The notes under the pieces were generated by a model, which was not told the origin of the DNA, ran no database searches, and saw nothing but the letters and a program-made list of their open reading frames with translations. Both the position numbers and the translations under genes were made by a program. 64,000 nucleotides of DNA from Spirochaetota bacterium (GTDB lineage: Bacteria; Spirochaetota; UBA6919; CBDBPB01), in NCBI GenBank assembly GCA_965208615.1, contig CBDBPB010000004.1, forward strand, positions 256,001 to 320,000. Reading direction: 5' to 3'. Shown here one piece after another: positions 1 through 64,000 of the stretch (positions within the stretch are counted from its first letter, which is position 1; the number at the start of each line of letters is the position of its first letter).

Positions 1-84
1 TTTAATTTGTCCTAGATTTTCTATTTCTTTATTTAGTATATCAACAAGGGAGATAACTAGTTTTTCAAAGCTGTTATCGGTCAT
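1..84 (-). CDS. Partial CDS running off the window start (MTDNSFEKLVISLVDILNKEIENLGQIK...), possibly an FlgN-like flagellar chaperone
   Basis: ATG at 84 preceded by a GAGGTG Shine-Dalgarno. Frame stays open to the window edge. Amphipathic helix pattern. A sigma28-type promoter lies upstream. Confidence 0.5.
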   Translation of the reverse strand, partial: MTDNSFEKLVISLVDILNKEIENLGQIK

Positions 85-155
85 AACACCTCACTTTTGG
101 GGTAATTATTTTATACCAGGCACGGAATGTGCAGACAACACTTATTATGTTAGGG

Positions 156-182
156 TTATCGGTTAAGTTGGCAATGGATTTA
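156..182 (-). promoter_or_regulatory. sigma28 (FliA)-type promoter
   Basis: Minus strand reads TAAA-tccattgccaacttaa(16 nt)-CCGATAA, a near-consensus FliA promoter upstream of the ORF at 84. Confidence 0.7.
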
Positions 183-611
183 ATGGATTTAAAAAAAAAC
201 AAATATTAAATGATAACGTAGTATAAAAGCCATTCTTAGATGTTATAGGCTTCCTATTAGGTTTTTGTAAAGGGGTTGCGAGATGCTGTTATTTTTTATA
301 ACAGTTAACTTATTGATCAAGCTAAATAGTGAAATTAAGAATCCTCACTATTATATCCATTGAGACAACAAATAATAAGCTTTTTTAAAAAGTCAAATTA
401 TCTCCAAAGCTCTTTTTATTTTATAAAAATTGAACATAGTTAATATAATATAGTTTTTATGTTTAGTAATTGTTATATGTTAACATTGGGTTATAATTAT
501 AAATAGAAAGGTATCTTAAGCGGTTTACAAGTTTAAAAAAATTGGATTATAGATAGTTATTATAAACAAGAAAATACCTAATAAGCTAAAATAAAAAGCA
601 AGGAGAATATC

Positions 612-1008
612 ATGAAACTAAAAATATTTACAATCCTTATAATAGGGAGTTTTTTTCTTGTAATTGGCTGTGGTGGCAATAATAGCGTATCCCAATAATG
701 GGGAAACATGGGCTACAAAGTCTAGCGGTATAACTACTTCTCTCAATAGCATAGCCTATGGTAATAACACATGGATTGCAATAGGGAGTAATGGTGTGAT
801 CTTAACATCCCCAGACACTGAGACATGGACTCAAAAAACTAGTGGAATAAGTACAATCCTCCGTAAAATAGCCTATAATAATAATATGTGGGTTATAGTA
901 GGTGATGGGGGAGTTATTTTAACCTCTACCGACGGAGATACATGGACTACACTTACTAGCGGCACAACTCAAGGACTTTATAAAATACTATGCAATCCAA
1001 GTTTATAA
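612..1008 (+). pseudogene. Frameshifted lipoprotein with BNR/beta-propeller-like repeats (ILTSxDGxTWT)
   Basis: AGGAG RBS and ATG at 612 give MKLKIFTILIIGSFFLVIG-C-GGNNSVSQ* (lipobox, stop 696-698). The repeat domain continues in the +1 frame (ORF 664-1008). Deleting one C of TCCC at about 690-693 joins the two parts. Confidence 0.6.
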
Positions 1009-1044
1009 AAACTATTTTACCTTAAAAAATATTTAAATATTAAT

Positions 1045-1086
1045 AAAAAGCTTTCTTTTATATTAAAAAAGAAAGCTTTTTTTTTT
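1045..1086 (+). terminator. Rho-independent (possibly bidirectional) terminator
   Basis: AAAAAGCTTTCTTTT-atattaa-AAAAGAAAGCTTTTT inverted repeat followed by a T run. Confidence 0.65.
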
Positions 1087-1097
1087 ACCTTATAACT

Positions 1098-2870
1098 ATG
1101 GATAATTATTACTTCTGGTTCGAAACTAACCAAATTGATGATCATAATTATTTGTCATATTACTTTTATAATCCCGTTGAGGTTATTGTACTCTGGCATG
1201 AAAAAGATTTAGTGGGTTTTTTTGGACTCTTAGAAAAACTAACTAAAACTTATTATGTTGCTGGTTATCTATCCTATGAAATGGGTTATCTATTCGAAAA
1301 AAAGCTGTCTCACAAACAGACTAACTATCCACTCGCTATTTTTTGTGCCTATGACAAACCTATTATATATGATCATCGTAAAAAAAGCTTTACAAGAGGA
1401 TCTTTTAGTTATCCTCAGGCCGACTTGCATTATAGCCTTAAAAACATAAAATGGAATACAACTAAAAAGGACTACTATAAAAACATCCATAAAATAAAGA
1501 GCCACATTATAGCTGGGGACGTTTATCAGGTTAACTATACCACAAAGTATAGCTTTGACTTTGAAGGCTCAGCCATTGGACTATATCTAAACTTGAAGCA
1601 GAGGCAAAAAGTATCATATAACGTTTTTGCTAAGCTCGATGATTTTTATATATTATCGTTATCCCCCGAGTTATTTTTCTCTTTGGATGATAATATCATA
1701 AAGCTAAAGCCCATGAAAGGCACTATAACACGGGGTCGTAGTTTAAAAGAGGATAAAAATAACATAGACTTTCTTATTGGCGACGAGAAAAACAAAAGTG
1801 AGAACATAATGATTGTTGACCTTATCAGAAACGACATAGGACGAGTTTCCGATTATGGTTCTGTTAGGGTAGACAGTCTTTTGGATGTTGAAAAGTATAA
1901 CACATTATTCCAAATGACATCATCCATTGAGGCTAGGCTTAATGACATTAGTTATTTTGATTTATTTAGGGCTATATTCCCGTCTGGTTCTATAACTGGT
2001 GCACCTAAAATACGCAGTATGGAGATTATAAAAGAGATAGAGCATAATCCAAGGAATATATATACTGGTTCAATAGGTTTTTTTGAGCCTGGGCATAAGG
2101 CTATGTTCAACGTTGCAATTAGGACTTTGTTAATAAGGGATAATAGGGCTGAGTTTGGTGTAGGAGGGGGTATTGTTTACGATTCTATAAGCGAAAATGA
2201 GTTAAGGGAGTGTAGGCTTAAGACACAGTTTATAAAAAAAAGGAATACCATTAATTTTAGTTTAATTGAGACCATTAATTTTAATAAGGGATTATATGAA
2301 CATCTTGATTTACATTTAGATCGTTTATCAGAGTCGGCTTTATACTTTGATTTTAGCTATAACGTTGATAGGATAATGGATGAGCTTATTAAGAGAAAGT
2401 TTAGTTTAAAGGATTATCAATATAGGATTAGATTTTTGCTCCATAGTGACGGCAGTTTTGACATTGAATCTCATAAAGTGGATAATTTACCTAATGAATA
2501 CAGGATTGGTATATCCAGCCATATTATTGACAGTACTAATTTATTTTACTTTCATAAAACCACAAACCGTAAGTTATATAATGCTGAGCTTAAGAGGGCC
2601 AGGGATAATAATCTATTCGACGTTATTTTTCTTAATGAGAAGTCTGAGCTTACTGAAGGTACAATTAGCAATTTGTATGTTAGGCTGGATGGGATTATAT
2701 ATACGCCGCCTATTAGCAGTGGTCTTTTGGATGGGATAATCAGACGGATTATGATTGACAAAGGTAAAGTGATAGAGAAAGTTTTAGTTAAGGATGACAT
2801 TTTAAAAGCTGATGATATTTACATATCCAATTCTATTATAGGTTTTAGGTCTGCGATTTTATCCTTGTGA
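1098..2870 (+). CDS. pabB: Fused aminodeoxychorismate synthase component I / 4-amino-4-deoxychorismate lyase (PabB-PabC)
   Basis: Chorismate-binding motifs GDVYQVN, SLSPELFF, PMKGT, ENIMIVDLIRND, FPSGSITGAPK, GVGGGIV. C-terminal aminotransferase class IV motifs HLDRL, HKTTNR, TEGTISN, GLLDGI. Confidence 0.9.
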   Translation: MDNYYFWFETNQIDDHNYLSYYFYNPVEVIVLWHEKDLVGFFGLLEKLTKTYYVAGYLSYEMGYLFEKKLSHKQTNYPLAIFCAYDKPIIYDHRKKSFTRGSFSYPQADLHYSLKNIKWNTTKKDYYKNIHKIKSHIIAGDVYQVNYTTKYSFDFEGSAIGLYLNLKQRQKVSYNVFAKLDDFYILSLSPELFFSLDDNIIKLKPMKGTITRGRSLKEDKNNIDFLIGDEKNKSENIMIVDLIRNDIGRVSDYGSVRVDSLLDVEKYNTLFQMTSSIEARLNDISYFDLFRAIFPSGSITGAPKIRSMEIIKEIEHNPRNIYTGSIGFFEPGHKAMFNVAIRTLLIRDNRAEFGVGGGIVYDSISENELRECRLKTQFIKKRNTINFSLIETINFNKGLYEHLDLHLDRLSESALYFDFSYNVDRIMDELIKRKFSLKDYQYRIRFLLHSDGSFDIESHKVDNLPNEYRIGISSHIIDSTNLFYFHKTTNRKLYNAELKRARDNNLFDVIFLNEKSELTEGTISNLYVRLDGIIYTPPISSGLLDGIIRRIMIDKGKVIEKVLVKDDILKADDIYISNSIIGFRSAILSL

Positions 2871-2932
2871 TTATTTTTTCAGTGGAGTTTAAAATCAAAA
2901 TGATAAATTTTGTCATTTTGGTCTACAATATA

Positions 2933-3601
2933 CTAATTATTTAATGCTTTTTTAAAGCGTCTTAGGCTATTGTTAAAATCTTTGTTATTGGGTTCCATTT
3001 TAACCACCTTTTCTTGTATCTCAACTGCTTTTTTATAGTTTTTATTAACGAAATAAGCTTCAGCAAGGGTATCCAAAACAAAAGGATTATTATCTGATAG
3101 GTCCACCGCTTTTTTAGCGTACTCCAACGCTTTTTTGGGATTACGATATTTATAATCCTTTGCAGTAGCATAAAGCCAAGCAAGAGCATTATAAGGTAAA
3201 TAATTATCATTATCCTTATCCACAAGGGTTTTAAGGTAAAAAAGAGACTTTTTATACTCTTCAATCTCGTAATATATTGATCCAATAAAGAAATAAGCTC
3301 CTTTATTATCAGGATCATAATCTATTACCTTGTTAAAATGGTAAAGAGATAGACTAAGACTATTTTGCAAAAATAAAAACTGTCCCAATAAATAGTGAGC
3401 CTTAGTATTACTTTCATCCTCTTTCAATGCCTCATTCAGATAGGACAACACTATATTTTTATTCTCTTTGCTAATGGGAATATGACCGCTTCTCATTTGC
3501 TTAATATAGGCCTCAGCTATATATATATTGGACATCACCCTATTTTTTGAACAGCCTATTATGAATAATACAAATATAATTAATATTAGTTTAACTTTCA
3601 T
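2933..3601 (-). CDS. TPR-repeat lipoprotein
   Basis: Signal peptide with lipobox FIIG-C. TPR motifs, including YNALAWLYAT...ALEYAKKAV...LDTLAEAYF. Confidence 0.8.
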   Translation of the reverse strand: MKVKLILIIFVLFIIGCSKNRVMSNIYIAEAYIKQMRSGHIPISKENKNIVLSYLNEALKEDESNTKAHYLLGQFLFLQNSLSLSLYHFNKVIDYDPDNKGAYFFIGSIYYEIEEYKKSLFYLKTLVDKDNDNYLPYNALAWLYATAKDYKYRNPKKALEYAKKAVDLSDNNPFVLDTLAEAYFVNKNYKKAVEIQEKVVKMEPNNKDFNNSLRRFKKALNN

Positions 3602-3603
3602 AT

Positions 3604-4512
3604 TTACGTTATTAGTGATCCAATAAGGGATTTAATATCATTAAAGCTATGCTTTATGCAGTATTGTTTAATATCCTCAATTATCTGTATAGAACTAAGA
3701 GGATTAATAAAATTAGCTGTTCCAACCTGAATAGCAGAGGCACCTGCAATAATAAACTCCATAGCGTCATTACCGTTCATAATCCCCCCTATCCCTATGA
3801 CTGGTATTTTAACGCTATTAACAGCCTCCCAGACCATCCTAAGGGCAATAGGCCTAATAGCAGGGCCAGATAAACCTCCTATTTTATTAGCCAATATAGG
3901 TTTTCTGTTTTCTATATCTATAGCCATGGCGGATATAGTATTTATTAGTGATAGTGCATCAGCACCCTCATACTCGGCTATCTTAGCCATTTCACTTATG
4001 CTGGTTACATTTGGGGACAGCTTTACAATTAGAGTAAGATTAGTCATTTTTCTTATGGACCTAACTAATCCCGATAACACCTCTGGATCAGTGCCAAAAG
4101 ACATCCCTCCAGCCTTTATATTAGGACAGGATACATTTAGCTCTAACCCAGATATACCGCTAATAGCATTTAACCTCTCACAGGCCTTTTCGTACTCATA
4201 ATTAGACCTACCCCAAAAGTTAACTATTATAGGTACGTCATATCCCCTTAGAATAGGCATCTTATCCTTTTCAAAACTGTCTATACCTATTCCCTGCAAA
4301 CCTATAGAATTTAACATACCACACGGAGTCTCAACAATCCGTATAGGCGGATTACCCCCTTGTGGATCAATATGCAGTCCTTTTACGGATATAGCCCCTA
4401 ATTTACTTATATCTAATATATCTATAAACTCAGTACCATAGCCAAAAGTACCAGAAGCAGATATTACCGGATTCTTTAAATTAATCCTGCCTATTTGTAT
4501 ACTTAAGTCCAT
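3604..4512 (-). CDS. pyrD: Dihydroorotate dehydrogenase (family 1B) catalytic subunit
   Basis: Motifs ASGTFGYG, LNSIGLQG, ELNVSCPN, KLSPN, GGLSGPAIRP. Confidence 0.95.
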   Translation of the reverse strand: MDLSIQIGRINLKNPVISASGTFGYGTEFIDILDISKLGAISVKGLHIDPQGGNPPIRIVETPCGMLNSIGLQGIGIDSFEKDKMPILRGYDVPIIVNFWGRSNYEYEKACERLNAISGISGLELNVSCPNIKAGGMSFGTDPEVLSGLVRSIRKMTNLTLIVKLSPNVTSISEMAKIAEYEGADALSLINTISAMAIDIENRKPILANKIGGLSGPAIRPIALRMVWEAVNSVKIPVIGIGGIMNGNDAMEFIIAGASAIQVGTANFINPLSSIQIIEDIKQYCIKHSFNDIKSLIGSLIT

Positions 4513-4536
4513 ATCAACCCTAAAAATATACCATTA

Positions 4537-5637
4537 CTAAACGTTAAATCTAAAATGTACTATATCCCCATCTTTTATGATATAGTCTTTGCCTTCTATA
4601 CGCAGTTTCCCATTTTGTCTAGCGTTATTGTATGAGCCTTTAGCATTTATAAAATCGTCATAACCTATAACTTCAGCCCTTATAAATCCTTTTTCAAAGT
4701 CGCTGTGTATTTTACCAGCCGCTTTACTTGCAGAAGTACCCTTTTTTATTGTCCATCCTCTACACTCTTTTTCACCAGCAGTAAAAAAACTTATTAGTCC
4801 TAATAGGCTGTATCCTTTATTGATTAACTGTTTTAGACCAGACTCATCTATACCCATATCTTCTAAATATTCCTTAGCCTCACTATTTGTTAGGCTGGTT
4901 AGCTCTTCTTCGATTTTAGCCGATAAACTAATAAGTTCAAAGTTTTTATCTTTAGTATAAGATAACAACTTATCATAAAAGGAATAACTATTAACTGATG
5001 AAATCTGATCCTCTCCTAGATTAGCAACGATTATCATAGGTTTAAGGCTTAGTAGTCTATATTCCTTTAAAAAGCCCTTTTCAGAATCGGTAAACAACAT
5101 ATTATTAGTAGTTTTTTCGTTATTAATTAGCTCTTCCAGCTTTTCGACAAGTCTAATTTCTTTATCAGCCTCTTTTTTACCCACTTTTCTATTTTTGTTC
5201 AGCCTAACTTTTCTATTATTCAGCGTATCAAGATCTTTAAGGCGTAGCTCGGTTAATATAATTTCTATATCCCTTATTGGATCAACCTTATCTATGTGAA
5301 CAATATCAGGATCATCAAATAATCTAACAATCTGTGCAATAGCCTCTACATCTTTTATATGAGCAAGAAATTGGTTGCCAAGACCTTGTCCTTCGCTTGC
5401 ACCCTTTATTAAGCCAGCTATATCTGTAAAGTTCATATAAGTGGGAATAACACTTTTAGGTTTAACATATTGTGCTATTTCATATAGTCTATTATCAGGT
5501 AGAGCAACAACTCCAATGTTAGCATCTATAGTGCAAAAGGGATAGTTTGAACTCTCTACCTTAGACTTAGTTAGAGCATTAAACAAAGTTGACTTTCCAA
5601 CATTGGGTAGTCCTACTATTCCGCATGAGAATCCCAT
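4537..5637 (-). CDS. ychF: Ribosome-binding ATPase YchF
   Basis: Motifs GIVGLPNVGKSTLFN, NYPFCTI, DIAGL, GLGNQFL, AAGKIHSDFEKGFIRAE and terminal FRFNV. Confidence 0.97.
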   Translation of the reverse strand: MGFSCGIVGLPNVGKSTLFNALTKSKVESSNYPFCTIDANIGVVALPDNRLYEIAQYVKPKSVIPTYMNFTDIAGLIKGASEGQGLGNQFLAHIKDVEAIAQIVRLFDDPDIVHIDKVDPIRDIEIILTELRLKDLDTLNNRKVRLNKNRKVGKKEADKEIRLVEKLEELINNEKTTNNMLFTDSEKGFLKEYRLLSLKPMIIVANLGEDQISSVNSYSFYDKLLSYTKDKNFELISLSAKIEEELTSLTNSEAKEYLEDMGIDESGLKQLINKGYSLLGLISFFTAGEKECRGWTIKKGTSASKAAGKIHSDFEKGFIRAEVIGYDDFINAKGSYNNARQNGKLRIEGKDYIIKDGDIVHFRFNV

Positions 5638-5787
5638 AAATTACCTCTTAAATATATTTTATATAGGTTAACGTTTTATTTTGATTTAAAGGTTTTTTTT
5701 AGTAGCTTTTAATAAGGATTTTTATTTTGCATAAAAATAATAAAGTATACAATTTAATAACATAATAAAATTAATCCCACATAAAGG

Positions 5788-5819
5788 ATTATAATTTACT
5801 ATAATTATAATTTACTATA
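5788..5819. repeat. 16-bp tandem duplication (ATTATAATTTACTATA x2)
   Basis: Exact adjacent repeat in the intergenic region between ychF and the InsA-like gene. Confidence 0.75.
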
Positions 5820-5851
5820 AAAAGAATAAACTGCCATATCATTATGGTATT

Positions 5852-6145
5852 TTAGCTTTTAACAAGGGTTTTATCCTTAGACTTACTATTTACCAAGCTC
5901 TTTTTTAGTATCCTCGCAACAGTAGGCCTACTAACACCGGTTACTCTAACAATACCTCTTTGGGATAAGTTTTCTTGATACAGCTTTTCAATTAACTTGG
6001 ACTTTTCTTCTAGTTCCTCTTTTTTTAGGTTAAGGGTACCATAAAAATTACAGTCCTTACAGTGGTATTTCTGCCTTCCCGATTTAGTATGTCCATTTCT
6101 CCTTATGTTATAACCCTCGCACCTTCTACAAATCATACTGATCAT
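5852..6145 (-). mobile_element. IS1-family InsA-like protein (Zn ribbon + HTH); IS remnant without InsB
   Basis: CRRC...RNGHTKSGRQKYHCKDC zinc ribbon and SQRGIVRVTGVSRPTVARIL helix-turn-helix. An A-AAA-AAG slippery site follows the HTH, but the -1 frame closes after a few codons. Confidence 0.75.
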
Positions 6146-6284
6146 AGCATTTAACCCTTTGTTTATTTAAAAGGAAACACCAGTCATGTTAATTTCGTTA
6201 TTTATTATTCTTATATATGTTAAAATTTAGAATAGGAAAAGATTAAGTTGATATGCTCAAAGTTATAGCAAAAAGACTGTATAA

Positions 6285-7019
6285 TTAGTTTTTAACCTTA
6301 AAAAAATTATTATTATTTAAAATAAGTCTATCGTTATCAATAAAATTATAGTTTATAACATTATCCTTATCGACAAATATAAGTTTTAAACTTTCCTTCT
6401 CTTTTGATATAATATATTTCCCTTTTCTAACAACCGGAAGAGGCTTTCTTCTTGTGTTTTCATCTGTCAAAGAAGAACCTATCTTATTATAAACCTTAAT
6501 ATAATTAAAAGAACCGTCATCAAAAAAACTATATTGTTCTTTAAACTCCGATACAATATTTCTCCACTTGCCATATATTCGCTTATCCCAATCCCTTAGT
6601 CTATTTAACTTTTTAGCCTCTTTAAGCCGTCTAACTTTTTCTTTTTCTATCCAGCTATCAGAGTTAAGACTATTGGATAAAAACATATACTTATTATTAT
6701 GGTTATCAGCCAGGTTATTAAACATTATACCAATTTTCAAAATAACTATAATATCATTAAGATTAGCTCGTTTTTCTAGTAATTTATATGCCTTAGTCAA
6801 ACTATATATAGCTTTATCCTTAACCGTATTATGTATTTCTTTATTACCTAGACTTTTTGTAACTATATTCTCTATTGCTTTTAAGCTCTCAATTCTTTTT
6901 TCTATATTGGAATTTGCGTTGATAATATTATTATAATGGTTTTCTATATTTTTATTATAGTCAACCTCTTGGCCGCAGGACAATAACAATAATATATAAA
7001 TAATTGATAAATATCTCAT
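6285..7019 (-). CDS. Hypothetical lipoprotein
   Basis: Signal peptide and lipobox LLLS-C. C-terminal beta-rich segment beginning IYGKW. Confidence 0.7.
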   Translation of the reverse strand: MRYLSIIYILLLLSCGQEVDYNKNIENHYNNIINANSNIEKRIESLKAIENIVTKSLGNKEIHNTVKDKAIYSLTKAYKLLEKRANLNDIIVILKIGIMFNNLADNHNNKYMFLSNSLNSDSWIEKEKVRRLKEAKKLNRLRDWDKRIYGKWRNIVSEFKEQYSFFDDGSFNYIKVYNKIGSSLTDENTRRKPLPVVRKGKYIISKEKESLKLIFVDKDNVINYNFIDNDRLILNNNNFFKVKN

Positions 7020-7069
7020 TTGTACTACTCTTAAATTTGTATTTATTAAGATTTTTAATACTAATAAAA

Positions 7070-9220
7070 TTACTTTATTTTATCAAGTTCATCAATAACA
7101 ATGGATTTTGTTAGGAGTTCGGGCAGTATAACAGGATCATTATTTTTACCGCCAGTATATAAAACATACACTGGAACAGATGCACGACCTAATTTAGCTA
7201 GTTCTTTAGTAATCACAGGGTTATTATTTGTCCAGTCAGCTTTCATTAGAGTTACATTATATTCTCTAAACTTATCCATAACTTCTTTAGTATTTAAAAC
7301 AGTTCTAGTATTCCACTGACAGCTTAAGCACCAGCTTGCAGTAAAATTAATGAAAATAGGAACCTTATTTTTACGCAACTCCTCTACTCTTTTAGGTGAA
7401 AAGATCTCCCATTTGCCTTCCTTGCTCTTATAAGAGGAATTAATCTTATTGATATTAGTTTTATTATCATCAATTTTAGTTATTTCTGCTCTCGCATAGA
7501 CAAATCCGCCTACTATAAAGCTAATAGTCAAAACGTATGATAATACTCTTGTTTTTTTGTTATGGTTAATAGTACCCCAACGACCATATATCCAAACGCC
7601 AAAGCTCATAATTAGTAGTGCCATTAACATTATAACTACTGAATCTGGATTCCCTAGCTTATCCAATACCCATATTAGCCAAATAACGCTTGCCATTAGC
7701 AAAAAACCCAAAAATTGTTTAAATGACTCCATCCACTTGCCAGCCGGCGGTATTAGCCTTATGAGCCTAGGGAAAAATGATAAAAGTAAATAAGGAATAG
7801 ATAAACCCAAAGCCAAAAAAGTAAATATTAATAGGGATATTACACTGGATTGGGATAATGCAAAAGCAAGAGCAGTACCCATAAAAGGTGCTGAACACGG
7901 TGTTGCAACTACTACAGTTATTATACCTGTTAAAAATGAGCTAAGATAGCCTGATTTGCTTATTTTGCTGTCTATATTGGGCGTGAATATTGATATTTCA
8001 AATAGTCCAAATAGATTGAGGGCAAATAAAAAAAATAGTGCGGCAATGACTATAACAAAGGTTGGCGACTGAAGATGAAAACCCCAGCCTACTTCCATAC
8101 CTCCTTTACGGAGAATTATTAGTATAATTACTAGTACCCATAAGGATATTAGTACACCAAAAGTAAAAATTATACCATGGAGCCTTAGTTTAGCCTTATC
8201 TTTTTTTGACTTTTCTATGAAGTTCAAAACTTTTATGGATAATACTGGAAATACACATGGCATTAAGTTTAGTATTAGTCCGCCGATTAGAGCGAATATT
8301 AATATTGTAAAAATGCTGGTTGTATGTTTATTATTTGCTATTATAATTGGCAATGTGGATAATGGAATATCTATATACAAAGCAGGCTCTGAGCCTTTAC
8401 CACGCCATCCTGTTGAGGATACTAAAACACCTTTTAGTCTTTTAGGCGGTTCTTTAATATTTTTATATGCTTTAACTTCTAACAGGTGATTGGGCTTTAG
8501 GACTTGTTTTGCGTTATAGTCAATAAGGTTATGTTCTTCTGGGTAGAAGTATAAAGAGTTATGGCTATAATTATATTCAGCATTAGGGCTAAGCTTAATT
8601 TGTATTTTATTATTGTTATAAGATGCCTTAGTCATCCACTGGGACTGCTTTATAGGCAGTTTAGCTCTTGCCTTAGAAAGGGCTATGATCCATTTTTTTA
8701 TAGGTTTGGGATTATTATTACTTACTGGTAGAGTTATTTTTAAGTTTTCATTATCTTGTATACAAACGGTTTTGCAGATGAGCCATCTAGCTTTAGCTAT
8801 GATTGTTATTTTTCTTTGTTTTACTATTTTTGGAGTTTGTATTTTTACTAAAAGAAAAACTTCATTGCTGTATCCATAGTTTATTATTTTTTTACTATCT
8901 GATAAAGGCGTTTCAAACTCAGTTGGATACGGCCATTGTATTTCATTTGCTTTAAAGTTTTTGGGTAATATCCACTTTATAGTTGGAGCCTGACCTATTG
9001 GAGGCTGACCTGATATACCACCTGGATTTTTCCAATATATATGCCAATCTTTATCCAGTTTAAACCTAAGTGCTAACCAGAACGACCTATCCGCCTTAAT
9101 ATGTTCGACCTCTGATATAAGTTCTACTTCTGAATGCTGTTTTTTAATTGTATTAGCAAATATATTTTCTGATATAATTACTAGTAGTGCTATAACTATA
9201 ATATGGTTAAGTCTTTTCAT
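7070..9220 (-). CDS. dsbD: Thiol:disulfide interchange protein, DsbD/ScsB family
   Basis: N-terminal WHIYWKNPG and LICKTVC, membrane domain LNLMPCVFPVL and ATPCSAPFMG, C-terminal thioredoxin TASWCLSC. Confidence 0.9.
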   Translation of the reverse strand: MKRLNHIIVIALLVIISENIFANTIKKQHSEVELISEVEHIKADRSFWLALRFKLDKDWHIYWKNPGGISGQPPIGQAPTIKWILPKNFKANEIQWPYPTEFETPLSDSKKIINYGYSNEVFLLVKIQTPKIVKQRKITIIAKARWLICKTVCIQDNENLKITLPVSNNNPKPIKKWIIALSKARAKLPIKQSQWMTKASYNNNKIQIKLSPNAEYNYSHNSLYFYPEEHNLIDYNAKQVLKPNHLLEVKAYKNIKEPPKRLKGVLVSSTGWRGKGSEPALYIDIPLSTLPIIIANNKHTTSIFTILIFALIGGLILNLMPCVFPVLSIKVLNFIEKSKKDKAKLRLHGIIFTFGVLISLWVLVIILIILRKGGMEVGWGFHLQSPTFVIVIAALFFLFALNLFGLFEISIFTPNIDSKISKSGYLSSFLTGIITVVVATPCSAPFMGTALAFALSQSSVISLLIFTFLALGLSIPYLLLSFFPRLIRLIPPAGKWMESFKQFLGFLLMASVIWLIWVLDKLGNPDSVVIMLMALLIMSFGVWIYGRWGTINHNKKTRVLSYVLTISFIVGGFVYARAEITKIDDNKTNINKINSSYKSKEGKWEIFSPKRVEELRKNKVPIFINFTASWCLSCQWNTRTVLNTKEVMDKFREYNVTLMKADWTNNNPVITKELAKLGRASVPVYVLYTGGKNNDPVILPELLTKSIVIDELDKIK

Positions 9221-9319
9221 TTTGAACCTTTAAATTGATTTATAAAAGTTTAATAAAAATTATTATATTTGCATAAATAAATCTTTTTTTATTTATTTAT
9301 TTACAATTGGTATTAGTTT

Positions 9320-10429
9320 GTGAAAGAACCTTGTTATGAGCATATTTACGTTAACAAAGAGGTGCTGGATAGTCGGCTAACTAAGGATATACTTAATAGA
9401 ACTAATCTTCCTTACAGTATAGTTAATTCATCTGAACTTATTGAGAAAGACATACATAGAACTTATGATCCTGTTGCTGAGGGAAAAAAGTATATTTATT
9501 TGACTAAGAACAAGGGTAGGTTTATAAAAAAGTGTCCTGGTACTAGTGGATTTATTTGTTGTAATTATTATGTTATTGATCTTGTTGAGAATTGTCCGTT
9601 TGAGTGTAGTTATTGTTTTTTACAGAGCTATCTCAATAAGAGGATGATTAGGGTATACGTTAATATTGACGATCTTTTTCATGAGTTGGACATACTCTTA
9701 GCCGATAAGACTAAGTTTTATCGTATTGGTACTGGTGAGCTATCAGACTCGCTGGCTTTGGATTATATAACTAATTTTTCTAGTTTACTTATAGATTATT
9801 TTAACAAAAAAACTAACGCTATCCTTGAATTAAAAACAAAGTCTAACTTTATTGACAGGCTTATAAAAATTAAGTTAGAAAATAGAGTAGTTATTTCTTG
9901 GTCATTAAATCCTAATAGAATTATAGAGTCCGACGAACATAAGACTGCTTCATTATCTGAGAGGATTAACTCTGCTTATCGCTGTCAGGAACACGGATAT
10001 TTATTGGCATTCCATTTTGATCCCATTGTTTATTATGACAATTGCTTAGAGGATTATTCCAATTTAATTAATATGCTATTTTCTAAGGTTAATCCAGAAA
10101 GAATTAGTTGGATTAGTCTTGGTGGATTTAGGTATAACCTACCTTTGGATAAGATTATTGATTATCGTTTTCCAGATAGTAATATAATATATAATGAGTT
10201 TTTTAAGTGTTCAGATGGTAAGATGAGGTATTTTATTAGAGTTAGAGAAAACATATATAAAAATATGATTTATATGCTAAAGGCAAAAGACCATAACTTA
10301 CACATTTATTTATGTATGGAGGCTAAATATATGTGGAAAAAAATATATGGTTATCCGCCAAAAAGTGATAATAACCTAGACAACCTATTTAAGCAAAGGT
10401 TAGATTATATTTCCTTATTAACGTTATAG
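9320..10429 (+). CDS. Spore photoproduct lyase-like radical SAM protein
   Basis: CxxxCxxC motif NCPFECSYCFLQ, plus RIGTGELSDSL, LELKTKS, ISWSLNP, FHFDPI, YLCME typical of SplB-like proteins. Confidence 0.85.
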   Translation: MKEPCYEHIYVNKEVLDSRLTKDILNRTNLPYSIVNSSELIEKDIHRTYDPVAEGKKYIYLTKNKGRFIKKCPGTSGFICCNYYVIDLVENCPFECSYCFLQSYLNKRMIRVYVNIDDLFHELDILLADKTKFYRIGTGELSDSLALDYITNFSSLLIDYFNKKTNAILELKTKSNFIDRLIKIKLENRVVISWSLNPNRIIESDEHKTASLSERINSAYRCQEHGYLLAFHFDPIVYYDNCLEDYSNLINMLFSKVNPERISWISLGGFRYNLPLDKIIDYRFPDSNIIYNEFFKCSDGKMRYFIRVRENIYKNMIYMLKAKDHNLHIYLCMEAKYMWKKIYGYPPKSDNNLDNLFKQRLDYISLLTL

Positions 10430-10523
10430 ACGAAGTAATATTAAATTTTATTAGTTTAGTTTGACAATAAAGAGATTATTTATATTTTTATCTTATTATA
10501 TTTTATAGTTGTTAGATTAGTTA

Positions 10524-12131
10524 ATGTTTTGGAGTTTTTTAATGCTAAGTACAAAAGAATTTGCTAAGAATAAATTATTTAGGGGTGTAGCTTATGCCAT
10601 TGTAATAGGTTTTGCCCTTTTGATGTTTTTACCTGGTAGTTATAATCTTTTTGACGTTATCAGAGGAGGCGGAGGACAAAACTTTATTACTGTAAACGGT
10701 AATGAGATATTTTATACTGCTGGTCAAAATAATAATTTAGCCAATATATTTCAGGATTGGCTAAGTAGAGGAACTCAGGCAAAAGGAGTTAAGGCATTTA
10801 CTCTTAACAATGCATTAAATAGTTGGAAAAATCCAGTTGATTATTTATCTATATATTTACGTAATGCAATTGTTCAGCAGATGCAAAACGAGTTAGCTGA
10901 GGACTTAGATATAGACATATCCAAAGAGAAGCTTAGACATTATATGTTCTTAGTATATAAAAGGGAAAAAGAAAGGCATTTTAATGATCCTCAAAATAAA
11001 AATACTCCTTTTCCTGAGCTAAACTCCTTTAGAAGGAACTACGGTAAAAACTTACCAAAACAGTATAAAGTTCAAGCGATAACTAATACTTTGCAAAACG
11101 GTATTTTATTTAGTGTACCAAAGTTAGTTGAGGACTATAATACACAAAATCATGAGGTAAAGGTAGATTTTGCTGTATATACCTTTGATAATTACATAAA
11201 AGATCCTAATGTATTTTCTAAGCTTAAAAAAGCCGACTTAGAAAAGTATTATCACGAGAAAATTGAAAAGATGACAATTTTGGAAGCCGTATTTAAAACC
11301 AAAGAAGAGGCTGTTCAGGCCAAGAGTGATAAAGACTTTTTTATACAAAAGAAAGATAAGTTTACCGAAAAGACTATTAGAACAAATGATAAGCTTTTTA
11401 AAGAACTTAAAAGCTATAAGGATGGTGATATTATATCCAAGGACAAAGAGCATTATCTTTATAAAATTAAGAGCATGGATAAGCCTTTTGACAAGCTAAA
11501 AGAGGGTTCTTCTGAATATAAAAGCGTACTAACTAAATATGCAAGTGATCATTATAACGATTTTAAGTTGGATTATGAAAAAAAAGCAAAGACTATATTA
11601 AATGCCTTTTTGACTAAGGCAAAAAGTGGAGCAGTATTTAGCTCTATTTCAAAAGATAAATACTTAAAAACTGGTAGAACTGACTATTTTAAACTTGATG
11701 CCAATAGTGTTAGCTCAGAAAAGAAAGCTAATAGTAAAGGATTACCTGATAACATTGATGAGTTTATTTATAGTAAATTAAAATATTACGATGAGGATAA
11801 AGAGATAAACGAGGCTTTTTTTACTACTTCGTTCTATTTAAAAAAAGGTGACATAAGTTCTATAAAGTCCTATGTTATGAAGAATAAGGACGTTTACTTT
11901 GTAATAAAGAAGGTGAGTGAACGTTTAGGGGATTCTAAATCCATTTTATCTGATACTAAAAAGCAAAGTGAACTTGTTAATAATACAAAAAATGACTATC
12001 AAAGAATTATTAACAAGCTTTGGGGTGATTATCTTATATCTAAGTACCCTGTTAAGATATATACCTCAAATATATATGCACTTTTTAACATTGAGGAGCC
12101 TAAATTACCTGCTAAACAAGAGGATAAATGA
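10524..12131 (+). CDS. Membrane-anchored PpiD/SurA N-terminal-domain-like chaperone
   Basis: N-terminal TM helix, then ITVNGNEI and ELAEDLDIDISKE resembling SurA_N. Degenerate parvulin-like region near the C-terminus. Confidence 0.55.
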   Translation: MFWSFLMLSTKEFAKNKLFRGVAYAIVIGFALLMFLPGSYNLFDVIRGGGGQNFITVNGNEIFYTAGQNNNLANIFQDWLSRGTQAKGVKAFTLNNALNSWKNPVDYLSIYLRNAIVQQMQNELAEDLDIDISKEKLRHYMFLVYKREKERHFNDPQNKNTPFPELNSFRRNYGKNLPKQYKVQAITNTLQNGILFSVPKLVEDYNTQNHEVKVDFAVYTFDNYIKDPNVFSKLKKADLEKYYHEKIEKMTILEAVFKTKEEAVQAKSDKDFFIQKKDKFTEKTIRTNDKLFKELKSYKDGDIISKDKEHYLYKIKSMDKPFDKLKEGSSEYKSVLTKYASDHYNDFKLDYEKKAKTILNAFLTKAKSGAVFSSISKDKYLKTGRTDYFKLDANSVSSEKKANSKGLPDNIDEFIYSKLKYYDEDKEINEAFFTTSFYLKKGDISSIKSYVMKNKDVYFVIKKVSERLGDSKSILSDTKKQSELVNNTKNDYQRIINKLWGDYLISKYPVKIYTSNIYALFNIEEPKLPAKQEDK

Positions 12132-12144
12132 ACTAATTTAAGAT

Positions 12145-12756
12145 ATGATAAATAAGCGACTTTGTACTACAGCTATTTTAGCTATTTCTATAGTATTTTT
12201 TTCTTCTAAGGCATTTACTAGTGTTGTTGATGTCAGCATAAATTGGGGAGCTAAAATAGGTTATGGTTTTGCTAGTGCCTTTGTAAGAAACCATAATTCT
12301 GTATCGCCTAACTTTTTTGGTAATAGTTTTGTTAGTGGAGGACTGTTCATACATTTTTCTCACGTTGAATATGTTAGATTACAATTTGAGATTTTATATA
12401 TTAGAAGGGGGTTTAAGCGTTCTGGTTATATAGCTAAGCTTGAGGGATTATCTTTTCCTTTGCTTGTTAGGTTCCAAATACCTTATGGTATTTATTTTAA
12501 CTCTGGCTTTGGCATAGGCTATACCTTCAAAGGAGAGGTTAATGACGCTAATAGCACTTCTAATAACATAGATGACTACTTTGAAACCCTTGAATATGAT
12601 CTCATTGCAGGAATGGGATGGCAGTTTAATATTTATAGAGAGCATAAACTCTTTATAGAGGCAAGGTTTATATATTCCTTGAATAACATTAGTATAAGGG
12701 ATCCTGAGTCAGTAAATAATTATGCTCTTCATTTTTATTTTGGTTTTCAGTATTAA
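12145..12756 (+). CDS. Outer-membrane beta-barrel protein (PorT/OMP_b-brl-like)
   Basis: Signal peptide, alternating beta-strand pattern (LQFEILYIRRG, LFIEARFIYSL), aromatic C-terminus FYFGFQY. Confidence 0.75.
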   Translation: MINKRLCTTAILAISIVFFSSKAFTSVVDVSINWGAKIGYGFASAFVRNHNSVSPNFFGNSFVSGGLFIHFSHVEYVRLQFEILYIRRGFKRSGYIAKLEGLSFPLLVRFQIPYGIYFNSGFGIGYTFKGEVNDANSTSNNIDDYFETLEYDLIAGMGWQFNIYREHKLFIEARFIYSLNNISIRDPESVNNYALHFYFGFQY

Positions 12757-12759
12757 ATG

Positions 12760-13737
12760 TTATTCAGCAAATAGACTTTTATTTACTAGGTTTGGGGGTC
12801 TTTCACCCCTAAGGCCCAATACAATATTATTAGCTAACATTAATGACATCTTATTCCTTGTCTCAATACTGGCACTAGCAATATGAGGGAGTACAACAAC
12901 ATTATTTAGGTTAATTAGTCCTTCTGTAATTTTAGGCTCTTTTTCAAATACGTCAAGTCCAGCACCCCATATTACTTTTTCTTTTAGGGCAGTATAAAGG
13001 TCATGTTCGTTTACAACAGTACCCCTTGCTGTATTTATCAAAATAGCGTTAGACTTCATAAGTGAAAGCTCTTTTTTGGCTATTATATGGTGAGTCTCTT
13101 TGGTATTAGGCACATGTAGGGATATAAAGTCTGACTCTCTTAATAAAGTGTTTTTATCGACATAAGTTGCATTATACTTATTTTCAATTTCTCTACTAAG
13201 ACGCTGTCTGTTATGGTATATTATATTCATATTAAATCCACCAGCTTTTTTCGCAAAAGAACGACCTATATTACCCATGCCTATTATCCCAAGGGTTTTG
13301 TTAGTTAGATCAAGCCCTAAAAACATATTAACTTCCCATCCTGTAGTCCATTTTCTTTCTCTAACGAATTTATCTGCCTCTATAAGCCTCCTGGATACAC
13401 TTAGCATCAACGCAAAAGCCAGTTCTGAAGTGGTATTATCTAATACACCAGGTGTATTAGTCACCATAACTTTATTATTAGTCGCAGAACTAATATCAAT
13501 ATTATCATATCCAACACCAAAGTTGGATACTATTTTTAAATTAGTATTATGAAAGACCCTTTCGCCAATTCTATCGCTTAACAAACAGGCTAAGCCATCA
13601 CAATCTTTAGCCCTTTTTATAATTTCATCCTCAGTTAGCTTATGATCCCTTTCATTAAGAAATACATTACAATGCTTGTTTAGATAGTCCAAGCCTGGCT
13701 TTGGTATTGTTCGTGTTAATAATACTTTTGCTTTCAT
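12760..13737 (-). CDS. D-glycerate dehydrogenase / glyoxylate reductase (D-2-hydroxyacid dehydrogenase family)
   Basis: Motifs GVGYDNID, TNTPGVL, GIIGMGNIG, INTARG, AGLDVFEKEP, LPHIASA. Confidence 0.9.
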   Translation of the reverse strand: MKAKVLLTRTIPKPGLDYLNKHCNVFLNERDHKLTEDEIIKRAKDCDGLACLLSDRIGERVFHNTNLKIVSNFGVGYDNIDISSATNNKVMVTNTPGVLDNTTSELAFALMLSVSRRLIEADKFVRERKWTTGWEVNMFLGLDLTNKTLGIIGMGNIGRSFAKKAGGFNMNIIYHNRQRLSREIENKYNATYVDKNTLLRESDFISLHVPNTKETHHIIAKKELSLMKSNAILINTARGTVVNEHDLYTALKEKVIWGAGLDVFEKEPKITEGLINLNNVVVLPHIASASIETRNKMSLMLANNIVLGLRGERPPNLVNKSLFAE

Positions 13738-13793
13738 TAGGCTGTCCCCTAAAAAATAGTTATTTTAGACATTTATAGGGTCTATTTTTAGAT

Positions 13794-15017
13794 TTACACA
13801 TCCATAGGCCTTATAATATCGTTAATAGTCTCTCTCTTTCTGATTAGACGATGACCATTATTACTAATTAATACTTCTGCAGGCCTTGGACGACTATTAT
13901 AATTAGACGACATACTAAATCCATAGGCCCCGGTATTGAGTATGGCTAGAATATCACCCTCTTTGACCTTTGAAATGGGGCGATCCTCAAAACCATTTTC
14001 GCTCTGAGTGAATATATCCCCGCTTTCACACAGATTACCAGTAACACAAATACGCTCTATCTCACTAGACGACGAAGATAAATTAATAATCTCATGATAA
14101 CTACCATAAGCCATAGGCCTCATAAGATGATGAAAGCCAGAATCTGTTCCAGCAAACCTATGAGAAGGCGTCTCTTTTAAATTGTTAACCGTAATCAATA
14201 AAATACCAGATTCAGCAACTAAAAACCGTCCAGGCTCTAAATAGAGGCTTAAATCTTTACCATAGTCCCTGCAGAACTTAACAAACCTATCACTAACCCT
14301 ACTACCAAAGTCAGCCATATTTAGCTCTTTATCACTAGAACTATATGGAATACCTAAACCACCACCAAAATCTATAAATTCAAGGTTATCAAAGTGCTTA
14401 GCCACATTTAGGGTAACATCAATAGCTTTAATAAACTCATCCACCTCTAAAATACCAGACCCTATATGAGAATGAACTCCAGTTATATTAATGCCATACT
14501 TTTTAGCAAGGGACTTTATATTGCCAACCCTATCAAAGTATATGCCAAACTTACTATTAGGCCCTCCAGTAATGGTATGGCTATGATGACCAGCTCCACA
14601 ATCAGGATTAATTCTGATAGATATACTTGAATTAGGATTTATCCTTGCATAACGCTCAATCTGAGATAAAGACCCTAAGTTTAATTGTATACCCCTATCT
14701 ATACAAAAGATCATTTCTTCATCTGTAACGTTATCACCGGTATACAATATCTCATCGCTGTTAAAACCAGCCCTAAAACCTATCTCAAGCTCGCCAGGAG
14801 ACATAGCATCAAGCCATGCACCCTCTTCTTTAAGTATTTTCATAATGGCTATATTACTGTTTGCCTTGCACGCATATAGTATTTGCTTATTTGGATAGAC
14901 AATATGCTCCTTTAGCTTTTTAATTTGCTCTCTAATCTTGTTTTCGTCATAAACGTAAAGTGGAGAGCCAAACTCCTTAATAAGCCTATCAGCATTAATT
15001 AAATCTAAATTACTCAT
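13794..15017 (-). CDS. lysA: Diaminopimelate decarboxylase
   Basis: Motifs FGSPLYVYD, YACKAN (PLP lysine), SKFG, HSHIGS, DFGGG, EPGR, GNLCESGD, GAYGFSMSSNYNSRPRPAEV. Confidence 0.95.
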   Translation of the reverse strand: MSNLDLINADRLIKEFGSPLYVYDENKIREQIKKLKEHIVYPNKQILYACKANSNIAIMKILKEEGAWLDAMSPGELEIGFRAGFNSDEILYTGDNVTDEEMIFCIDRGIQLNLGSLSQIERYARINPNSSISIRINPDCGAGHHSHTITGGPNSKFGIYFDRVGNIKSLAKKYGINITGVHSHIGSGILEVDEFIKAIDVTLNVAKHFDNLEFIDFGGGLGIPYSSSDKELNMADFGSRVSDRFVKFCRDYGKDLSLYLEPGRFLVAESGILLITVNNLKETPSHRFAGTDSGFHHLMRPMAYGSYHEIINLSSSSSEIERICVTGNLCESGDIFTQSENGFEDRPISKVKEGDILAILNTGAYGFSMSSNYNSRPRPAEVLISNNGHRLIRKRETINDIIRPMDV

Positions 15018-15097
15018 TAATAAAATCCTTTAACTTTTTAAATATAAAATATACGAGGAAAGTTCTAATAGCAAGCAATAAAGCTAACTAAATAATA

Positions 15098-15568
15098 TTA
15101 ATTATCTGTTTCCACCAATAGTAAGCCAGAAAACTTCTGAACTACTTTCTTAGTCTTATCAGGTAATTGCTTTTCTGAAGATTCATCTACGGATACCTTT
15201 TCTGTGACATCTACTACACTTTTAGGAGTACTATTTTTTAGTTTAATTATTTCTTGTTCCCACTCATCAATCTTCTGTTCAATTTGTTTAACATCATTTT
15301 CTGTAATGACTTTATTGTTATGGGTATTTATATAGTCCAAAATAAATAAGATTAAGTCAGCTATCACATTAGTCTTTGCAGCGTTATTATCAACATAATA
15401 GTTAGTTAAAACTTGTGAAATCTTCTTAAAATAAGGTATAAGACTGTTTAAATTACCTAAATTAACTTTTAACTTAGCTAATTCAATATTCTGCTGAACT
15501 AACTTATTCTGTAGCTCGTTGATTAACCCGTTTTGTTCCAAGACATAATTCTTATGTAAAGAAAACAT
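15098..15568 (-). CDS. Hypothetical coiled-coil protein
   Basis: 156-aa ORF with a GGGGA RBS and heptad-rich helices; no family recognised. Confidence 0.6.
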   Translation of the reverse strand: MFSLHKNYVLEQNGLINELQNKLVQQNIELAKLKVNLGNLNSLIPYFKKISQVLTNYYVDNNAAKTNVIADLILFILDYINTHNNKVITENDVKQIEQKIDEWEQEIIKLKNSTPKSVVDVTEKVSVDESSEKQLPDKTKKVVQKFSGLLLVETDN

Positions 15569-15668
15569 TATATTATCCCCTAAAATATATTATAATAATA
15601 ACTAATTATACCGGCTTTTAAAGCCTCAAACACCTTGTTATAGCTTAATCCAAAATATAAGAGTTTAT

Positions 15669-16919
15669 CTATGACCTAATCTGACCATCACCCATAACAA
15701 TAAACTTCTTTGTAGTAAGCTCTTTAAGCCCCATAGGACCCCTTGCATGAAGTTTGTTAGTACTTATCCCAATTTCAGCACCCATACCAAACATCTGTCC
15801 ATCAGTGAACCTTGTTGAAGCATTAACATAAACAGCTGATGAGTCCACCTCATTCAAAAACCGCCTGCCCAATGAAAAACTATTAGTAATAATAGCATCA
15901 GAATGATGGGAGCCATAATGATCTATAAAAAATACGGCTTCATCATAAGAGTCAACGATCTTCATAGACAAAATAAGGTCTAAATACTCAGTAAAATAAT
16001 CTTTCTCATTAGCCTTTTTCACTTTATCATTAATAGAACAACTATTATCACATCCCCTAAGCTCAACTCCATTAGCCAATAAACCCTCAAGCAAGTCCTC
16101 TATATAAGGGTAGTCCTTGTGGATAACTAAATTCTCTATAGCATTACATACACCAGGACGTTGAACCTTAGCATTAACACTAATACTCTGAGCCATGTTT
16201 TTATCAGCATCCTTGTGTATATATAAATTACAAACTCCCTTGTCATGCTTTATGACAGGTATATTAGAATGCTCAACCACCATGTTAATAAGTCCCTCTC
16301 CGCCTCTTGGGATAATTAAATCAATATACTCCTTTAATTTTAGCATATCCATAACCGCAGAGCGATCAGTAGTGTCAATAAAGCTAATAGCACTCTCAGG
16401 CAGGCCACTTTTAGTTAATGCCATGTTTATAACCTTAACCAATGCCCTGTTAGAGTTAATACTCTCACTCCCACCCCTTAATACGGTAACATTAGACGTC
16501 TTTAAACATAAAGAACTTGCCTCAGTAGTAACATTTGGCCTAGACTCATAAATAATCCCTATAACTCCAATAGGCACTCTCATTTGCCCTATGTCCAGCC
16601 CATTAGGACGCCTATACTGATTAACCACCTCAAAAACAGGATCACTAAGAATAGCTACCTCATTAAGGCTCTCACATATATTATTAATTCTTTTATCATC
16701 CAGCTTAAGCCTGTCAATCATAGCATTAGATAAGCCTTTCTCATTTGCACTATCAATATCCTTTTTGTTTTCAGCTATGATCCAGTCTTTTTCTTGATTA
16801 ACTAGGTTAGCCATATTTCTTAAGGCATTATTTTTGTCATCCGTAGATAAACAGGATATAATTTGTTTTACGTCTTTAGCCTTTCTACAAATATCCCTAA
16901 CATAATCAGTAGTACTCAT
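15669..16919 (-). CDS. proA: Gamma-glutamyl phosphate reductase
   Basis: Motifs PIGVIGIIYESRPNVT, LRGGSE, IPRGG, RPGVCNAIE, VNASTRFTDG, EIGISTNKLHARGPMGL. Confidence 0.97.
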   Translation of the reverse strand: MSTTDYVRDICRKAKDVKQIISCLSTDDKNNALRNMANLVNQEKDWIIAENKKDIDSANEKGLSNAMIDRLKLDDKRINNICESLNEVAILSDPVFEVVNQYRRPNGLDIGQMRVPIGVIGIIYESRPNVTTEASSLCLKTSNVTVLRGGSESINSNRALVKVINMALTKSGLPESAISFIDTTDRSAVMDMLKLKEYIDLIIPRGGEGLINMVVEHSNIPVIKHDKGVCNLYIHKDADKNMAQSISVNAKVQRPGVCNAIENLVIHKDYPYIEDLLEGLLANGVELRGCDNSCSINDKVKKANEKDYFTEYLDLILSMKIVDSYDEAVFFIDHYGSHHSDAIITNSFSLGRRFLNEVDSSAVYVNASTRFTDGQMFGMGAEIGISTNKLHARGPMGLKELTTKKFIVMGDGQIRS

Positions 16920-16940
16920 AAACCTCTCCCCTTATATATA

Positions 16941-17870
16941 TTATGGAACATTCCATGAACTTATAAGCTTACCAGTTGATAAATTCCATATCTTAACGGT
17001 ATTATCTTGCGCACCTGAGTATATCCTATTACCGCTAACAGTAAGCGCCTCTAAACCCATGTTATGCCCTTCTAATGTGTTAATTAGTTTACCGTTTTTA
17101 ATGTTCCATATTTTTATATTATTATCCATGTGTCCACCGCCGGATACTATTCTACCCCTAATAACCTCCAAACAAGTTACCTCACCGGCATGAGCGGATA
17201 ATTTTCTTATAAGCTTAGCAGTTTTTAGACTCCATATACTAATGGTACCATCTGCTGAAGCGGATATTATCTTATTAGCATATCCCCTAACTGATAGGAC
17301 TCCCTTTTTACCAGCATTAATAGTTTTGATTAACTTACCAGTTTTTAGGCTCCACACTCTAATAGTATTATCCCAAGAGCCAGACAGAATAAATCCTTTA
17401 TATATACTAACAGACTCAACTCCATTAGTATGACCTTCTAGAGTCATAATATTCTTAGCAGAGTTAATATTCCAAACTTTTATCGTTTTATCCTTTGATC
17501 CTGATACTAAAATATTACCCTTAATAGCTAATGAACGTATCCAATGGGTATGTCCAGTTAATACCCCCTTATGATTACCAGTATTAAAGTCCCATATTCT
17601 TATTGTTTTGTCGTTAGAGGCGGATATAATACTATTACCATGAACAATAACTGACCAAACCTTGTCACTATGCCCTTTTAGAGTTTTAATGAGTTTTTTA
17701 TTCTTAAGATTCCATATTTTAATTGTACCATCCCACGAAGCACCAATAAGCCTAGCTTTTTTAACTGCAATACTCTCTATAATACTAGGTGCTAAGTGTA
17801 GCCCTTCTTGATTAGCAAAACTATTTAGACTAAATAATAATATTAAAAGTAATAATAATTGTCTATACAT
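16941..17870 (-). CDS. Secreted WD40-repeat beta-propeller protein
   Basis: Signal peptide followed by about 7 canonical GH...SGSxDxTIKIWN repeats. Confidence 0.9.
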   Translation of the reverse strand: MYRQLLLLLILLFSLNSFANQEGLHLAPSIIESIAVKKARLIGASWDGTIKIWNLKNKKLIKTLKGHSDKVWSVIVHGNSIISASNDKTIRIWDFNTGNHKGVLTGHTHWIRSLAIKGNILVSGSKDKTIKVWNINSAKNIMTLEGHTNGVESVSIYKGFILSGSWDNTIRVWSLKTGKLIKTINAGKKGVLSVRGYANKIISASADGTISIWSLKTAKLIRKLSAHAGEVTCLEVIRGRIVSGGGHMDNNIKIWNIKNGKLINTLEGHNMGLEALTVSGNRIYSGAQDNTVKIWNLSTGKLISSWNVP

Positions 17871-17882
17871 AAAAATCTCCCT

Positions 17883-17928
17883 ATTTACTAATTAATTTGT
17901 ATTTAATTTACTAATTAATTTGTATTTA
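17883..17928. repeat. 23-bp tandem duplication (ATTTACTAATTAATTTGTATTTA x2)
   Basis: Exact adjacent copies at 17883-17905 and 17906-17928; the second includes the LRR gene stop codon. Confidence 0.85.
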
Positions 17929-18522
17929 ATAATAAATACTGCATTTTGGTAATAGTTTTTTTAAGTTACTAATACCAAAATAAGTTGCTCTAGTGTTTTG
18001 AATATTTATTTCTTCCAGGTTATAAAGCTCTTGTAGATGGGTTAATCCATTATCTGTTATAGCAGTTCCCTCTAAAAATAATATTCTTAGACCTTTTAGC
18101 GGTTTTATATGGGCTAATCCATCATCAGTGGCCTTAGACCTACCTAAAAATAGTACCTCGAGACTAGAAAGACCTATAAGATAAGATAAACCCCTATTAC
18201 CAATTTGAGTATTCCTTAAAAACAGCATCCTAAGGTCTTTGTTATTACTAATATTTTTAAGCCCCTCATCAGTTATCATTGTACCACTAAGATCTAAAAG
18301 CTCTATACCATTAATACCGTTTAAATGTATTAATCCATTATCACTAATGAAGGTATCCACAAGATAAATCTCTTTAATAGTATTAATTGCCCTTATATAA
18401 ACTAAATCTTCATTTTTAACCTTAGTATTACGTAAGTCAATTTGCTTAATTTGTTCCAAATCCTCTAAGCTATAACTTATTCCAAGACCAGTTAACCAGT
18501 TCTTGACTGCATTTAAGTCCAA
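17926..18522 (-). CDS. Leucine-rich repeat protein (24-aa repeats)
   Basis: Repeated LxxLxLxGTxITDxGLxHL units. TTG start with an AGAGGG RBS. Confidence 0.9.
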   Translation of the reverse strand: MDLNAVKNWLTGLGISYSLEDLEQIKQIDLRNTKVKNEDLVYIRAINTIKEIYLVDTFISDNGLIHLNGINGIELLDLSGTMITDEGLKNISNNKDLRMLFLRNTQIGNRGLSYLIGLSSLEVLFLGRSKATDDGLAHIKPLKGLRILFLEGTAITDNGLTHLQELYNLEEINIQNTRATYFGISNLKKLLPKCSIYY

Positions 18523-18817
18523 TACAAAAACCCTCTTAAGCCAGATTTTTGTTAACTATATACTGTTTACTCAAAAAGTAATACTAACGTTTATTTTATA
18601 TAACCCCTATTAAAAATATATACTCTTATATATAAATGTGTAAAGCTATAAGTTTATTTAAAATAACTAAAGTACTTTTATTTAACTGATATTATGTTAA
18701 TAGTTTTGAGTTACTTATTTAGTTATAAATATCTCAAAGGGATAGGAAAAAAGCAAGAAAAATTAAATACAAATATATTTAATAAATTTCTCTTAAGACT
18801 TTTACTAAGTAGTCAAA

Positions 18818-19792
18818 CTATTCTTTTAACCACTTAGCAACTTGTTTAGCAAAGTAACTTAGTATAATATTCGCTCCTGCACGCTTTATAGCAGTCATAT
18901 TCTCTATAACCATACTTTTTTCGTCAATATAACCAAGTTTAGAGGCGGCTTTTATCATGGAGTATTCACCACTAACGTTGTATGCCGCAATAGGACAATT
19001 AAAGTTTTCTTTAATATCTCTAATAATATCCAAATATGCAAGGGCAGGCTTTATCATAAGCATATCAGCACCCTCTAATATATCCTCTTTTGCCTCTCTA
19101 AGCGCCTCTAACCTATTAGCAGGATCCATCTGATAACTTTTTCTATCGCCAAACATAGGGCTTGATTCTGCCGCATCCCTAAATGGACCATAATAAGCAG
19201 AGGCATACTTAATAGCATAGGATAAAATTGGTATATGTTGAAAATTATAGTTATCCAAAGCAGTTCTTATACTATTTACCATTCCATCCATCATCCCAGA
19301 GGGAGCTATAATATCAGCACCAGCCTCACAGTGGCTTATAGCCTGCTTATCCAATAAATTAATTGTACTATCATTATCCACAATACCATTTTTAATAGTA
19401 CCACAATGTCCATGATCAGTGTATTCACAAAAGCATAGGTCGGTAACCAGCAAAAGATCAGAACCAAACTCCTTTTTCAATTGTCTTAGAGTTCTTTGAA
19501 TAATACCGTTATCAGAACAGGCAATACTACCATCACTATTTTTAGAGTCTGGTATACCAAATAATATTATAGACTTAATCCCTAATCCAAGACAGTCATA
19601 GCAGTCCCTAATAATATTATCAATGGATTGCTGATATACCCCAGGCATAGACTGAACCTCTCTTTTTATACCATCACCACTAACCACAAATAAAGGATAT
19701 ATAAAATCCTCTATTCTAATATGTGTTTCTTTAGTAAGATCCCTAATAATAGGGTTTAAGCGAAGTCTCCTTAATCTGGTATTAGGGAACAT
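18818..19792 (-). CDS. hemB: Porphobilinogen synthase (Zn-type)
   Basis: Motifs RLRRLR, DLCFCEYTDHGHCG, APSGMMDG, YYGPFRDA, MIKPA, YNVSGEY. Start reassigned to ATG 19792, which has a GGAG RBS. Confidence 0.96.
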   Translation of the reverse strand: MFPNTRLRRLRLNPIIRDLTKETHIRIEDFIYPLFVVSGDGIKREVQSMPGVYQQSIDNIIRDCYDCLGLGIKSIILFGIPDSKNSDGSIACSDNGIIQRTLRQLKKEFGSDLLLVTDLCFCEYTDHGHCGTIKNGIVDNDSTINLLDKQAISHCEAGADIIAPSGMMDGMVNSIRTALDNYNFQHIPILSYAIKYASAYYGPFRDAAESSPMFGDRKSYQMDPANRLEALREAKEDILEGADMLMIKPALAYLDIIRDIKENFNCPIAAYNVSGEYSMIKAASKLGYIDEKSMVIENMTAIKRAGANIILSYFAKQVAKWLKE

Positions 19793-19925
19793 AATAACTC
19801 CTTTAAAATTGTTATTTATTGTCCTATTAAACATAAGAAAAAGCATTCAATTTAACTCTTTTAAAAAAGAGTTGTTAATAATCTATTTATTTCGTTATAA
19901 AAAAGAAATATAACGTTAAAACAGC

Positions 19926-20492
19926 TTAGCTAAAGTCAAAAAATAGCTCTAAAAACTGCTTCAGTATTAAAGCAGTGGCACCCCAAATAATATGTTGTTT
20001 GTAATAAAAAAAATGTACAAGATTATGGGAGTCAGGAATATCTAAAATACTTTTTTTTTCATATTTCGATTTCTTCGTTAAATAAGATATCGGGATGATT
20101 ATTAACTCTTCTATTTCTGTTTTGTTTATCCTAAAGTAATACGGATAAGGTATAATAGCAATAAATGGAGTAATAATAAAATGAGTTTTTATAGTTAGAA
20201 TATCATCCAGAATACCAATAAGCTTTATATCTTTTTTCTCAACACCAATTTCTTCATAACACTCCCTTAATACACAGTCAAAAAGACTATTATCTTTTTT
20301 ATCCATTGTTCCGCCAGGAAAAGATATCTCACCCTTGTGATATTTAACCATATTACTGCGTTTAGTAAAAAGTATATTAGCCTGGTTATCTTTATATAAT
20401 ATAGGTAGTAAGACAGCTGATGGGATTAGTCCATCTATATTGTGAATCTTACGAACTCTTTCCGACAATACCTTTTTCATTTTATTAATCAT
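19926..20492 (-). CDS. Nudix CoA pyrophosphatase (NudL/PCD1 family)
   Basis: Motifs SAVLLP, LFTKRS...HKGEISFPGG, LRECYEEIG, IWGATA. Confidence 0.9.
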   Translation of the reverse strand: MINKMKKVLSERVRKIHNIDGLIPSAVLLPILYKDNQANILFTKRSNMVKYHKGEISFPGGTMDKKDNSLFDCVLRECYEEIGVEKKDIKLIGILDDILTIKTHFIITPFIAIIPYPYYFRINKTEIEELIIIPISYLTKKSKYEKKSILDIPDSHNLVHFFYYKQHIIWGATALILKQFLELFFDFS

Positions 20493-20537
20493 TTATCGAC
20501 CTCGTCGATAAATATAGTATATTATAAAAAAATGCCC

Positions 20538-20565
20538 TTGACAAAAAAAAAAAATCAATTATATT
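20538..20565 (+). promoter_or_regulatory. sigma70-type promoter of the tRNA-Lys/tRNA-Glu pair
   Basis: TTGACA-16 nt-TATATT, ending 13 nt before tRNA-Lys. An A12 run spans 20543-20554. Confidence 0.7.
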
Positions 20566-20578
20566 TAACTTTTATGTT

Positions 20579-20651
20579 GGGCCGCTAGCTCAGTTGGTAG
20601 AGCAACACCCTTTTAAGGTGAGGGTCGAAGGTTCGACTCCTTCGCGGCTCA
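20579..20651 (+). tRNA. tRNA-Lys(TTT)
   Basis: Cloverleaf: acceptor GGGCCGC/GCGGCTC, D-arm GCTC/GAGC, anticodon loop CTTTTAA, T-arm GAAGG-TTCGACT-CCTTC. CCA not encoded. Confidence 0.93.
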
Positions 20652-20658
20652 TTTATAT

Positions 20659-20730
20659 GTCTCCTTCGTCTAGGGGTTAGGACACTGGGTTTTCATCCCA
20701 GCAACAGGGGTTCAAATCCCCTAGGAGATG
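20659..20730 (+). tRNA. tRNA-Glu(TTC)
   Basis: Acceptor GTCTCCT/AGGAGAT, anticodon arm CTGGG-TTTTCAT-CCCAG, T-arm AGGGG-TTCAAAT-CCCCT. CCA not encoded. Confidence 0.93.
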
Positions 20731-20831
20731 ATATAATTTATACAGCCTTCCACTATTCAATAATTATCCTTAAGATTTTTTAATTTTCATCGACAATATT
20801 CTATGTAGCTAATCTACATGGAGGTTTATAA

Positions 20832-20993
20832 ATGCTTGATCCTAATGTAGTTAAAAGGATTATGAACTCATTTCATTGTATGAAGGATCATATCAACAAT
20901 ATAGAAAAAGAATACTCTAAACTTATTGAAAAAAGAAAATCCTATTGCAAAGAAAAAGAAAGCAATAACTTTGTAAACCTACAAAGTGAATAA
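20832..20993 (+). CDS. Small hypothetical protein (53 aa, below the ORF-track cutoff)
   Basis: GGAGGT Shine-Dalgarno 6 nt before the ATG; translates as MLDPNVVKRIMNSFHCMKDHINNIEKEYSKLIEKRKSYCKEKESNNFVNLQSE*. Confidence 0.55.
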   Translation: MLDPNVVKRIMNSFHCMKDHINNIEKEYSKLIEKRKSYCKEKESNNFVNLQSE

Positions 20994-21117
20994 CATATAA
21001 TAGTTATTTAGCTAAGAATATATACAAAAAACATTGTTAAAAGTTAATTGCATAAAACGTCTTAGTAATTTATCAAAGTGGTAAGCCTTTAGCCTTAAGA
21101 ATATTTAAGTATTTTAA

Positions 21118-22884
21118 CTATAGAATCTCAAACTGTTTACAGAATAACTCATAACTAGGATTACCTTTTAGAAATTTAACATCATCTATATTTAGCTGAC
21201 TCTGTTTTATAAACATGTGATGTATGTTTTTTTTGGAATCTGTTAACTCTATTTTTAATAGTCCTAGTGAACTAACAGCTCGACTCCGCTGTTCTTTTTC
21301 TATTCCTTTAAAGTCATTTAGAGTATATATCTTTTTATCAGGCAGTCTTGAGGAATATTCTTTAGAGTCATGAACTACAATACCATTATATTTACTTTTT
21401 TTAGTACCACGTTCTTTTCTTTTTATCAGCATCTTATAAACTTTACTTTTTGATAAAATACTTTTTACTTTATTATAATCCTCTTCTTTGGCTTTTAGCT
21501 CTAGAAAAACTTGTTTAACATCCTTAGCTTTAGACTCCAGGATATAAAAAGCTTTTGATAAAACATCAAATTGTTCTTTACCGAGTTTAGTCTTATTATA
21601 AAAATTACCATTATATAAATATATTATAGCATTTATAAGTTGCGACTTTGCTATTAGGTATGTATTATTTAGAGAATGGATTAACATAACCTCATTGGGA
21701 ATAGTATTTATAAAGTCATCCACAAATTTACGTTGTAGACCTTTAGACTTAAAAAAGTAAATAAGCTCTTCTTTAACAATAAGCTGTGGAAGATTGTGTA
21801 TAAAACCTTTTATTATATTAAAATTGTTTTTTAGTAAAGATGGATCCTCTAAGTAGTTTGTTATTATAGGATTTAAAAAGTCATTATCCAGCTCTAATAT
21901 AGAAAAGCGTTTTAAAGCAAGAAATGGATCCTTTTCTAAAGAAAGCCATATATTTAAAATTAGATTAGCTAAATTAAAGTCATCTAAAGATATTTGTTTA
22001 CCATGCTTTTTAGCCTCTAGGATAATAAAACATAAAAAGTAAACTCTTTGAGAGTTAGAATAAATTATTTCATCTTCTAGAATCTTAAATTCATATTTAT
22101 TAAAAAGAGCTGTTAAGTTCTTAGATATTTGAGGAAAACGATATTTTAGATAAGGAATTAGCTTGTTAGAGCTAAAAGCCTTCATTATATTTTCGCTGAC
22201 CTTTCCGAGTATAAGGTAATCGTTGTATCTTTCTTTATTGTTTATTTTTTCTAAAAGAGGTACTTTAGCAAGTTCACCGCTTAAAATTAGTAGGTGTATC
22301 AAGTTATTTAGCCATGGATAGTAATCTGGCATATTGGATAGGGTTTCTTTTATAGATAATATATTTGAATCCGGATAATTATAATCTTCAATTTTTTTTA
22401 TGACAAGCTCTTTAATGGTTTTTTTTGCATTATCAATTATATTGTTTTCAAGGTTTGTATCAAGCTGACGAAGATAGTACTTTTTTTTTACTTTTAGAGT
22501 ATCATCCTTTATTCTAACACAGGGTACAGTTCTTATAATATTTTCTTTTATCAAGATTTTTATATTATCGTCGATTAGCTTTTTTGTTTCTACGCTAATC
22601 TTTTTTAGTGCATCATTTTTACTATTTTCTGTTTTATACCAGCTTATAGTATTAATATACTGTTTATATTTATCATATCTATATTTTGGTGTTATTATAT
22701 TTTCATTATTATTTATAAGCTCTTCTTCTGTAAGATATAGCTTTTTCTTTATGGAATGATTAACAAAAACTGATAAGGTTGCCTTAATTAATTTTTTATC
22801 AAAAGTTGATGGATACTTAAATGCAAGAAGATGAAAATCAATTTTTGGATACTTTTTAGATATAACATATATTTCTTTTTCCAT
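21118..22884 (-). CDS. Hypothetical protein (588 aa)
   Basis: Long ORF in an AT-rich genome; no signal peptide, TM helix or family recognised. Confidence 0.75.
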   Translation of the reverse strand: MEKEIYVISKKYPKIDFHLLAFKYPSTFDKKLIKATLSVFVNHSIKKKLYLTEEELINNNENIITPKYRYDKYKQYINTISWYKTENSKNDALKKISVETKKLIDDNIKILIKENIIRTVPCVRIKDDTLKVKKKYYLRQLDTNLENNIIDNAKKTIKELVIKKIEDYNYPDSNILSIKETLSNMPDYYPWLNNLIHLLILSGELAKVPLLEKINNKERYNDYLILGKVSENIMKAFSSNKLIPYLKYRFPQISKNLTALFNKYEFKILEDEIIYSNSQRVYFLCFIILEAKKHGKQISLDDFNLANLILNIWLSLEKDPFLALKRFSILELDNDFLNPIITNYLEDPSLLKNNFNIIKGFIHNLPQLIVKEELIYFFKSKGLQRKFVDDFINTIPNEVMLIHSLNNTYLIAKSQLINAIIYLYNGNFYNKTKLGKEQFDVLSKAFYILESKAKDVKQVFLELKAKEEDYNKVKSILSKSKVYKMLIKRKERGTKKSKYNGIVVHDSKEYSSRLPDKKIYTLNDFKGIEKEQRSRAVSSLGLLKIELTDSKKNIHHMFIKQSQLNIDDVKFLKGNPSYELFCKQFEIL

Positions 22885-22991
22885 GAGATAACTATAACCT
22901 TAAAATCGCCCAATAATAGCATATTTGTATACCTAATATGCCTAAATTAATTAACACCTAAAGCTAAAGTTTAAAATGTAGCAATTATTAG

Positions 22992-23438
22992 TTATTTTGC
23001 CTTACTATTTAAAAGTAAAGTTACAGGTCCCCAATTAATCAGTTTTATATTCATCATGGCGGCAAACTTACCTGTGGCAGGAGTAATATTATACTTACTT
23101 ACTCTTTCTATGAATTTGTTATATAATATTTTTGCTTTAGCAGGCTCCATTGCAATGGAATAAGATGGTCGTCTTCCTTTACTAATGTCTCCGTATAGCG
23201 TAAACTGAGATACGATCATAAGTTCGGCAGAAATATCCAAAAGGGATAAGTTCATAATATTTTCTTCATCGGGAAAAATACGAAGGTTTATCATTTTATC
23301 TACCAAATAGTTAATATCATTTTGATCATCGTTATTAGCTATTCCAAGTAGTACTAATATTCCTTTTCCAATGGTCGAGTAGCAATGTTCATTTATCCAA
23401 ACTTCTGCACTAATAACTCTTTGAATTACTAACCTCAT
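22992..23438 (-). CDS. dtd: D-aminoacyl-tRNA deacylase
   Basis: Motifs MRLVIQRV, LRIF, VSQFTLYG, KGRRPS, TGKFAAMM, NWGPVT. Confidence 0.95.
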   Translation of the reverse strand: MRLVIQRVISAEVWINEHCYSTIGKGILVLLGIANNDDQNDINYLVDKMINLRIFPDEENIMNLSLLDISAELMIVSQFTLYGDISKGRRPSYSIAMEPAKAKILYNKFIERVSKYNITPATGKFAAMMNIKLINWGPVTLLLNSKAK

Positions 23439-23637
23439 ATAACTCCTTAAAAAATTGGTTTATCACTTAATAAATATTTACTATAATTATAATATGGGCA
23501 ATATAATAATCTTTAAACTTTTTTATAAAAAATTAATTGAAATATATAACATATTATTTAACATAAAGATAGATAACTTTATTGAAGTATAAAAAAATTA
23601 GTCAACCTAACAAGTTAATATAAATAAGGAGACCCTT

Positions 23638-26250
23638 ATGTTTATTAATTATCTAATATTAAGTATATCAATCCTTCTCCCGCTAATACCAGTAGTTATA
23701 TACTGGAAAAAGATTCTTAAGTTTTCTAAAAATAAAAAGATATTAACTGGATCATTAATTGGCCTTTATATTGGAGTAATACTCGCTCAACTCCATATAA
23801 ATGGACTTTTAACAAATTGGGAATATCTATTAACCAAAAATATTACCGTTAGCTATACCAATCGTTTTGACAACCTAAAACGAAAAGAAAAAAGTAAAAA
23901 TACTAAAATTAATAATAGTAAAATCGTATACGGTATTATTAGTCAGCGGTCATTAAACACTGCACAAGCTGAGTTTAACATGGGATGGCCTTGGAGAAGA
24001 AAAACTTATGCCTTCATAATTGATTTTCTAAATCAAAGTGGAGCAAAACTATTTATATTCGATTTTATATTTTCAGAAAAGTCTGTTTATCGTACAGCTG
24101 AGTATCCTAATAACAAAGGGCTATATCCACCAGAGGATGACGATCTTTTTTTTAGTCAGGCAATAAGTTCTATTGATAATACTGTTTTAGGCTTTACCCT
24201 TGGAAAACCTGAAAATAAAACCCTAAAAGATATGGAAAAAAAGCTTTCTGAACAAAAGACTTTCATTCGCTATGCAAAAGCTTTTAAACTGCCTTATAAC
24301 AATGTGGATAAGAAATCCATAATTAAACAAATAACAGAAAAACTTTATATGAGAAAATATAAAGACGATATCAAACACTATACCGTTGACCTAGTCAAAA
24401 GCAAGCTTAATAGTCCTAGCATATCCTTAAAGAAGTATTATACAATACAGCCTCCTTATAAAAAATATATACCAAATGCTCCCTATATAGGCTCTGTAGT
24501 TGGAGTGGATGCCTCTGAAGGAGATATTGTAAAAACTCCATTAATAGTAGAATACAATAAAAAGTATTATCCTACTTTACCCTTTGCATCATATTTGGCA
24601 ATTAAGAAAACTAAAAAAGTCACTCTAGAAGATAGATACCTTATTGTGGGGAATAGTAAAATACCTTTGGATAAAAATGCTAACCTAAGACTAAAATATT
24701 ATGGATGGGCTAATAAAAAAAACTCCTCTTATGACGACTTTAACTTAATTGATATTTTAACCTTACAAAAAAAGGCCTTTTATATATATGACAAATACAT
24801 AGAGCTAATAGGCAAGGTTGACTTCCCGGTAGAAGACTTATATCAAAATAAAAAGAAATACGATAAACTTTTTAATGATTTAAAAGCTAAAATGCCTAAC
24901 AGTAAGGTATTTATAAAGAACTATAAACTAAACAAATATGAAATAAGGTTAATTAACGCTGATCTAAAAAATAAGTATGTTATGTTTGCTGGTATTGCTC
25001 CTGGACTACTTGATTTAAGGCCTACTCCTGTAAACCAACAAGAAGCAGGTGCACATATTCATGTTACGGCTTTGGATAACCTTTTGCAAGAGGACTTTTT
25101 ATATAAATGGCCTAAACTTTGGACTGCTGGACTAATCCTTATTTTATCTGTAGGAACAGGCCTTCTAACCGTTGGATACTCTATGTTAAGGTCTATTATT
25201 ATGTGGTTATTCATTACTATAATTGTTATTTTAGCTGGAATTATACTATATACTAATTTCAATTATGTTGTGGATATACTTATACCTATAGTATCTGTAT
25301 TTTTGGTATTTCTTTTTGGTTTAATACTGGGTTATATCGCTGAACAAAAAGAAAAAGGCTTTATTAAAGGAGCTTTTGGACAATATCTATCCCCTAAGGT
25401 AATAGATATTTTAATAAAAGATCCCACTAAGTTGGGTCTGGGAGGGCAAGAAAGAGAGATTACTGCATTTTTTTCCGATGTTGCTGGATTCTCCACCATA
25501 TCCGAAAAACTTACTGCTGAACAGTTAGTCTCACTGCTAAATATATATTTAACTGATATGTGTAATGTTGTAGCCAAATATCACGGAACTGTGGATAAGT
25601 TTGAGGGTGATGCTATTATTTCTTTTTGGGGTGCACCTCTTGATGAAGAAAAACATGCTAAGTTAGCCTGCTACTCTAGCATTGAAATGCAGGAATCCCT
25701 TGTGGAACTGAGAAATAGGTGGACTAAAGAAAAACAACATGAGCTTATTTGTAATATGAAAATGCGTGTGGGACTAAATACTGGTCTTGCTGTCATTGGG
25801 AATATGGGGTCAAAAACTCGTATGGACTACACTATGATGGGGGATACTGTTAATCTAGCCGCAAGATTAGAAGGGGCAAATAAGTTTTACTCAACATATA
25901 ATATGATCTCTCAGTCTACGTATAACCAGGCAAAGAATTATATTGAAGCAAGAGAACTTGATAAAATTATGGTGGTAGGAAAAAAAGAATCTGTTGTGGT
26001 ATACGAACTCATTGCAAAAAAAGGTCAGTTAAACCCAAAAACTGCCGATGCTCTTGGAATATACATAACTGCAATAGAACTATATAAAAAACAAGACTTT
26101 ACAAAAGCAATATCAAAATTTAAAGATGTCCTTAATATTATACCGGATGACGGCCCATCAAATACCTATATCGAAAGATGTAAAGAATATATAAACAATC
26201 CCCCTAAAAATGACTGGGACGGTATATATATATTAACTTCAAAAGGTTAA
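23638..26250 (+). CDS. CHASE2-domain class III adenylate cyclase with C-terminal TPR-like tail
   Basis: CHASE2 motifs GWPWRR, FDFIFSE, DLRPTP, GAHIH. Three TM helices, then cyclase motifs FFSDVAGFSTISE, VDKFEGDAI, RVGLNTG, DYTMMGDTVNLAARLEG. Tail DGPS...WDG. Confidence 0.92.
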   Translation: MFINYLILSISILLPLIPVVIYWKKILKFSKNKKILTGSLIGLYIGVILAQLHINGLLTNWEYLLTKNITVSYTNRFDNLKRKEKSKNTKINNSKIVYGIISQRSLNTAQAEFNMGWPWRRKTYAFIIDFLNQSGAKLFIFDFIFSEKSVYRTAEYPNNKGLYPPEDDDLFFSQAISSIDNTVLGFTLGKPENKTLKDMEKKLSEQKTFIRYAKAFKLPYNNVDKKSIIKQITEKLYMRKYKDDIKHYTVDLVKSKLNSPSISLKKYYTIQPPYKKYIPNAPYIGSVVGVDASEGDIVKTPLIVEYNKKYYPTLPFASYLAIKKTKKVTLEDRYLIVGNSKIPLDKNANLRLKYYGWANKKNSSYDDFNLIDILTLQKKAFYIYDKYIELIGKVDFPVEDLYQNKKKYDKLFNDLKAKMPNSKVFIKNYKLNKYEIRLINADLKNKYVMFAGIAPGLLDLRPTPVNQQEAGAHIHVTALDNLLQEDFLYKWPKLWTAGLILILSVGTGLLTVGYSMLRSIIMWLFITIIVILAGIILYTNFNYVVDILIPIVSVFLVFLFGLILGYIAEQKEKGFIKGAFGQYLSPKVIDILIKDPTKLGLGGQEREITAFFSDVAGFSTISEKLTAEQLVSLLNIYLTDMCNVVAKYHGTVDKFEGDAIISFWGAPLDEEKHAKLACYSSIEMQESLVELRNRWTKEKQHELICNMKMRVGLNTGLAVIGNMGSKTRMDYTMMGDTVNLAARLEGANKFYSTYNMISQSTYNQAKNYIEARELDKIMVVGKKESVVVYELIAKKGQLNPKTADALGIYITAIELYKKQDFTKAISKFKDVLNIIPDDGPSNTYIERCKEYINNPPKNDWDGIYILTSKG

Positions 26251-26284
26251 AAATAATAGGTTTTTATTTTAAGTAGATAAAATT

Positions 26285-26355
26285 AGCGAGTGAAGGGAAT
26301 CGAACCCTCATGAACAGCTTGGAAGGCTGTCGTTCTACCATTGAACTACACTCGC
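26285..26355 (-). tRNA. tRNA-Gly(TCC)
   Basis: Minus strand: acceptor GCGAGTG/CACTCGC, anticodon arm ACAGC-CTTCCAA-GCTGT, T-arm GAGGG-TTCGATT-CCCTT. CCA not encoded. Confidence 0.94.
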
Positions 26356-26623
26356 ATATTTAAAATTTAAAATTAATTAATTTAATTAAAAAGTCAATCT
26401 TTTTTAAAGAAAAGCCATTTACTTAAAAAAAATATACGTTATTACTTAAATTATATAAAATGTTATTAAATAAAGCATTTCTAAATATAATAACTTTGCT
26501 ATAACAATTTTTAGTAATTTTTGTCATTGACCATTGTATAGGTTTATGTTATTCTTTTTATTAAATTTTAAATATAATTTAGTGTGTTCTAATAAATTAT
26601 AAAACTAAAATAGAGGACGATTA

Positions 26624-29155
26624 ATGAAAAATAGCAATCCTATTATTAACTTCTTTTTTGGGAATAAGATTAAAATATTATTTATCACTCTTCCATTACT
26701 CATGCTAACTATTGGAACTATATTATTTTGGTTTTATTATCAATCTGCATATAAAAAATGGGATAATGATAAAGAAATACATATAAGCACATTAGTAAAT
26801 TATTATAGAGAGATAGATAGAAAAGTTAATCCTGTTCACTACAAAAAACCTATATATAGTAAACTGACCGTTGACTCTAACTCACATAGGGTGAATTTTA
26901 CAACGTTTATATATGATATAAAAGGAAGGCGAATAGGTCGATTTTCTTTAGAAGATAGAAGTATGATAGGACTAAAAAATGTATCCAATAACTTTATAGA
27001 TGCTGTTTTGGCTACTGAAGATAGAGGTTTTTATCATCATAATGGAATAAGTTATAAGTCATTATTAAGAGCTATATTACTTAATATTAAAAAATTAAGA
27101 CTACACCAGGGTGGGAGTACAATAACTCAACAATTAGCTAAGGTCTTGATTAGAATGGAACTTAGAAAACGAGAGAGAACTATAGAAAGAAAACTATATG
27201 AACTGTTTATGGCAAAGGAAATTGAAAGACTATACGGTAAAAATGACATCCTAATGATGTATATTAATAAAATTTTCTTTGGACACAATGTTTATGGTAT
27301 AGAAGAAGCATCAAAGTTTTATTTTAATAAGTCTGCTAAAAAACTAAGTATAGGTGAAAGTGCATTATTAGCTGGCTTAATAGCTAATCCAAGTGCCTTT
27401 TCTCCTATTAAAAATTACGAAAATGCTAAAGCACGACATCTTAGAGTATTAGAGGGTATTGCTAAGTTTACTAAACTTGATAAGGATTATAAAATCATAC
27501 ATAGTGAGTTTTGGAAAAACCATGATTTTAAAAATAAAAAAAATAGAAAAGTGTTTGTTAGATTCAAAAGAGCGCCTTCAGTTGGATACGTTATAGAAGA
27601 AGTTCGTAGAGAAATGATACAAAAATTAAAAAAAATGTTTAATGGTGACGTTCAAAAAGCAGCTAATTTATTATACACTAAAGGATGGCATATTACAACA
27701 TCGATTGACATAGATATACAAAGAATTGCTAAAAAACAACTAAAAATGGGCTTATTAAATTACAGAAAGAAAATTAAAGGTCTTAAACGCTTACGCGGCT
27801 CCTTGAATAAGGTGCAAGGGGCAATAGTTGTATTAGACCCTAGTAATGGACATATAAAAGCTTTTGTAGGAGGTGAGGAGTTTAAAAGAAATAATCAATT
27901 TAATCGGGTGTATCAAGCTTATCGTCAACCAGGATCAGCATTCAAACCTATTACATACCTAGCCGCTTTAGAAAGACGAGCTAATAGTAGGCATATAACT
28001 CCTTATACTATGGTTAAAGACTCCTTTGAGCCTATAGAAATGCAAAATGGAACACTTTGGAAAGTAAGAAATTATAGAAATCACTATACAAATAAATATC
28101 TTAATCTATATAAAGCATTAAAAATATCGAGTAATCAAGTTGCTGCAAGATTAATAAAAGAGATTGGCGTAGAAAAAATAAGAGAAATTGTCAGACGTTC
28201 TTTAGGATGGGATGAACAAACTGCTATAAAAAAGTTGCCAGATGGTCAATATTCCATAGCACTTGGCTCTGTAGAGATGACTCCGCTAGAAATTGCACAA
28301 CTTTATGCAATGATAGCAAATAAAGGTGTTGCAATAAAACCTAAATTGATCCTTGGAATTAAAGACGTAGTTGGAGAAACAATTGTTCTTGGAGATGATA
28401 GTCAATCATCTGATAATAATAATATTCGTGTTGTATCAAAAGAATCTGCTTATCAAATTACCGATATGATGAGAGGCGTCCTTGAACCAGGAGGAACCGG
28501 TGGACAAATTAAAAAACTCGCTGGTATAAAATTTGATATTGCTGGAAAAACTGGTACCAGCCAAGAACATAGAGATATGTGGTTTGCCGGTTTTACACCA
28601 CAGATGGCTACAGTAGTTTGGATTGGTCATGATCAAAATAAATCCCTTAGTGGAGGCGGAGGTAGTGTAGCTGGACCTATCTTTGGTCGTTTTATGAAAA
28701 AGGTATCCCAAAAAATTAAATTTACTCAGTTTAATTATGATAAAAGCTATAACCTTAGAAAAATAAAGGTTTGCAGAGACTCAGGAAAAGTTGCCGTAGA
28801 GGGTAGGTGTACCAATATAGACTATTATGCCGTATTTAAAATCGGAAGAGAGCCAAGAGATTATTGCGAGCTTGAACATAATGACTCCATCGATAGGGCT
28901 GAACAACTTTTTAATCCAGAAACTGATAAACATCATATTGATTATACTATATCAAAAGATAAAAAGAGTCCGGTAACTAATAACAGCGACTTTGATGACC
29001 ATGAATCAAAAAAAAACGATAAACTAATACCCAAAATAGATGATAACGAAACTAGCCTTATAGATTTAGAAAGTAGAAAAAAAACTGATGGTGGTGATAT
29101 TAAAAAAACTCATCCTATGTTCTTAGAAGAAGAAGAACTTAAAGAGAAAAATTAA
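26624..29155 (+). CDS. Class A penicillin-binding protein (PBP1A family)
   Basis: Transglycosylase motifs EDRGFYHHNG, QGGSTITQQLAK, RKLYE. Transpeptidase motifs GSAFKP (SxxK), SSN and KTGT. Confidence 0.93.
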   Translation: MKNSNPIINFFFGNKIKILFITLPLLMLTIGTILFWFYYQSAYKKWDNDKEIHISTLVNYYREIDRKVNPVHYKKPIYSKLTVDSNSHRVNFTTFIYDIKGRRIGRFSLEDRSMIGLKNVSNNFIDAVLATEDRGFYHHNGISYKSLLRAILLNIKKLRLHQGGSTITQQLAKVLIRMELRKRERTIERKLYELFMAKEIERLYGKNDILMMYINKIFFGHNVYGIEEASKFYFNKSAKKLSIGESALLAGLIANPSAFSPIKNYENAKARHLRVLEGIAKFTKLDKDYKIIHSEFWKNHDFKNKKNRKVFVRFKRAPSVGYVIEEVRREMIQKLKKMFNGDVQKAANLLYTKGWHITTSIDIDIQRIAKKQLKMGLLNYRKKIKGLKRLRGSLNKVQGAIVVLDPSNGHIKAFVGGEEFKRNNQFNRVYQAYRQPGSAFKPITYLAALERRANSRHITPYTMVKDSFEPIEMQNGTLWKVRNYRNHYTNKYLNLYKALKISSNQVAARLIKEIGVEKIREIVRRSLGWDEQTAIKKLPDGQYSIALGSVEMTPLEIAQLYAMIANKGVAIKPKLILGIKDVVGETIVLGDDSQSSDNNNIRVVSKESAYQITDMMRGVLEPGGTGGQIKKLAGIKFDIAGKTGTSQEHRDMWFAGFTPQMATVVWIGHDQNKSLSGGGGSVAGPIFGRFMKKVSQKIKFTQFNYDKSYNLRKIKVCRDSGKVAVEGRCTNIDYYAVFKIGREPRDYCELEHNDSIDRAEQLFNPETDKHHIDYTISKDKKSPVTNNSDFDDHESKKNDKLIPKIDDNETSLIDLESRKKTDGGDIKKTHPMFLEEEELKEKN

Positions 29156-29230
29156 AACATTTAATAAATAATTGTAATAAGCTCCAATATTATTGTGTAT
29201 ATAAAGTAGCAACAACAAAAGGAGTTTATT

Positions 29231-29500
29231 ATGACTTTAAATGATCTTCAAAAAAACGACTTTTATAAGGGCTTAAAAAAAACTGCTGAACTCATCTCTA
29301 ACAATATAGGATATCTTGATATAAAGACCGTTGAAAATCGTATTCAACAAACAATAGGTATATTAAACCTAATAGAAAAACTAAACGTTAATGAAAAACA
29401 CTTTAAAAAAATTATTATAACCTCTTTAAAATTACTTTATAAAAGAAAAAAAGAGTTGCAGTTTGGATATATTGAAAAAAATCTGTATTGTTGTGTTTAA
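29231..29500 (+). CDS. Hypothetical protein (89 aa)
   Basis: Strong AAGGAG RBS; helical; ends YCCV. Confidence 0.6.
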   Translation: MTLNDLQKNDFYKGLKKTAELISNNIGYLDIKTVENRIQQTIGILNLIEKLNVNEKHFKKIIITSLKLLYKRKKELQFGYIEKNLYCCV

Positions 29501-29575
29501 CTTGACCTATTAATTGTATAGCTTAGCTAATACTTTTTTATAGCTCTAATTTATTATTAACAAAAGGAGTAAAAA

Positions 29576-29878
29576 ATGAAACAATACATAACTAAAATGA
29601 GCTTTATGACTAAAAGATTTATATGGTGGGGCTTTGCTATTATATTCTTTCAGTCCGGATTAGACTTTACTATTTTAATCTTTGAGGCTAATAGCTTTCA
29701 AGGAGGCTTTCATTGGCTGTTTGCATTAATGTTCCCTTTTTTAGTACCGGTATTTTTTATAGCTGGTAAATATTTAGGATGCTCTAGTAAATACTGTAAT
29801 TCTGAAGGATGTAATACACCATCCCTTAACAAAAAGAATAATAATATCATTAGCTCATATAAAATGCCAAATATTTAA
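29576..29878 (+). CDS. Small membrane protein with a Cys-rich tail
   Basis: AAGGAG RBS, two hydrophobic segments, then LGCSSKYCNSEGC. Confidence 0.65.
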   Translation: MKQYITKMSFMTKRFIWWGFAIIFFQSGLDFTILIFEANSFQGGFHWLFALMFPFLVPVFFIAGKYLGCSSKYCNSEGCNTPSLNKKNNNIISSYKMPNI

Positions 29879-29886
29879 CTATCTAA

Positions 29887-29953
29887 GTAAAAGAAGATGC
29901 TAACAACAAAAAGGACCTATCAAGGAGAGTTGCTAACACCTTCATGCTTTTAC
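29887..29953 (-). ncRNA. Candidate structured RNA (long hairpin)
   Basis: 15-bp stem GAAGGUGUUAGCAAC/GUUGUUAGCAUCUUC with three G-U pairs that form only on the minus strand. 21-nt loop and an outer GUAAAA/UUUUAC helix. Confidence 0.4.
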
Positions 29954-30218
29954 CTTTAATAAATTATATCGGCAAAACTAAAGTAAAACATAATAGCTAC
30001 TAATAAATATAGTCAATATGCTAATAATATTTTTATATTCGATAGTAAACATAATAACAGGTATTTTACATTTCTTTGTAGAAAAAGAAAATACTTAAAA
30101 GACTTGCTATTCCACAAAGAAATAAAATTACTCATCAGCCATAAAAAGTGCCTGTCTAACTTAAAACGCTTTTTATTATATTTATCAGAACGCTTTAACA
30201 GTTAACAACGAGGAACTC

Positions 30219-31226
30219 ATGGTTAAAAAAATTGTAATAATAATTATATCCGTAATAATAGGTCAACTAATATTATATGGAAAAGATAATAAAATAAAAT
30301 TACCGTATAACTTCTTGCCATCTGTTAAAATAGCTACCATGAACCTAAAAGCTTTAATAAGCCATAGAGCAGAAGTCCTTGGATCAAGAGGATATACCTT
30401 TAAAAATACATTCCTAAATAAAGAAATGCTAAAAAGACCATGGTATAAAAAACAAGATAAACCCTTAAATAACTTTTCTATTAAAGAAAAAAAATATATT
30501 AGCAGACTAACCAAACAAATAAAACAAATAAAAAAACTACTACTAATCAAAAGAAGAATACAACTAAAAAGATTACTAAAAAACTCAATGATTATCAAAT
30601 TCGACCTACTAGCCGACCTCAATGCCAATGGCTATCACGAATATATTGCCATTTGCTCAACCAAGTTTAATAACATATCCAAAAAAAAACTTAGGCAAAG
30701 TGAAGGATATCAAACATATTACACTAGGTCAAATAAGCTTTATCTTATGGTATTATTAAAAAATAACAATAAAACAATACTCTCGCATATTAAAATATCT
30801 AAAATGCCTTTTGGTATAGCAGAATATATAAGCGACTTTCAAACAGGCTATTACCTCGATAATGGCATGGAACAAATTAAAATAATTGTCCACACTTTTC
30901 AACTCAAAAATCAAGTGAATAAAAAACACTTTCAGTTTATGTATTTATTCTCTCTTAACAAAAAAAGACTAGCCAATATTTTTTCTTATCCAATTTACTC
31001 CTCTCATATAAAAGGAGATCAAGAAAAAATAATTGAGTATAACGTAAAATTTAAAAATATTGAAGGTAGAAAACAAAATGAAATTATACTCTCTAAACAA
31101 ATTACTAAAAGAAATTATAACTATAATATCTCACCACAAAAACCAAATTATCAAACAAAAGTATACAAAGGAAAACAAATATACTTTGTATATGATAAAT
31201 TTATAAACGCTTATAAAAAAAAATAA
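30219..31226 (+). CDS. Hypothetical exported basic protein
   Basis: GAGG RBS, N-terminal signal/anchor, DLNANGYHEY (DxDxDG-like) motif. Confidence 0.7.
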   Translation: MVKKIVIIIISVIIGQLILYGKDNKIKLPYNFLPSVKIATMNLKALISHRAEVLGSRGYTFKNTFLNKEMLKRPWYKKQDKPLNNFSIKEKKYISRLTKQIKQIKKLLLIKRRIQLKRLLKNSMIIKFDLLADLNANGYHEYIAICSTKFNNISKKKLRQSEGYQTYYTRSNKLYLMVLLKNNNKTILSHIKISKMPFGIAEYISDFQTGYYLDNGMEQIKIIVHTFQLKNQVNKKHFQFMYLFSLNKKRLANIFSYPIYSSHIKGDQEKIIEYNVKFKNIEGRKQNEIILSKQITKRNYNYNISPQKPNYQTKVYKGKQIYFVYDKFINAYKKK

Positions 31227-31254
31227 AACTATTAAAAATAAACAGGATAATAAA

Positions 31255-32529
31255 ATGTTGGATATAAACTATATAATCGAAAACTATAAAAAAGTTAAAG
31301 ATGCCGCTGTTAATAAAAATCTAACTGTTGATATAGAAAAAATAATATCCCTAAATAACGAGCGGAAACAACTTATTAAAGAAGTCGACAAACTTAGAAC
31401 TAAACGTAATAACATAGCAAAAGATATTCAAAAATTAAAAGGAGAAGAAAAAAAAGAAAAAATTGACTCCGGAAAAGAAATTAAATCTATGCTTTCATCA
31501 CTAGAACCTAAATTAGATAAACTAAAGCTAAAATTAAAAGAACTTATGTTAAAAGTCCCAAGCGTACCCCTTAATAGTGTACCCATAGGTAAGGACGATA
31601 ATGATAACGTAGAAATAAAAAAATGCGGTTCACCTAAAAACTTTGACTTTAACTTTAAAGATCACGTTAAACTGGGAGAAATACTCAATATTATAGATAT
31701 ACCAAAAGGAGTTAAAATAGCAGGTAGTAAAAACTACTTCCTTAAAAATGAAGGCTGTCTTTTAGAATGGGCTGTATGCCAATATGCATTAAATTATCTA
31801 GTTAAAAAAGGCTTTACTCCTTTAACCGTACCCCTAATGGTAAAAGCAGATGCTATGGTAGGTACCGGGTATTTTCCTGGAGGAGAAGAACAAACATATA
31901 CCATAGAAAAAGATAAGCTATACCTTATAGGAACATCAGAAGTATCATCCTGCTCATACTATAAAGACGAAATCCTTAATGAAAAAGACTTACCTATAAA
32001 ATTAGTTAGCCTATCAACCTGCTTTAGGCGTGAAGCAGGTACATACGGTAAAGATAGCTATGGATTATATAGAATACACCAGTTCCAAAAAGTAGAACAA
32101 GTTATAATATGTAAAAATAGTGTTGAGGAATCTGAAAAACTACACGAAGAACTACTAAACAATGCAGAGGAGTTTTTACAATCTTTAAACCTAGCCTATA
32201 GAGTGGTTAACGTTTGTACAGGTGATCTTGGTATGGGACAGGTCTTTAAAAAAGATATAGAAACCTGGATGCCATCAAGACAAAACTATGGTGAAACTCA
32301 TTCCTGTTCAATGTTCCATGACTTTCAGGCAAGAAGACTAAATATTAAATATAAAGATAAAAATGGCAACTTAGAATACGTTCACACATTAAATAATACC
32401 TGTATAGCATCCCCTCGCATACTAATACCCCTATTAGAGAACTTTCAAAATAAAGATAACAGCATTAATATACCTATACCACTACAGCCATACCTAAATG
32501 GACAAACACAAATAAAACCTAAAAATTAA
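31255..32529 (+). CDS. serS: Serine--tRNA ligase
   Basis: N-terminal coiled arm (MLDI), LIGTSE, CFRREAG, GLYRIHQFQKVEQ, ETHSCS, HTLNNT. Confidence 0.97.
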   Translation: MLDINYIIENYKKVKDAAVNKNLTVDIEKIISLNNERKQLIKEVDKLRTKRNNIAKDIQKLKGEEKKEKIDSGKEIKSMLSSLEPKLDKLKLKLKELMLKVPSVPLNSVPIGKDDNDNVEIKKCGSPKNFDFNFKDHVKLGEILNIIDIPKGVKIAGSKNYFLKNEGCLLEWAVCQYALNYLVKKGFTPLTVPLMVKADAMVGTGYFPGGEEQTYTIEKDKLYLIGTSEVSSCSYYKDEILNEKDLPIKLVSLSTCFRREAGTYGKDSYGLYRIHQFQKVEQVIICKNSVEESEKLHEELLNNAEEFLQSLNLAYRVVNVCTGDLGMGQVFKKDIETWMPSRQNYGETHSCSMFHDFQARRLNIKYKDKNGNLEYVHTLNNTCIASPRILIPLLENFQNKDNSINIPIPLQPYLNGQTQIKPKN

Positions 32530-32864
32530 GAAACTATACCATCATCATCATGAGCCTCAACCAGCATACCAGGAAAAAGACTCCTTAGCTCATTAATAGC
32601 TTCTAAAAATTGAGGTTTATCTTTATTTTCATCAATAGCTAGCTCTTGAAAAAGAGTAATACGCTTTCCATCTTTTCTAGGCCCTTCATCTTCATAAGTC
32701 TCAGCCACGTTTTGAAACTCATTAGACCTACTGTCAATAGGTTTATAATTATCTTTTAACAAAGACGAATTCCATTTTGCAATATGACTATCAAGTTTTA
32801 CCTGCTCTTCTTGGGTAAAATCATTTTCACGGAATCCTAATAGATAAACACGGTAATCCCTCAT
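32526..32864 (-). CDS. Hypothetical acidic protein
   Basis: 112-aa ORF with a GGAGG RBS. Confidence 0.65.
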   Translation of the reverse strand: MRDYRVYLLGFRENDFTQEEQVKLDSHIAKWNSSLLKDNYKPIDSRSNEFQNVAETYEDEGPRKDGKRITLFQELAIDENKDKPQFLEAINELRSLFPGMLVEAHDDDGIVS

Positions 32865-32988
32865 ACTTCCTCCGGGATATTGTCCATTTATATAGACTAA
32901 TATATTTTAAAAGAATTATCAACTGCTTTTTAGTTTTTATACTCTTAACATAAAAAAATATTTAATAAATCCGCCATATTTAGGCTTG

Positions 32989-33888
32989 CTATTCTTTTTT
33001 AATTAACTTTCCTTTAATAGAATAAGTATAGACCTTAATCCTACCCTCTTTATCATAGTTATATATTTCATAAAAATCTGGTTTTCCGTTTTCTTTATAG
33101 AAAGTAGTTTTCCACTTTTGCCCGTTTTTATATTCATCTACATACTTAAATAACACAGAGTTTAGCTTATACTGCTCAACTTTAACTTTATTTTCATTAT
33201 CGTCAAAATATGTTTTTGAAGAAAGAAAATTATTATTGTTATAAACAAACATAAACTTAAGAATACCTTTTTTTGTGTATTCTCTTTTCATATAGTAAAT
33301 TAAAGAGTCCTGATTGTTTTTGATTATATAATAACTTTCTTTTATTAATCTATTTTTATTGTCATAAATATATTTTTTTTTAACCTTTTCGTTATCAAAT
33401 AATGAAGCCTGCTTTTCTTCGATTATATTACCCTTTTTATCATAAAGAAAAATGTGGTATCTATCTGGTTCACCTAACTCATTATAAAACTGTTCCTTAG
33501 CCAGTTTTCCTTTATTATAAAATCTAGCAAATATACGTTCACCATCATAGTTAAAGCCCTCAGCACGTACCTTATATTTATCCTTATAAAAAAAGTTAAC
33601 ATAGCTATTACGTTTTCCATATTCATCATAACTTTCCTGCTTAATACTACGCCCATTTTTATCATAATATACCCTAATATGATCCTTATTTTTAGCCTCA
33701 TCCTCAGTTAACAAGCCTAAATAAGTAACACTGCTATCCATGGCAATGCTAAGATCTTTATAATATAAAACTTTTACCCATTTATCCTTTTTTTTAGCAG
33801 GAGGTATAATGGTACTATCATCCTCATCCACACTGCAAAATGAAAATACTATTGTCAATATACTAAATAAATAACCTAGTCTTTTCAT
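32989..33888 (-). CDS. Lipoprotein with YD/MORN-like beta-hairpin repeats
   Basis: Spirochaetal-style lipobox VFSF-C; repeated YYDKNG, YDEYG, YNELG, YDKKG units. Starts 2 nt after the tldE stop. Confidence 0.7.
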   Translation of the reverse strand: MKRLGYLFSILTIVFSFCSVDEDDSTIIPPAKKKDKWVKVLYYKDLSIAMDSSVTYLGLLTEDEAKNKDHIRVYYDKNGRSIKQESYDEYGKRNSYVNFFYKDKYKVRAEGFNYDGERIFARFYNKGKLAKEQFYNELGEPDRYHIFLYDKKGNIIEEKQASLFDNEKVKKKYIYDNKNRLIKESYYIIKNNQDSLIYYMKREYTKKGILKFMFVYNNNNFLSSKTYFDDNENKVKVEQYKLNSVLFKYVDEYKNGQKWKTTFYKENGKPDFYEIYNYDKEGRIKVYTYSIKGKLIKKE

Positions 33889-33890
33889 AG

Positions 33891-35195
33891 TTAACCCTTT
33901 GAAGAAATTGAAACCTTATCCAAAAGGGCATAGGGATAAAATCCACTTGCCTCTCTATAAAGCTTATCACCTATAGCTAAAACCTTAGTCAATGCCTTAA
34001 ATACGTTTCCACTCATCATAACGTCCTTAACCCTACCGAGAATCTTTCCATTTTCAATCTTAAACGCTAAATCAAGATTCATAGAAAACTCTCCAGCTAA
34101 TACATTACTCTGTCCAGCACCAATAAACTGGTCGACCAATAAGCCCTCATCTACACTAGATAATAAAGCCTCATAACTATCACTACCAGGCTCTAAAACA
34201 ATATTCCTAAATCCAGGATATGGAGTGCTAGAATATCCCCTTAAACCATTACCAGTAGAGCTCTTATTCAATAAACCAGCTGTTTGGAGGTCATATATAA
34301 AACCATTAAGCACCCCTTTATTAAATAATATATTCCTCTTAGTTTTAGTACCCTCTCCATCAAAAGGTGCACTAGCTAAACCATCCCTTATAGTACCATC
34401 ATCAACTATAGTAATATCCTTAGATATAAGCTTTTGATTAAGCTTGTTAGAAAGGGGAGATATTCCCTTTTGAATACTTTTTCCATTTAGACCGCTGGTA
34501 AGAATTGTTATTAAAACTCTAAATGCCCTTGGCGTAAAGATAACCTTATAATTACCCGTCTTAATATTATAATTTTTAGAAGCTAAACTAAACTTATCTA
34601 AAATATCAAAAATAAGCCTATCAATATTATAATCATCTATAAAAGGACGTAGTCTAACCTTTGAGCTATATATAGACAGTAATTGATCATCCTTAGCAAT
34701 AATACCACTTATACCTATAGAAAAAAATGACTTTTTATAATTATGAAAAAAACCCTCGGATGTCTTAAGATATACTTGATGTATCTCTTTAGTAATCTCA
34801 GTATCCACCTTAATATTACTATTATATTCTTTTATTTTGTTAATAATATATTGTCCAATATCAATGATGGTATTAGTTTTTAACCCTTCTACTTCGGAAT
34901 AGTATAAGGTATTATTATTTAGATTATTATTACTTTTAGCAAAAGTAAAACATGCCTTTTCTCCAAACTTAGCACTCTCTAATGCCCTTTTTATTAGCCT
35001 ATCATCGCTTAGGTCGTTTGAAAAAGAAAAACCAATTTTTCCATTATGAATAACCCTAAGCCCAATACCCTGTGAATAACTATTCTCAATCTTTTTAAAG
35101 CTACCCTGCTCAAATATAACAGAGAGTTCTTCGCCAAGACATTTAATAATTTCAATATCCTTTTGTTTATCAAAGCCTATATTAAAAATATCCAT
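33891..35195 (-). CDS. pmbA: TldE/PmbA family protein
   Basis: Motifs GIGLRV, VIFTPRA, PFDGEG, STGNG, GEFS; no HExxH. Confidence 0.9.
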   Translation of the reverse strand: MDIFNIGFDKQKDIEIIKCLGEELSVIFEQGSFKKIENSYSQGIGLRVIHNGKIGFSFSNDLSDDRLIKRALESAKFGEKACFTFAKSNNNLNNNTLYYSEVEGLKTNTIIDIGQYIINKIKEYNSNIKVDTEITKEIHQVYLKTSEGFFHNYKKSFFSIGISGIIAKDDQLLSIYSSKVRLRPFIDDYNIDRLIFDILDKFSLASKNYNIKTGNYKVIFTPRAFRVLITILTSGLNGKSIQKGISPLSNKLNQKLISKDITIVDDGTIRDGLASAPFDGEGTKTKRNILFNKGVLNGFIYDLQTAGLLNKSSTGNGLRGYSSTPYPGFRNIVLEPGSDSYEALLSSVDEGLLVDQFIGAGQSNVLAGEFSMNLDLAFKIENGKILGRVKDVMMSGNVFKALTKVLAIGDKLYREASGFYPYALLDKVSISSKG

Positions 35196-35209
35196 TTTAT
35201 TTACCAGTT

Positions 35210-36571
35210 TTATTTACCAGCTACTACAACATCCCCAACTAAAATATGAGGAGCCCCAATAGTAACAGGAAGTCCATTTTGTCCCGCTTTACCACAACCA
35301 CCAAGACCTCCAAAATGCCTTAGATCATTGCCAATAGCCTTAATATTCTTAAGAGTATTAAAAACATTTCCAGTTAAAACCACATCACGTAATAACCTTT
35401 TAATTTTACCACCCTTTACTTCATATGCTCTTCCAGCAGTAAAAGTAAACATTTCTAAATTAGTCATTCCTCCAAGAAAGTCAATACAATAAACTCCATC
35501 GCCCATAATACTTAAGAGCTGTTCAAAGGTATAGTCCCCTTTATCAATAAAAGTATTAGTCATTCTTACAATAGGGGGATATAATGGATTAATTGCTCTT
35601 GCATTACCAGATAAGCCTTCTCTTAGCTTATAAGCGGTTTCCCGGGAGTTAAGTCTTCCAAATAACCTACCATCCTTAATTAAATAAGTTTTTTTTCCTT
35701 TAATACCCTCATCATCATAAGGCGTATGCCCAGCTAAACCCTCTATGGTAGCATCATCTATAATATTTAGCTTATTAGAAGCAAATTCTCTTCCTATAGT
35801 CATCATTTTTTGTATATCTTCGTTCTCATAAATAAAATCAGACTCAGATAGATGTCCAAATGCCTCATGAGCAAATACACCAGCCATCTTAGGGTCAAGA
35901 ATTACATTATAAACTCCCTTTTCAACCTGTTTAGCGGATAACAAATCAATAGCGTTTTTAGAAACCTTATCACAATAAGACTCTTTATCCTCTACCACGT
36001 CAAAGCCATAATAACCAGCATCAGAATAAGATGAATGTTGAATATTCATATCATCCTTTGCCATGGCAGATAATGATATACCAGTAAAAAGTTTTTCTAT
36101 CTCAATAGAACTGCCTTCAGAATTAACAAAATACGACCTTTTAAGTTCATCTTTATAGCTCACCCTAGAACTATTAATTTTGTTATGTGCCAATATTCTA
36201 TTGTTATACCCCTCCATAAGATTAACCTTCTCATCCAGGGGGATTTCATTAGAGTTTTTTTCATTAGAATATTTAAGTGATTTTTTTATAACTCCCTCAG
36301 ACTTTAATAGAGAGTTTTTTTTGCTGTTAAAATATTTAAGATTATCCAGGGCCTTTTTAATATGTTTTTCAATATCTTTATCGTTAAAAGATATAAATGA
36401 CCAATCCCCATTCTTAAACACCCTAACATTACCAGAGGATACTTTAGCAGATCCAACATTATCAAGTTCTTTTCCGAGATATCCTATATAGTTAAATTCT
36501 TTTTCTTCAAAGTGAATTTCTATATAATTATCCGAATATTTATTTATTACCTTTTCTAATAGTTCTTTCAT
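35210..36571 (-). CDS. tldD: TldD metalloprotease
   Basis: HEAFGH zinc motif, YDDEG, SGNARA, RMTNT, CGKAGQ...GAPH. ATG at 36571 preferred as start. Confidence 0.93.
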   Translation of the reverse strand: MKELLEKVINKYSDNYIEIHFEEKEFNYIGYLGKELDNVGSAKVSSGNVRVFKNGDWSFISFNDKDIEKHIKKALDNLKYFNSKKNSLLKSEGVIKKSLKYSNEKNSNEIPLDEKVNLMEGYNNRILAHNKINSSRVSYKDELKRSYFVNSEGSSIEIEKLFTGISLSAMAKDDMNIQHSSYSDAGYYGFDVVEDKESYCDKVSKNAIDLLSAKQVEKGVYNVILDPKMAGVFAHEAFGHLSESDFIYENEDIQKMMTIGREFASNKLNIIDDATIEGLAGHTPYDDEGIKGKKTYLIKDGRLFGRLNSRETAYKLREGLSGNARAINPLYPPIVRMTNTFIDKGDYTFEQLLSIMGDGVYCIDFLGGMTNLEMFTFTAGRAYEVKGGKIKRLLRDVVLTGNVFNTLKNIKAIGNDLRHFGGLGGCGKAGQNGLPVTIGAPHILVGDVVVAGK

Positions 36572-36607
36572 AATCAACCCTGTTAAAAGGTATAATAGTT
36601 ATACAAA

Positions 36608-36636
36608 AACATACAAAAAAAGAGTTTCTTTGTCAA
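36608..36636 (-). promoter_or_regulatory. sigma70-type promoter for the tldD operon
   Basis: TTGACA-17 nt-TATGTT on the minus strand. Confidence 0.5.
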
Positions 36637-36862
36637 CACGTTTAACAGCTATAGTAAATAATATTAGAAATATACTATTATAATTATAACTAACTAATTA
36701 ATAACTTATTTTATAAGTTATCCTTATATTACTATGTTTTATATATACTATGTTATGCATATAAAGTCAACATGTTGTTAATCAGCCTAATAACGAAAAT
36801 AACTATCGTTAACTAAAACTTGCATAATAGTCTTATCTTATAATATTACTAACAAAAACAGC

Positions 36863-36891
36863 TTGAAAATTGTTGTAGTTTTTATTAATAT
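36863..36891 (+). promoter_or_regulatory. sigma70-type promoter for the NERD-TPR gene
   Basis: TTGAAA-17 nt-TAATAT, just upstream of the 26-bp repeats. Confidence 0.45.
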
Positions 36892-36902
36892 GTAGATTGC
36901 TT

Positions 36903-36980
36903 TATAGTATCAACAAAAATGGCTTAAATATAGTATCAACAAAAATGGCTTAAATATAGTATCAACAAAAATGGCTTAAA
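36903..36980 (+). repeat. Three exact 26-bp tandem repeats (TATAGTATCAACAAAAATGGCTTAAA)
   Basis: Copies start at 36903, 36929 and 36955 with no spacers; the array ends 1 nt before the ATG at 36982. Confidence 0.95.
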
Positions 36981-36981
36981 T

Positions 36982-39126
36982 ATGGAAATTATTAAACGTG
37001 GTACAATATTACCACAAGAAGAAGTAGTTGCTAATAAAATACGCCAACTACCAAACAACTGGTGGTGTATTGCAGGAGATAGTAATAGGTTTACCTTTAA
37101 AAAAGGTTATGGTAGTCAAATAGATTTCTTAATTATATCCCCAAAGGGAGTTTTTTTAATTGACTCCAAAAATGTTAGTACCATAGAACTTAGTGAAGGT
37201 AATCTAGTAAGTTTTTATAATTCATCAGGCAAGCAAATTAGAAAAAAACGAGAAAATCCTGTTGAAGAAGTAATAGAAAATAAATATAATGCAAAAGACT
37301 GGCTTAGAAATAAAGGTATTAAAGACCTATTAACCCCCGATAACAAAGATTTAAAAGTATATATACACGGATTAGTTGTTATCTCTAACGATAACGTAAA
37401 ATATAAAAATTGTAGTCTAAAACAGTTAAACTATTACTCTCATAAATATAAAACATTAATCCCAATAGAAGAGCTAAATAAAGACTTTTTTGAATCTATT
37501 GATCTCCCTCCAAACTGCAAAAAACTAACCAAAGAAGAAATGTGGACTCTATATAAAATATTTTATAACCCCGATATGAACTTTTCTCAAATCCTTACAG
37601 AGGTTAAGCGTGAGGCTGATTCTTTAGTACAAGAAAAATATGTCTTTTTTGAGAAGGTACGTATTTTAGAAAATGAAAACCTTAACCTAAATAAAAAGGT
37701 TGATGAGCTTGAGGGTACTAGGAATAACCTTATTACAATGAACCAAGACCTTAATGATAAAACTAACCTACTAGACAATCAAGTAAAATCTTTATCCAAG
37801 GAAATAGCCTTATCTAAAGAGTTAAACAAAATATTAAAAGAAGGAAATACTAAATATGAAAATATTGAAAATGACCTAAAAATAACTACTGATAAAGCTA
37901 ATACCCTTAGAGCAAAAATAATAATATTAGAATCAGAAAATAAAAAACTTATAAAAAAAACAGAAAAACAAAAACAACATAATCAACTAACCATTTTTAA
38001 AATTACATCAGTAATATTAGCCAGCTTATTAAGTATATGGGTAATATATTTCTTTGTAAAAGTACCCACTAATAACGGTATTATAGAGGTTTATGGCTCT
38101 AGAAAGATATTTTATAGATTAGAGAAATACTACCCCTCCATTAGAAAGCTATATGAAAATAAGAACTATAATAAAGCAATTCAATTTTGGCAAAATAATG
38201 TATTAGCCGGTAAAGATTTTAAATCTCAGGATATGCATGGCTATGATAATATTTTTTTCTATTTGGCAGTATCTTATCAAAAGAAAGGCTCTTTGGATAA
38301 TGCTATAAAATATTATGATATTTTTACTGAGCTTTCCCAAAATAGAAACCATAAAAAACTACTAGAGGCATACCTTAATAGAGTAGATATACATAAAAAA
38401 AAGAAGGATATACCTCGTGCTATAGGGGCTTTACAGGATGCTAAAGAAATTGTAAAAAATATATTTAAAAACTCCAATGAAAAACCTTTATGGGATATCC
38501 GTATTTATAACTCATTAGCAGGAGTTTATAGGCTGGTTGGGAGTTTACGCCTTGCTGAGCAAAAGGACCTGGGTATAAAAAATCCATATGAGTTGGCTAT
38601 GACTAATTATTATAATGCTATTAGAATAGCGTCTAGGGTTAAAAATTATATTGTTGAATCAAAGGTTCTTTTAGAAATTGCAAATATGTTTTTAAAGGAT
38701 AAAAAAGACTATAGAAGAGCCATTAAAAAGTTTGATGCCATTATTACCTTTTTAAAAAAAAATAAAAACAACTTTGACAAGGCTGATAAAAACTCTATAG
38801 ATAGAATAAGAATGACCGTATATCATGGTTTGGGAGTTGCTTTCGCTAATATAAATAATAATATTAATGCTGAACAAAACTACTTAACCGCTATTGAGAT
38901 TAGTGAAAATTATAAAGATAAAATATATGAGGCCACTTTTAGACTTAATCTTGCTAATTTGTATAAACATCTCAAAAAATATAGTAAGGCACAATATCAG
39001 ATTGAAAAAGCATATAGTATTGCCCAAAAGCTTTATAAACAAAAAAAGCTTTCACAGCCCTACTTTGATAGATATGCTGATACGCTTGATCAGCTCACTA
39101 AGTTATATAAAATTAACAATAAGTAA
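36982..39126 (+). CDS. NERD nuclease-domain / coiled-coil / TM / TPR protein
   Basis: NERD motifs QEEVV...QIDFLIISPKGVFLIDSKN...ENPV; coiled coil at about aa 205-335; TM ITSVILASLLSIWVIYFFV; TPR array to the C-terminus. Confidence 0.8.
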   Translation: MEIIKRGTILPQEEVVANKIRQLPNNWWCIAGDSNRFTFKKGYGSQIDFLIISPKGVFLIDSKNVSTIELSEGNLVSFYNSSGKQIRKKRENPVEEVIENKYNAKDWLRNKGIKDLLTPDNKDLKVYIHGLVVISNDNVKYKNCSLKQLNYYSHKYKTLIPIEELNKDFFESIDLPPNCKKLTKEEMWTLYKIFYNPDMNFSQILTEVKREADSLVQEKYVFFEKVRILENENLNLNKKVDELEGTRNNLITMNQDLNDKTNLLDNQVKSLSKEIALSKELNKILKEGNTKYENIENDLKITTDKANTLRAKIIILESENKKLIKKTEKQKQHNQLTIFKITSVILASLLSIWVIYFFVKVPTNNGIIEVYGSRKIFYRLEKYYPSIRKLYENKNYNKAIQFWQNNVLAGKDFKSQDMHGYDNIFFYLAVSYQKKGSLDNAIKYYDIFTELSQNRNHKKLLEAYLNRVDIHKKKKDIPRAIGALQDAKEIVKNIFKNSNEKPLWDIRIYNSLAGVYRLVGSLRLAEQKDLGIKNPYELAMTNYYNAIRIASRVKNYIVESKVLLEIANMFLKDKKDYRRAIKKFDAIITFLKKNKNNFDKADKNSIDRIRMTVYHGLGVAFANINNNINAEQNYLTAIEISENYKDKIYEATFRLNLANLYKHLKKYSKAQYQIEKAYSIAQKLYKQKKLSQPYFDRYADTLDQLTKLYKINNK

Positions 39127-39177
39127 GCCTTTATAAAATATAATGTTTATTATTAGTATATTAAAACTATTATATAT

Positions 39178-39852
39178 ATGGGGGATTTTATGCATAACAT
39201 TGGTGTTGTCTTATCTGGATGCGGGGTATACGATGGGAGTGAGATTCACGAGGCTGTATTAACCCTTTTATCTATTGACAAAGTTAATGCTAAGGCTATT
39301 ATTATGGCTCCTGATATTGATCAGATGCATGTGATTAATCACCTAACTGGTCAAGTAGCTAACAACGAAAGTCGAAACGTTTTAGCGGAATCTGCACGAA
39401 TTGCCAGAGGAGATATTAAAAATATTAAAGATATTTCCCAAAAAGACCTAGATGCTCTTATATTCCCAGGTGGATTTGGTGCGGCTAAAAACTTGTCTAA
39501 CTTTGCTGTTAAAGGAAATGAATGCTCCGTAAATGAACAGGTCATAAGGCTCTTTAAAGAAATGGTTAATGCTAAAAAGCCTATAGGTGCTGTATGTATT
39601 GCTCCTGTTATTACCGCTAAGGCCTTTGAGAGTACTAATACTAAAGTCAGCCTAACCATTGGCAGTGACAAGGATACAGCTTCTGCAGTAGAAAGAATGG
39701 GAGCTAAACATATTAATTGTCCAGCTAAAGAGGTTGTTATTGATAAAGAAAATAAAATTATATCTACTCCTGCGTATATGTTGGACAGTAGAATATCTGA
39801 GGTTGCAGAAGGAATTGATAAGCTGGTAGGTGCAATAGTTAATATGATATAG
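39178..39852 (+). CDS. elbB: Glyoxalase ElbB (DJ-1/PfpI, ES1 family)
   Basis: Motifs LSGCGVYDGSEIHEAV, ESARIARG, PGGFGAAKNL, CIAP, STPAYM. True start may be ATG 39190. Confidence 0.95.
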   Translation: MGDFMHNIGVVLSGCGVYDGSEIHEAVLTLLSIDKVNAKAIIMAPDIDQMHVINHLTGQVANNESRNVLAESARIARGDIKNIKDISQKDLDALIFPGGFGAAKNLSNFAVKGNECSVNEQVIRLFKEMVNAKKPIGAVCIAPVITAKAFESTNTKVSLTIGSDKDTASAVERMGAKHINCPAKEVVIDKENKIISTPAYMLDSRISEVAEGIDKLVGAIVNMI

Positions 39853-40624
39853 TATTTAGGGCGGATAATGCTGTTTGAATAAGTTTTTTATGAGCTTGTT
39901 TAATTGCCTTGCCTTTAAAGCAAGGTAGCCATTTATTATCTATAATTAAATCACTTACTGCGAAAATAGATGCTATATGAACTTTATGATATTGTGCTAT
40001 TGCAAATAATGATGCTGACTCCATATCAATACATATTGCATTTTTTTGTTTATAAAAATTAACTATTTTACTAGTCTCTCTATATGGAGTCGAGATTGTT
40101 AATGAATTTCCTGTTTTATAGTTTAGGCTATTTTTGATTAATGTATTCTCTATTATATTTGTGAGAGTCTTTGAGGAAGATATTTTATCTTTATTTTGTG
40201 TATAGAGCTTTGCTATACCTTCTTTGCTATAAGATGAAATAGGGATTATTATATCATAGTGGCATAACTTATTAGATATTCCACAGGCAAGCCCAATAGA
40301 TATTATAAAGTTAACACCACAAAAAATAAGTTCTTCTAATACCATGCTTGCAAGGTTTGCACCAAAAGGAAGACTAACTAATAATATGGGCTTATCGTTA
40401 TAATTAAATATGCTAAGTTTAACATAATCCCCTAACCATAAAATATTTTTCTCTGTAGAAAACCTTTTATTTATGTAAGAAGGTGATTGAACAAAAAAAG
40501 ATAATATTGCGTACTTAGGAATATTTTTTAATAGCTGGTTATATCCTTTACCCAGCCTAATAGATAGAATATCCTTAGGATTAATTATTGAACTATCATT
40601 ATTAATTTGTTTTTCAAAATGCAT
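39839..40624 (-). CDS. Nucleoside phosphorylase (PNP/UDP family)
   Basis: Motifs EELIFCGV, IGLACG, PYRET, CIDMESASLFA, VSD. Confidence 0.85.
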   Translation of the reverse strand: MHFEKQINNDSSIINPKDILSIRLGKGYNQLLKNIPKYAILSFFVQSPSYINKRFSTEKNILWLGDYVKLSIFNYNDKPILLVSLPFGANLASMVLEELIFCGVNFIISIGLACGISNKLCHYDIIIPISSYSKEGIAKLYTQNKDKISSSKTLTNIIENTLIKNSLNYKTGNSLTISTPYRETSKIVNFYKQKNAICIDMESASLFAIAQYHKVHIASIFAVSDLIIDNKWLPCFKGKAIKQAHKKLIQTALSALNTISY

Positions 40625-40708
40625 TATTATATCCGATTAATATTATCCTTAGTTGTTAAATATAGCAAATTAAAAAGATTGTAGTAAAATAGACTCTTAG
40701 GACTACTT

Positions 40709-41632
40709 ATGAAAAAAATAATTTTATTTATACTAATTATACTAAATACTGGGCTAATTCTTAAATGCGAAGATAATGACTATCCTAAATACTATAAAAA
40801 ACGAAGGTGGTGCAAAAAAACTAAAGAATTTAGTTATAGAATGCCTATAGAAGAAACTAAGGCGAAAAAAAACTTCAATAAGCTGTTTAAAAAAGGGAAT
40901 TATATTGTTCACGGACAATTTAAAGATCCAGAATATCCTATTGGAAACTGGTTTTACTATGACTCAAAAAATAGAGTGGCTAAAGAAGAGGCTTATAAAA
41001 ACGCCTATATAGCTGATGAGTTCGTCTATGAGTATGATAGTAATTCTAATAAGCTCTCTGAAACACATTATGTTTATAGTGATAAATCTGAAAAGAGGCT
41101 TCGTATTAAGTCTGAATATAGTTATGACTACAAGATTAAAAAAAAAGGTCTATTAATTGAGGCAAGGCACTACAATGCGGCAAGACTGGATGAGGTTATA
41201 AGGTATGAATACTTAAACAATGGACTCCTAAGAAAAAAAAGTCTTTACTTATATGATAACAGACTAAAAAGTTATAATTTATATAGCTATAATCCAAGTG
41301 GACTACTTAAACAGGAAAAAATATATACAACAAAAGGCCTAGAGAAAAATGCCGTATATAAACTTAATCTAGTTATAACCTATAGTTATAACAATAAAAA
41401 TAGCTTAGTTAAACGAGAAAAATATAAGCCTAATAAAGGCGATTATAATAAGCTGGTTGATATTTCAGAATATACCTATAACAAAAAGGATAACCTTATT
41501 AAAAAAGTAGATCTTAACTCAAAAAAAGAAAAGTTATCAGAAATCCGTTTATACTACGATAAATATAACTGCAAGTCTAAAGAGGAGTACTATAACGGAA
41601 AAGGTGAATTAGAAGATATAAAAAACTTTTAA
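40709..41632 (+). CDS. Putative lipoprotein with YD-like repeats
   Basis: Signal peptide ending LILK-C; repeated YEYDSNS, YSYNPSG, YTYNKKD, YYNGKG units. Confidence 0.7.
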   Translation: MKKIILFILIILNTGLILKCEDNDYPKYYKKRRWCKKTKEFSYRMPIEETKAKKNFNKLFKKGNYIVHGQFKDPEYPIGNWFYYDSKNRVAKEEAYKNAYIADEFVYEYDSNSNKLSETHYVYSDKSEKRLRIKSEYSYDYKIKKKGLLIEARHYNAARLDEVIRYEYLNNGLLRKKSLYLYDNRLKSYNLYSYNPSGLLKQEKIYTTKGLEKNAVYKLNLVITYSYNNKNSLVKREKYKPNKGDYNKLVDISEYTYNKKDNLIKKVDLNSKKEKLSEIRLYYDKYNCKSKEEYYNGKGELEDIKNF

Positions 41633-41659
41633 TATAGCCTTTTATAAAAATAAGATTTT

Positions 41660-41956
41660 CTATAAAGTGTTATCTTGTTTTTTTAAGAAATTAAATTCTT
41701 TTGATAGAAGGTTGCCAATAGTTTTTGCCGCGGCCTCAGAATCCTCGCCAATAGCCTCTATAGTAAGTTCAGTGCCATAGCTTGCGGCTAATGTCAAAAG
41801 GTCTAGTATACTTTTTCCGTTTACTTTTAAATCACCCTTTTGAATATAAATATCGCTAACAAACTGATTTGCTACTTCTATAATCTGCATAGATGGTCTA
41901 GCGTGTATACCATCATGATTTTTTACTATAACCTTAACCAAAAAACTATTTTCCAT
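41660..41956 (-). CDS. ptsH: Phosphocarrier protein HPr
   Basis: GIHARPS (His15) and NGKSILDLLTL (Ser46). Confidence 0.93.
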   Translation of the reverse strand: MENSFLVKVIVKNHDGIHARPSMQIIEVANQFVSDIYIQKGDLKVNGKSILDLLTLAASYGTELTIEAIGEDSEAAAKTIGNLLSKEFNFLKKQDNTL

Positions 41957-42263
41957 ATAAAAAATACAGAGAATTAAACAATTTTTTTTTAAAGCTAATT
42001 TTTTATAACTAAAGTGTCAAGATTATATAGTAATATTTTTTTTATTATTAGCTCATATTACAAAAAATAACTAAAAATATTGGCTCGAAAATAAAAATAG
42101 CTTCTCTTAGCAAATATTTTAGCACTATTAATCGATTTATGAAAAATAAATTAAATAATAAAGGCATCTATAGTAGATTATTTTATAAATAGCCTGCCCT
42201 ATTTGTTAATAAGGCTAGCTATATTATAAAATATTATAGTTAATATAACTTAGCTATTATCGA

Positions 42264-42614
42264 TTAGATTGTTAACAAATGACCTATTTTAGCATCTAGC
42301 TTTTTTTTAAGAAAGTCAAAAAGCATACGACTAATGGCAAAAATCAGCTCATAATCGGGTACTCTTTTGTCTAGCTCCAAAAAGCCAATACTCCAATACT
42401 CATTATAATCATATACGCTAAGATAAACACCTTGATATTCTAAAATATACTTCCATGTACTTTCTTCAGTCCTAAGGCTATTACCATTTGGTTTACCAAA
42501 TTTTTCTTTCATGATAGTAAATAAAGCACCAGCATTATTATTATTAATAAAAATGCCTCCGCTATCTTCCAGAGCATATTTGGATACCAGGACTTTTCGA
42601 AATCTCCCTTCCAT
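42264..42614 (-). CDS. Hypothetical protein, probably sigma28-controlled
   Basis: AGGAG RBS, 116 aa, FliA-type promoter upstream. Confidence 0.7.
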   Translation of the reverse strand: MEGRFRKVLVSKYALEDSGGIFINNNNAGALFTIMKEKFGKPNGNSLRTEESTWKYILEYQGVYLSVYDYNEYWSIGFLELDKRVPDYELIFAISRMLFDFLKKKLDAKIGHLLTI

Positions 42615-42646
42615 GGTTTAGACTCCTGAAAAGTTATTCAAAATTG

Positions 42647-42673
42647 TAATCGGTATTAAAACAAAAATATTTA
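42647..42673 (-). promoter_or_regulatory. sigma28 (FliA)-type promoter
   Basis: TAAA-tatttttgttttaata(16 nt)-CCGATTA. Confidence 0.6.
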
Positions 42674-42987
42674 AGCTTTCAAAAGAAGTAATATTTTTTT
42701 TTATAAGCCAACGAATATGATAAAGCCATTTAGAGATAGCATTAATAAAGGCTTTATTTAACCTTATAGGTATTGTTAGATACTAGTATTTTAATTATAA
42801 CTTGTTCTATATTTTAACTCAAAAATTAGCTTTTTTTAAAACTTTTAATTTAACTAATGAAATACTTATTTTAAAGTAGTGTTAATATTATTAGTATTAT
42901 ATTAAAAAAACGCTTATGACTAGTTTAAAAGTTTTTATCTATAATACCGTGCCATTACAAAAATAAAAGACTTTTCAAGGAGAAGTT

Positions 42988-44076
42988 ATGTATCACCCTC
43001 CTATCAAGATATTAAACTCTGATATAAAAACCCTAACAAAAAACATATTAAAAGATTATCTTATATACGGTCCAGTACTTAAATCTGAAGAAAAAAATGC
43101 AAAACAAAAAGAATACTTTTCTTTTGAGGAAATAAAAACTGCCGATGCTTTAAAGCTCAATTACGATACCTCACTACTACCCCCAGTCAAAACCTTTTTC
43201 CCTAATGATGAAAAACTAATAAGCTTTAAAGTAAAAGATATAAGCCAAACAAAAAAGGTATTAGAAACTAATTCTAAAGTTCTTTTTGGCGTTCACCCAT
43301 GTGATCTATATGCCATAGAGATTATGGATAAAATATTTAGCGGTAATCCTGCCGATGAGAATTATATTGCAAGAAGAAAAAATACTATAATAATTGGACT
43401 AAACTGTAGTAAACCCTGTAGAGATAAATGTATGTGTTATGACAAGGGTACATACAAAATTAACGGCTCACAACTAAATAATAATAATGAACTATGTGAT
43501 ATTATAATGTGGGAGAGTGAAGGATGCTATATCTTAGAAGTAAAAACTCAGGCAGGAAAAAAACTCATAGAAAAATACAATATTTTTAAGCCCTTTGAAG
43601 AAGATTTTAAAAAGTTTACCTCCGACTATAATAGTAAACAAGAAAAAGTCTTTAAGCGTAAATTAGTAGATGACATTGGCGATCTCAAAAAAGCTATAGA
43701 ACAAAGCTACAACTCAAATATTTGGAATGAAGAAGGTAAAAAATGTCTCTCTTGCGGATCATGTAATTTTGTTTGTCCCACTTGCTACTGCTTTGAGACT
43801 TATGATAACCTTGACATTACATTAGAAGAGGGATATCGCTGTCGTAAATGGGATGCATGTCAGGAACAAGAATTTTCTTGCATTGGCAGTGGGGAAAACT
43901 TTAGAGAAAAGTCATCCCAAAGAAACCGTCATAGAATATTTAAAAAAGAAGTTTATATTCACAACAGGCTTGGGGTTTCTGGCTGTGTGGGATGTGGTCG
44001 CTGTAATAGTGTTTGCGTAGCAAATATTAGCCTTATCGATATTTATAACCAAGCTTTTGTAAAGGAGATTATATAG
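42988..44076 (+). CDS. Group 3b [NiFe]-hydrogenase (sulfhydrogenase) beta subunit, 4Fe-4S dicluster
   Basis: Motifs GVHPCD, CLSCGSCNFVCPTCYC, WDAC, GCVGCGRCNSVC (HydB/AsrA family). Confidence 0.9.
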   Translation: MYHPPIKILNSDIKTLTKNILKDYLIYGPVLKSEEKNAKQKEYFSFEEIKTADALKLNYDTSLLPPVKTFFPNDEKLISFKVKDISQTKKVLETNSKVLFGVHPCDLYAIEIMDKIFSGNPADENYIARRKNTIIIGLNCSKPCRDKCMCYDKGTYKINGSQLNNNNELCDIIMWESEGCYILEVKTQAGKKLIEKYNIFKPFEEDFKKFTSDYNSKQEKVFKRKLVDDIGDLKKAIEQSYNSNIWNEEGKKCLSCGSCNFVCPTCYCFETYDNLDITLEEGYRCRKWDACQEQEFSCIGSGENFREKSSQRNRHRIFKKEVYIHNRLGVSGCVGCGRCNSVCVANISLIDIYNQAFVKEII

Positions 44077-44916
44077 ATGAATGAAGCAGTAAAACTTGAA
44101 CAAGACTATATACCAATGCCTGCTAAGCTCATTAGTATAGAAAATATTACAAGATATGAAAAACTTTATACTCTTAATATAGAAAATGGGCAAAAAATAT
44201 ATTCTAAGCCATGCCAATTCGTTATGGTATCGCTTTTTGGCTTTGGAGAAGCTCCTATTAGTATATGCTCTGGCCCTGATGATGATAAACTACAACTATG
44301 TGTAAGAAAAGTGGGAATGCTTACAAGTAGACTCCATGAACTAAAAGTGGGAGACCTAATTGGAATAAGAGGTCCATACGGTAATGGCTTCCCTGTGGAT
44401 GTCCTTAAAGATAAAGATGTGCTACTAATTGGTGGAGGCTTAGGCTTAGCACCACTAAGATCATTAATCAGATATACTATGGAACATAGAGCCGATTTTA
44501 AAAAATTAACTATACTATACGGCTCTCAAAAACCAACCGATAGACTCTTTGTTAACGAAATTAACCAGTGGAAAACCGATGATAATATTGAATACCATGA
44601 AACCGTTGATACTGCTGATCAAACATGGAATGGTAATGTGGGAGTAATAACTACCCTGTTCAACCATATAGACCCTGATCCTAATAAAACAATTGCTGTA
44701 ATAGTTGGGCCACCAGTAATGTATAGATTTGTTATTCATGAACTCCTCGATAGATATTTTAACGTTAAACAAATATACGTTGACCTTGAAAGAAGAATGA
44801 GATGTGGTTTAGGAAAGTGCGGTCATTGCCAAATGAATGAGGTATACGTTTGTCAGAGTGGACCAATATTCTCTTTCAATGACATTGTAGACCAGAACCT
44901 AAAGGAGGCACTATAA
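44077..44916 (+). CDS. Group 3b hydrogenase gamma subunit (FAD/NAD(P)-binding, 2Fe-2S)
   Basis: Motifs GEAPISI, RGPYGNGF, GGGLGLAPLR, VGPPVM, ERRMRCGLGKCGHC...VCQSGP. Confidence 0.9.
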   Translation: MNEAVKLEQDYIPMPAKLISIENITRYEKLYTLNIENGQKIYSKPCQFVMVSLFGFGEAPISICSGPDDDKLQLCVRKVGMLTSRLHELKVGDLIGIRGPYGNGFPVDVLKDKDVLLIGGGLGLAPLRSLIRYTMEHRADFKKLTILYGSQKPTDRLFVNEINQWKTDDNIEYHETVDTADQTWNGNVGVITTLFNHIDPDPNKTIAVIVGPPVMYRFVIHELLDRYFNVKQIYVDLERRMRCGLGKCGHCQMNEVYVCQSGPIFSFNDIVDQNLKEAL

Positions 44917-45662
44917 TGAAACCGCGATTAGGATTATTTTCTTTTACAAGTTGTGAAGGCTGTCAACTACAGGTGCTAAATCTAGAGGCTGAACTCTTAG
45001 ATATATTGAATGCCGTAGATATTGTAAACTTCCGTGAGGCAATAGATGAAAAAAGTCAAGATTATGACATTGCCTTTGTAGAAGGCTCTATAACTACTTC
45101 GGCAGACCTAAAAGAAGTTAAAGAAATAAGACAAAATGCCAAAAAACTCGTCGCATTAGGTGCATGTGCTTGTATTGGTGGAGTTAACGCACTAAAAAAC
45201 TCCTTTTCTATGGACTTCTGTAAAGACCATGTATACAAAGATAAGGCCTATGCCTTTGATACCTTTCCCACTAAAAAAGTCTCTGACATTGTTAAAGTAG
45301 ACTTTGAGATACCAGGTTGCCCAATTAGTAAAAAAGAATTTGTAGAGGTTACCAAAAAACTATTGTTTGCTATACCTATTAAAATACCTAATTATTCGGT
45401 ATGCACAGAGTGTAAGATGAATGGGAATCTATGTTTATACGAAAAAAATGAGGTTTGCATTGGACCAATCACCAGAGGTGGCTGTGATGCAATATGTCCA
45501 ACTTTTAAGGACCCATGTCATGGTTGTAGGGGGTTTATGGATAATGCCAATTTTAGTGGTATGATTAAGGTCTTAGAAGATAATAATATTAGTGAAAAAC
45601 AAATAAAAAACTTATTCTCGCATTATAACGGCACTAAAACCCTAGAGGAGTATTTAGCATGA
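44916..45662 (+). CDS. Group 3b hydrogenase delta (small) subunit
   Basis: Motifs SCEGCQ, VEGS, GACACIGG, IPGCP, VCTEC, CIGPITRGGCDAICP, CHGCRG. TAATG overlap with the gamma gene. Confidence 0.9.
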   Translation: MKPRLGLFSFTSCEGCQLQVLNLEAELLDILNAVDIVNFREAIDEKSQDYDIAFVEGSITTSADLKEVKEIRQNAKKLVALGACACIGGVNALKNSFSMDFCKDHVYKDKAYAFDTFPTKKVSDIVKVDFEIPGCPISKKEFVEVTKKLLFAIPIKIPNYSVCTECKMNGNLCLYEKNEVCIGPITRGGCDAICPTFKDPCHGCRGFMDNANFSGMIKVLEDNNISEKQIKNLFSHYNGTKTLEEYLA

Positions 45663-46948
45663 AAAAACTCGATATTAACGTACACCACTTAACCCGTGTA
45701 GAAGGACATGGTAACATTGTCGTTAATTATGAAAAGGGCAAAGTTGAAAACTTTAAATTAGAAATAGTTGAATCTCCAAGATTCTTTGAGGTCATGCTAA
45801 AAGGAAGGCATTTTACAGATGCACCACAAATTACCTCTCGTATATGCGGTATATGTGCAGTAGGACATACCATTGCATCACTAAAAGCTTGTGAGAGTGC
45901 AATTGCTATTACACCATCTAAGCAAACACAAGAAATGCGAAAAATAATACTCAATGCAGAAATGATGCAAAGTCACGTTCTTCATGTATATTTTCTTGCT
46001 TTGCCAGACTTTTTAAATGTTAGCTCTGTTATCCCTCTTGTAAAAACTAATCCTGATGAGGTAAAGCGTGCATTAAGATTAAAAAAGCTTGCCAATGATA
46101 TATGTGAGGTATTAGTAGGTAGGCATGTACATCCAATATCTATGGTAGTTAACGGCTTTACAAAAATACCTGATGAAAATGACCTTCTTACAGTAAAAAA
46201 AATGCTATTGAATGCTGAAGATGATATTAATAAAATGATAGGTCTTTTTGGCTCAATAAAAATGCCAAAGTTTAGCAATAAGACTAATAATCTAGCAATC
46301 ACCAATAATAACGAATATGCATTTTATGACGGCATATTAACGACATCTAACGGTAATAAGCTCCCCGATAAAGATTATTTGAATCTTATTAAAGAAAACG
46401 TAGTTACCCACTCTTCGGCTAAGCATGTGGGTATAAATAACTCAACTTATATGGTTGGTGCATTGGCTCGTCTTAATTTGTCTTATGATAAGCTTCATCC
46501 AAAGGCTAAAAAAGTTCTAGACAATTATAACATCCCATTACCAGACTACAACTCCTTTAACAACAACCTAGCCCAGGTTATAGAAACTGTACACAGCTTT
46601 TACGATTCCCTTGAGCGAATTGACTATATATTAGATAGCAAAATTAAAAATGAGGACTACAAAGACTATAACATAAAAGCTGGTCGTGGTATTGGTGTAT
46701 GTGAGGTTCCAAGAGGAATACTGTTCCATGAGTATGAGGTTGATAATGATGGGATGATTACAAATGCTAACTGCATTATACCTACAGGACAGAATCTGGC
46801 TAATATTGAAAGTGATCTTAAAAAACGTGTACCTGAAATTATTGATATGACAAAAGAAGAGATTACCCATGATTTAGAGATGCTTGTTAGGGCCTATGAT
46901 CCATGTATTTCTTGTTCTGCCCATTTTTTGGATGTCAGCTTTATATAA
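45659..46948 (+). CDS. Group 3b [NiFe]-hydrogenase alpha (large) subunit
   Basis: TRVEGHG, L1 motif RICGICAVGH, EVPRG, L2 motif RAYDPCISCSAH plus a 7-aa cleavable tail. Confidence 0.93.
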   Translation: MKKLDINVHHLTRVEGHGNIVVNYEKGKVENFKLEIVESPRFFEVMLKGRHFTDAPQITSRICGICAVGHTIASLKACESAIAITPSKQTQEMRKIILNAEMMQSHVLHVYFLALPDFLNVSSVIPLVKTNPDEVKRALRLKKLANDICEVLVGRHVHPISMVVNGFTKIPDENDLLTVKKMLLNAEDDINKMIGLFGSIKMPKFSNKTNNLAITNNNEYAFYDGILTTSNGNKLPDKDYLNLIKENVVTHSSAKHVGINNSTYMVGALARLNLSYDKLHPKAKKVLDNYNIPLPDYNSFNNNLAQVIETVHSFYDSLERIDYILDSKIKNEDYKDYNIKAGRGIGVCEVPRGILFHEYEVDNDGMITNANCIIPTGQNLANIESDLKKRVPEIIDMTKEEITHDLEMLVRAYDPCISCSAHFLDVSFI

Positions 46949-46951
46949 AAC

Positions 46952-47434
46952 ATGGGAAAGTTTAATTATTTACCAGAAAAACCATTATTAATAGCGGGGT
47001 TCGGTAATATTTTAATCTCTGACGAAGGTGCTGGTGTTTTAGTTATACAAGAACTTAAAAAACTCGATATGCCAAATAATATTACCCTATTAGACGGCGG
47101 AACAATGGGAATAGATTTTATATCTTTTCTTAATAAATATAGTCAGGTTATTATTATAGATTGTTTAAAAACATTCCCTAATGAGGGTAATGTTATACAG
47201 TTTACCTTGGATCAGGTAAAAGTTAATGATAATAATAATATCTCTATTCATGGGATAGACCTTAATACTGTTATAAATTTGATGTGTTCACTAAATATGA
47301 AGATCCCAGAAATTTTAATATACGGTATAAAACCTTATAACCTAAACTATGGAATTGGTGTTAGTGATAATGTATTAAAGTCTATTAACCAGATTACTAG
47401 GCAAATAGATAGTTTTATAAAAATAAATTGTTAA
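46952..47434 (+). CDS. Hydrogenase maturation endopeptidase
   Basis: Motifs GFGNILISDEGAG, DGGT, IIIDC, SIHG. Confidence 0.9.
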   Translation: MGKFNYLPEKPLLIAGFGNILISDEGAGVLVIQELKKLDMPNNITLLDGGTMGIDFISFLNKYSQVIIIDCLKTFPNEGNVIQFTLDQVKVNDNNNISIHGIDLNTVINLMCSLNMKIPEILIYGIKPYNLNYGIGVSDNVLKSINQITRQIDSFIKINC

Positions 47435-47446
47435 GGAGTTATTAAT

Positions 47447-47899
47447 ATGGCATCTATTGCAGAACTTAAGGCTATGAAAATATTTAAGGGAATAGAAGAG
47501 GCATATTTTGATAAACTGCTCCCTATGTGTTCTATCAAAACTTTATCAAAAGGAGAGTATCTTGAAAAAGAAGGGGAAGAAGCAAAATATTTTGCCATTA
47601 TAAAATCTGGAAAGTTTGCATTTGAGTCTGAGATGTTTAGCGAAAAGATTGTTAGACATACTACCTCGTCAAAAGATGACTATTTTGGTGAGTCATCCTT
47701 AATACCACCATATAAAACCACTACATCCAGAGTTGCAGTTGAGGATTCAGTTGTATATCTTTTTAACGGGAAAAAGCTTAGAGAGCTATGTGATAGTGAT
47801 CATCATTTAGGATATGTAATTATCAAAAAGCTTACTGAAAAGCTATTCAACGACTTAAGAGAAAGTAGACAACAATTAATACAATGTCATTGGGGTTAA
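47447..47899 (+). CDS. Stand-alone cyclic-nucleotide-binding-domain protein
   Basis: cNMP fold motifs KEGEEA.YFAIIKSG and YFGESSL; no HTH. Confidence 0.8.
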   Translation: MASIAELKAMKIFKGIEEAYFDKLLPMCSIKTLSKGEYLEKEGEEAKYFAIIKSGKFAFESEMFSEKIVRHTTSSKDDYFGESSLIPPYKTTTSRVAVEDSVVYLFNGKKLRELCDSDHHLGYVIIKKLTEKLFNDLRESRQQLIQCHWG

Positions 47900-48008
47900 T
47901 AGCCTCTTTAACATTTTAAAAGTTAGTGCATATAAAATTATAGGATACAAGTTTTATAAGACTTTGTTATTAATCATTAATAGTGTAGGTCAAAAGTATT
48001 CTAATTTA

Positions 48009-49307
48009 TTAACATCCAATTCCATAATAAGTAAATCCAAGCTCCTTGAGCTTAGCCGGATTATATTGATTTCTACCATCAAAAATAATAGGTGTTTTCA
48101 TTAACTTTTTCATTTTATCAAAGTTTGGATGCCTAAACTCACGCCATTCAGTTAATAATGCCATAGCATCAGCGTCTACTAAAGAATCATAACAACTTTT
48201 GCAATACTGAAGCTTATTACCAAACAACTTTCTAGTGCTAATTATAGCCTCTGGATCAAATACCTTTATATTAATATGGTCATTCAAAAGCTTAGTTATA
48301 ACATTAATAGCCGGAGACTCCCTAATATCATCAGTCTTAGGCTTAAAAGCTAGTCCCCATACAGCAATAGTCCTATTTTTTAGATCATTATTAAAATGCC
48401 TTTTTATTTTGTAATAAACAATAGACTTCTGTTTTTCATTAACCTTTTCAACAGTATCCACTATCATAAGAGGACTATCATGGTTTTTAGCAGTATTGAC
48501 TAAGGCTCGAATGTCTTTAGGAAAACATGATCCTCCAAACCCTACCCCAGCATATAAAAACTGATTACCAATTCTTGAATCACTTCCCATACCCTCTCTT
48601 ACATAGGAATAGTTTGCACCTACTTTTTCGCATAAATTGGCTATCTCGTTGGCAAAGCTAACCTTTGTAGCTAAAAAAGCATTACATGCATACTTAGTTA
48701 ATTCAGCGGATATATTATCCATAAATATAATCCTATTTTTTCGCATCATAAAACCTGAATATAGCTCCTTCATAACCTCAGCCGTTTTTTTATCCTCGCA
48801 TCCAATAACTACCCTATCAGGCTTCATAAAATCCTCAATAGCGGCACCCTCTTTAAGGAACTCTGGATTGTTAACAATATTAACCCCATAACTAGAGTGC
48901 TTTTTAATAATATCCTTAACCTTATTAGCAGTCCCAACAGGAACTGTACTCTTTAAAACAACTATCTTTTCTTTATTCATATAATTTGCAATATCTTTTG
49001 CGACCTTTAAAACATAGGTTAGATCAGCAGTACCGTCATAAGAAGAAGGAGTGCCTACGGCTATAAATATAATATTTGACTCAACAATTCCCCTTTTAAC
49101 ACCACTAGTAAAAGTTAATCTATTTTCCTTTATATTCCTGCGAACAAGCTCAGATAAACCCGGCTCATAAATAGGTATAATACCATTATTAAGCCCCTCT
49201 ATTTTATCTTCATCAATATCAACACAAATAACGTTATGTCCGTTTTCAGCAAAGCATGTTCCCACCACTAGCCCAACATATCCAATACCAATAACACAAA
49301 TATTCAT
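48009..49307 (-). CDS. ugd: UDP-glucose 6-dehydrogenase
   Basis: Motifs GIGYVG, IAVGTP, KSTVPVGT, NPEFLKEG, GFGGSCFPKD, GLAFKPKTDDIRESP. Confidence 0.95.
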   Translation of the reverse strand: MNICVIGIGYVGLVVGTCFAENGHNVICVDIDEDKIEGLNNGIIPIYEPGLSELVRRNIKENRLTFTSGVKRGIVESNIIFIAVGTPSSYDGTADLTYVLKVAKDIANYMNKEKIVVLKSTVPVGTANKVKDIIKKHSSYGVNIVNNPEFLKEGAAIEDFMKPDRVVIGCEDKKTAEVMKELYSGFMMRKNRIIFMDNISAELTKYACNAFLATKVSFANEIANLCEKVGANYSYVREGMGSDSRIGNQFLYAGVGFGGSCFPKDIRALVNTAKNHDSPLMIVDTVEKVNEKQKSIVYYKIKRHFNNDLKNRTIAVWGLAFKPKTDDIRESPAINVITKLLNDHINIKVFDPEAIISTRKLFGNKLQYCKSCYDSLVDADAMALLTEWREFRHPNFDKMKKLMKTPIIFDGRNQYNPAKLKELGFTYYGIGC

Positions 49308-49358
49308 ATATAATATCCTTGTTTTATATATTCTGGTTATACTATTTATAATTAGCTG

Positions 49359-49733
49359 TTAGTCAAGAGGAGCAAGCATAATACAAGTATTATAAACTAC
49401 ATCAATACCATTATTCTTACAAAATTCAATAGCTTTTTTAGATTCTGCACCAGGCTGAATCCAAATCTTTTTAATGCCAAGCTTATGACACTCAATCACT
49501 ACTTTTTCTGTAACCTCTGGAGGTACTACAATATCCACAACTTCAACTTTTTCAGGTAAATCAGTAATAGACTTATATACCACATCATCATCTATAGTCT
49601 TAATAGCCCTATGAATAGGATAAACACGCTTTCCAATCTTTTTTAGATATTTATAAATCTTATATCCATACTTATGTGGTTTAGATGAGGCTCCAACAAC
49701 AGCAAACACATTTGCATCCAAGAAGTTATCCAT
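49359..49733 (-). CDS. CoA-binding protein (YccU family)
   Basis: Motifs AVVGAS, VYPI, WIQPGAES. Confidence 0.9.
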   Translation of the reverse strand: MDNFLDANVFAVVGASSKPHKYGYKIYKYLKKIGKRVYPIHRAIKTIDDDVVYKSITDLPEKVEVVDIVVPPEVTEKVVIECHKLGIKKIWIQPGAESKKAIEFCKNNGIDVVYNTCIMLAPLD

Positions 49734-49765
49734 ATTTCCTTAACCTTCAAGATAATATTTTATAA

Positions 49766-50080
49766 TTACTTAAGCTTAGTAAATAACACACTTTCCTTTT
49801 GTAGTCCTACCATTTGATCTACAATATCCCCATTGTTGAAAATCATAAGAGTAGGAATAGACATAATATTATATTTTTGAGCAAGAACAGTATTCTCCTC
49901 AGTATTTATTTTAACAATTTTATATTTTCCATCCAGTTTATTACTTAAGCTCTCCAAAATATTGGACTGCATACGACAAGGCATACACCAAGATGCCCAA
50001 AAATCCACTAAAACGGGAGTATTAGACTTTAATACTTCTTTATTAAAGTTTTTTTCAGTTACCTCTAAAATTTCTTTCAT
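49766..50080 (-). CDS. trxA: Thioredoxin
   Basis: VLVDFWASWCMPC and IMSIPTL. Confidence 0.92.
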   Translation of the reverse strand: MKEILEVTEKNFNKEVLKSNTPVLVDFWASWCMPCRMQSNILESLSNKLDGKYKIVKINTEENTVLAQKYNIMSIPTLMIFNNGDIVDQMVGLQKESVLFTKLK

Positions 50081-50374
50081 AGTAATCCCCAGCCTATCTA
50101 TATTATAATTAATTTAATATTATAATCTATTACTAAAAATATATTATAAAAATAACAGATATTTCAAGTATTATTTTATTTTATAATACATTTATTTTTT
50201 ATTCTAAAAAGTGATTATCCTATAGCTTTTTTTAGTATTAAAAAAAGCCTTGTCAACCAATAAACTGCAAATATTAATACACTTTTTAACATGAATTTGT
50301 TAACTTTTATTCAACAACTTTTTATCCATTATAAGCTTTATTAATAAATATATATAATAACAAGGGTAACAAAT

Positions 50375-50695
50375 ATGAATAGCCATATAGCAGGATCAAA
50401 TAACTTTATAAGAGAACAATTTTTTATTAATGATATTAAAAATGATATAAAAAAACTAAAAACTTTTAACACTATAGATACAAATAAATTATATAGTAAT
50501 TTTCAAAAGTTGACTAGTAAAGTAATGCTCCTAAACAAAGAAGTCGATAACTTAAATAAAAAAATAACTTTGGTAAAAGATGAGGTTAAGAACAATATAA
50601 AAATAACACAAAAACGTATAAAAAAAACGTATAAAATATTACTTATTATATTTTCTATTTTTACCGCACTAACCATAGTAATTTTGACTTTATAA
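50375..50695 (+). CDS. Hypothetical coiled-coil protein with a C-terminal membrane anchor
   Basis: Heptad region followed by a terminal hydrophobic helix. Confidence 0.6.
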   Translation: MNSHIAGSNNFIREQFFINDIKNDIKKLKTFNTIDTNKLYSNFQKLTSKVMLLNKEVDNLNKKITLVKDEVKNNIKITQKRIKKTYKILLIIFSIFTALTIVILTL

Positions 50696-50697
50696 AG

Positions 50698-52011
50698 TTA
50701 TTCTGCATTAAACAATACCTCAGATGCCCTATTATAACTAAATCCTAATACACTATCATAAACTACTGAGCCTAGTACAATAGTTTTAATAACCTTGCCC
50801 ATCACCTTATAATCGTTAAAGGGAGTCCATTTAGATTTGGAGAATAACTTATTAGAGCTTATGCTATACTTTATTATAGGATCAACAATAACTAAGTCTG
50901 CATCATATCCGAGTTTAATTATGCTTTTATTTTTTATAGAAAAAATATTAGCAGGATTCTCACTTGTATACCTGACTATCTGAGATATTGTTAGTTTATT
51001 ATTATTAACTTCTGTTAACAGTAACGGAAGTAGAGTTTCCAGTCCTGGTATACCTGCTGGAGCATTTAGATAATCACTATCTTTTTCTGAGATTAAATGT
51101 GGAGCATGATCCGTACCTATTGTGTCTATTAGGTTGTTAGACAGAGCATTATATAAATATAATCTATTTTCCTCACTTCTTATTGGAGGATTTACCTTTC
51201 CTAAATTGCCTATTTTATTTAATATTGTTTCATTTAGAAAAAGATGATGAGGAGTTGCTTCACAGTAAACCGTCATAGCAGTTTTTGCTTTTTGAATAAG
51301 TTTAACTTCTTTTTCTGTAGATACATGACAAAAGTATAATTTAGGATTATAGGGTTTTGCAAGGTCTATAATCTTTTTAACCGCTGAATATGCCACTTCT
51401 TCATTGCGGATTTGATTATGTATACTGGGATTTAGGTTAGTTTGTTTTAGGTTTATAAGGTTTTTTTGTATTAAAAGTTCATCTTCTGCGTGTATGGTTA
51501 GAGGAACTTTTGTATATTCCATTATTTTACTAATTACTTTTGGATTTTTTACTAAAAGGTTACCAGTAGTTGATCCAAAGTATATTTTGATGGAGGCAAT
51601 ATTACTTACTTTTTGGAGTTCTTTTAGGTTATTGATTGTTGCTCCAAAGTGAAATCCATAATTTACCAATGAAGATTTTTTTACTATTTCTCGTTTTTGA
51701 CAAAGTCTTTCATAAGTGGTTGTGGGGGGATTGGTATTAGGCATATCTATAACCGTTGTTATACCTGAAGATACAGCGGCTTTAGACCCGCTAGTCCAGT
51801 CTTCTTTGTGTTCTGATCCAGGACAACGAAAGTGAACATGGGGATCAATTAATCCTGGTAATATCCATTTACCTTTGCAGTCTATTATTTTATTTGCCTT
51901 AAAGTTATTGGGTGATATGCCAGCAATTTTTTTATTTTTTAAAAACAAATTAAGTTTTTTAAGTTCGCCGTTTATATATATTAGTCCATTAGTTAACAAT
52001 ATAGTATTCAT
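50698..52011 (-). CDS. pyrC: Dihydroorotase
   Basis: Motifs PGLIDPHVHFR, DMPNTNPP, HAED, CHVST, EATPHHL, KVNPPIR, GTDHAPH. Confidence 0.92.
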   Translation of the reverse strand: MNTILLTNGLIYINGELKKLNLFLKNKKIAGISPNNFKANKIIDCKGKWILPGLIDPHVHFRCPGSEHKEDWTSGSKAAVSSGITTVIDMPNTNPPTTTYERLCQKREIVKKSSLVNYGFHFGATINNLKELQKVSNIASIKIYFGSTTGNLLVKNPKVISKIMEYTKVPLTIHAEDELLIQKNLINLKQTNLNPSIHNQIRNEEVAYSAVKKIIDLAKPYNPKLYFCHVSTEKEVKLIQKAKTAMTVYCEATPHHLFLNETILNKIGNLGKVNPPIRSEENRLYLYNALSNNLIDTIGTDHAPHLISEKDSDYLNAPAGIPGLETLLPLLLTEVNNNKLTISQIVRYTSENPANIFSIKNKSIIKLGYDADLVIVDPIIKYSISSNKLFSKSKWTPFNDYKVMGKVIKTIVLGSVVYDSVLGFSYNRASEVLFNAE

Positions 52012-52128
52012 ACTTTTTCCAATGTTTTATTATATATTCGTCTTATAAGAACTTTTAACAAAGCAAAAATACAATTATAGTCTAATATTATTAGGCTATA
52101 TATAGAGAATTATTAATATTACAGTTTA

Positions 52129-52440
52129 TTGTGCGGTATCCAAATGGATAATATGGTTGTTGCCACATCCAAGATTCTAATTTCCACGGGGGAGTGTTTT
52201 TCCCTTAAAGAAAAAAGAAAGATTATTAAAAGCATAAAGGAAAAGATAAAAGATAGGTTTAACTTATCAGTAGCTGAGATTAGCCTATTATCAGACTATA
52301 AACAAGGATTAATAGGTTTAGCAGGGGTATCCAACGATATAGCCTATGCTAATGGTGTATTAAACAAGGCAATAGATTTTTTAGAACAAAGTTTTCCTGG
52401 TAGGATAATAGATTATCAGTTAAAAATAGAGTTATATTAA
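52129..52440 (+). CDS. DUF503 (YlxP) family protein
   Basis: SLKEKRKIIKS...RFNLSVAE signature. True start probably ATG 52144 or 52153. Confidence 0.85.
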   Translation: MCGIQMDNMVVATSKILISTGECFSLKEKRKIIKSIKEKIKDRFNLSVAEISLLSDYKQGLIGLAGVSNDIAYANGVLNKAIDFLEQSFPGRIIDYQLKIELY

Positions 52441-52691
52441 ATAGTTTTATTTTATTTATTAAGCTATTATTTATTAACTAATATTATTTGTTATCGAATA
52501 TTATAGAAAGTTTAATAACTACTTATTTTAACGGTGGAACAACTATTAAAGCATTTAGTCATACTATAGTTATAATTGTCTATTTAAAAATAAATAAGAT
52601 TTTCTTGATATTTAACTGTTTTTTTACTATTTTTTTATTTAATTTTTATACTAAACTATACAAATAACTATAATAGAAGGTTAAATAAATT

Positions 52692-52874
52692 ATGGCAGTA
52701 CCTAAAAAGAAAAAATCAAAATCTAAATCAAGAAGTCGTAGAGCTTCATATCTCAAGCTTAAACTAACTAATACTGCAAATTGCTCTAACTGTGGCGCAG
52801 TAAGACTACCTCATACCGTTTGTCCTACTTGTGGATACTATAAAGATAAAATTGTAGTAAACTATTCGGACTAA
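52692..52874 (+). CDS. rpmF: 50S ribosomal protein L32 (Zn-binding type)
   Basis: MAVPKKKKSKS...CSNCG...PHTVCPTCGYY. Confidence 0.96.
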   Translation: MAVPKKKKSKSKSRSRRASYLKLKLTNTANCSNCGAVRLPHTVCPTCGYYKDKIVVNYSD

Positions 52875-52882
52875 AATATACA

Positions 52883-53884
52883 ATGAATATTGCCGTAGAC
52901 GTTATGAGTGGAGAAAATCATCCTAGCATACTTATAAAAGGCGCTATAGATGCTATTATTAACTCTAACGTCAGCCTAGTTTTTGTTGGAGATGAAAAGG
53001 TGATATCCAAAGAATTGGATAAATATAGTACTAATATAACCAATAGGATATCAATAGAACACGCTCCAGAAGTTATAGGGATGAATGAGTCGCCGGCTAA
53101 AGCATGCAGAAAAAAGAAAAAGTCTAGTATTATGGTTGCTACTCAACTGATTGCAGATAAAAAAGCCGATGGTATGTTCTCCCCTGGAAATACTGGTGCC
53201 ACTATGACAGCCTCATTATTTAATATTAAAAGAATAAAGGGGGTAGTAAGACCTGCCATAGCTGTTATTCTCCCAACACTAAAAGGGAGTACTCTCCTAT
53301 TGGATGGTGGAGCCAGCGTTGATTGTAGTCCACAAAGCTTGGTGCAGTTTGCTGTCATGGGAGAAATATTTATGAAATATATTGTGGATATTAAGTATCC
53401 TACTATTTCCCTTTTGAGCATCGGAGAAGAAGATCATAAAGGTAATGATGCCTCCCAAAAAGCCTTTAAAATAATGAAGTCTGTAAACTTTAACTTTGTT
53501 GGCAATATTGAAGGACACAACGTTTTTGAAGGTGATGTGGATGTTATTGTATGCGACGGCTTTATAGGTAATATCGTTATAAAACTATCTGAGGGACTCG
53601 GGTCTGTATTAATGCGTTTAATAAAAAATGAAATTATGGAAAGTTTTAGCTATAGGTTAGGTGCCTTTATGGCTAAGGGTGCCTTTAGAAATGTTAAAAA
53701 CAGGCTCCACCCTGCTACTTACGGCGGAGCCCCACTATTGGGGGTAAACGGATGTGTAATTATTGGTCACGGTTCAACGGGAGAGCTTGCAACTAAAAAT
53801 GGAGTATTAACAACAATAAAATTAGCTAAAACAAAAATAAACAATTTGATTGCCGATAGAATAAAGAGCTATATAGAAATTTAG
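52883..53884 (+). CDS. plsX: Phosphate acyltransferase PlsX
   Basis: Motifs IAVDVMSG, GNTGA, RPAIA, IGEEDHKG, VCDGFIGN, GGAPLLG. Confidence 0.95.
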   Translation: MNIAVDVMSGENHPSILIKGAIDAIINSNVSLVFVGDEKVISKELDKYSTNITNRISIEHAPEVIGMNESPAKACRKKKKSSIMVATQLIADKKADGMFSPGNTGATMTASLFNIKRIKGVVRPAIAVILPTLKGSTLLLDGGASVDCSPQSLVQFAVMGEIFMKYIVDIKYPTISLLSIGEEDHKGNDASQKAFKIMKSVNFNFVGNIEGHNVFEGDVDVIVCDGFIGNIVIKLSEGLGSVLMRLIKNEIMESFSYRLGAFMAKGAFRNVKNRLHPATYGGAPLLGVNGCVIIGHGSTGELATKNGVLTTIKLAKTKINNLIADRIKSYIEI

Positions 53885-53927
53885 TTTTCTAACCGGTATA
53901 TTTAAAGTTAATAAATAGGGAGAAACT

Positions 53928-54857
53928 TTGAAAAAAATAGGATTTATCTTCCCAGGACAAGGATCTCAGCATGTTGGTATGGGTAAAGATTTTTATGATA
54001 ATTTTCCAGAAACAAAAAAAATATTTGATTCTGCTAATGAAATTTTAAATATAAATTTAAAAGATATTATGTTTAATGGTCCAAAAAATGTTTTACAGAA
54101 AACTGAAAATGCTCAACCAGCACTATTGACCATGAGTACTGCAGTTTTACAGATTTTAAAAAAAAAGAATATTAGTCCTGTTGCCTGCGCTGGACATTCT
54201 CTTGGTGAGTTTTCTGCTTATGTTGCCTCAGGGGTGCTTAGTTTTGCCGACGGACTAAAAACTGTACGTAAACGCGGTGAACTTATGAGTAATGCCGATG
54301 TGGATAAAAAAGGTACTATGGGAGCCATTATTGGCTTAGAGGATAGTGAAGTAGAGGAAATTTGTAAATTAGCATCTAATGGTGGTGTATTAATACCTGC
54401 TAATTATAATTGCCCTGGTCAATTAGTTATATCTGGGGATAGGGGTAGTGTAGAAAAGGCTATTGCTATTGCTAAAGATCGTAATGCCAAAATGGCGATA
54501 GTATTAGATGTTAGTGGTGCATTTCATTCTCCTTTGATTGAGTCAGCGGCTAAGAAGTTTAGTCACTTTTTAGATAGCATTGAGCTAAGTAAACCAAAAA
54601 TATTAGTTATCTCTAATGTTACCGGAGATGTTATTGATTTCGCTAATATGAGGTCTTTGCTGTATAAACAAATGTTATCCCCTGTGTTGTGGAGAAAGTC
54701 TATAGAAAAAATGATTAAAATGGGTATAAATACATTTATTGAGGTTGGAGCCGGTAAAGTTTTACAGGGGCTTGTAAAGAAAATTGATAGACGTTTAACT
54801 ACCTTTGGTATAGACAGTATAAAATCTCTAGATAGACTTTTATCAATGACTAAATAG
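53928..54857 (+). CDS. fabD: Malonyl-CoA:ACP transacylase
   Basis: Motifs FPGQGSQ, AGHSLGE, ANYNCPGQ, VSGAFHS. Confidence 0.96.
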   Translation: MKKIGFIFPGQGSQHVGMGKDFYDNFPETKKIFDSANEILNINLKDIMFNGPKNVLQKTENAQPALLTMSTAVLQILKKKNISPVACAGHSLGEFSAYVASGVLSFADGLKTVRKRGELMSNADVDKKGTMGAIIGLEDSEVEEICKLASNGGVLIPANYNCPGQLVISGDRGSVEKAIAIAKDRNAKMAIVLDVSGAFHSPLIESAAKKFSHFLDSIELSKPKILVISNVTGDVIDFANMRSLLYKQMLSPVLWRKSIEKMIKMGINTFIEVGAGKVLQGLVKKIDRRLTTFGIDSIKSLDRLLSMTK

Positions 54858-54900
54858 ATAAAGTTACAGTCTAATATAAAATTTATTTTAAGAGGAAATT

Positions 54901-55644
54901 ATGATATCATTAAAAGATAAGATTGCCGTTATAACTGGTGCCAGTCGTGGAATTGGTCAGGCTATAGCTATAAAACTTGCCAGCCTTGGTGCCGATTTAG
55001 TAGTTTGTGATATAGTAGAGGCTCAGGAAACTGTTAAAAAAATTGAAGAGTTAGGGCAAAGAGCTATCTCCGTAAAAGCTGATGTATCAAGCGAGGCTGA
55101 AGTAAAAGCTCTTATAGACAGATCAGTTGAAGAATTTGGAAAAATAGATATTATGGTAAATAATGCTGGAATAACTAAAGACGGCTTAGCGATGAGAATG
55201 CCAGAAGAAGACTGGGATAAAGTAATCAATATAAATTTAAAGGGTGTATTTATATGTACTAAGGCAGTTTTAAAGCCAATGATAAAACAAAAATCGGGTC
55301 ATATTATTAATATCGCCTCAATAATAGGTCTAGTTGGAAATGTTGGACAAACAAACTATTCTGCTAGTAAGGCTGGTGTTATTGCTATTACAAAGTCTGT
55401 GGCACAAGAGGTGGGGGCTAGGAATATAAATATAAATGCTGTAGCACCTGGTTTTATTGAAACTGCTATGACTAAAAAGCTACCAGATAAGGTTAGAACT
55501 AGTCTTTTGGATAGAATACCATTAAGGCGACTTGGTTCACCTGATGATGTTGCTAATCTTGTTGCATTTCTTGCATCTGATAAGGCTAATTATATAACTG
55601 GGCAGGTTTTTGTTTTAGACGGCGGAATGACTATGACTGGTTAG
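54901..55644 (+). CDS. fabG: 3-oxoacyl-ACP reductase
   Basis: Motifs TGASRGIG, NNAGITKD, NYSASKAG, VAPGFI; fab gene context. Confidence 0.95.
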   Translation: MISLKDKIAVITGASRGIGQAIAIKLASLGADLVVCDIVEAQETVKKIEELGQRAISVKADVSSEAEVKALIDRSVEEFGKIDIMVNNAGITKDGLAMRMPEEDWDKVININLKGVFICTKAVLKPMIKQKSGHIINIASIIGLVGNVGQTNYSASKAGVIAITKSVAQEVGARNININAVAPGFIETAMTKKLPDKVRTSLLDRIPLRRLGSPDDVANLVAFLASDKANYITGQVFVLDGGMTMTG

Positions 55645-55653
55645 GGAATATTT

Positions 55654-56907
55654 ATGGAGTCAAAAAAAGTAGTTATAACTGGACTTGGGATTATATCTCC
55701 CAATGGCAATTCTATAAATGAGTTTTGGGATAACTGTATCAATGGTAAGTCAGGGATTGATAAGATTAAGCGTTTTGATGCTAGTAAGTTCCCAACGCAG
55801 TTTGGTGGAGAAATTAAACTATTTAATCCTCTGGATTATATGGATAAAAAAACTGTACGCCAAATGGATCCTTTTGTTCATTATTGTATTGCGGCAGGCC
55901 GACAGGCGTTGGATGATAGTAATCTAACTCAGACTAATATTGATAAGTTGGATAGAAATAGAATTGGTATATTGGTTGGATCAGGGATTGGGGGAATATA
56001 TACTTATACCGATAATGATATTAAGTTTGATGTTGGCGGCTGGAAAAAGGTATCTCCTTTTTTTATCCCCGGTATTATTACAAACATGGCTAGTGGGATG
56101 GGGGCTATTCTTTGGGGGCTTAGCGGACCTAATTATTCTATATCAACTGCTTGTGCTACTTCTAATCATGCAATATTAGAATCTATGCATATAATAAAAC
56201 GTGGTGAGGCAGATATTATGTTAGCTGGAGGTAGTGAGGGTGCATTAACTCCGCTAGGTTTAGCTGGTTTTTGTGCGGCTAGAGCCTTATCAACAAGAAA
56301 TGATGATCCTAAAACTGCCTCTCGTCCTTTTGATAAAGAAAGAGATGGTTTTGTGCTAAGTGAGGGATCTGGGGTAATCGTATTGGAGAGTGAGGAAAGT
56401 GCTATAAAACGGGGAGTTAAGATATACGCTGAAATGGCTGGGGGTGGTATGAGTTGTGACGCTTTTCATATTACACAACCATGTAGTGATGGTGCCGGGG
56501 TAATTAACTGCATGAACATAGCTTTAAATAACTCTAAGGTTAAACTGGATGAGGTTAATTATATTAACACACATGGTACTAGTACTCCTCTTGGAGATAA
56601 GGCTGAACAATATGCCATTAAGCGGGTATTTGGTAAGCATGTTAAGAATATCAAGGTTAACTCTACAAAATCGCTAATAGGACATTTACTTGGTGCCGCC
56701 GGGGGAGCTGAAGCTATTGCTGTTGTTAAAAGCTTTGAAACTAATTCTCTTCATCCTACTATAAATTATAATACTCCTGATCCTGATTGTGATATTGATT
56801 GTATACCAAATAAGGCTATTGACTATTCTATTAATGCGGCCATGTCTAATTCATTTGGATTTGGTGGTCATAATTGTTCTATTGTGTTTAGGAAGTACTT
56901 TCAATAA
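55654..56907 (+). CDS. fabF: 3-oxoacyl-ACP synthase II
   Basis: Motifs TACAT, HGTSTPLGD, GHLLGAAG, SNSFGFGGHN. Confidence 0.96.
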   Translation: MESKKVVITGLGIISPNGNSINEFWDNCINGKSGIDKIKRFDASKFPTQFGGEIKLFNPLDYMDKKTVRQMDPFVHYCIAAGRQALDDSNLTQTNIDKLDRNRIGILVGSGIGGIYTYTDNDIKFDVGGWKKVSPFFIPGIITNMASGMGAILWGLSGPNYSISTACATSNHAILESMHIIKRGEADIMLAGGSEGALTPLGLAGFCAARALSTRNDDPKTASRPFDKERDGFVLSEGSGVIVLESEESAIKRGVKIYAEMAGGGMSCDAFHITQPCSDGAGVINCMNIALNNSKVKLDEVNYINTHGTSTPLGDKAEQYAIKRVFGKHVKNIKVNSTKSLIGHLLGAAGGAEAIAVVKSFETNSLHPTINYNTPDPDCDIDCIPNKAIDYSINAAMSNSFGFGGHNCSIVFRKYFQ

Positions 56908-56910
56908 ATT

Positions 56911-57618
56911 ATGGACCAAAGAAGATTAGCTCATTTATTAAAGCTTGAAGAGAAGCTTGGGATTAAGTTTCAAGACATGCGGCATTTTCATAATGCTTTA
57001 ATTCACAGTTCTTATGTTAATGAGAACAGAAGTGAGCCTGAAGATAATGAAAAGTTAGAGTTATTAGGGGATTCTGTTTTAGCTCTTATAGTTAATGAGT
57101 ATTTATATAAAGAGTTAAACTATTGTTCTGAGGGAGAATTATCCACTATTAAGTCTATTGTTGTTAGCGAACACTCCTTAGCCGTAATTGCTAGAAAGCT
57201 TAGTATTGGACATGGTTTACTCTTGGGTAAGGGTGAAATAATTTCTAATGGGATGAATCGTCAGGCTATACTAGCTGATACTCTTGAGGCTATTTTAGGA
57301 GCTTATTATTTGGATAGGGGTCTAAGTGCCGTTAGACAGTTTATAGAGCCATTTATTGAAGAAGAAGTTGATAAGGTTAAAAAGGACAAGCATCAAAAAG
57401 ATTATAAGACATCTCTTCAATTATATACTCAACAGCTTTATAAGGTATGCCCAATTTATAAGACTATTAAAGAAGAGGGGCCTGATCATCAAAAGATATT
57501 TTATGTTAATGTATTAATTAATGACAAGGTAATTGGTTCTGGTTTTGGCCCTAGTAAGAAGCTTGCTCAACAGGATGCCGCACATATAGCGTTAAAGAAC
57601 ATGGATAACTTAAGTTAA
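56911..57618 (+). CDS. rnc: Ribonuclease III
   Basis: Catalytic motifs NEKLELLGDSVL and ADTLEAILGA; dsRBD DYKTSLQ...GPDH...SKKLAQQDAA. Confidence 0.96.
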   Translation: MDQRRLAHLLKLEEKLGIKFQDMRHFHNALIHSSYVNENRSEPEDNEKLELLGDSVLALIVNEYLYKELNYCSEGELSTIKSIVVSEHSLAVIARKLSIGHGLLLGKGEIISNGMNRQAILADTLEAILGAYYLDRGLSAVRQFIEPFIEEEVDKVKKDKHQKDYKTSLQLYTQQLYKVCPIYKTIKEEGPDHQKIFYVNVLINDKVIGSGFGPSKKLAQQDAAHIALKNMDNLS

Positions 57619-57802
57619 TTAATTACCTACTAGTTATTATAGTTTTTAGATAGATATTATTTATACTCTATGGAGTTTTAGAAGTATATGTTAACCTAAA
57701 ATACTTTTGATCCAAGCAACTATAACGATTAATAGCAGAACTCTTAATAAGATTACATATACCAAAACCCTTTTCTAAACACCTATCCTAAAATATTATA
57801 CT

Positions 57803-58675
57803 CTAACGCAATAACCTAAGAACTAACTGAGATTTACTATTTGCCTGTGCTAACATCGCTGTACCACTTTGATAAATTATTTGATTCTTAACAAAATCTA
57901 CTACCTCTTCCGCCATGTCAGTATCCCTAATACGAGATTCTGAAGCTTGTAAGTTTTCATATCCCACTAACAACCCTTTAGCCGTAAACTCTAAACGATT
58001 TTGATAAGCACCAAGATCTGCCCTTTGCTTGGATACCCTCTTTAATGCCGCATCTATTACACCAATATTTTGATTTGCCTTTTCAATATTAGATACACTA
58101 ATAAAAGTCGCAAATTGAGGTAGTCCACTGGTATTCTTAAGCCCAAGAGCCTGAGTATTCATTGTCCCCACATAAACCCTCTCCCTTTGATCCATATTAG
58201 CACCTATATGAAACCACATACTCGCATTGGGTAAGTGGAGTGCTGTACCCCGAGAAAAACGTCCTGTTAACATGTTTAACTCATTAAATTGGGCATGACT
58301 AGCTATTCTATCAATTTCGTCTATCAATTGGGATACTTCTACTTGTATTTGCATCCTGTCTTCCGATGTATATATGCCATTAGCTCCCTGAACAGATAAT
58401 TCTCTTAGCCTTTGTAAGACCGATTGGATGTTTTGCAAATATCCTTCAGTTGTCTGGATAAAAGATATATCATCCTCAGCATTACGCTCAGCTTGTCTTA
58501 GCCCTCTAATTTGTGCTCTCATTTTCTCTGATATAGCTAAACCTGCCGCATCATCCCCAGCTCGGTTTATCCTCATACCTGATGATAGCTTTTCAAGATT
58601 TTTATCAAGTTCCCAGTTCTTAAACTTAGTAACTCTATGAGCATTGATAGCACTTAGATTGTGGTTAATAATCAT
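57803..58675 (-). CDS. flaB: Spirochaete-type periplasmic flagellar filament core protein FlaB
   Basis: Motifs [68 protein letters not shown]. Confidence 0.95.
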
Positions 58676-58717
58676 ATAAGCACCTCTTTTTTTTTATAGT
58701 TTTATAACCATAATAGT

Positions 58718-58744
58718 AGGTCGGTGAATCACTAATTGTCTTTA
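58718..58744 (-). promoter_or_regulatory. sigma28-type promoter of flaB
   Basis: TAAA-gacaattagtgattca(16 nt)-CCGACCT, about 45 nt upstream of the flaB ATG. Confidence 0.6.
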
Positions 58745-59123
58745 GTAAAAATTGATAAAACCAGATGATTAACATATAAGTAGTTAGAAAGTTAAAGTTT
58801 TAATAGCTGGGGGGTAACAGCCTAATATACTGTAAAATATAATATCCTCGTTTGGATAAAAACTATATTCATTAATAAATATAGCATATATACTAGGCTA
58901 TATAACATCAGTAGTATTTTTGCTGTAAATCTTGTTGCTAACCCTCTAACAAATAGTTAAACTAAAATCCTTTTTTACTTTTAACAAAACAATAATAACA
59001 TAAAAGTTTTTTTTACTACTAAAAGCATAACAGTTTTGTTATATTAAATATATCTTTTAAAAGTTTAGCAATTTATCAAAACAAAGCAGGCTTTGTTTAA
59101 AATAATAAATTAATATATTTATC

Positions 59124-59738
59124 ATGAAATTAAAACTAATAATATTTCTCTCTTTCATAATTATTATCTCTCCTAAAATAGCGTATACTGAAAGTGATAC
59201 TCTAATGTTGGGCATAAAAACAACAATGCCTCTTTCTGTTAATCTGTCTACCACTAAAGACTTAAGTTATATGTGTGCTTTTAGTAATGATAAAGCTAAT
59301 GGCATTGGTGCAGGAGCAGGCTTTTTTTTAGAAGTAATCCCTATAAAATATTTGGCTATAGAAACTGGCGTTTTTTTTAGGTATTTCTCCCTTGGAAACA
59401 ATGATATATCATATTACGAAATGCAGATACCCATTATACCAAAGTTAAGAATTCCTGTTACATCAAATGTTAATGTTCTATTTGGTATAGGCGGCTCTTA
59501 TTTTGTTCAATTTCATGGCACTATACTATCCCCCAGCGGACAAGAAATTAATATACCTAAGTCAGATTTAACTATGAGTTTTAGCTTTATAACCAAACTC
59601 GAAATTCAGTTTAGACTAAATAGAAGTGGTAACATATTAATGAATGTAGAATTTGGTTATGAGTTTGCTAAACGTTCTCTAAAAATGACTGCTCATGATA
59701 TCTTTTTCGGCTTAAGCCTTGGATTCATTGTTATTTAA
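59124..59738 (+). CDS. Outer-membrane beta-barrel protein
   Basis: Signal peptide, amphipathic strands (LAIETGVFF, MQIPIIPKLR), terminal FFGLSLGFIVI. Confidence 0.7.
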   Translation: MKLKLIIFLSFIIIISPKIAYTESDTLMLGIKTTMPLSVNLSTTKDLSYMCAFSNDKANGIGAGAGFFLEVIPIKYLAIETGVFFRYFSLGNNDISYYEMQIPIIPKLRIPVTSNVNVLFGIGGSYFVQFHGTILSPSGQEINIPKSDLTMSFSFITKLEIQFRLNRSGNILMNVEFGYEFAKRSLKMTAHDIFFGLSLGFIVI

Positions 59739-60743
59739 CCTATTTTTAAGCCCTATAATCTTGGCAAATGATCTATCTATTAGATTTTGGGATAATTCAT
59801 TATTGTTTATGGCATCATTTATTATTTTTTTTACTTTTATATGTAAATTGTGATCCAGCCTTATAAACTTTTTATAGTTGGAAAATAGTAAAATATTATT
59901 TCCCGCTTTAATGGCTTGTATAACAGTAGTTTTAAGGTTAAAACTATTTTGTATTGCTCCCATATGAAGGTCATCGGTAATTATTATTTTGTTATAGTTT
60001 AGCTTATTTATTAATACATTTTTTAGGTGTTCCTCTGATAGACTGGCTGGATATTTATTATCTATATTGCTGTTAAATAGATGTCCACTCATTATCATGT
60101 CTATTTTGCTATATTTTATTAACTGTTTATAAGGATATAATTCACTTTCTTGCCATGTACTGCTTATATCACTAAGCTCTTTATGAGTGTCGGTTTTAGC
60201 ACTTCCATGTCCTGGATAGTGTTTAATACAGGGTATTATGTTATTGTCATAGTGAGCCTTTATAGACTGGATTGCATAATCTAGTACTATTTGTGAGTTG
60301 TTAGAAAAACTTCTATCTATCCTCCCTATGATAGGCGATTCTGGATTAACATTAACATCCACAACAGGGCTAAAGTTTATATTAAATCCCACATTCCTAA
60401 GGCTAAGGGACATCTTACTATAGATTTTATATGCTTCTAATAAAGTTTTTGTTTTAGCAACTTCTTTTTGCGAGGGATATTTATTTTTATTATTTAGTCT
60501 AGTTATTTGTCCACCTTCTTGGTCCACGGATACAAAAAGGGGATATTCACTAAATATAGATTTAAAATATTGTATTAGCCTAGTTATTTGTTCAAGGCTT
60601 ATAATGTTGTAACCCAAAACAATAATACCCCCTATCTCCCCTCTTTCCACTTGATTAGACAGGGTTATTATGTTCTGATCCTCTGGAGTGGTGCCGTGAA
60701 AGCCTATTATTAACATTTGGCCTATTTTTTTGTTTATAGACAT
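59712..60743 (-). CDS. nagZ: Beta-N-acetylhexosaminidase (GH3, NagZ-like)
   Basis: Motifs SVDQEGG, NFSPVVD, KHYPGHG..TDTH, ITDDLHMGA. Confidence 0.88.
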   Translation of the reverse strand: MSINKKIGQMLIIGFHGTTPEDQNIITLSNQVERGEIGGIIVLGYNIISLEQITRLIQYFKSIFSEYPLFVSVDQEGGQITRLNNKNKYPSQKEVAKTKTLLEAYKIYSKMSLSLRNVGFNINFSPVVDVNVNPESPIIGRIDRSFSNNSQIVLDYAIQSIKAHYDNNIIPCIKHYPGHGSAKTDTHKELSDISSTWQESELYPYKQLIKYSKIDMIMSGHLFNSNIDNKYPASLSEEHLKNVLINKLNYNKIIITDDLHMGAIQNSFNLKTTVIQAIKAGNNILLFSNYKKFIRLDHNLHIKVKKIINDAINNNELSQNLIDRSFAKIIGLKNRLNNNESKA

Positions 60744-60783
60744 ATTTTACCTATATACGCTTATAACTTATTGCACTAAAGCG

Positions 60784-61881
60784 TTAAGCCTTAGTTATCT
60801 GCCTACCAATAGACAGTATAATGGCAATGGCTATGGATGAACTAATTAAAGAATTACCGCCATAGCTTAGGAATGGTAAAGGCAAACCTGCAATAGGTAA
60901 AACTCCTAATACAGATCCTAGGTTAATAAGTGTTTGATAGGCTAAAATAAAGGTTAATCCATAAACTAAATAGACAAGTTTAATGTCCTTAATCTTAGAC
61001 ACCAACTTATATATATTAAAAAATAAATAAAAATATAAAAATATGATAGCTAATCCGCCGATTAACCCTACATCAGCAACAATATTCGGAAAGTAAAAGT
61101 CTGTATGAGATTCTGGTATTCGTGCATTATAACTACCTATCCCTAATCCATTACCATATAATCCCCCTTGTTCAATGGCTCTACTAGATAGTCGTGCATG
61201 GTAGTGCATATAGCTAGGTTCATATATCCCCTTTATAAAACCAATAATTCTCGCTTTCATGTGGCTGAAAGATGTAATTAACAAAATAATAACAGGAATG
61301 CCTATAGCACTAATATATACAATATGTTTAAATGATGCTCCAGCAATAAAGATAAGCACTATACACGAAATTAAAATTATAACAGCTGTTGAGAAGTCTT
61401 GTTCAAAGAGTATTAAAATAAATACTAGTCCAACTACTATTAATATTGGTAATAAGCCTAGGTTAAAGTCTTTTATATAGTCTTTTTTCTTATAGAGTAA
61501 TTTACTTAAATAAATCATAATGGTAATTTTAGCTATTTCAGAAGGCTGATAATTAATAAATTTAAGACTTATCCACCTTCTTGCACCATTAATCTCCTTA
61601 CCTATACTGGGTATTAATACCAAAATAAGGGAGATAATAGTTATTAAGAAAAATATGTTTGCAAAACGAAAAAAGAATCCTATATTAACCCTTGATAAAA
61701 AAAGTATAAGGATTATTGAAAGCAGTGCATAAATAAGCTGTCTATTGAAAAAGTAGGAGTTATTAGTATAAAGTCTTTCTCCAATACGAGCACTAGCACC
61801 ATACATAAAAGCTAGACTAATTCCTATTAATATAAAAACTATAATTAATATTTTAGAGTTAATATTTTTAATGTCATCCAT
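60784..61881 (-). CDS. ftsW: SEDS peptidoglycan glycosyltransferase FtsW
   Basis: Motifs GARRWI, QPSEIAK, PESHTDF, GLPLPFLSYGG; lies downstream of murD. Confidence 0.9.
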   Translation of the reverse strand: MDDIKNINSKILIIVFILIGISLAFMYGASARIGERLYTNNSYFFNRQLIYALLSIILILFLSRVNIGFFFRFANIFFLITIISLILVLIPSIGKEINGARRWISLKFINYQPSEIAKITIMIYLSKLLYKKKDYIKDFNLGLLPILIVVGLVFILILFEQDFSTAVIILISCIVLIFIAGASFKHIVYISAIGIPVIILLITSFSHMKARIIGFIKGIYEPSYMHYHARLSSRAIEQGGLYGNGLGIGSYNARIPESHTDFYFPNIVADVGLIGGLAIIFLYFYLFFNIYKLVSKIKDIKLVYLVYGLTFILAYQTLINLGSVLGVLPIAGLPLPFLSYGGNSLISSSIAIAIILSIGRQITKA

Positions 61882-61895
61882 AGGCCTAAAGTGTT

Positions 61896-63242
61896 TTATA
61901 AGTTATAAACCAGCTTTTTAAAGTGAGAGCCTCGCTCTTCATAATTTTTATACAAATCAAAACTAGCACAGCCAGGTGATAATAATATAACATCATTGTT
62001 TTTAGCATGATTAACTGCTGTATAAAAGGCTTGTTCCAAGTCTGATACTAATTTAGTATTATAAAAGTTAATTGCCTTATTAATTTTAGTTTTAGCCTCT
62101 CCCATTAGTATAAGCAATTTAACTCTATTATCCATAAAGGGTATTAATTTACTAAAGTCCAGACCCTTGTCCTGCCCGCCCATTATAAGTATTATTCCCT
62201 TATCATAACTCAATAAGGATTTTATAACCGAATTAACAGTAGTAGCCTTACTATCGTTTATAAAGCTTATTCCATTAACCTTTTTAACGAATTCGTTACG
62301 ATTCTCAAGACCTGAAAACTCCATTAATACCTTTTCTATAGACTTATTTGATATGCCTAATAATTTGGCTATACAAATTGAGGCTAGTATATTTTCTATA
62401 TTGTGTATCCCTTTTAGTTTGATTTTATCAATCGAAATTACTTTTTCTGTCATAAAATATATACAAGAGGATTTTATATATGCGGTTTGATTTTGATTAT
62501 CCTTCGAAAAGGTATATAGCTTGCTTTTTATATTAGAACTCAACTTTTTATAGTATGGATCATCATAGTTTAGTATTATAATATCTGACTCACTTTGGTT
62601 TTTGAGTATATTTTTTTTAGCATTAATATACTCATTAAAGTTATTATATCTATCGAGGTGGTCTTCGGATATATTTAATATAGCGGCTATATTACAATTA
62701 AGACGTTGAACATCCTCTAATTGATAGCTACTCAGCTCCAGAACAACAATAGTATTTTCATCTACATCATCCACAACGGAGATAAATGGAATACCTATAT
62801 TACCCCCAACTTTAACTTTCATTTCCTGCTCTATGATCCTGTGGACAATCGATGTAGTAGTAGTTTTACCGTCAGTACCAGTTATACCTATGATCAGCTT
62901 GGGATTACATAATAAATATGCCAATTCAATTTCACTGGTTATTGGTATATTACTCTCAACAGCCTTCTGGATTAGAGGTATTGACCTTGCTACACCCGGA
63001 CTTAATATAATTCTATCCACATTTGTCAGCTGATAGTCTCCCTGTTTTCCGCAATATATATGTTTAACAGGTTTAATTAGTTTAGATATTAGGTTATACA
63101 GCTCATCTTTAGTTTTAGAGTCACTTATTGATATATTATTTATATCTTTACTTAAAAGATAATTAGCAACTGATAAGCCTGTTTTTAAACCTAATCCTAC
63201 AATTAGTATATGTTCTTTTTTTAGTTGTTCAATGAACTCCAT
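61896..63242 (-). CDS. murD: UDP-N-acetylmuramoyl-L-alanine--D-glutamate ligase
   Basis: Motifs SPGV, GITGTDGKTTTT, GGNIG, LELSSYQL, DHLDRY, NDSKAT, LSPGCASFD. Confidence 0.96.
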   Translation of the reverse strand: MEFIEQLKKEHILIVGLGLKTGLSVANYLLSKDINNISISDSKTKDELYNLISKLIKPVKHIYCGKQGDYQLTNVDRIILSPGVARSIPLIQKAVESNIPITSEIELAYLLCNPKLIIGITGTDGKTTTTSIVHRIIEQEMKVKVGGNIGIPFISVVDDVDENTIVVLELSSYQLEDVQRLNCNIAAILNISEDHLDRYNNFNEYINAKKNILKNQSESDIIILNYDDPYYKKLSSNIKSKLYTFSKDNQNQTAYIKSSCIYFMTEKVISIDKIKLKGIHNIENILASICIAKLLGISNKSIEKVLMEFSGLENRNEFVKKVNGISFINDSKATTVNSVIKSLLSYDKGIILIMGGQDKGLDFSKLIPFMDNRVKLLILMGEAKTKINKAINFYNTKLVSDLEQAFYTAVNHAKNNDVILLSPGCASFDLYKNYEERGSHFKKLVYNL

Positions 63243-63410
63243 ATTGTTAAACAGGATTATTAGGTTTATAAAACAATTGATCTAGCATTATTCGGCAGAT
63301 AATCGTAAACCAATAAAATATTATTTATAAAACTATTTAACAAATAATACTTTATTGTTAAAACATAGCTATATAGCTTTAATGCATTTAGATAAGAAAT
63401 TGACAGTTTC

Positions 63411-63439
63411 TTGACAATGCAATATTTATATATTAAATT
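63411..63439 (+). promoter_or_regulatory. sigma70-type promoter
   Basis: TTGACA-17 nt-TAAATT upstream of the manC start. Confidence 0.45.
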
Positions 63440-63467
63440 AAGGATTATTATAAAAGAGGGAAAGATA

Positions 63468-64000
63468 ATGAATCAGATTGCTGTAATCATGGCTGGAGGC
63501 AGTGGTGAAAGATTTTGGCCTATGAGTAGGTCTAATAAACCTAAGCAATTTCTTAAGTTAGTATCCAAAAGCTCTATGATAAGGGAGAGCTTTTTACGGT
63601 TAAAAACCTTTTTACCCATTGAAAATATATTTATAGTAACAGGAGATAAATTTTACCATAATATACTAGAAGAAGTACCAGAGCTTAATAAGGATAATAT
63701 TATTATCGAACCCTTTGCAAGAGATACTGCTGCTGCTATTGGTTTAAGTATTTCATATATTGATAAGAAGTTTAGTAATTCTGTTGTATTAGTTTGCCCA
63801 TCTGATCACATGATCGCTGATCATTCTAAGTTCATTAGTACTATTGTTAACGGTTTTAATACAGCTTATAACAACTCTTGTATAGTTATCCTTGGGATTA
63901 ACCCTTCTAAACCAGAGACTGCCTATGGATATATTGAATTGGGTGAGTTATTCAATAACCTAAACGATGTTGGTATATATAAGGTTAAAAGGTTTGTTGA
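63468..64000 (+). CDS. manC: Mannose-1-phosphate guanylyltransferase (partial, runs off the window end)
   Basis: MNQIAVIMAGGSGERFWPMSRSNKPKQFL...EPFARDTAAAI...PSDH...PETAYGYI; GAGGG RBS. Confidence 0.92.
   Translation, partial: MNQIAVIMAGGSGERFWPMSRSNKPKQFLKLVSKSSMIRESFLRLKTFLPIENIFIVTGDKFYHNILEEVPELNKDNIIIEPFARDTAAAIGLSISYIDKKFSNSVVLVCPSDHMIADHSKFISTIVNGFNTAYNNSCIVILGINPSKPETAYGYIELGELFNNLNDVGIYKVKRFV

Follow-up and report, generated by a model that had tools for sequence, protein, structure and literature searches.

A rare spirochaete membrane protein predicted to carry a DNA-cutting domain inside the membrane and an array for protein binding outside it

Within the window, that is, the whole 64,000-nt stretch of DNA that was analysed, we examined a gene whose product combines a NERD domain with an array of TPRs, hereafter the NERD-TPR gene (Table 1). 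Because its homologues all begin with MEII(R/K)RG, a conserved N-terminus, the assigned start codon is sound. The unusual repeat leader that had been noted ahead of the gene proved to be real, as TRF scored it at 162 with 100% matches. Each 26-bp unit carries a two-codon mini-ORF, ATG-GCT-TAA, which can be read directly from the letters, and when the 2.46-Mb genome was searched with up to 3 mismatches only the 3 copies at 36903-36983 were returned; the repeat was not found 5' of the NERD-TPR orthologues in two related genomes, G001 and G002. The TTGAAA-17-TAATAT element matches 9 of 12 consensus positions in a region that is not enriched for such sites (26 sites against 19.1 +/- 5.3 in shuffled sequence), and as a putative promoter of the gene it is a lead only. 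A promoter and terminator scan gave 0 terminator-like sites in 36400-39400, and a single sub-threshold Rfam row for a snoRNA at 36400-39300 (25.1 bits against 60, E 0.57) was put down to chance. Two public sequencing runs contain this stretch, both from one study and neither listed as RNA; contigs from public runs end at the 26-bp repeat and are therefore uninformative on variation in its copy number.

Table 1. Features of the NERD-TPR gene and its surroundings, in positions of the 64,000-nt window (+ strand unless stated).
Feature	Position	Strand	Remarks
Sigma-70-like promoter candidate, weak	36863..36891	+	TTGAAA-17-TAATAT; immediately 5' of repeat
Leader tandem repeat	36903..36983	+	26 bp x 3.1 exact copies; abuts and overlaps start codon
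Whole ORF	36982..39126	+	714 aa plus stop codon
NERD / PD-(D/E)xK nuclease core, predicted	36982..37386	+	aa 1-135; Pfam NERD
Catalytic candidates	E13 37018-37020; D48 37123-37125; D61 37162-37164; K63 37168-37170	+	
Nuclease-head extension, conserved	37387..37581	+	aa 136-200; contains C144, C179, H154
Coiled-coil stalk, predicted	37582..37992	+	aa 201-337; AlphaFold2 long helix, two-copy model
Transmembrane helix, single, predicted	38002..38058	+	aa 341-359; Kyte-Doolittle
TPR solenoid	38095..39123	+	aa 372-714; predicted outside cytoplasmic membrane
ElbB (DJ-1 family glyoxalase)	39178..39852	+	51 nt 3' of NERD-TPR gene

As the sequence-only reading had stated, the gene stands among housekeeping genes. 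Pfam identifies its neighbours as TldD/PmbA-like, ElbB, a phosphorylase, HPr, SerRS and PBP1, PADLOC returned 0 matches for 10 neighbouring genes, and neither search found defence-related or mobile genes near it. ElbB is firmly assigned by NCBIfam (E 4.5e-100, 334 bits against a cut-off of 180), its orthologue in G001 is 58% identical and lies 21 nt 3' of the NERD-TPR gene there, and it is a possible operon partner. The NERD-TPR, ElbB, phosphorylase and lipoprotein genes form a block that keeps its order in G000 and G001, the three neighbours being 58, 40 and 35% identical, a YggS gene lies divergently upstream of the NERD-TPR gene in G001, G002 and the locus L028, and the same neighbours (ElbB, phosphorylase, lipoprotein and YggS) are kept across families of the class. 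Consistent with a native composition, the gene has z-scores of -1.24 for GC and -0.65 for GC3, and its codon-usage distance falls at the 19th percentile of 316 genes. These observations are best explained by a gene that is long-resident and vertically inherited in a small class of uncultured Spirochaetia, and not by a mobile defence module; a survey of proximity to defence islands, which had been suggested as a check, came out negative given this conserved housekeeping setting, and on neighbours and distribution the NERD-TPR gene does not qualify as a defence-island gene. Two further candidate features of the surroundings were rejected: an NYN-TPR neighbour seen in the G004-type clade is not a general partner (TPR-level matches only in G000 and G001, none in G002), and the two lipoprotein-like ORFs that flank the block are not a duplicated boundary, having no significant similarity to each other (E 0.063).

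The N-terminus of the protein had been read as a PD-(D/E)xK nuclease of the NERD type with an apparently intact catalytic set, and this assignment is borne out by several lines of analysis. Pfam matches PF08378 (NERD) to residues 13-135 (E 6.9e-11, 43.1 bits against a cut-off of 22.1), and the residues quoted in the earlier reading correspond to E13/E14, D48 (in IDF) and D61-S-K63 (in IDSK). In the model of the N-terminal part (pLDDT 84.8, pTM 0.84), E13 lies in a helix (11-21), D48 directly precedes a strand (49-53), and D61-S-K63 ends another (56-63). The VIA-align list for this model consists largely of PD-(D/E)xK nucleases, with a top Z of 9.1 (rmsd 4.4, 141 residues aligned) followed by 8.2 (rmsd 3.2, 135 aligned) and 7.9 (rmsd 3.4, 123 aligned), values that may also come from a common arrangement; VIA-align was needed to see the fold because Foldseek of the same model against the PDB gave 0 matches at E <= 0.001. 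The top BFVD match of the head is a NERD protein (E 2.8e-4), and in the ESM Atlas the best clusters for residues 1-340 are NERD families (0.88, 0.79 and 0.79), which, all being below 0.9, serve as leads only. No close relative with a solved structure was found in the PDB: a profile of the N-terminal 218 positions returned one row only (E 0.77), and a single-sequence search returned 14 rows at E <= 1, all of which lie in the TPR part and fall short of E <= 0.001. Computation thus shows the N-terminal head, as modelled, to be a restriction-endonuclease-like alpha/beta domain of the NERD-type PD-(D/E)xK kind, for which nuclease activity is predicted. The core is followed by an extension that is 45-68% identical to that of closer kin and modelled at a pLDDT of about 89-93; its C144 and C179 are unchanged in the five closest sequences, and its residues 185-192 contact the second copy in the dimer model described below.

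Between the head and the TPRs, AlphaFold2 places helices at 201-292, 311-328 and 331-360. The coiled coil of about 130 residues that had been proposed here corresponds to a helix of ~137 residues, which at 1.5 A per residue would make a stalk ~20 nm long. In a two-copy model of residues 1-372 the two chains run parallel and in register, with heptad-spaced contacts across 200-337. This model scored 0.43, against 0.23 for the best of 3 controls, with at least 96% agreement of contacts between runs and a partner pLDDT of at least 83. Among proteins solved as same-chain pairs 20 of 30 attain the mark used, and among those solved as single chains 1 of 23 does so; these counts hold only roughly here because a custom alignment was used; the pass may also reflect mere likeness, parallel coiled coils being common in solved structures. 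With these qualifications, computation shows the helix as a predicted parallel homodimeric coiled coil that leads into a single transmembrane helix.

The position of that transmembrane helix agrees closely with the one that had been proposed (about residues 340-358). The only 19-residue windows with a Kyte-Doolittle value of at least 1.6 fall within 336-363, with a peak of 2.32 at 341-359, and hydropathy finds no N-terminal hydrophobic segment or signal peptide in the 714-residue protein, also as claimed. The helix occurs at the same position in 13 of 13 family members, and in all 13 K and R are in excess on its N-terminal flank, the pattern of an N-in/C-out protein. The protein is therefore best explained as a bitopic inner-membrane protein with a predicted cytoplasmic N-terminus and an outside C-terminus, in line with the proposal that the nuclease lies in the cytoplasm and the TPRs across the membrane. 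That the hydrophobic helix fails to cross the membrane, or that the topology is reversed, such that nuclease and TPRs share a side or the nuclease lies outside, is highly improbable: AlphaFold2 confidence is low near 288-337 and 360-373, but a hydropathy of 2.32 over 19 residues is well inside the transmembrane range, the invariant position and charge bias argue against it, and an N-terminal domain of 340 residues that lacks a signal peptide is unlikely to be exported.

Beyond the membrane, the array of about 330 residues of TPRs described in the sequence-only reading emerges from Pfam, AlphaFold2 and Foldseek as a solenoid of ~340 residues. Pfam matches TPR_12 (E 1.3e-15, 57.7 bits against a cut-off of 30.1) and TPR_2 (29.8 bits against 27), and in the whole protein only NERD, TPR-type families and ANAPC5 were matched at E <= 1. 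The AlphaFold2 model has 20 helices across 372-713, with pLDDT mostly above 90. In Foldseek this part matches the TPR domains of LGN/Pins over 321-356 aligned columns at E of about 2e-9 (LGN 1.8e-9), and Rap TPR domains are also matched. The TPR part contains no cysteine in 9 of 13 family members and exactly 2 in the remaining 4.

The family to which this protein belongs is rare, comprising about a dozen clusters among 1.84 billion representatives, and the architecture is not described in the literature searched, where coverage of subscription journals and supplements was thin; the latter agrees with the earlier statement that it is not known as a characterised system. Of the 5 genomes examined from one class of uncultured Spirochaetia, 4 carry the gene, and these same 4 genomes are the only ones with the full-length form in a sample of 401 genomes of the phylum. 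In G003 (88% complete) no copy was found, and the YggS locus of that genome also lacks it; the gene is either dispensable in some class members or unassembled in that genome. Scans of genome and metagenome contigs added to the known loci only one 1.5-kb fragment (L028) and one G004-type locus (L029), and none of the 65 pattern matches among the viral contigs scanned encodes a relative. NERD is recognised in 12 and TPR_12 in 11 of 13 members. D48 is unchanged in all 13, the catalytic motif is complete in 11, and the 8 closest sequences all retain D48, D61 and K63. Two distant but full-length members, P0012 and P0015, have lost acidic or lysine catalytic residues while keeping the architecture, and catalysis is therefore not required for the function of those two proteins. 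In six closer kin the NERD core is 63-70% identical, whereas the TPRs are only 27-36% identical, and the nuclease head is more conserved than the neighbouring housekeeping protein ElbB (58%).

Taken as a whole, these analyses uphold a large part of what had been proposed from the letters, namely the NERD fold, the single transmembrane helix, the stalk (as a dimeric model), the TPR solenoid and the rarity of the architecture, and they do not support the part in which these were assembled into a one-gene anti-phage defence or abortive-infection system. The explanation that we tentatively favour is a resident, membrane-tethered and probably ligand-gated nuclease with a lineage-specific role. Such a protein would work as a conformationally gated endonuclease, with the ~20-nm tether keeping both nuclease heads off most of the chromosome. 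The periplasmic TPRs would bind a protein or peptide and relay this through the transmembrane helix and the coiled coil, and the relay would alter the relative placement of the two heads and hence whether cutting occurs; this gating or signalling through the stalk is what we infer from the architecture. The role would most likely be specific to the lineage, an event in the envelope leading to nucleic acid being cut or bound close to the membrane. Two published NERD proteins, SmdA (PMC9040797) and TbLrRP2 (PMC12702573), are membrane-anchored and have resident roles. On the other hand, vertical inheritance is compatible with an immune role, and the pairing of a conserved nuclease with a fast-evolving second part is also described for the defence protein SNIPE (PMC13190303), whose nuclease is reported as the most conserved part and whose membrane/adapter part as the least.

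The main rival reading is accordingly a defence of the Shield or SNIPE kind, in which the gene would be a chromosomally fixed single-gene anti-phage system whose periplasmic TPRs bind a phage tail or injection protein and thereby activate the cytoplasmic NERD dimer, or whose tether positions an otherwise sequestered nuclease to cut incoming DNA, as in SNIPE and ShdA. We regard this as doubtful. In its favour, the catalytic set is complete in most of the family, NERD domains have been reported as enriched in defence islands, and the division into a conserved nuclease and a divergent remainder resembles SNIPE. PADLOC gave one weak match to the protein (E 0.027), limited to positions 41-153 of the 1403 in the PglW profile, where the NERD domain lies. 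Against it, no PADLOC family fits the protein at E <= 0.001, none of the 10 neighbours is a defence gene, the viral contigs yielded no relative, the locus is conserved across families of the class with native composition, and two full-length members lack the catalytic residues. A 20-nm stalk would also, on geometric grounds, keep the nuclease off the site of entry at the membrane. Because the gene is long-resident among housekeeping genes, an anti-phage role is possible but unproven.

The likeness of the NERD-TPR protein to known defence systems is partial in each case. PglW, of BREX type 2 (Pgl), has its NERD domain fused to a protein kinase within a pgl/BREX operon; Pfam finds no kinase domain in the NERD-TPR protein, and no BREX neighbour was found for its gene. 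The resemblance to Avs systems that had been drawn from the TPRs is a weak one. In both cases TPR repeats form a protein-recognition module joined to a nuclease effector, but Avs proteins are cytoplasmic, with cytoplasmic TPR sensors, and are built around a STAND NTPase. Here the predicted place of the TPRs is beyond the membrane, they are separated from the nuclease by a coiled coil and a transmembrane helix, and Pfam matches no NTPase family between effector and TPRs; it is the absence of this domain that weakens the comparison. ShdA (PMC10270631) and SNIPE (PMC13190303) are membrane-bound nucleases that are proven to act in defence as single proteins. ShdA, the core of Shield, is likewise a single membrane-bound protein with a cytoplasmic nuclease of the PD-(D/E)xK superfamily, and its authors proposed that envelope changes might activate it (PMC10270631); a transmembrane helix with a long coiled coil is described for ShdA-type proteins in the CoCoNuT paper (PMC10542128). 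As described, however, ShdA has an RmuC domain, an N-terminal transmembrane anchor, no large ectodomain and a place in Pseudomonas defence islands (PMC10270631), whereas the protein studied here has an N-terminal NERD domain, a central transmembrane helix at 341-359, a 340-residue TPR part after it and a housekeeping context, and neither Pfam nor PADLOC gives it an RmuC or Shield match. SNIPE, or PD-lambda-1, is similarly a nuclease anchored in the inner membrane, whose tether is reported to prevent self-cleavage, but it is described as a TM-DUF4041-GIY-YIG protein with a short periplasmic N-terminus and a patchy distribution across phyla (PMC13190303). The NERD-TPR family is instead confined to one class in the 401-genome phylum sample, with no DUF4041 or GIY-YIG by Pfam and no SNIPE match in PADLOC.

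It is unlikely that the protein is a full trans-envelope receptor nuclease, in which a protein ligand, supplied either by a phage or by the envelope of the cell itself, would bind the periplasmic TPRs and switch the cytoplasmic NERD dimer between an inactive and a cutting state. The relay would be mechanical, through one transmembrane helix and a 20-nm parallel coiled coil, and its one-polypeptide logic would be that of ToxR-type receptors with DNA cleavage in place of transcription as the output. ToxR/CadC-type proteins are built in the same order, their cytoplasmic N-terminal domain, directed at nucleic acid, being followed by one transmembrane helix and then by a sensor domain in the periplasm. 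They regulate transcription through a winged-helix DNA-binding domain, whereas the output here would be a nuclease carried on a long coiled coil; no HTH family was matched by Pfam.

Less probable again is a non-catalytic or mainly scaffolding factor of the envelope and nucleoid, or of cell division, in the manner proposed for SmdA of Staphylococcus aureus. On this view the role of the NERD head would be to bind nucleic acid or a protein, with the coiled coil serving as a spacer and the TPRs attaching to machinery in the periplasm. SmdA is membrane-anchored with a cytoplasmic domain of partial NERD homology and a long helix, is conserved throughout one bacterial family, is monocistronic among unrelated genes, and is reported to be needed for normal septum placement (PMC9040797). 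The NERD-TPR gene is likewise lineage-wide and single-copy, and P0012 and P0015 show that the full architecture can persist without the (D/E)xK residues. The comparison, made by description only, also shows differences. SmdA is described as a protein of 302 residues with no ectodomain (PMC9040797), and its arrangement differs because several of the most conserved NERD residues are missing and its transmembrane helix is N-terminal, while in the NERD-TPR protein the catalytic set is retained and there is a TPR ectodomain in addition. Retention of the motif in 11 of 13 members and in the 8 closest sequences argues for selection on catalysis.

Very unlikely, finally, is a membrane-associated ribonuclease whose NERD head cuts RNA and not DNA near the membrane. 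The precedent is TbLrRP2 of Trypanosoma brucei, which combines a NERD domain with a single transmembrane domain, depends on conserved charged NERD residues and on that transmembrane domain for function, and is required for rRNA processing, its authors arguing for action on RNA (PMC12702573). Schlafen family chains are also among the best VIA-align matches of the head (Z 9.1 and 8.2), but they are tied with many DNA nucleases, and the fold neighbours are mostly DNA endonucleases, including restriction enzymes, Hjc, NucS, Can1 and Can2; no sequence feature separates an RNA from a DNA substrate. The trypanosome case is moreover eukaryotic and lineage-specific, TbLrRP2 being described as a protein of the ER and nuclear envelope that forms a heterodimer with a DEDDh protein and has no TPRs (PMC12702573).

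Returning to the membrane-tethered, probably gated nuclease that we tentatively favour, its interest lies in where it would extend current examples. ShdA and SNIPE were recently shown to separate self from non-self by location, and these two membrane-tethered nucleases have almost nothing outside the membrane. The NERD-TPR family adds a large, fast-evolving, predicted protein-binding ectodomain and a long stalk inside, modelled as a dimer, which makes it a natural candidate for control of a nuclease from the far side of the membrane. Were gating to be shown, bitopic receptors would gain a new class of output, and synthetic biology a compact component. If the protein is instead a resident factor linking envelope and nucleoid, it would join just one other bacterial membrane NERD protein in having a cellular role, and its gene would serve as a marker for a class of spirochaetes about which little is known. 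Either way, an intact nuclease joined to a TPR array is insufficient for a defence call without genomic context.

The annotated start codon of the NERD-TPR gene is real, because the N-terminus MEII(R/K)RG opens every relative. Residues 13-135 of its product match NERD in Pfam (PF08378; E 6.9e-11; 43.1 bits, gathering score 22.1), and the C-terminal half matches TPR_12 (57.7 bits against a cut-off of 30.1) and TPR_2 (29.8 against 27). NCBIfam holds no model for the protein, and its only match in PADLOC is weak and confined to the NERD portion of PglW (E 0.027). The acidic and lysine catalytic candidates are E13/E14, D48 and D61-S-K63; by computation, the active-site set of the NERD head is complete. 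A hydropathy scan found a single hydrophobic stretch (peak 2.32 at residues 341-359) and no signal-like segment at the N-terminus. These results bear out the sequence-only reading of an intact PD-(D/E)xK-type NERD N-terminus, no signal peptide and one transmembrane helix near residues 340-358; the protein is a NERD family member carrying TPRs. Five residues of the head (C29, H129, C144, H154 and C179) show no variation among the five closest sequences, unlike in distant members, and might form a metal site or buried cluster particular to the sub-family.

Given an alignment of 13 sequences, AlphaFold2 modelled the full-length protein (mean pLDDT 82) as a mixed alpha/beta head (residues 1-200), a long helix (201-292), helices at 311-328 and 331-360, and twenty helices across 372-713. 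Foldseek aligned the C-terminal part to LGN/Pins TPR domains of eight repeats (E about 2e-9) and more weakly to peptide-binding Rap proteins, in keeping with the Pfam matches and with the TPR array proposed earlier. Modelled separately, the head (pLDDT 84.8, pTM 0.84) had no Foldseek match in the PDB at E <= 0.001. PD-(D/E)xK proteins predominate in the list from a VIA-align comparison covering 48,161 chains, which includes Schlafen chains (Z 9.1 and 8.2), Upx (7.9), VC1899 (7.3), Can2 (7.2), Can1 (7.1) and NucS (7.0), as well as BstEII, Bax1, Hjc and many restriction enzymes; because top scores are typically Z 7-8, support for the fold comes from the consistency of this list and the Pfam match, and from no single entry. 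Among viral structure models, the top match to the head carries a NERD annotation (E 2.8e-4), which together with the list and the Pfam match is consistent with the restriction-like fold predicted for the N-terminus. In the head model E13 lies within helix 11-21, D48 immediately precedes strand 49-53 and D61-x-K63 ends strand 56-63, the canonical placement for the fold.

Two copies of residues 1-372 were folded together alongside three controls. The pair scored 0.43 (best of the controls, 0.23). Among proteins of solved structure, 20 of 30 same-chain pairs and 1 of 23 single chains reach the score of the pair, although these benchmark counts are only rough because a custom alignment was used, and the pass may partly reflect likeness because solved structures include many coiled coils. 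Contacts agreed between runs to at least 96%, and partner pLDDT was at least 83. In the modelled interface the two chains form a parallel coiled coil, in register, whose contacts recur at heptad spacing across residues 200-337; the heads make additional contacts at 111-115 and 185-192. The computation shows a predicted dimeric stalk where the sequence-only reading had placed a coiled coil. Throughout the 13 aligned members the strongest hydrophobic segment occupies an equivalent position, and the 15 residues preceding the helix contain more K+R than the 15 following it; 11 members have no second window of hydropathy >= 1.6, and the C-terminal part contains no cysteine in nine members and exactly two in four. 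Computation thus shows one transmembrane helix and a TPR ectodomain, and helix position, charge bias, cysteine counts and the absent signal peptide favour the predicted opposite-side topology, with a probably cytoplasmic nuclease and extracytoplasmic TPR domain. The predicted layout resembles that of ToxR-type bitopic receptors.

The family is rare. Four relatives (39-50% identity) came from a word-indexed search covering 5.8 billion clusters, and HMMER over 1.84 billion representatives gave 65 matches at E <= 1e-3, 14 of them at E <= 1e-10. Among the stronger matches, eleven non-query proteins align via the NERD end, two of them partial, and one fragment (P0013) aligns by its TPR part only; the weaker matches are mostly TPR-only. 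Of the 13 aligned members, 12 match NERD and 11 match TPR_12, and the architecture is therefore a property of the family. The gene was found in 4 of 41 related whole genomes and in 4 of 5 genomes of the class; G003, a genome of this class that is 88% complete, has no match, and the gene is also absent from its YggS locus. Of 401 genomes sampled across the phylum, 13 match the N-terminal profile at E <= 1e-5, with the full-length form in the same four only (273-359 bits; 730-756 aa in open frame) and weak matches confined to the NERD core in the other nine (26-42 bits; 254-520 aa). The relatives are uncultured Spirochaetia, and the family is limited to uncultured organisms. The sequence-only reading knew of no characterised system with this architecture, and no NERD-coiled coil-TM-TPR protein is described in the literature searched (mostly non-subscription main texts); the supplementary homologue tables for SNIPE (PMC13190303) and ShdA (PMC10270631) could include related architectures.

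Features of the NERD-TPR locus and of related loci (L008 and L029, homologue loci of the G004-type clade); positions are in the window unless a locus is named
Feature	Position	Strand	Remarks
NERD-TPR ORF	36982-39126	+	714 aa
Nuclease head	36982-37581		bears the invariant Cys/His residues
Leader tandem repeat	36903-36983		26 bp x 3.1, unit TATAGTATCAACAAAAATGGCTTAAA; 0 mismatches; ends on start codon
TldD/PmbA-like gene pair	upstream of NERD-TPR	divergent
ElbB	within 39127-39852	+	starts 51 nt after NERD-TPR gene
DeoD-like phosphorylase, lipoprotein-like ORF, HPr	downstream, with ElbB
SerRS, class A PBP, CHASE2 cyclase, Fe-S oxidoreductase subunits	farther away
Lipoprotein-like ORF	32989-33888	-	~300 aa, repetitive, Y/K/N-rich
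Lipoprotein-like ORF	40709-41632	+	~300 aa, repetitive, Y/K/N-rich
ORF	42264-42614	-	116 aa; no match in Pfam or PADLOC
ORF	30219-31226	+	335 aa; no match in Pfam or PADLOC
NYN-TPR protein	L008 4978-6723	+	Pfam NYN, E 3.3e-27
NYN-TPR protein	L029 4563-6374	-	Pfam NYN, E 2e-13
1399-aa protein	L008 6761-10960	+	two adenylate/guanylate cyclase domains, AAA_16, MalT-like TPR region

Computation also shows a gene long resident in one lineage. Its composition is native (GC 0.282 against 0.313 for the genome, z -1.24; GC3 z -0.65; 19th percentile for codon-usage distance among 316 comparable ORFs), and it does sit among housekeeping genes, with no PADLOC match in the 10 neighbours scanned and no proximity to a defence island seen. 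In G001, from another family of the same order, the NERD-TPR, ElbB, phosphorylase and lipoprotein block is collinear, its neighbours sharing 58%, 40% and 35% identity, respectively, with those of the window. YggS lies upstream and divergent in G001, in a second genome of the class (G002) and in a 1.5-kb metagenome fragment; in the source genome (G000) it is on a different contig. There is no terminator-like site between the NERD-TPR gene and ElbB, a DJ-1-family glyoxalase, and their adjacency is kept in G001 (21-nt gap) and absent in G002; co-transcription is possible. The two lipoprotein-like ORFs flanking the block match nothing in Pfam, NCBIfam or PADLOC and show no significant mutual similarity (E 0.063); the plus-strand one is that syntenic in G001.

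The unusual repeat leader was confirmed as exact copies, with no other copy of the unit genome-wide at up to three mismatches and none in the leaders of the G001 and G002 orthologues. Every unit contains a two-codon ORF, ATG-GCT-TAA, the last of which stops two bases ahead of the true ATG, and public contigs break at the repeat. The array has the appearance of a triplication of the translation-initiation region by recent slippage, and may affect translation initiation.

In the G004-type clade, the 755-756-aa homologue adjoins or is near an NYN-domain protein with a TPR end and a middle of coiled-coil look, judged by eye. This is a second protein pairing a nuclease-like domain with TPRs; searches of G000-G002 found nothing beyond TPR-level matches. 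In L008 the gene for the 1399-aa cyclase protein is convergent with the homologue, with a 4-nt overlap.

Six closer kin are 63-70% identical in the NERD core and 45-68% identical in the extension at 136-200; the figures for the coiled coil and the TPRs are 23-44% and 27-36%, respectively. The NERD-core identities lie above the 58% of neighbouring ElbB, and the nuclease head is therefore the more conserved. NERD-TPR falls outside Shield, SNIPE, Avs and PglW, in each case on a defining domain; in predicted function its nearest resemblance is to the tethered nucleases ShdA and SNIPE. A chromosomally fixed defence function is the main rival: ShdA and SNIPE prove that a single membrane-bound nuclease can serve as an immune system (PMC10270631, PMC13190303), and SNIPE likewise combines a conserved nuclease with a divergent membrane part (PMC13190303). 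We nevertheless consider this rival rather unlikely, since the gene has no island or mobile context, its locus is conserved, and none of 65 pattern matches on the scanned viral contigs encodes a relative; the catalytic columns, intact in 11 of 13 members, are also degenerate in P0012 (F at 61) and P0015 (Q at 61, Y at 63), which retain the full architecture. Genomic context thus argues against defence, and with PADLOC giving only the weak PglW match, the one-gene trans-envelope defence system first proposed was not upheld. A scaffold role like that of SmdA (PMC9040797) is improbable, and an RNA substrate, as for TbLrRP2 (PMC12702573), still more so.

The NERD-TPR architecture is real, rare and suggestive of mechanism. 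Our tentative preference, somewhat short of an even chance, is for a tethered nuclease with a resident, non-mobile role: the membrane anchor would restrict access of the nuclease to nucleic acid, and ligand binding by the TPRs would reorient the two nuclease heads.
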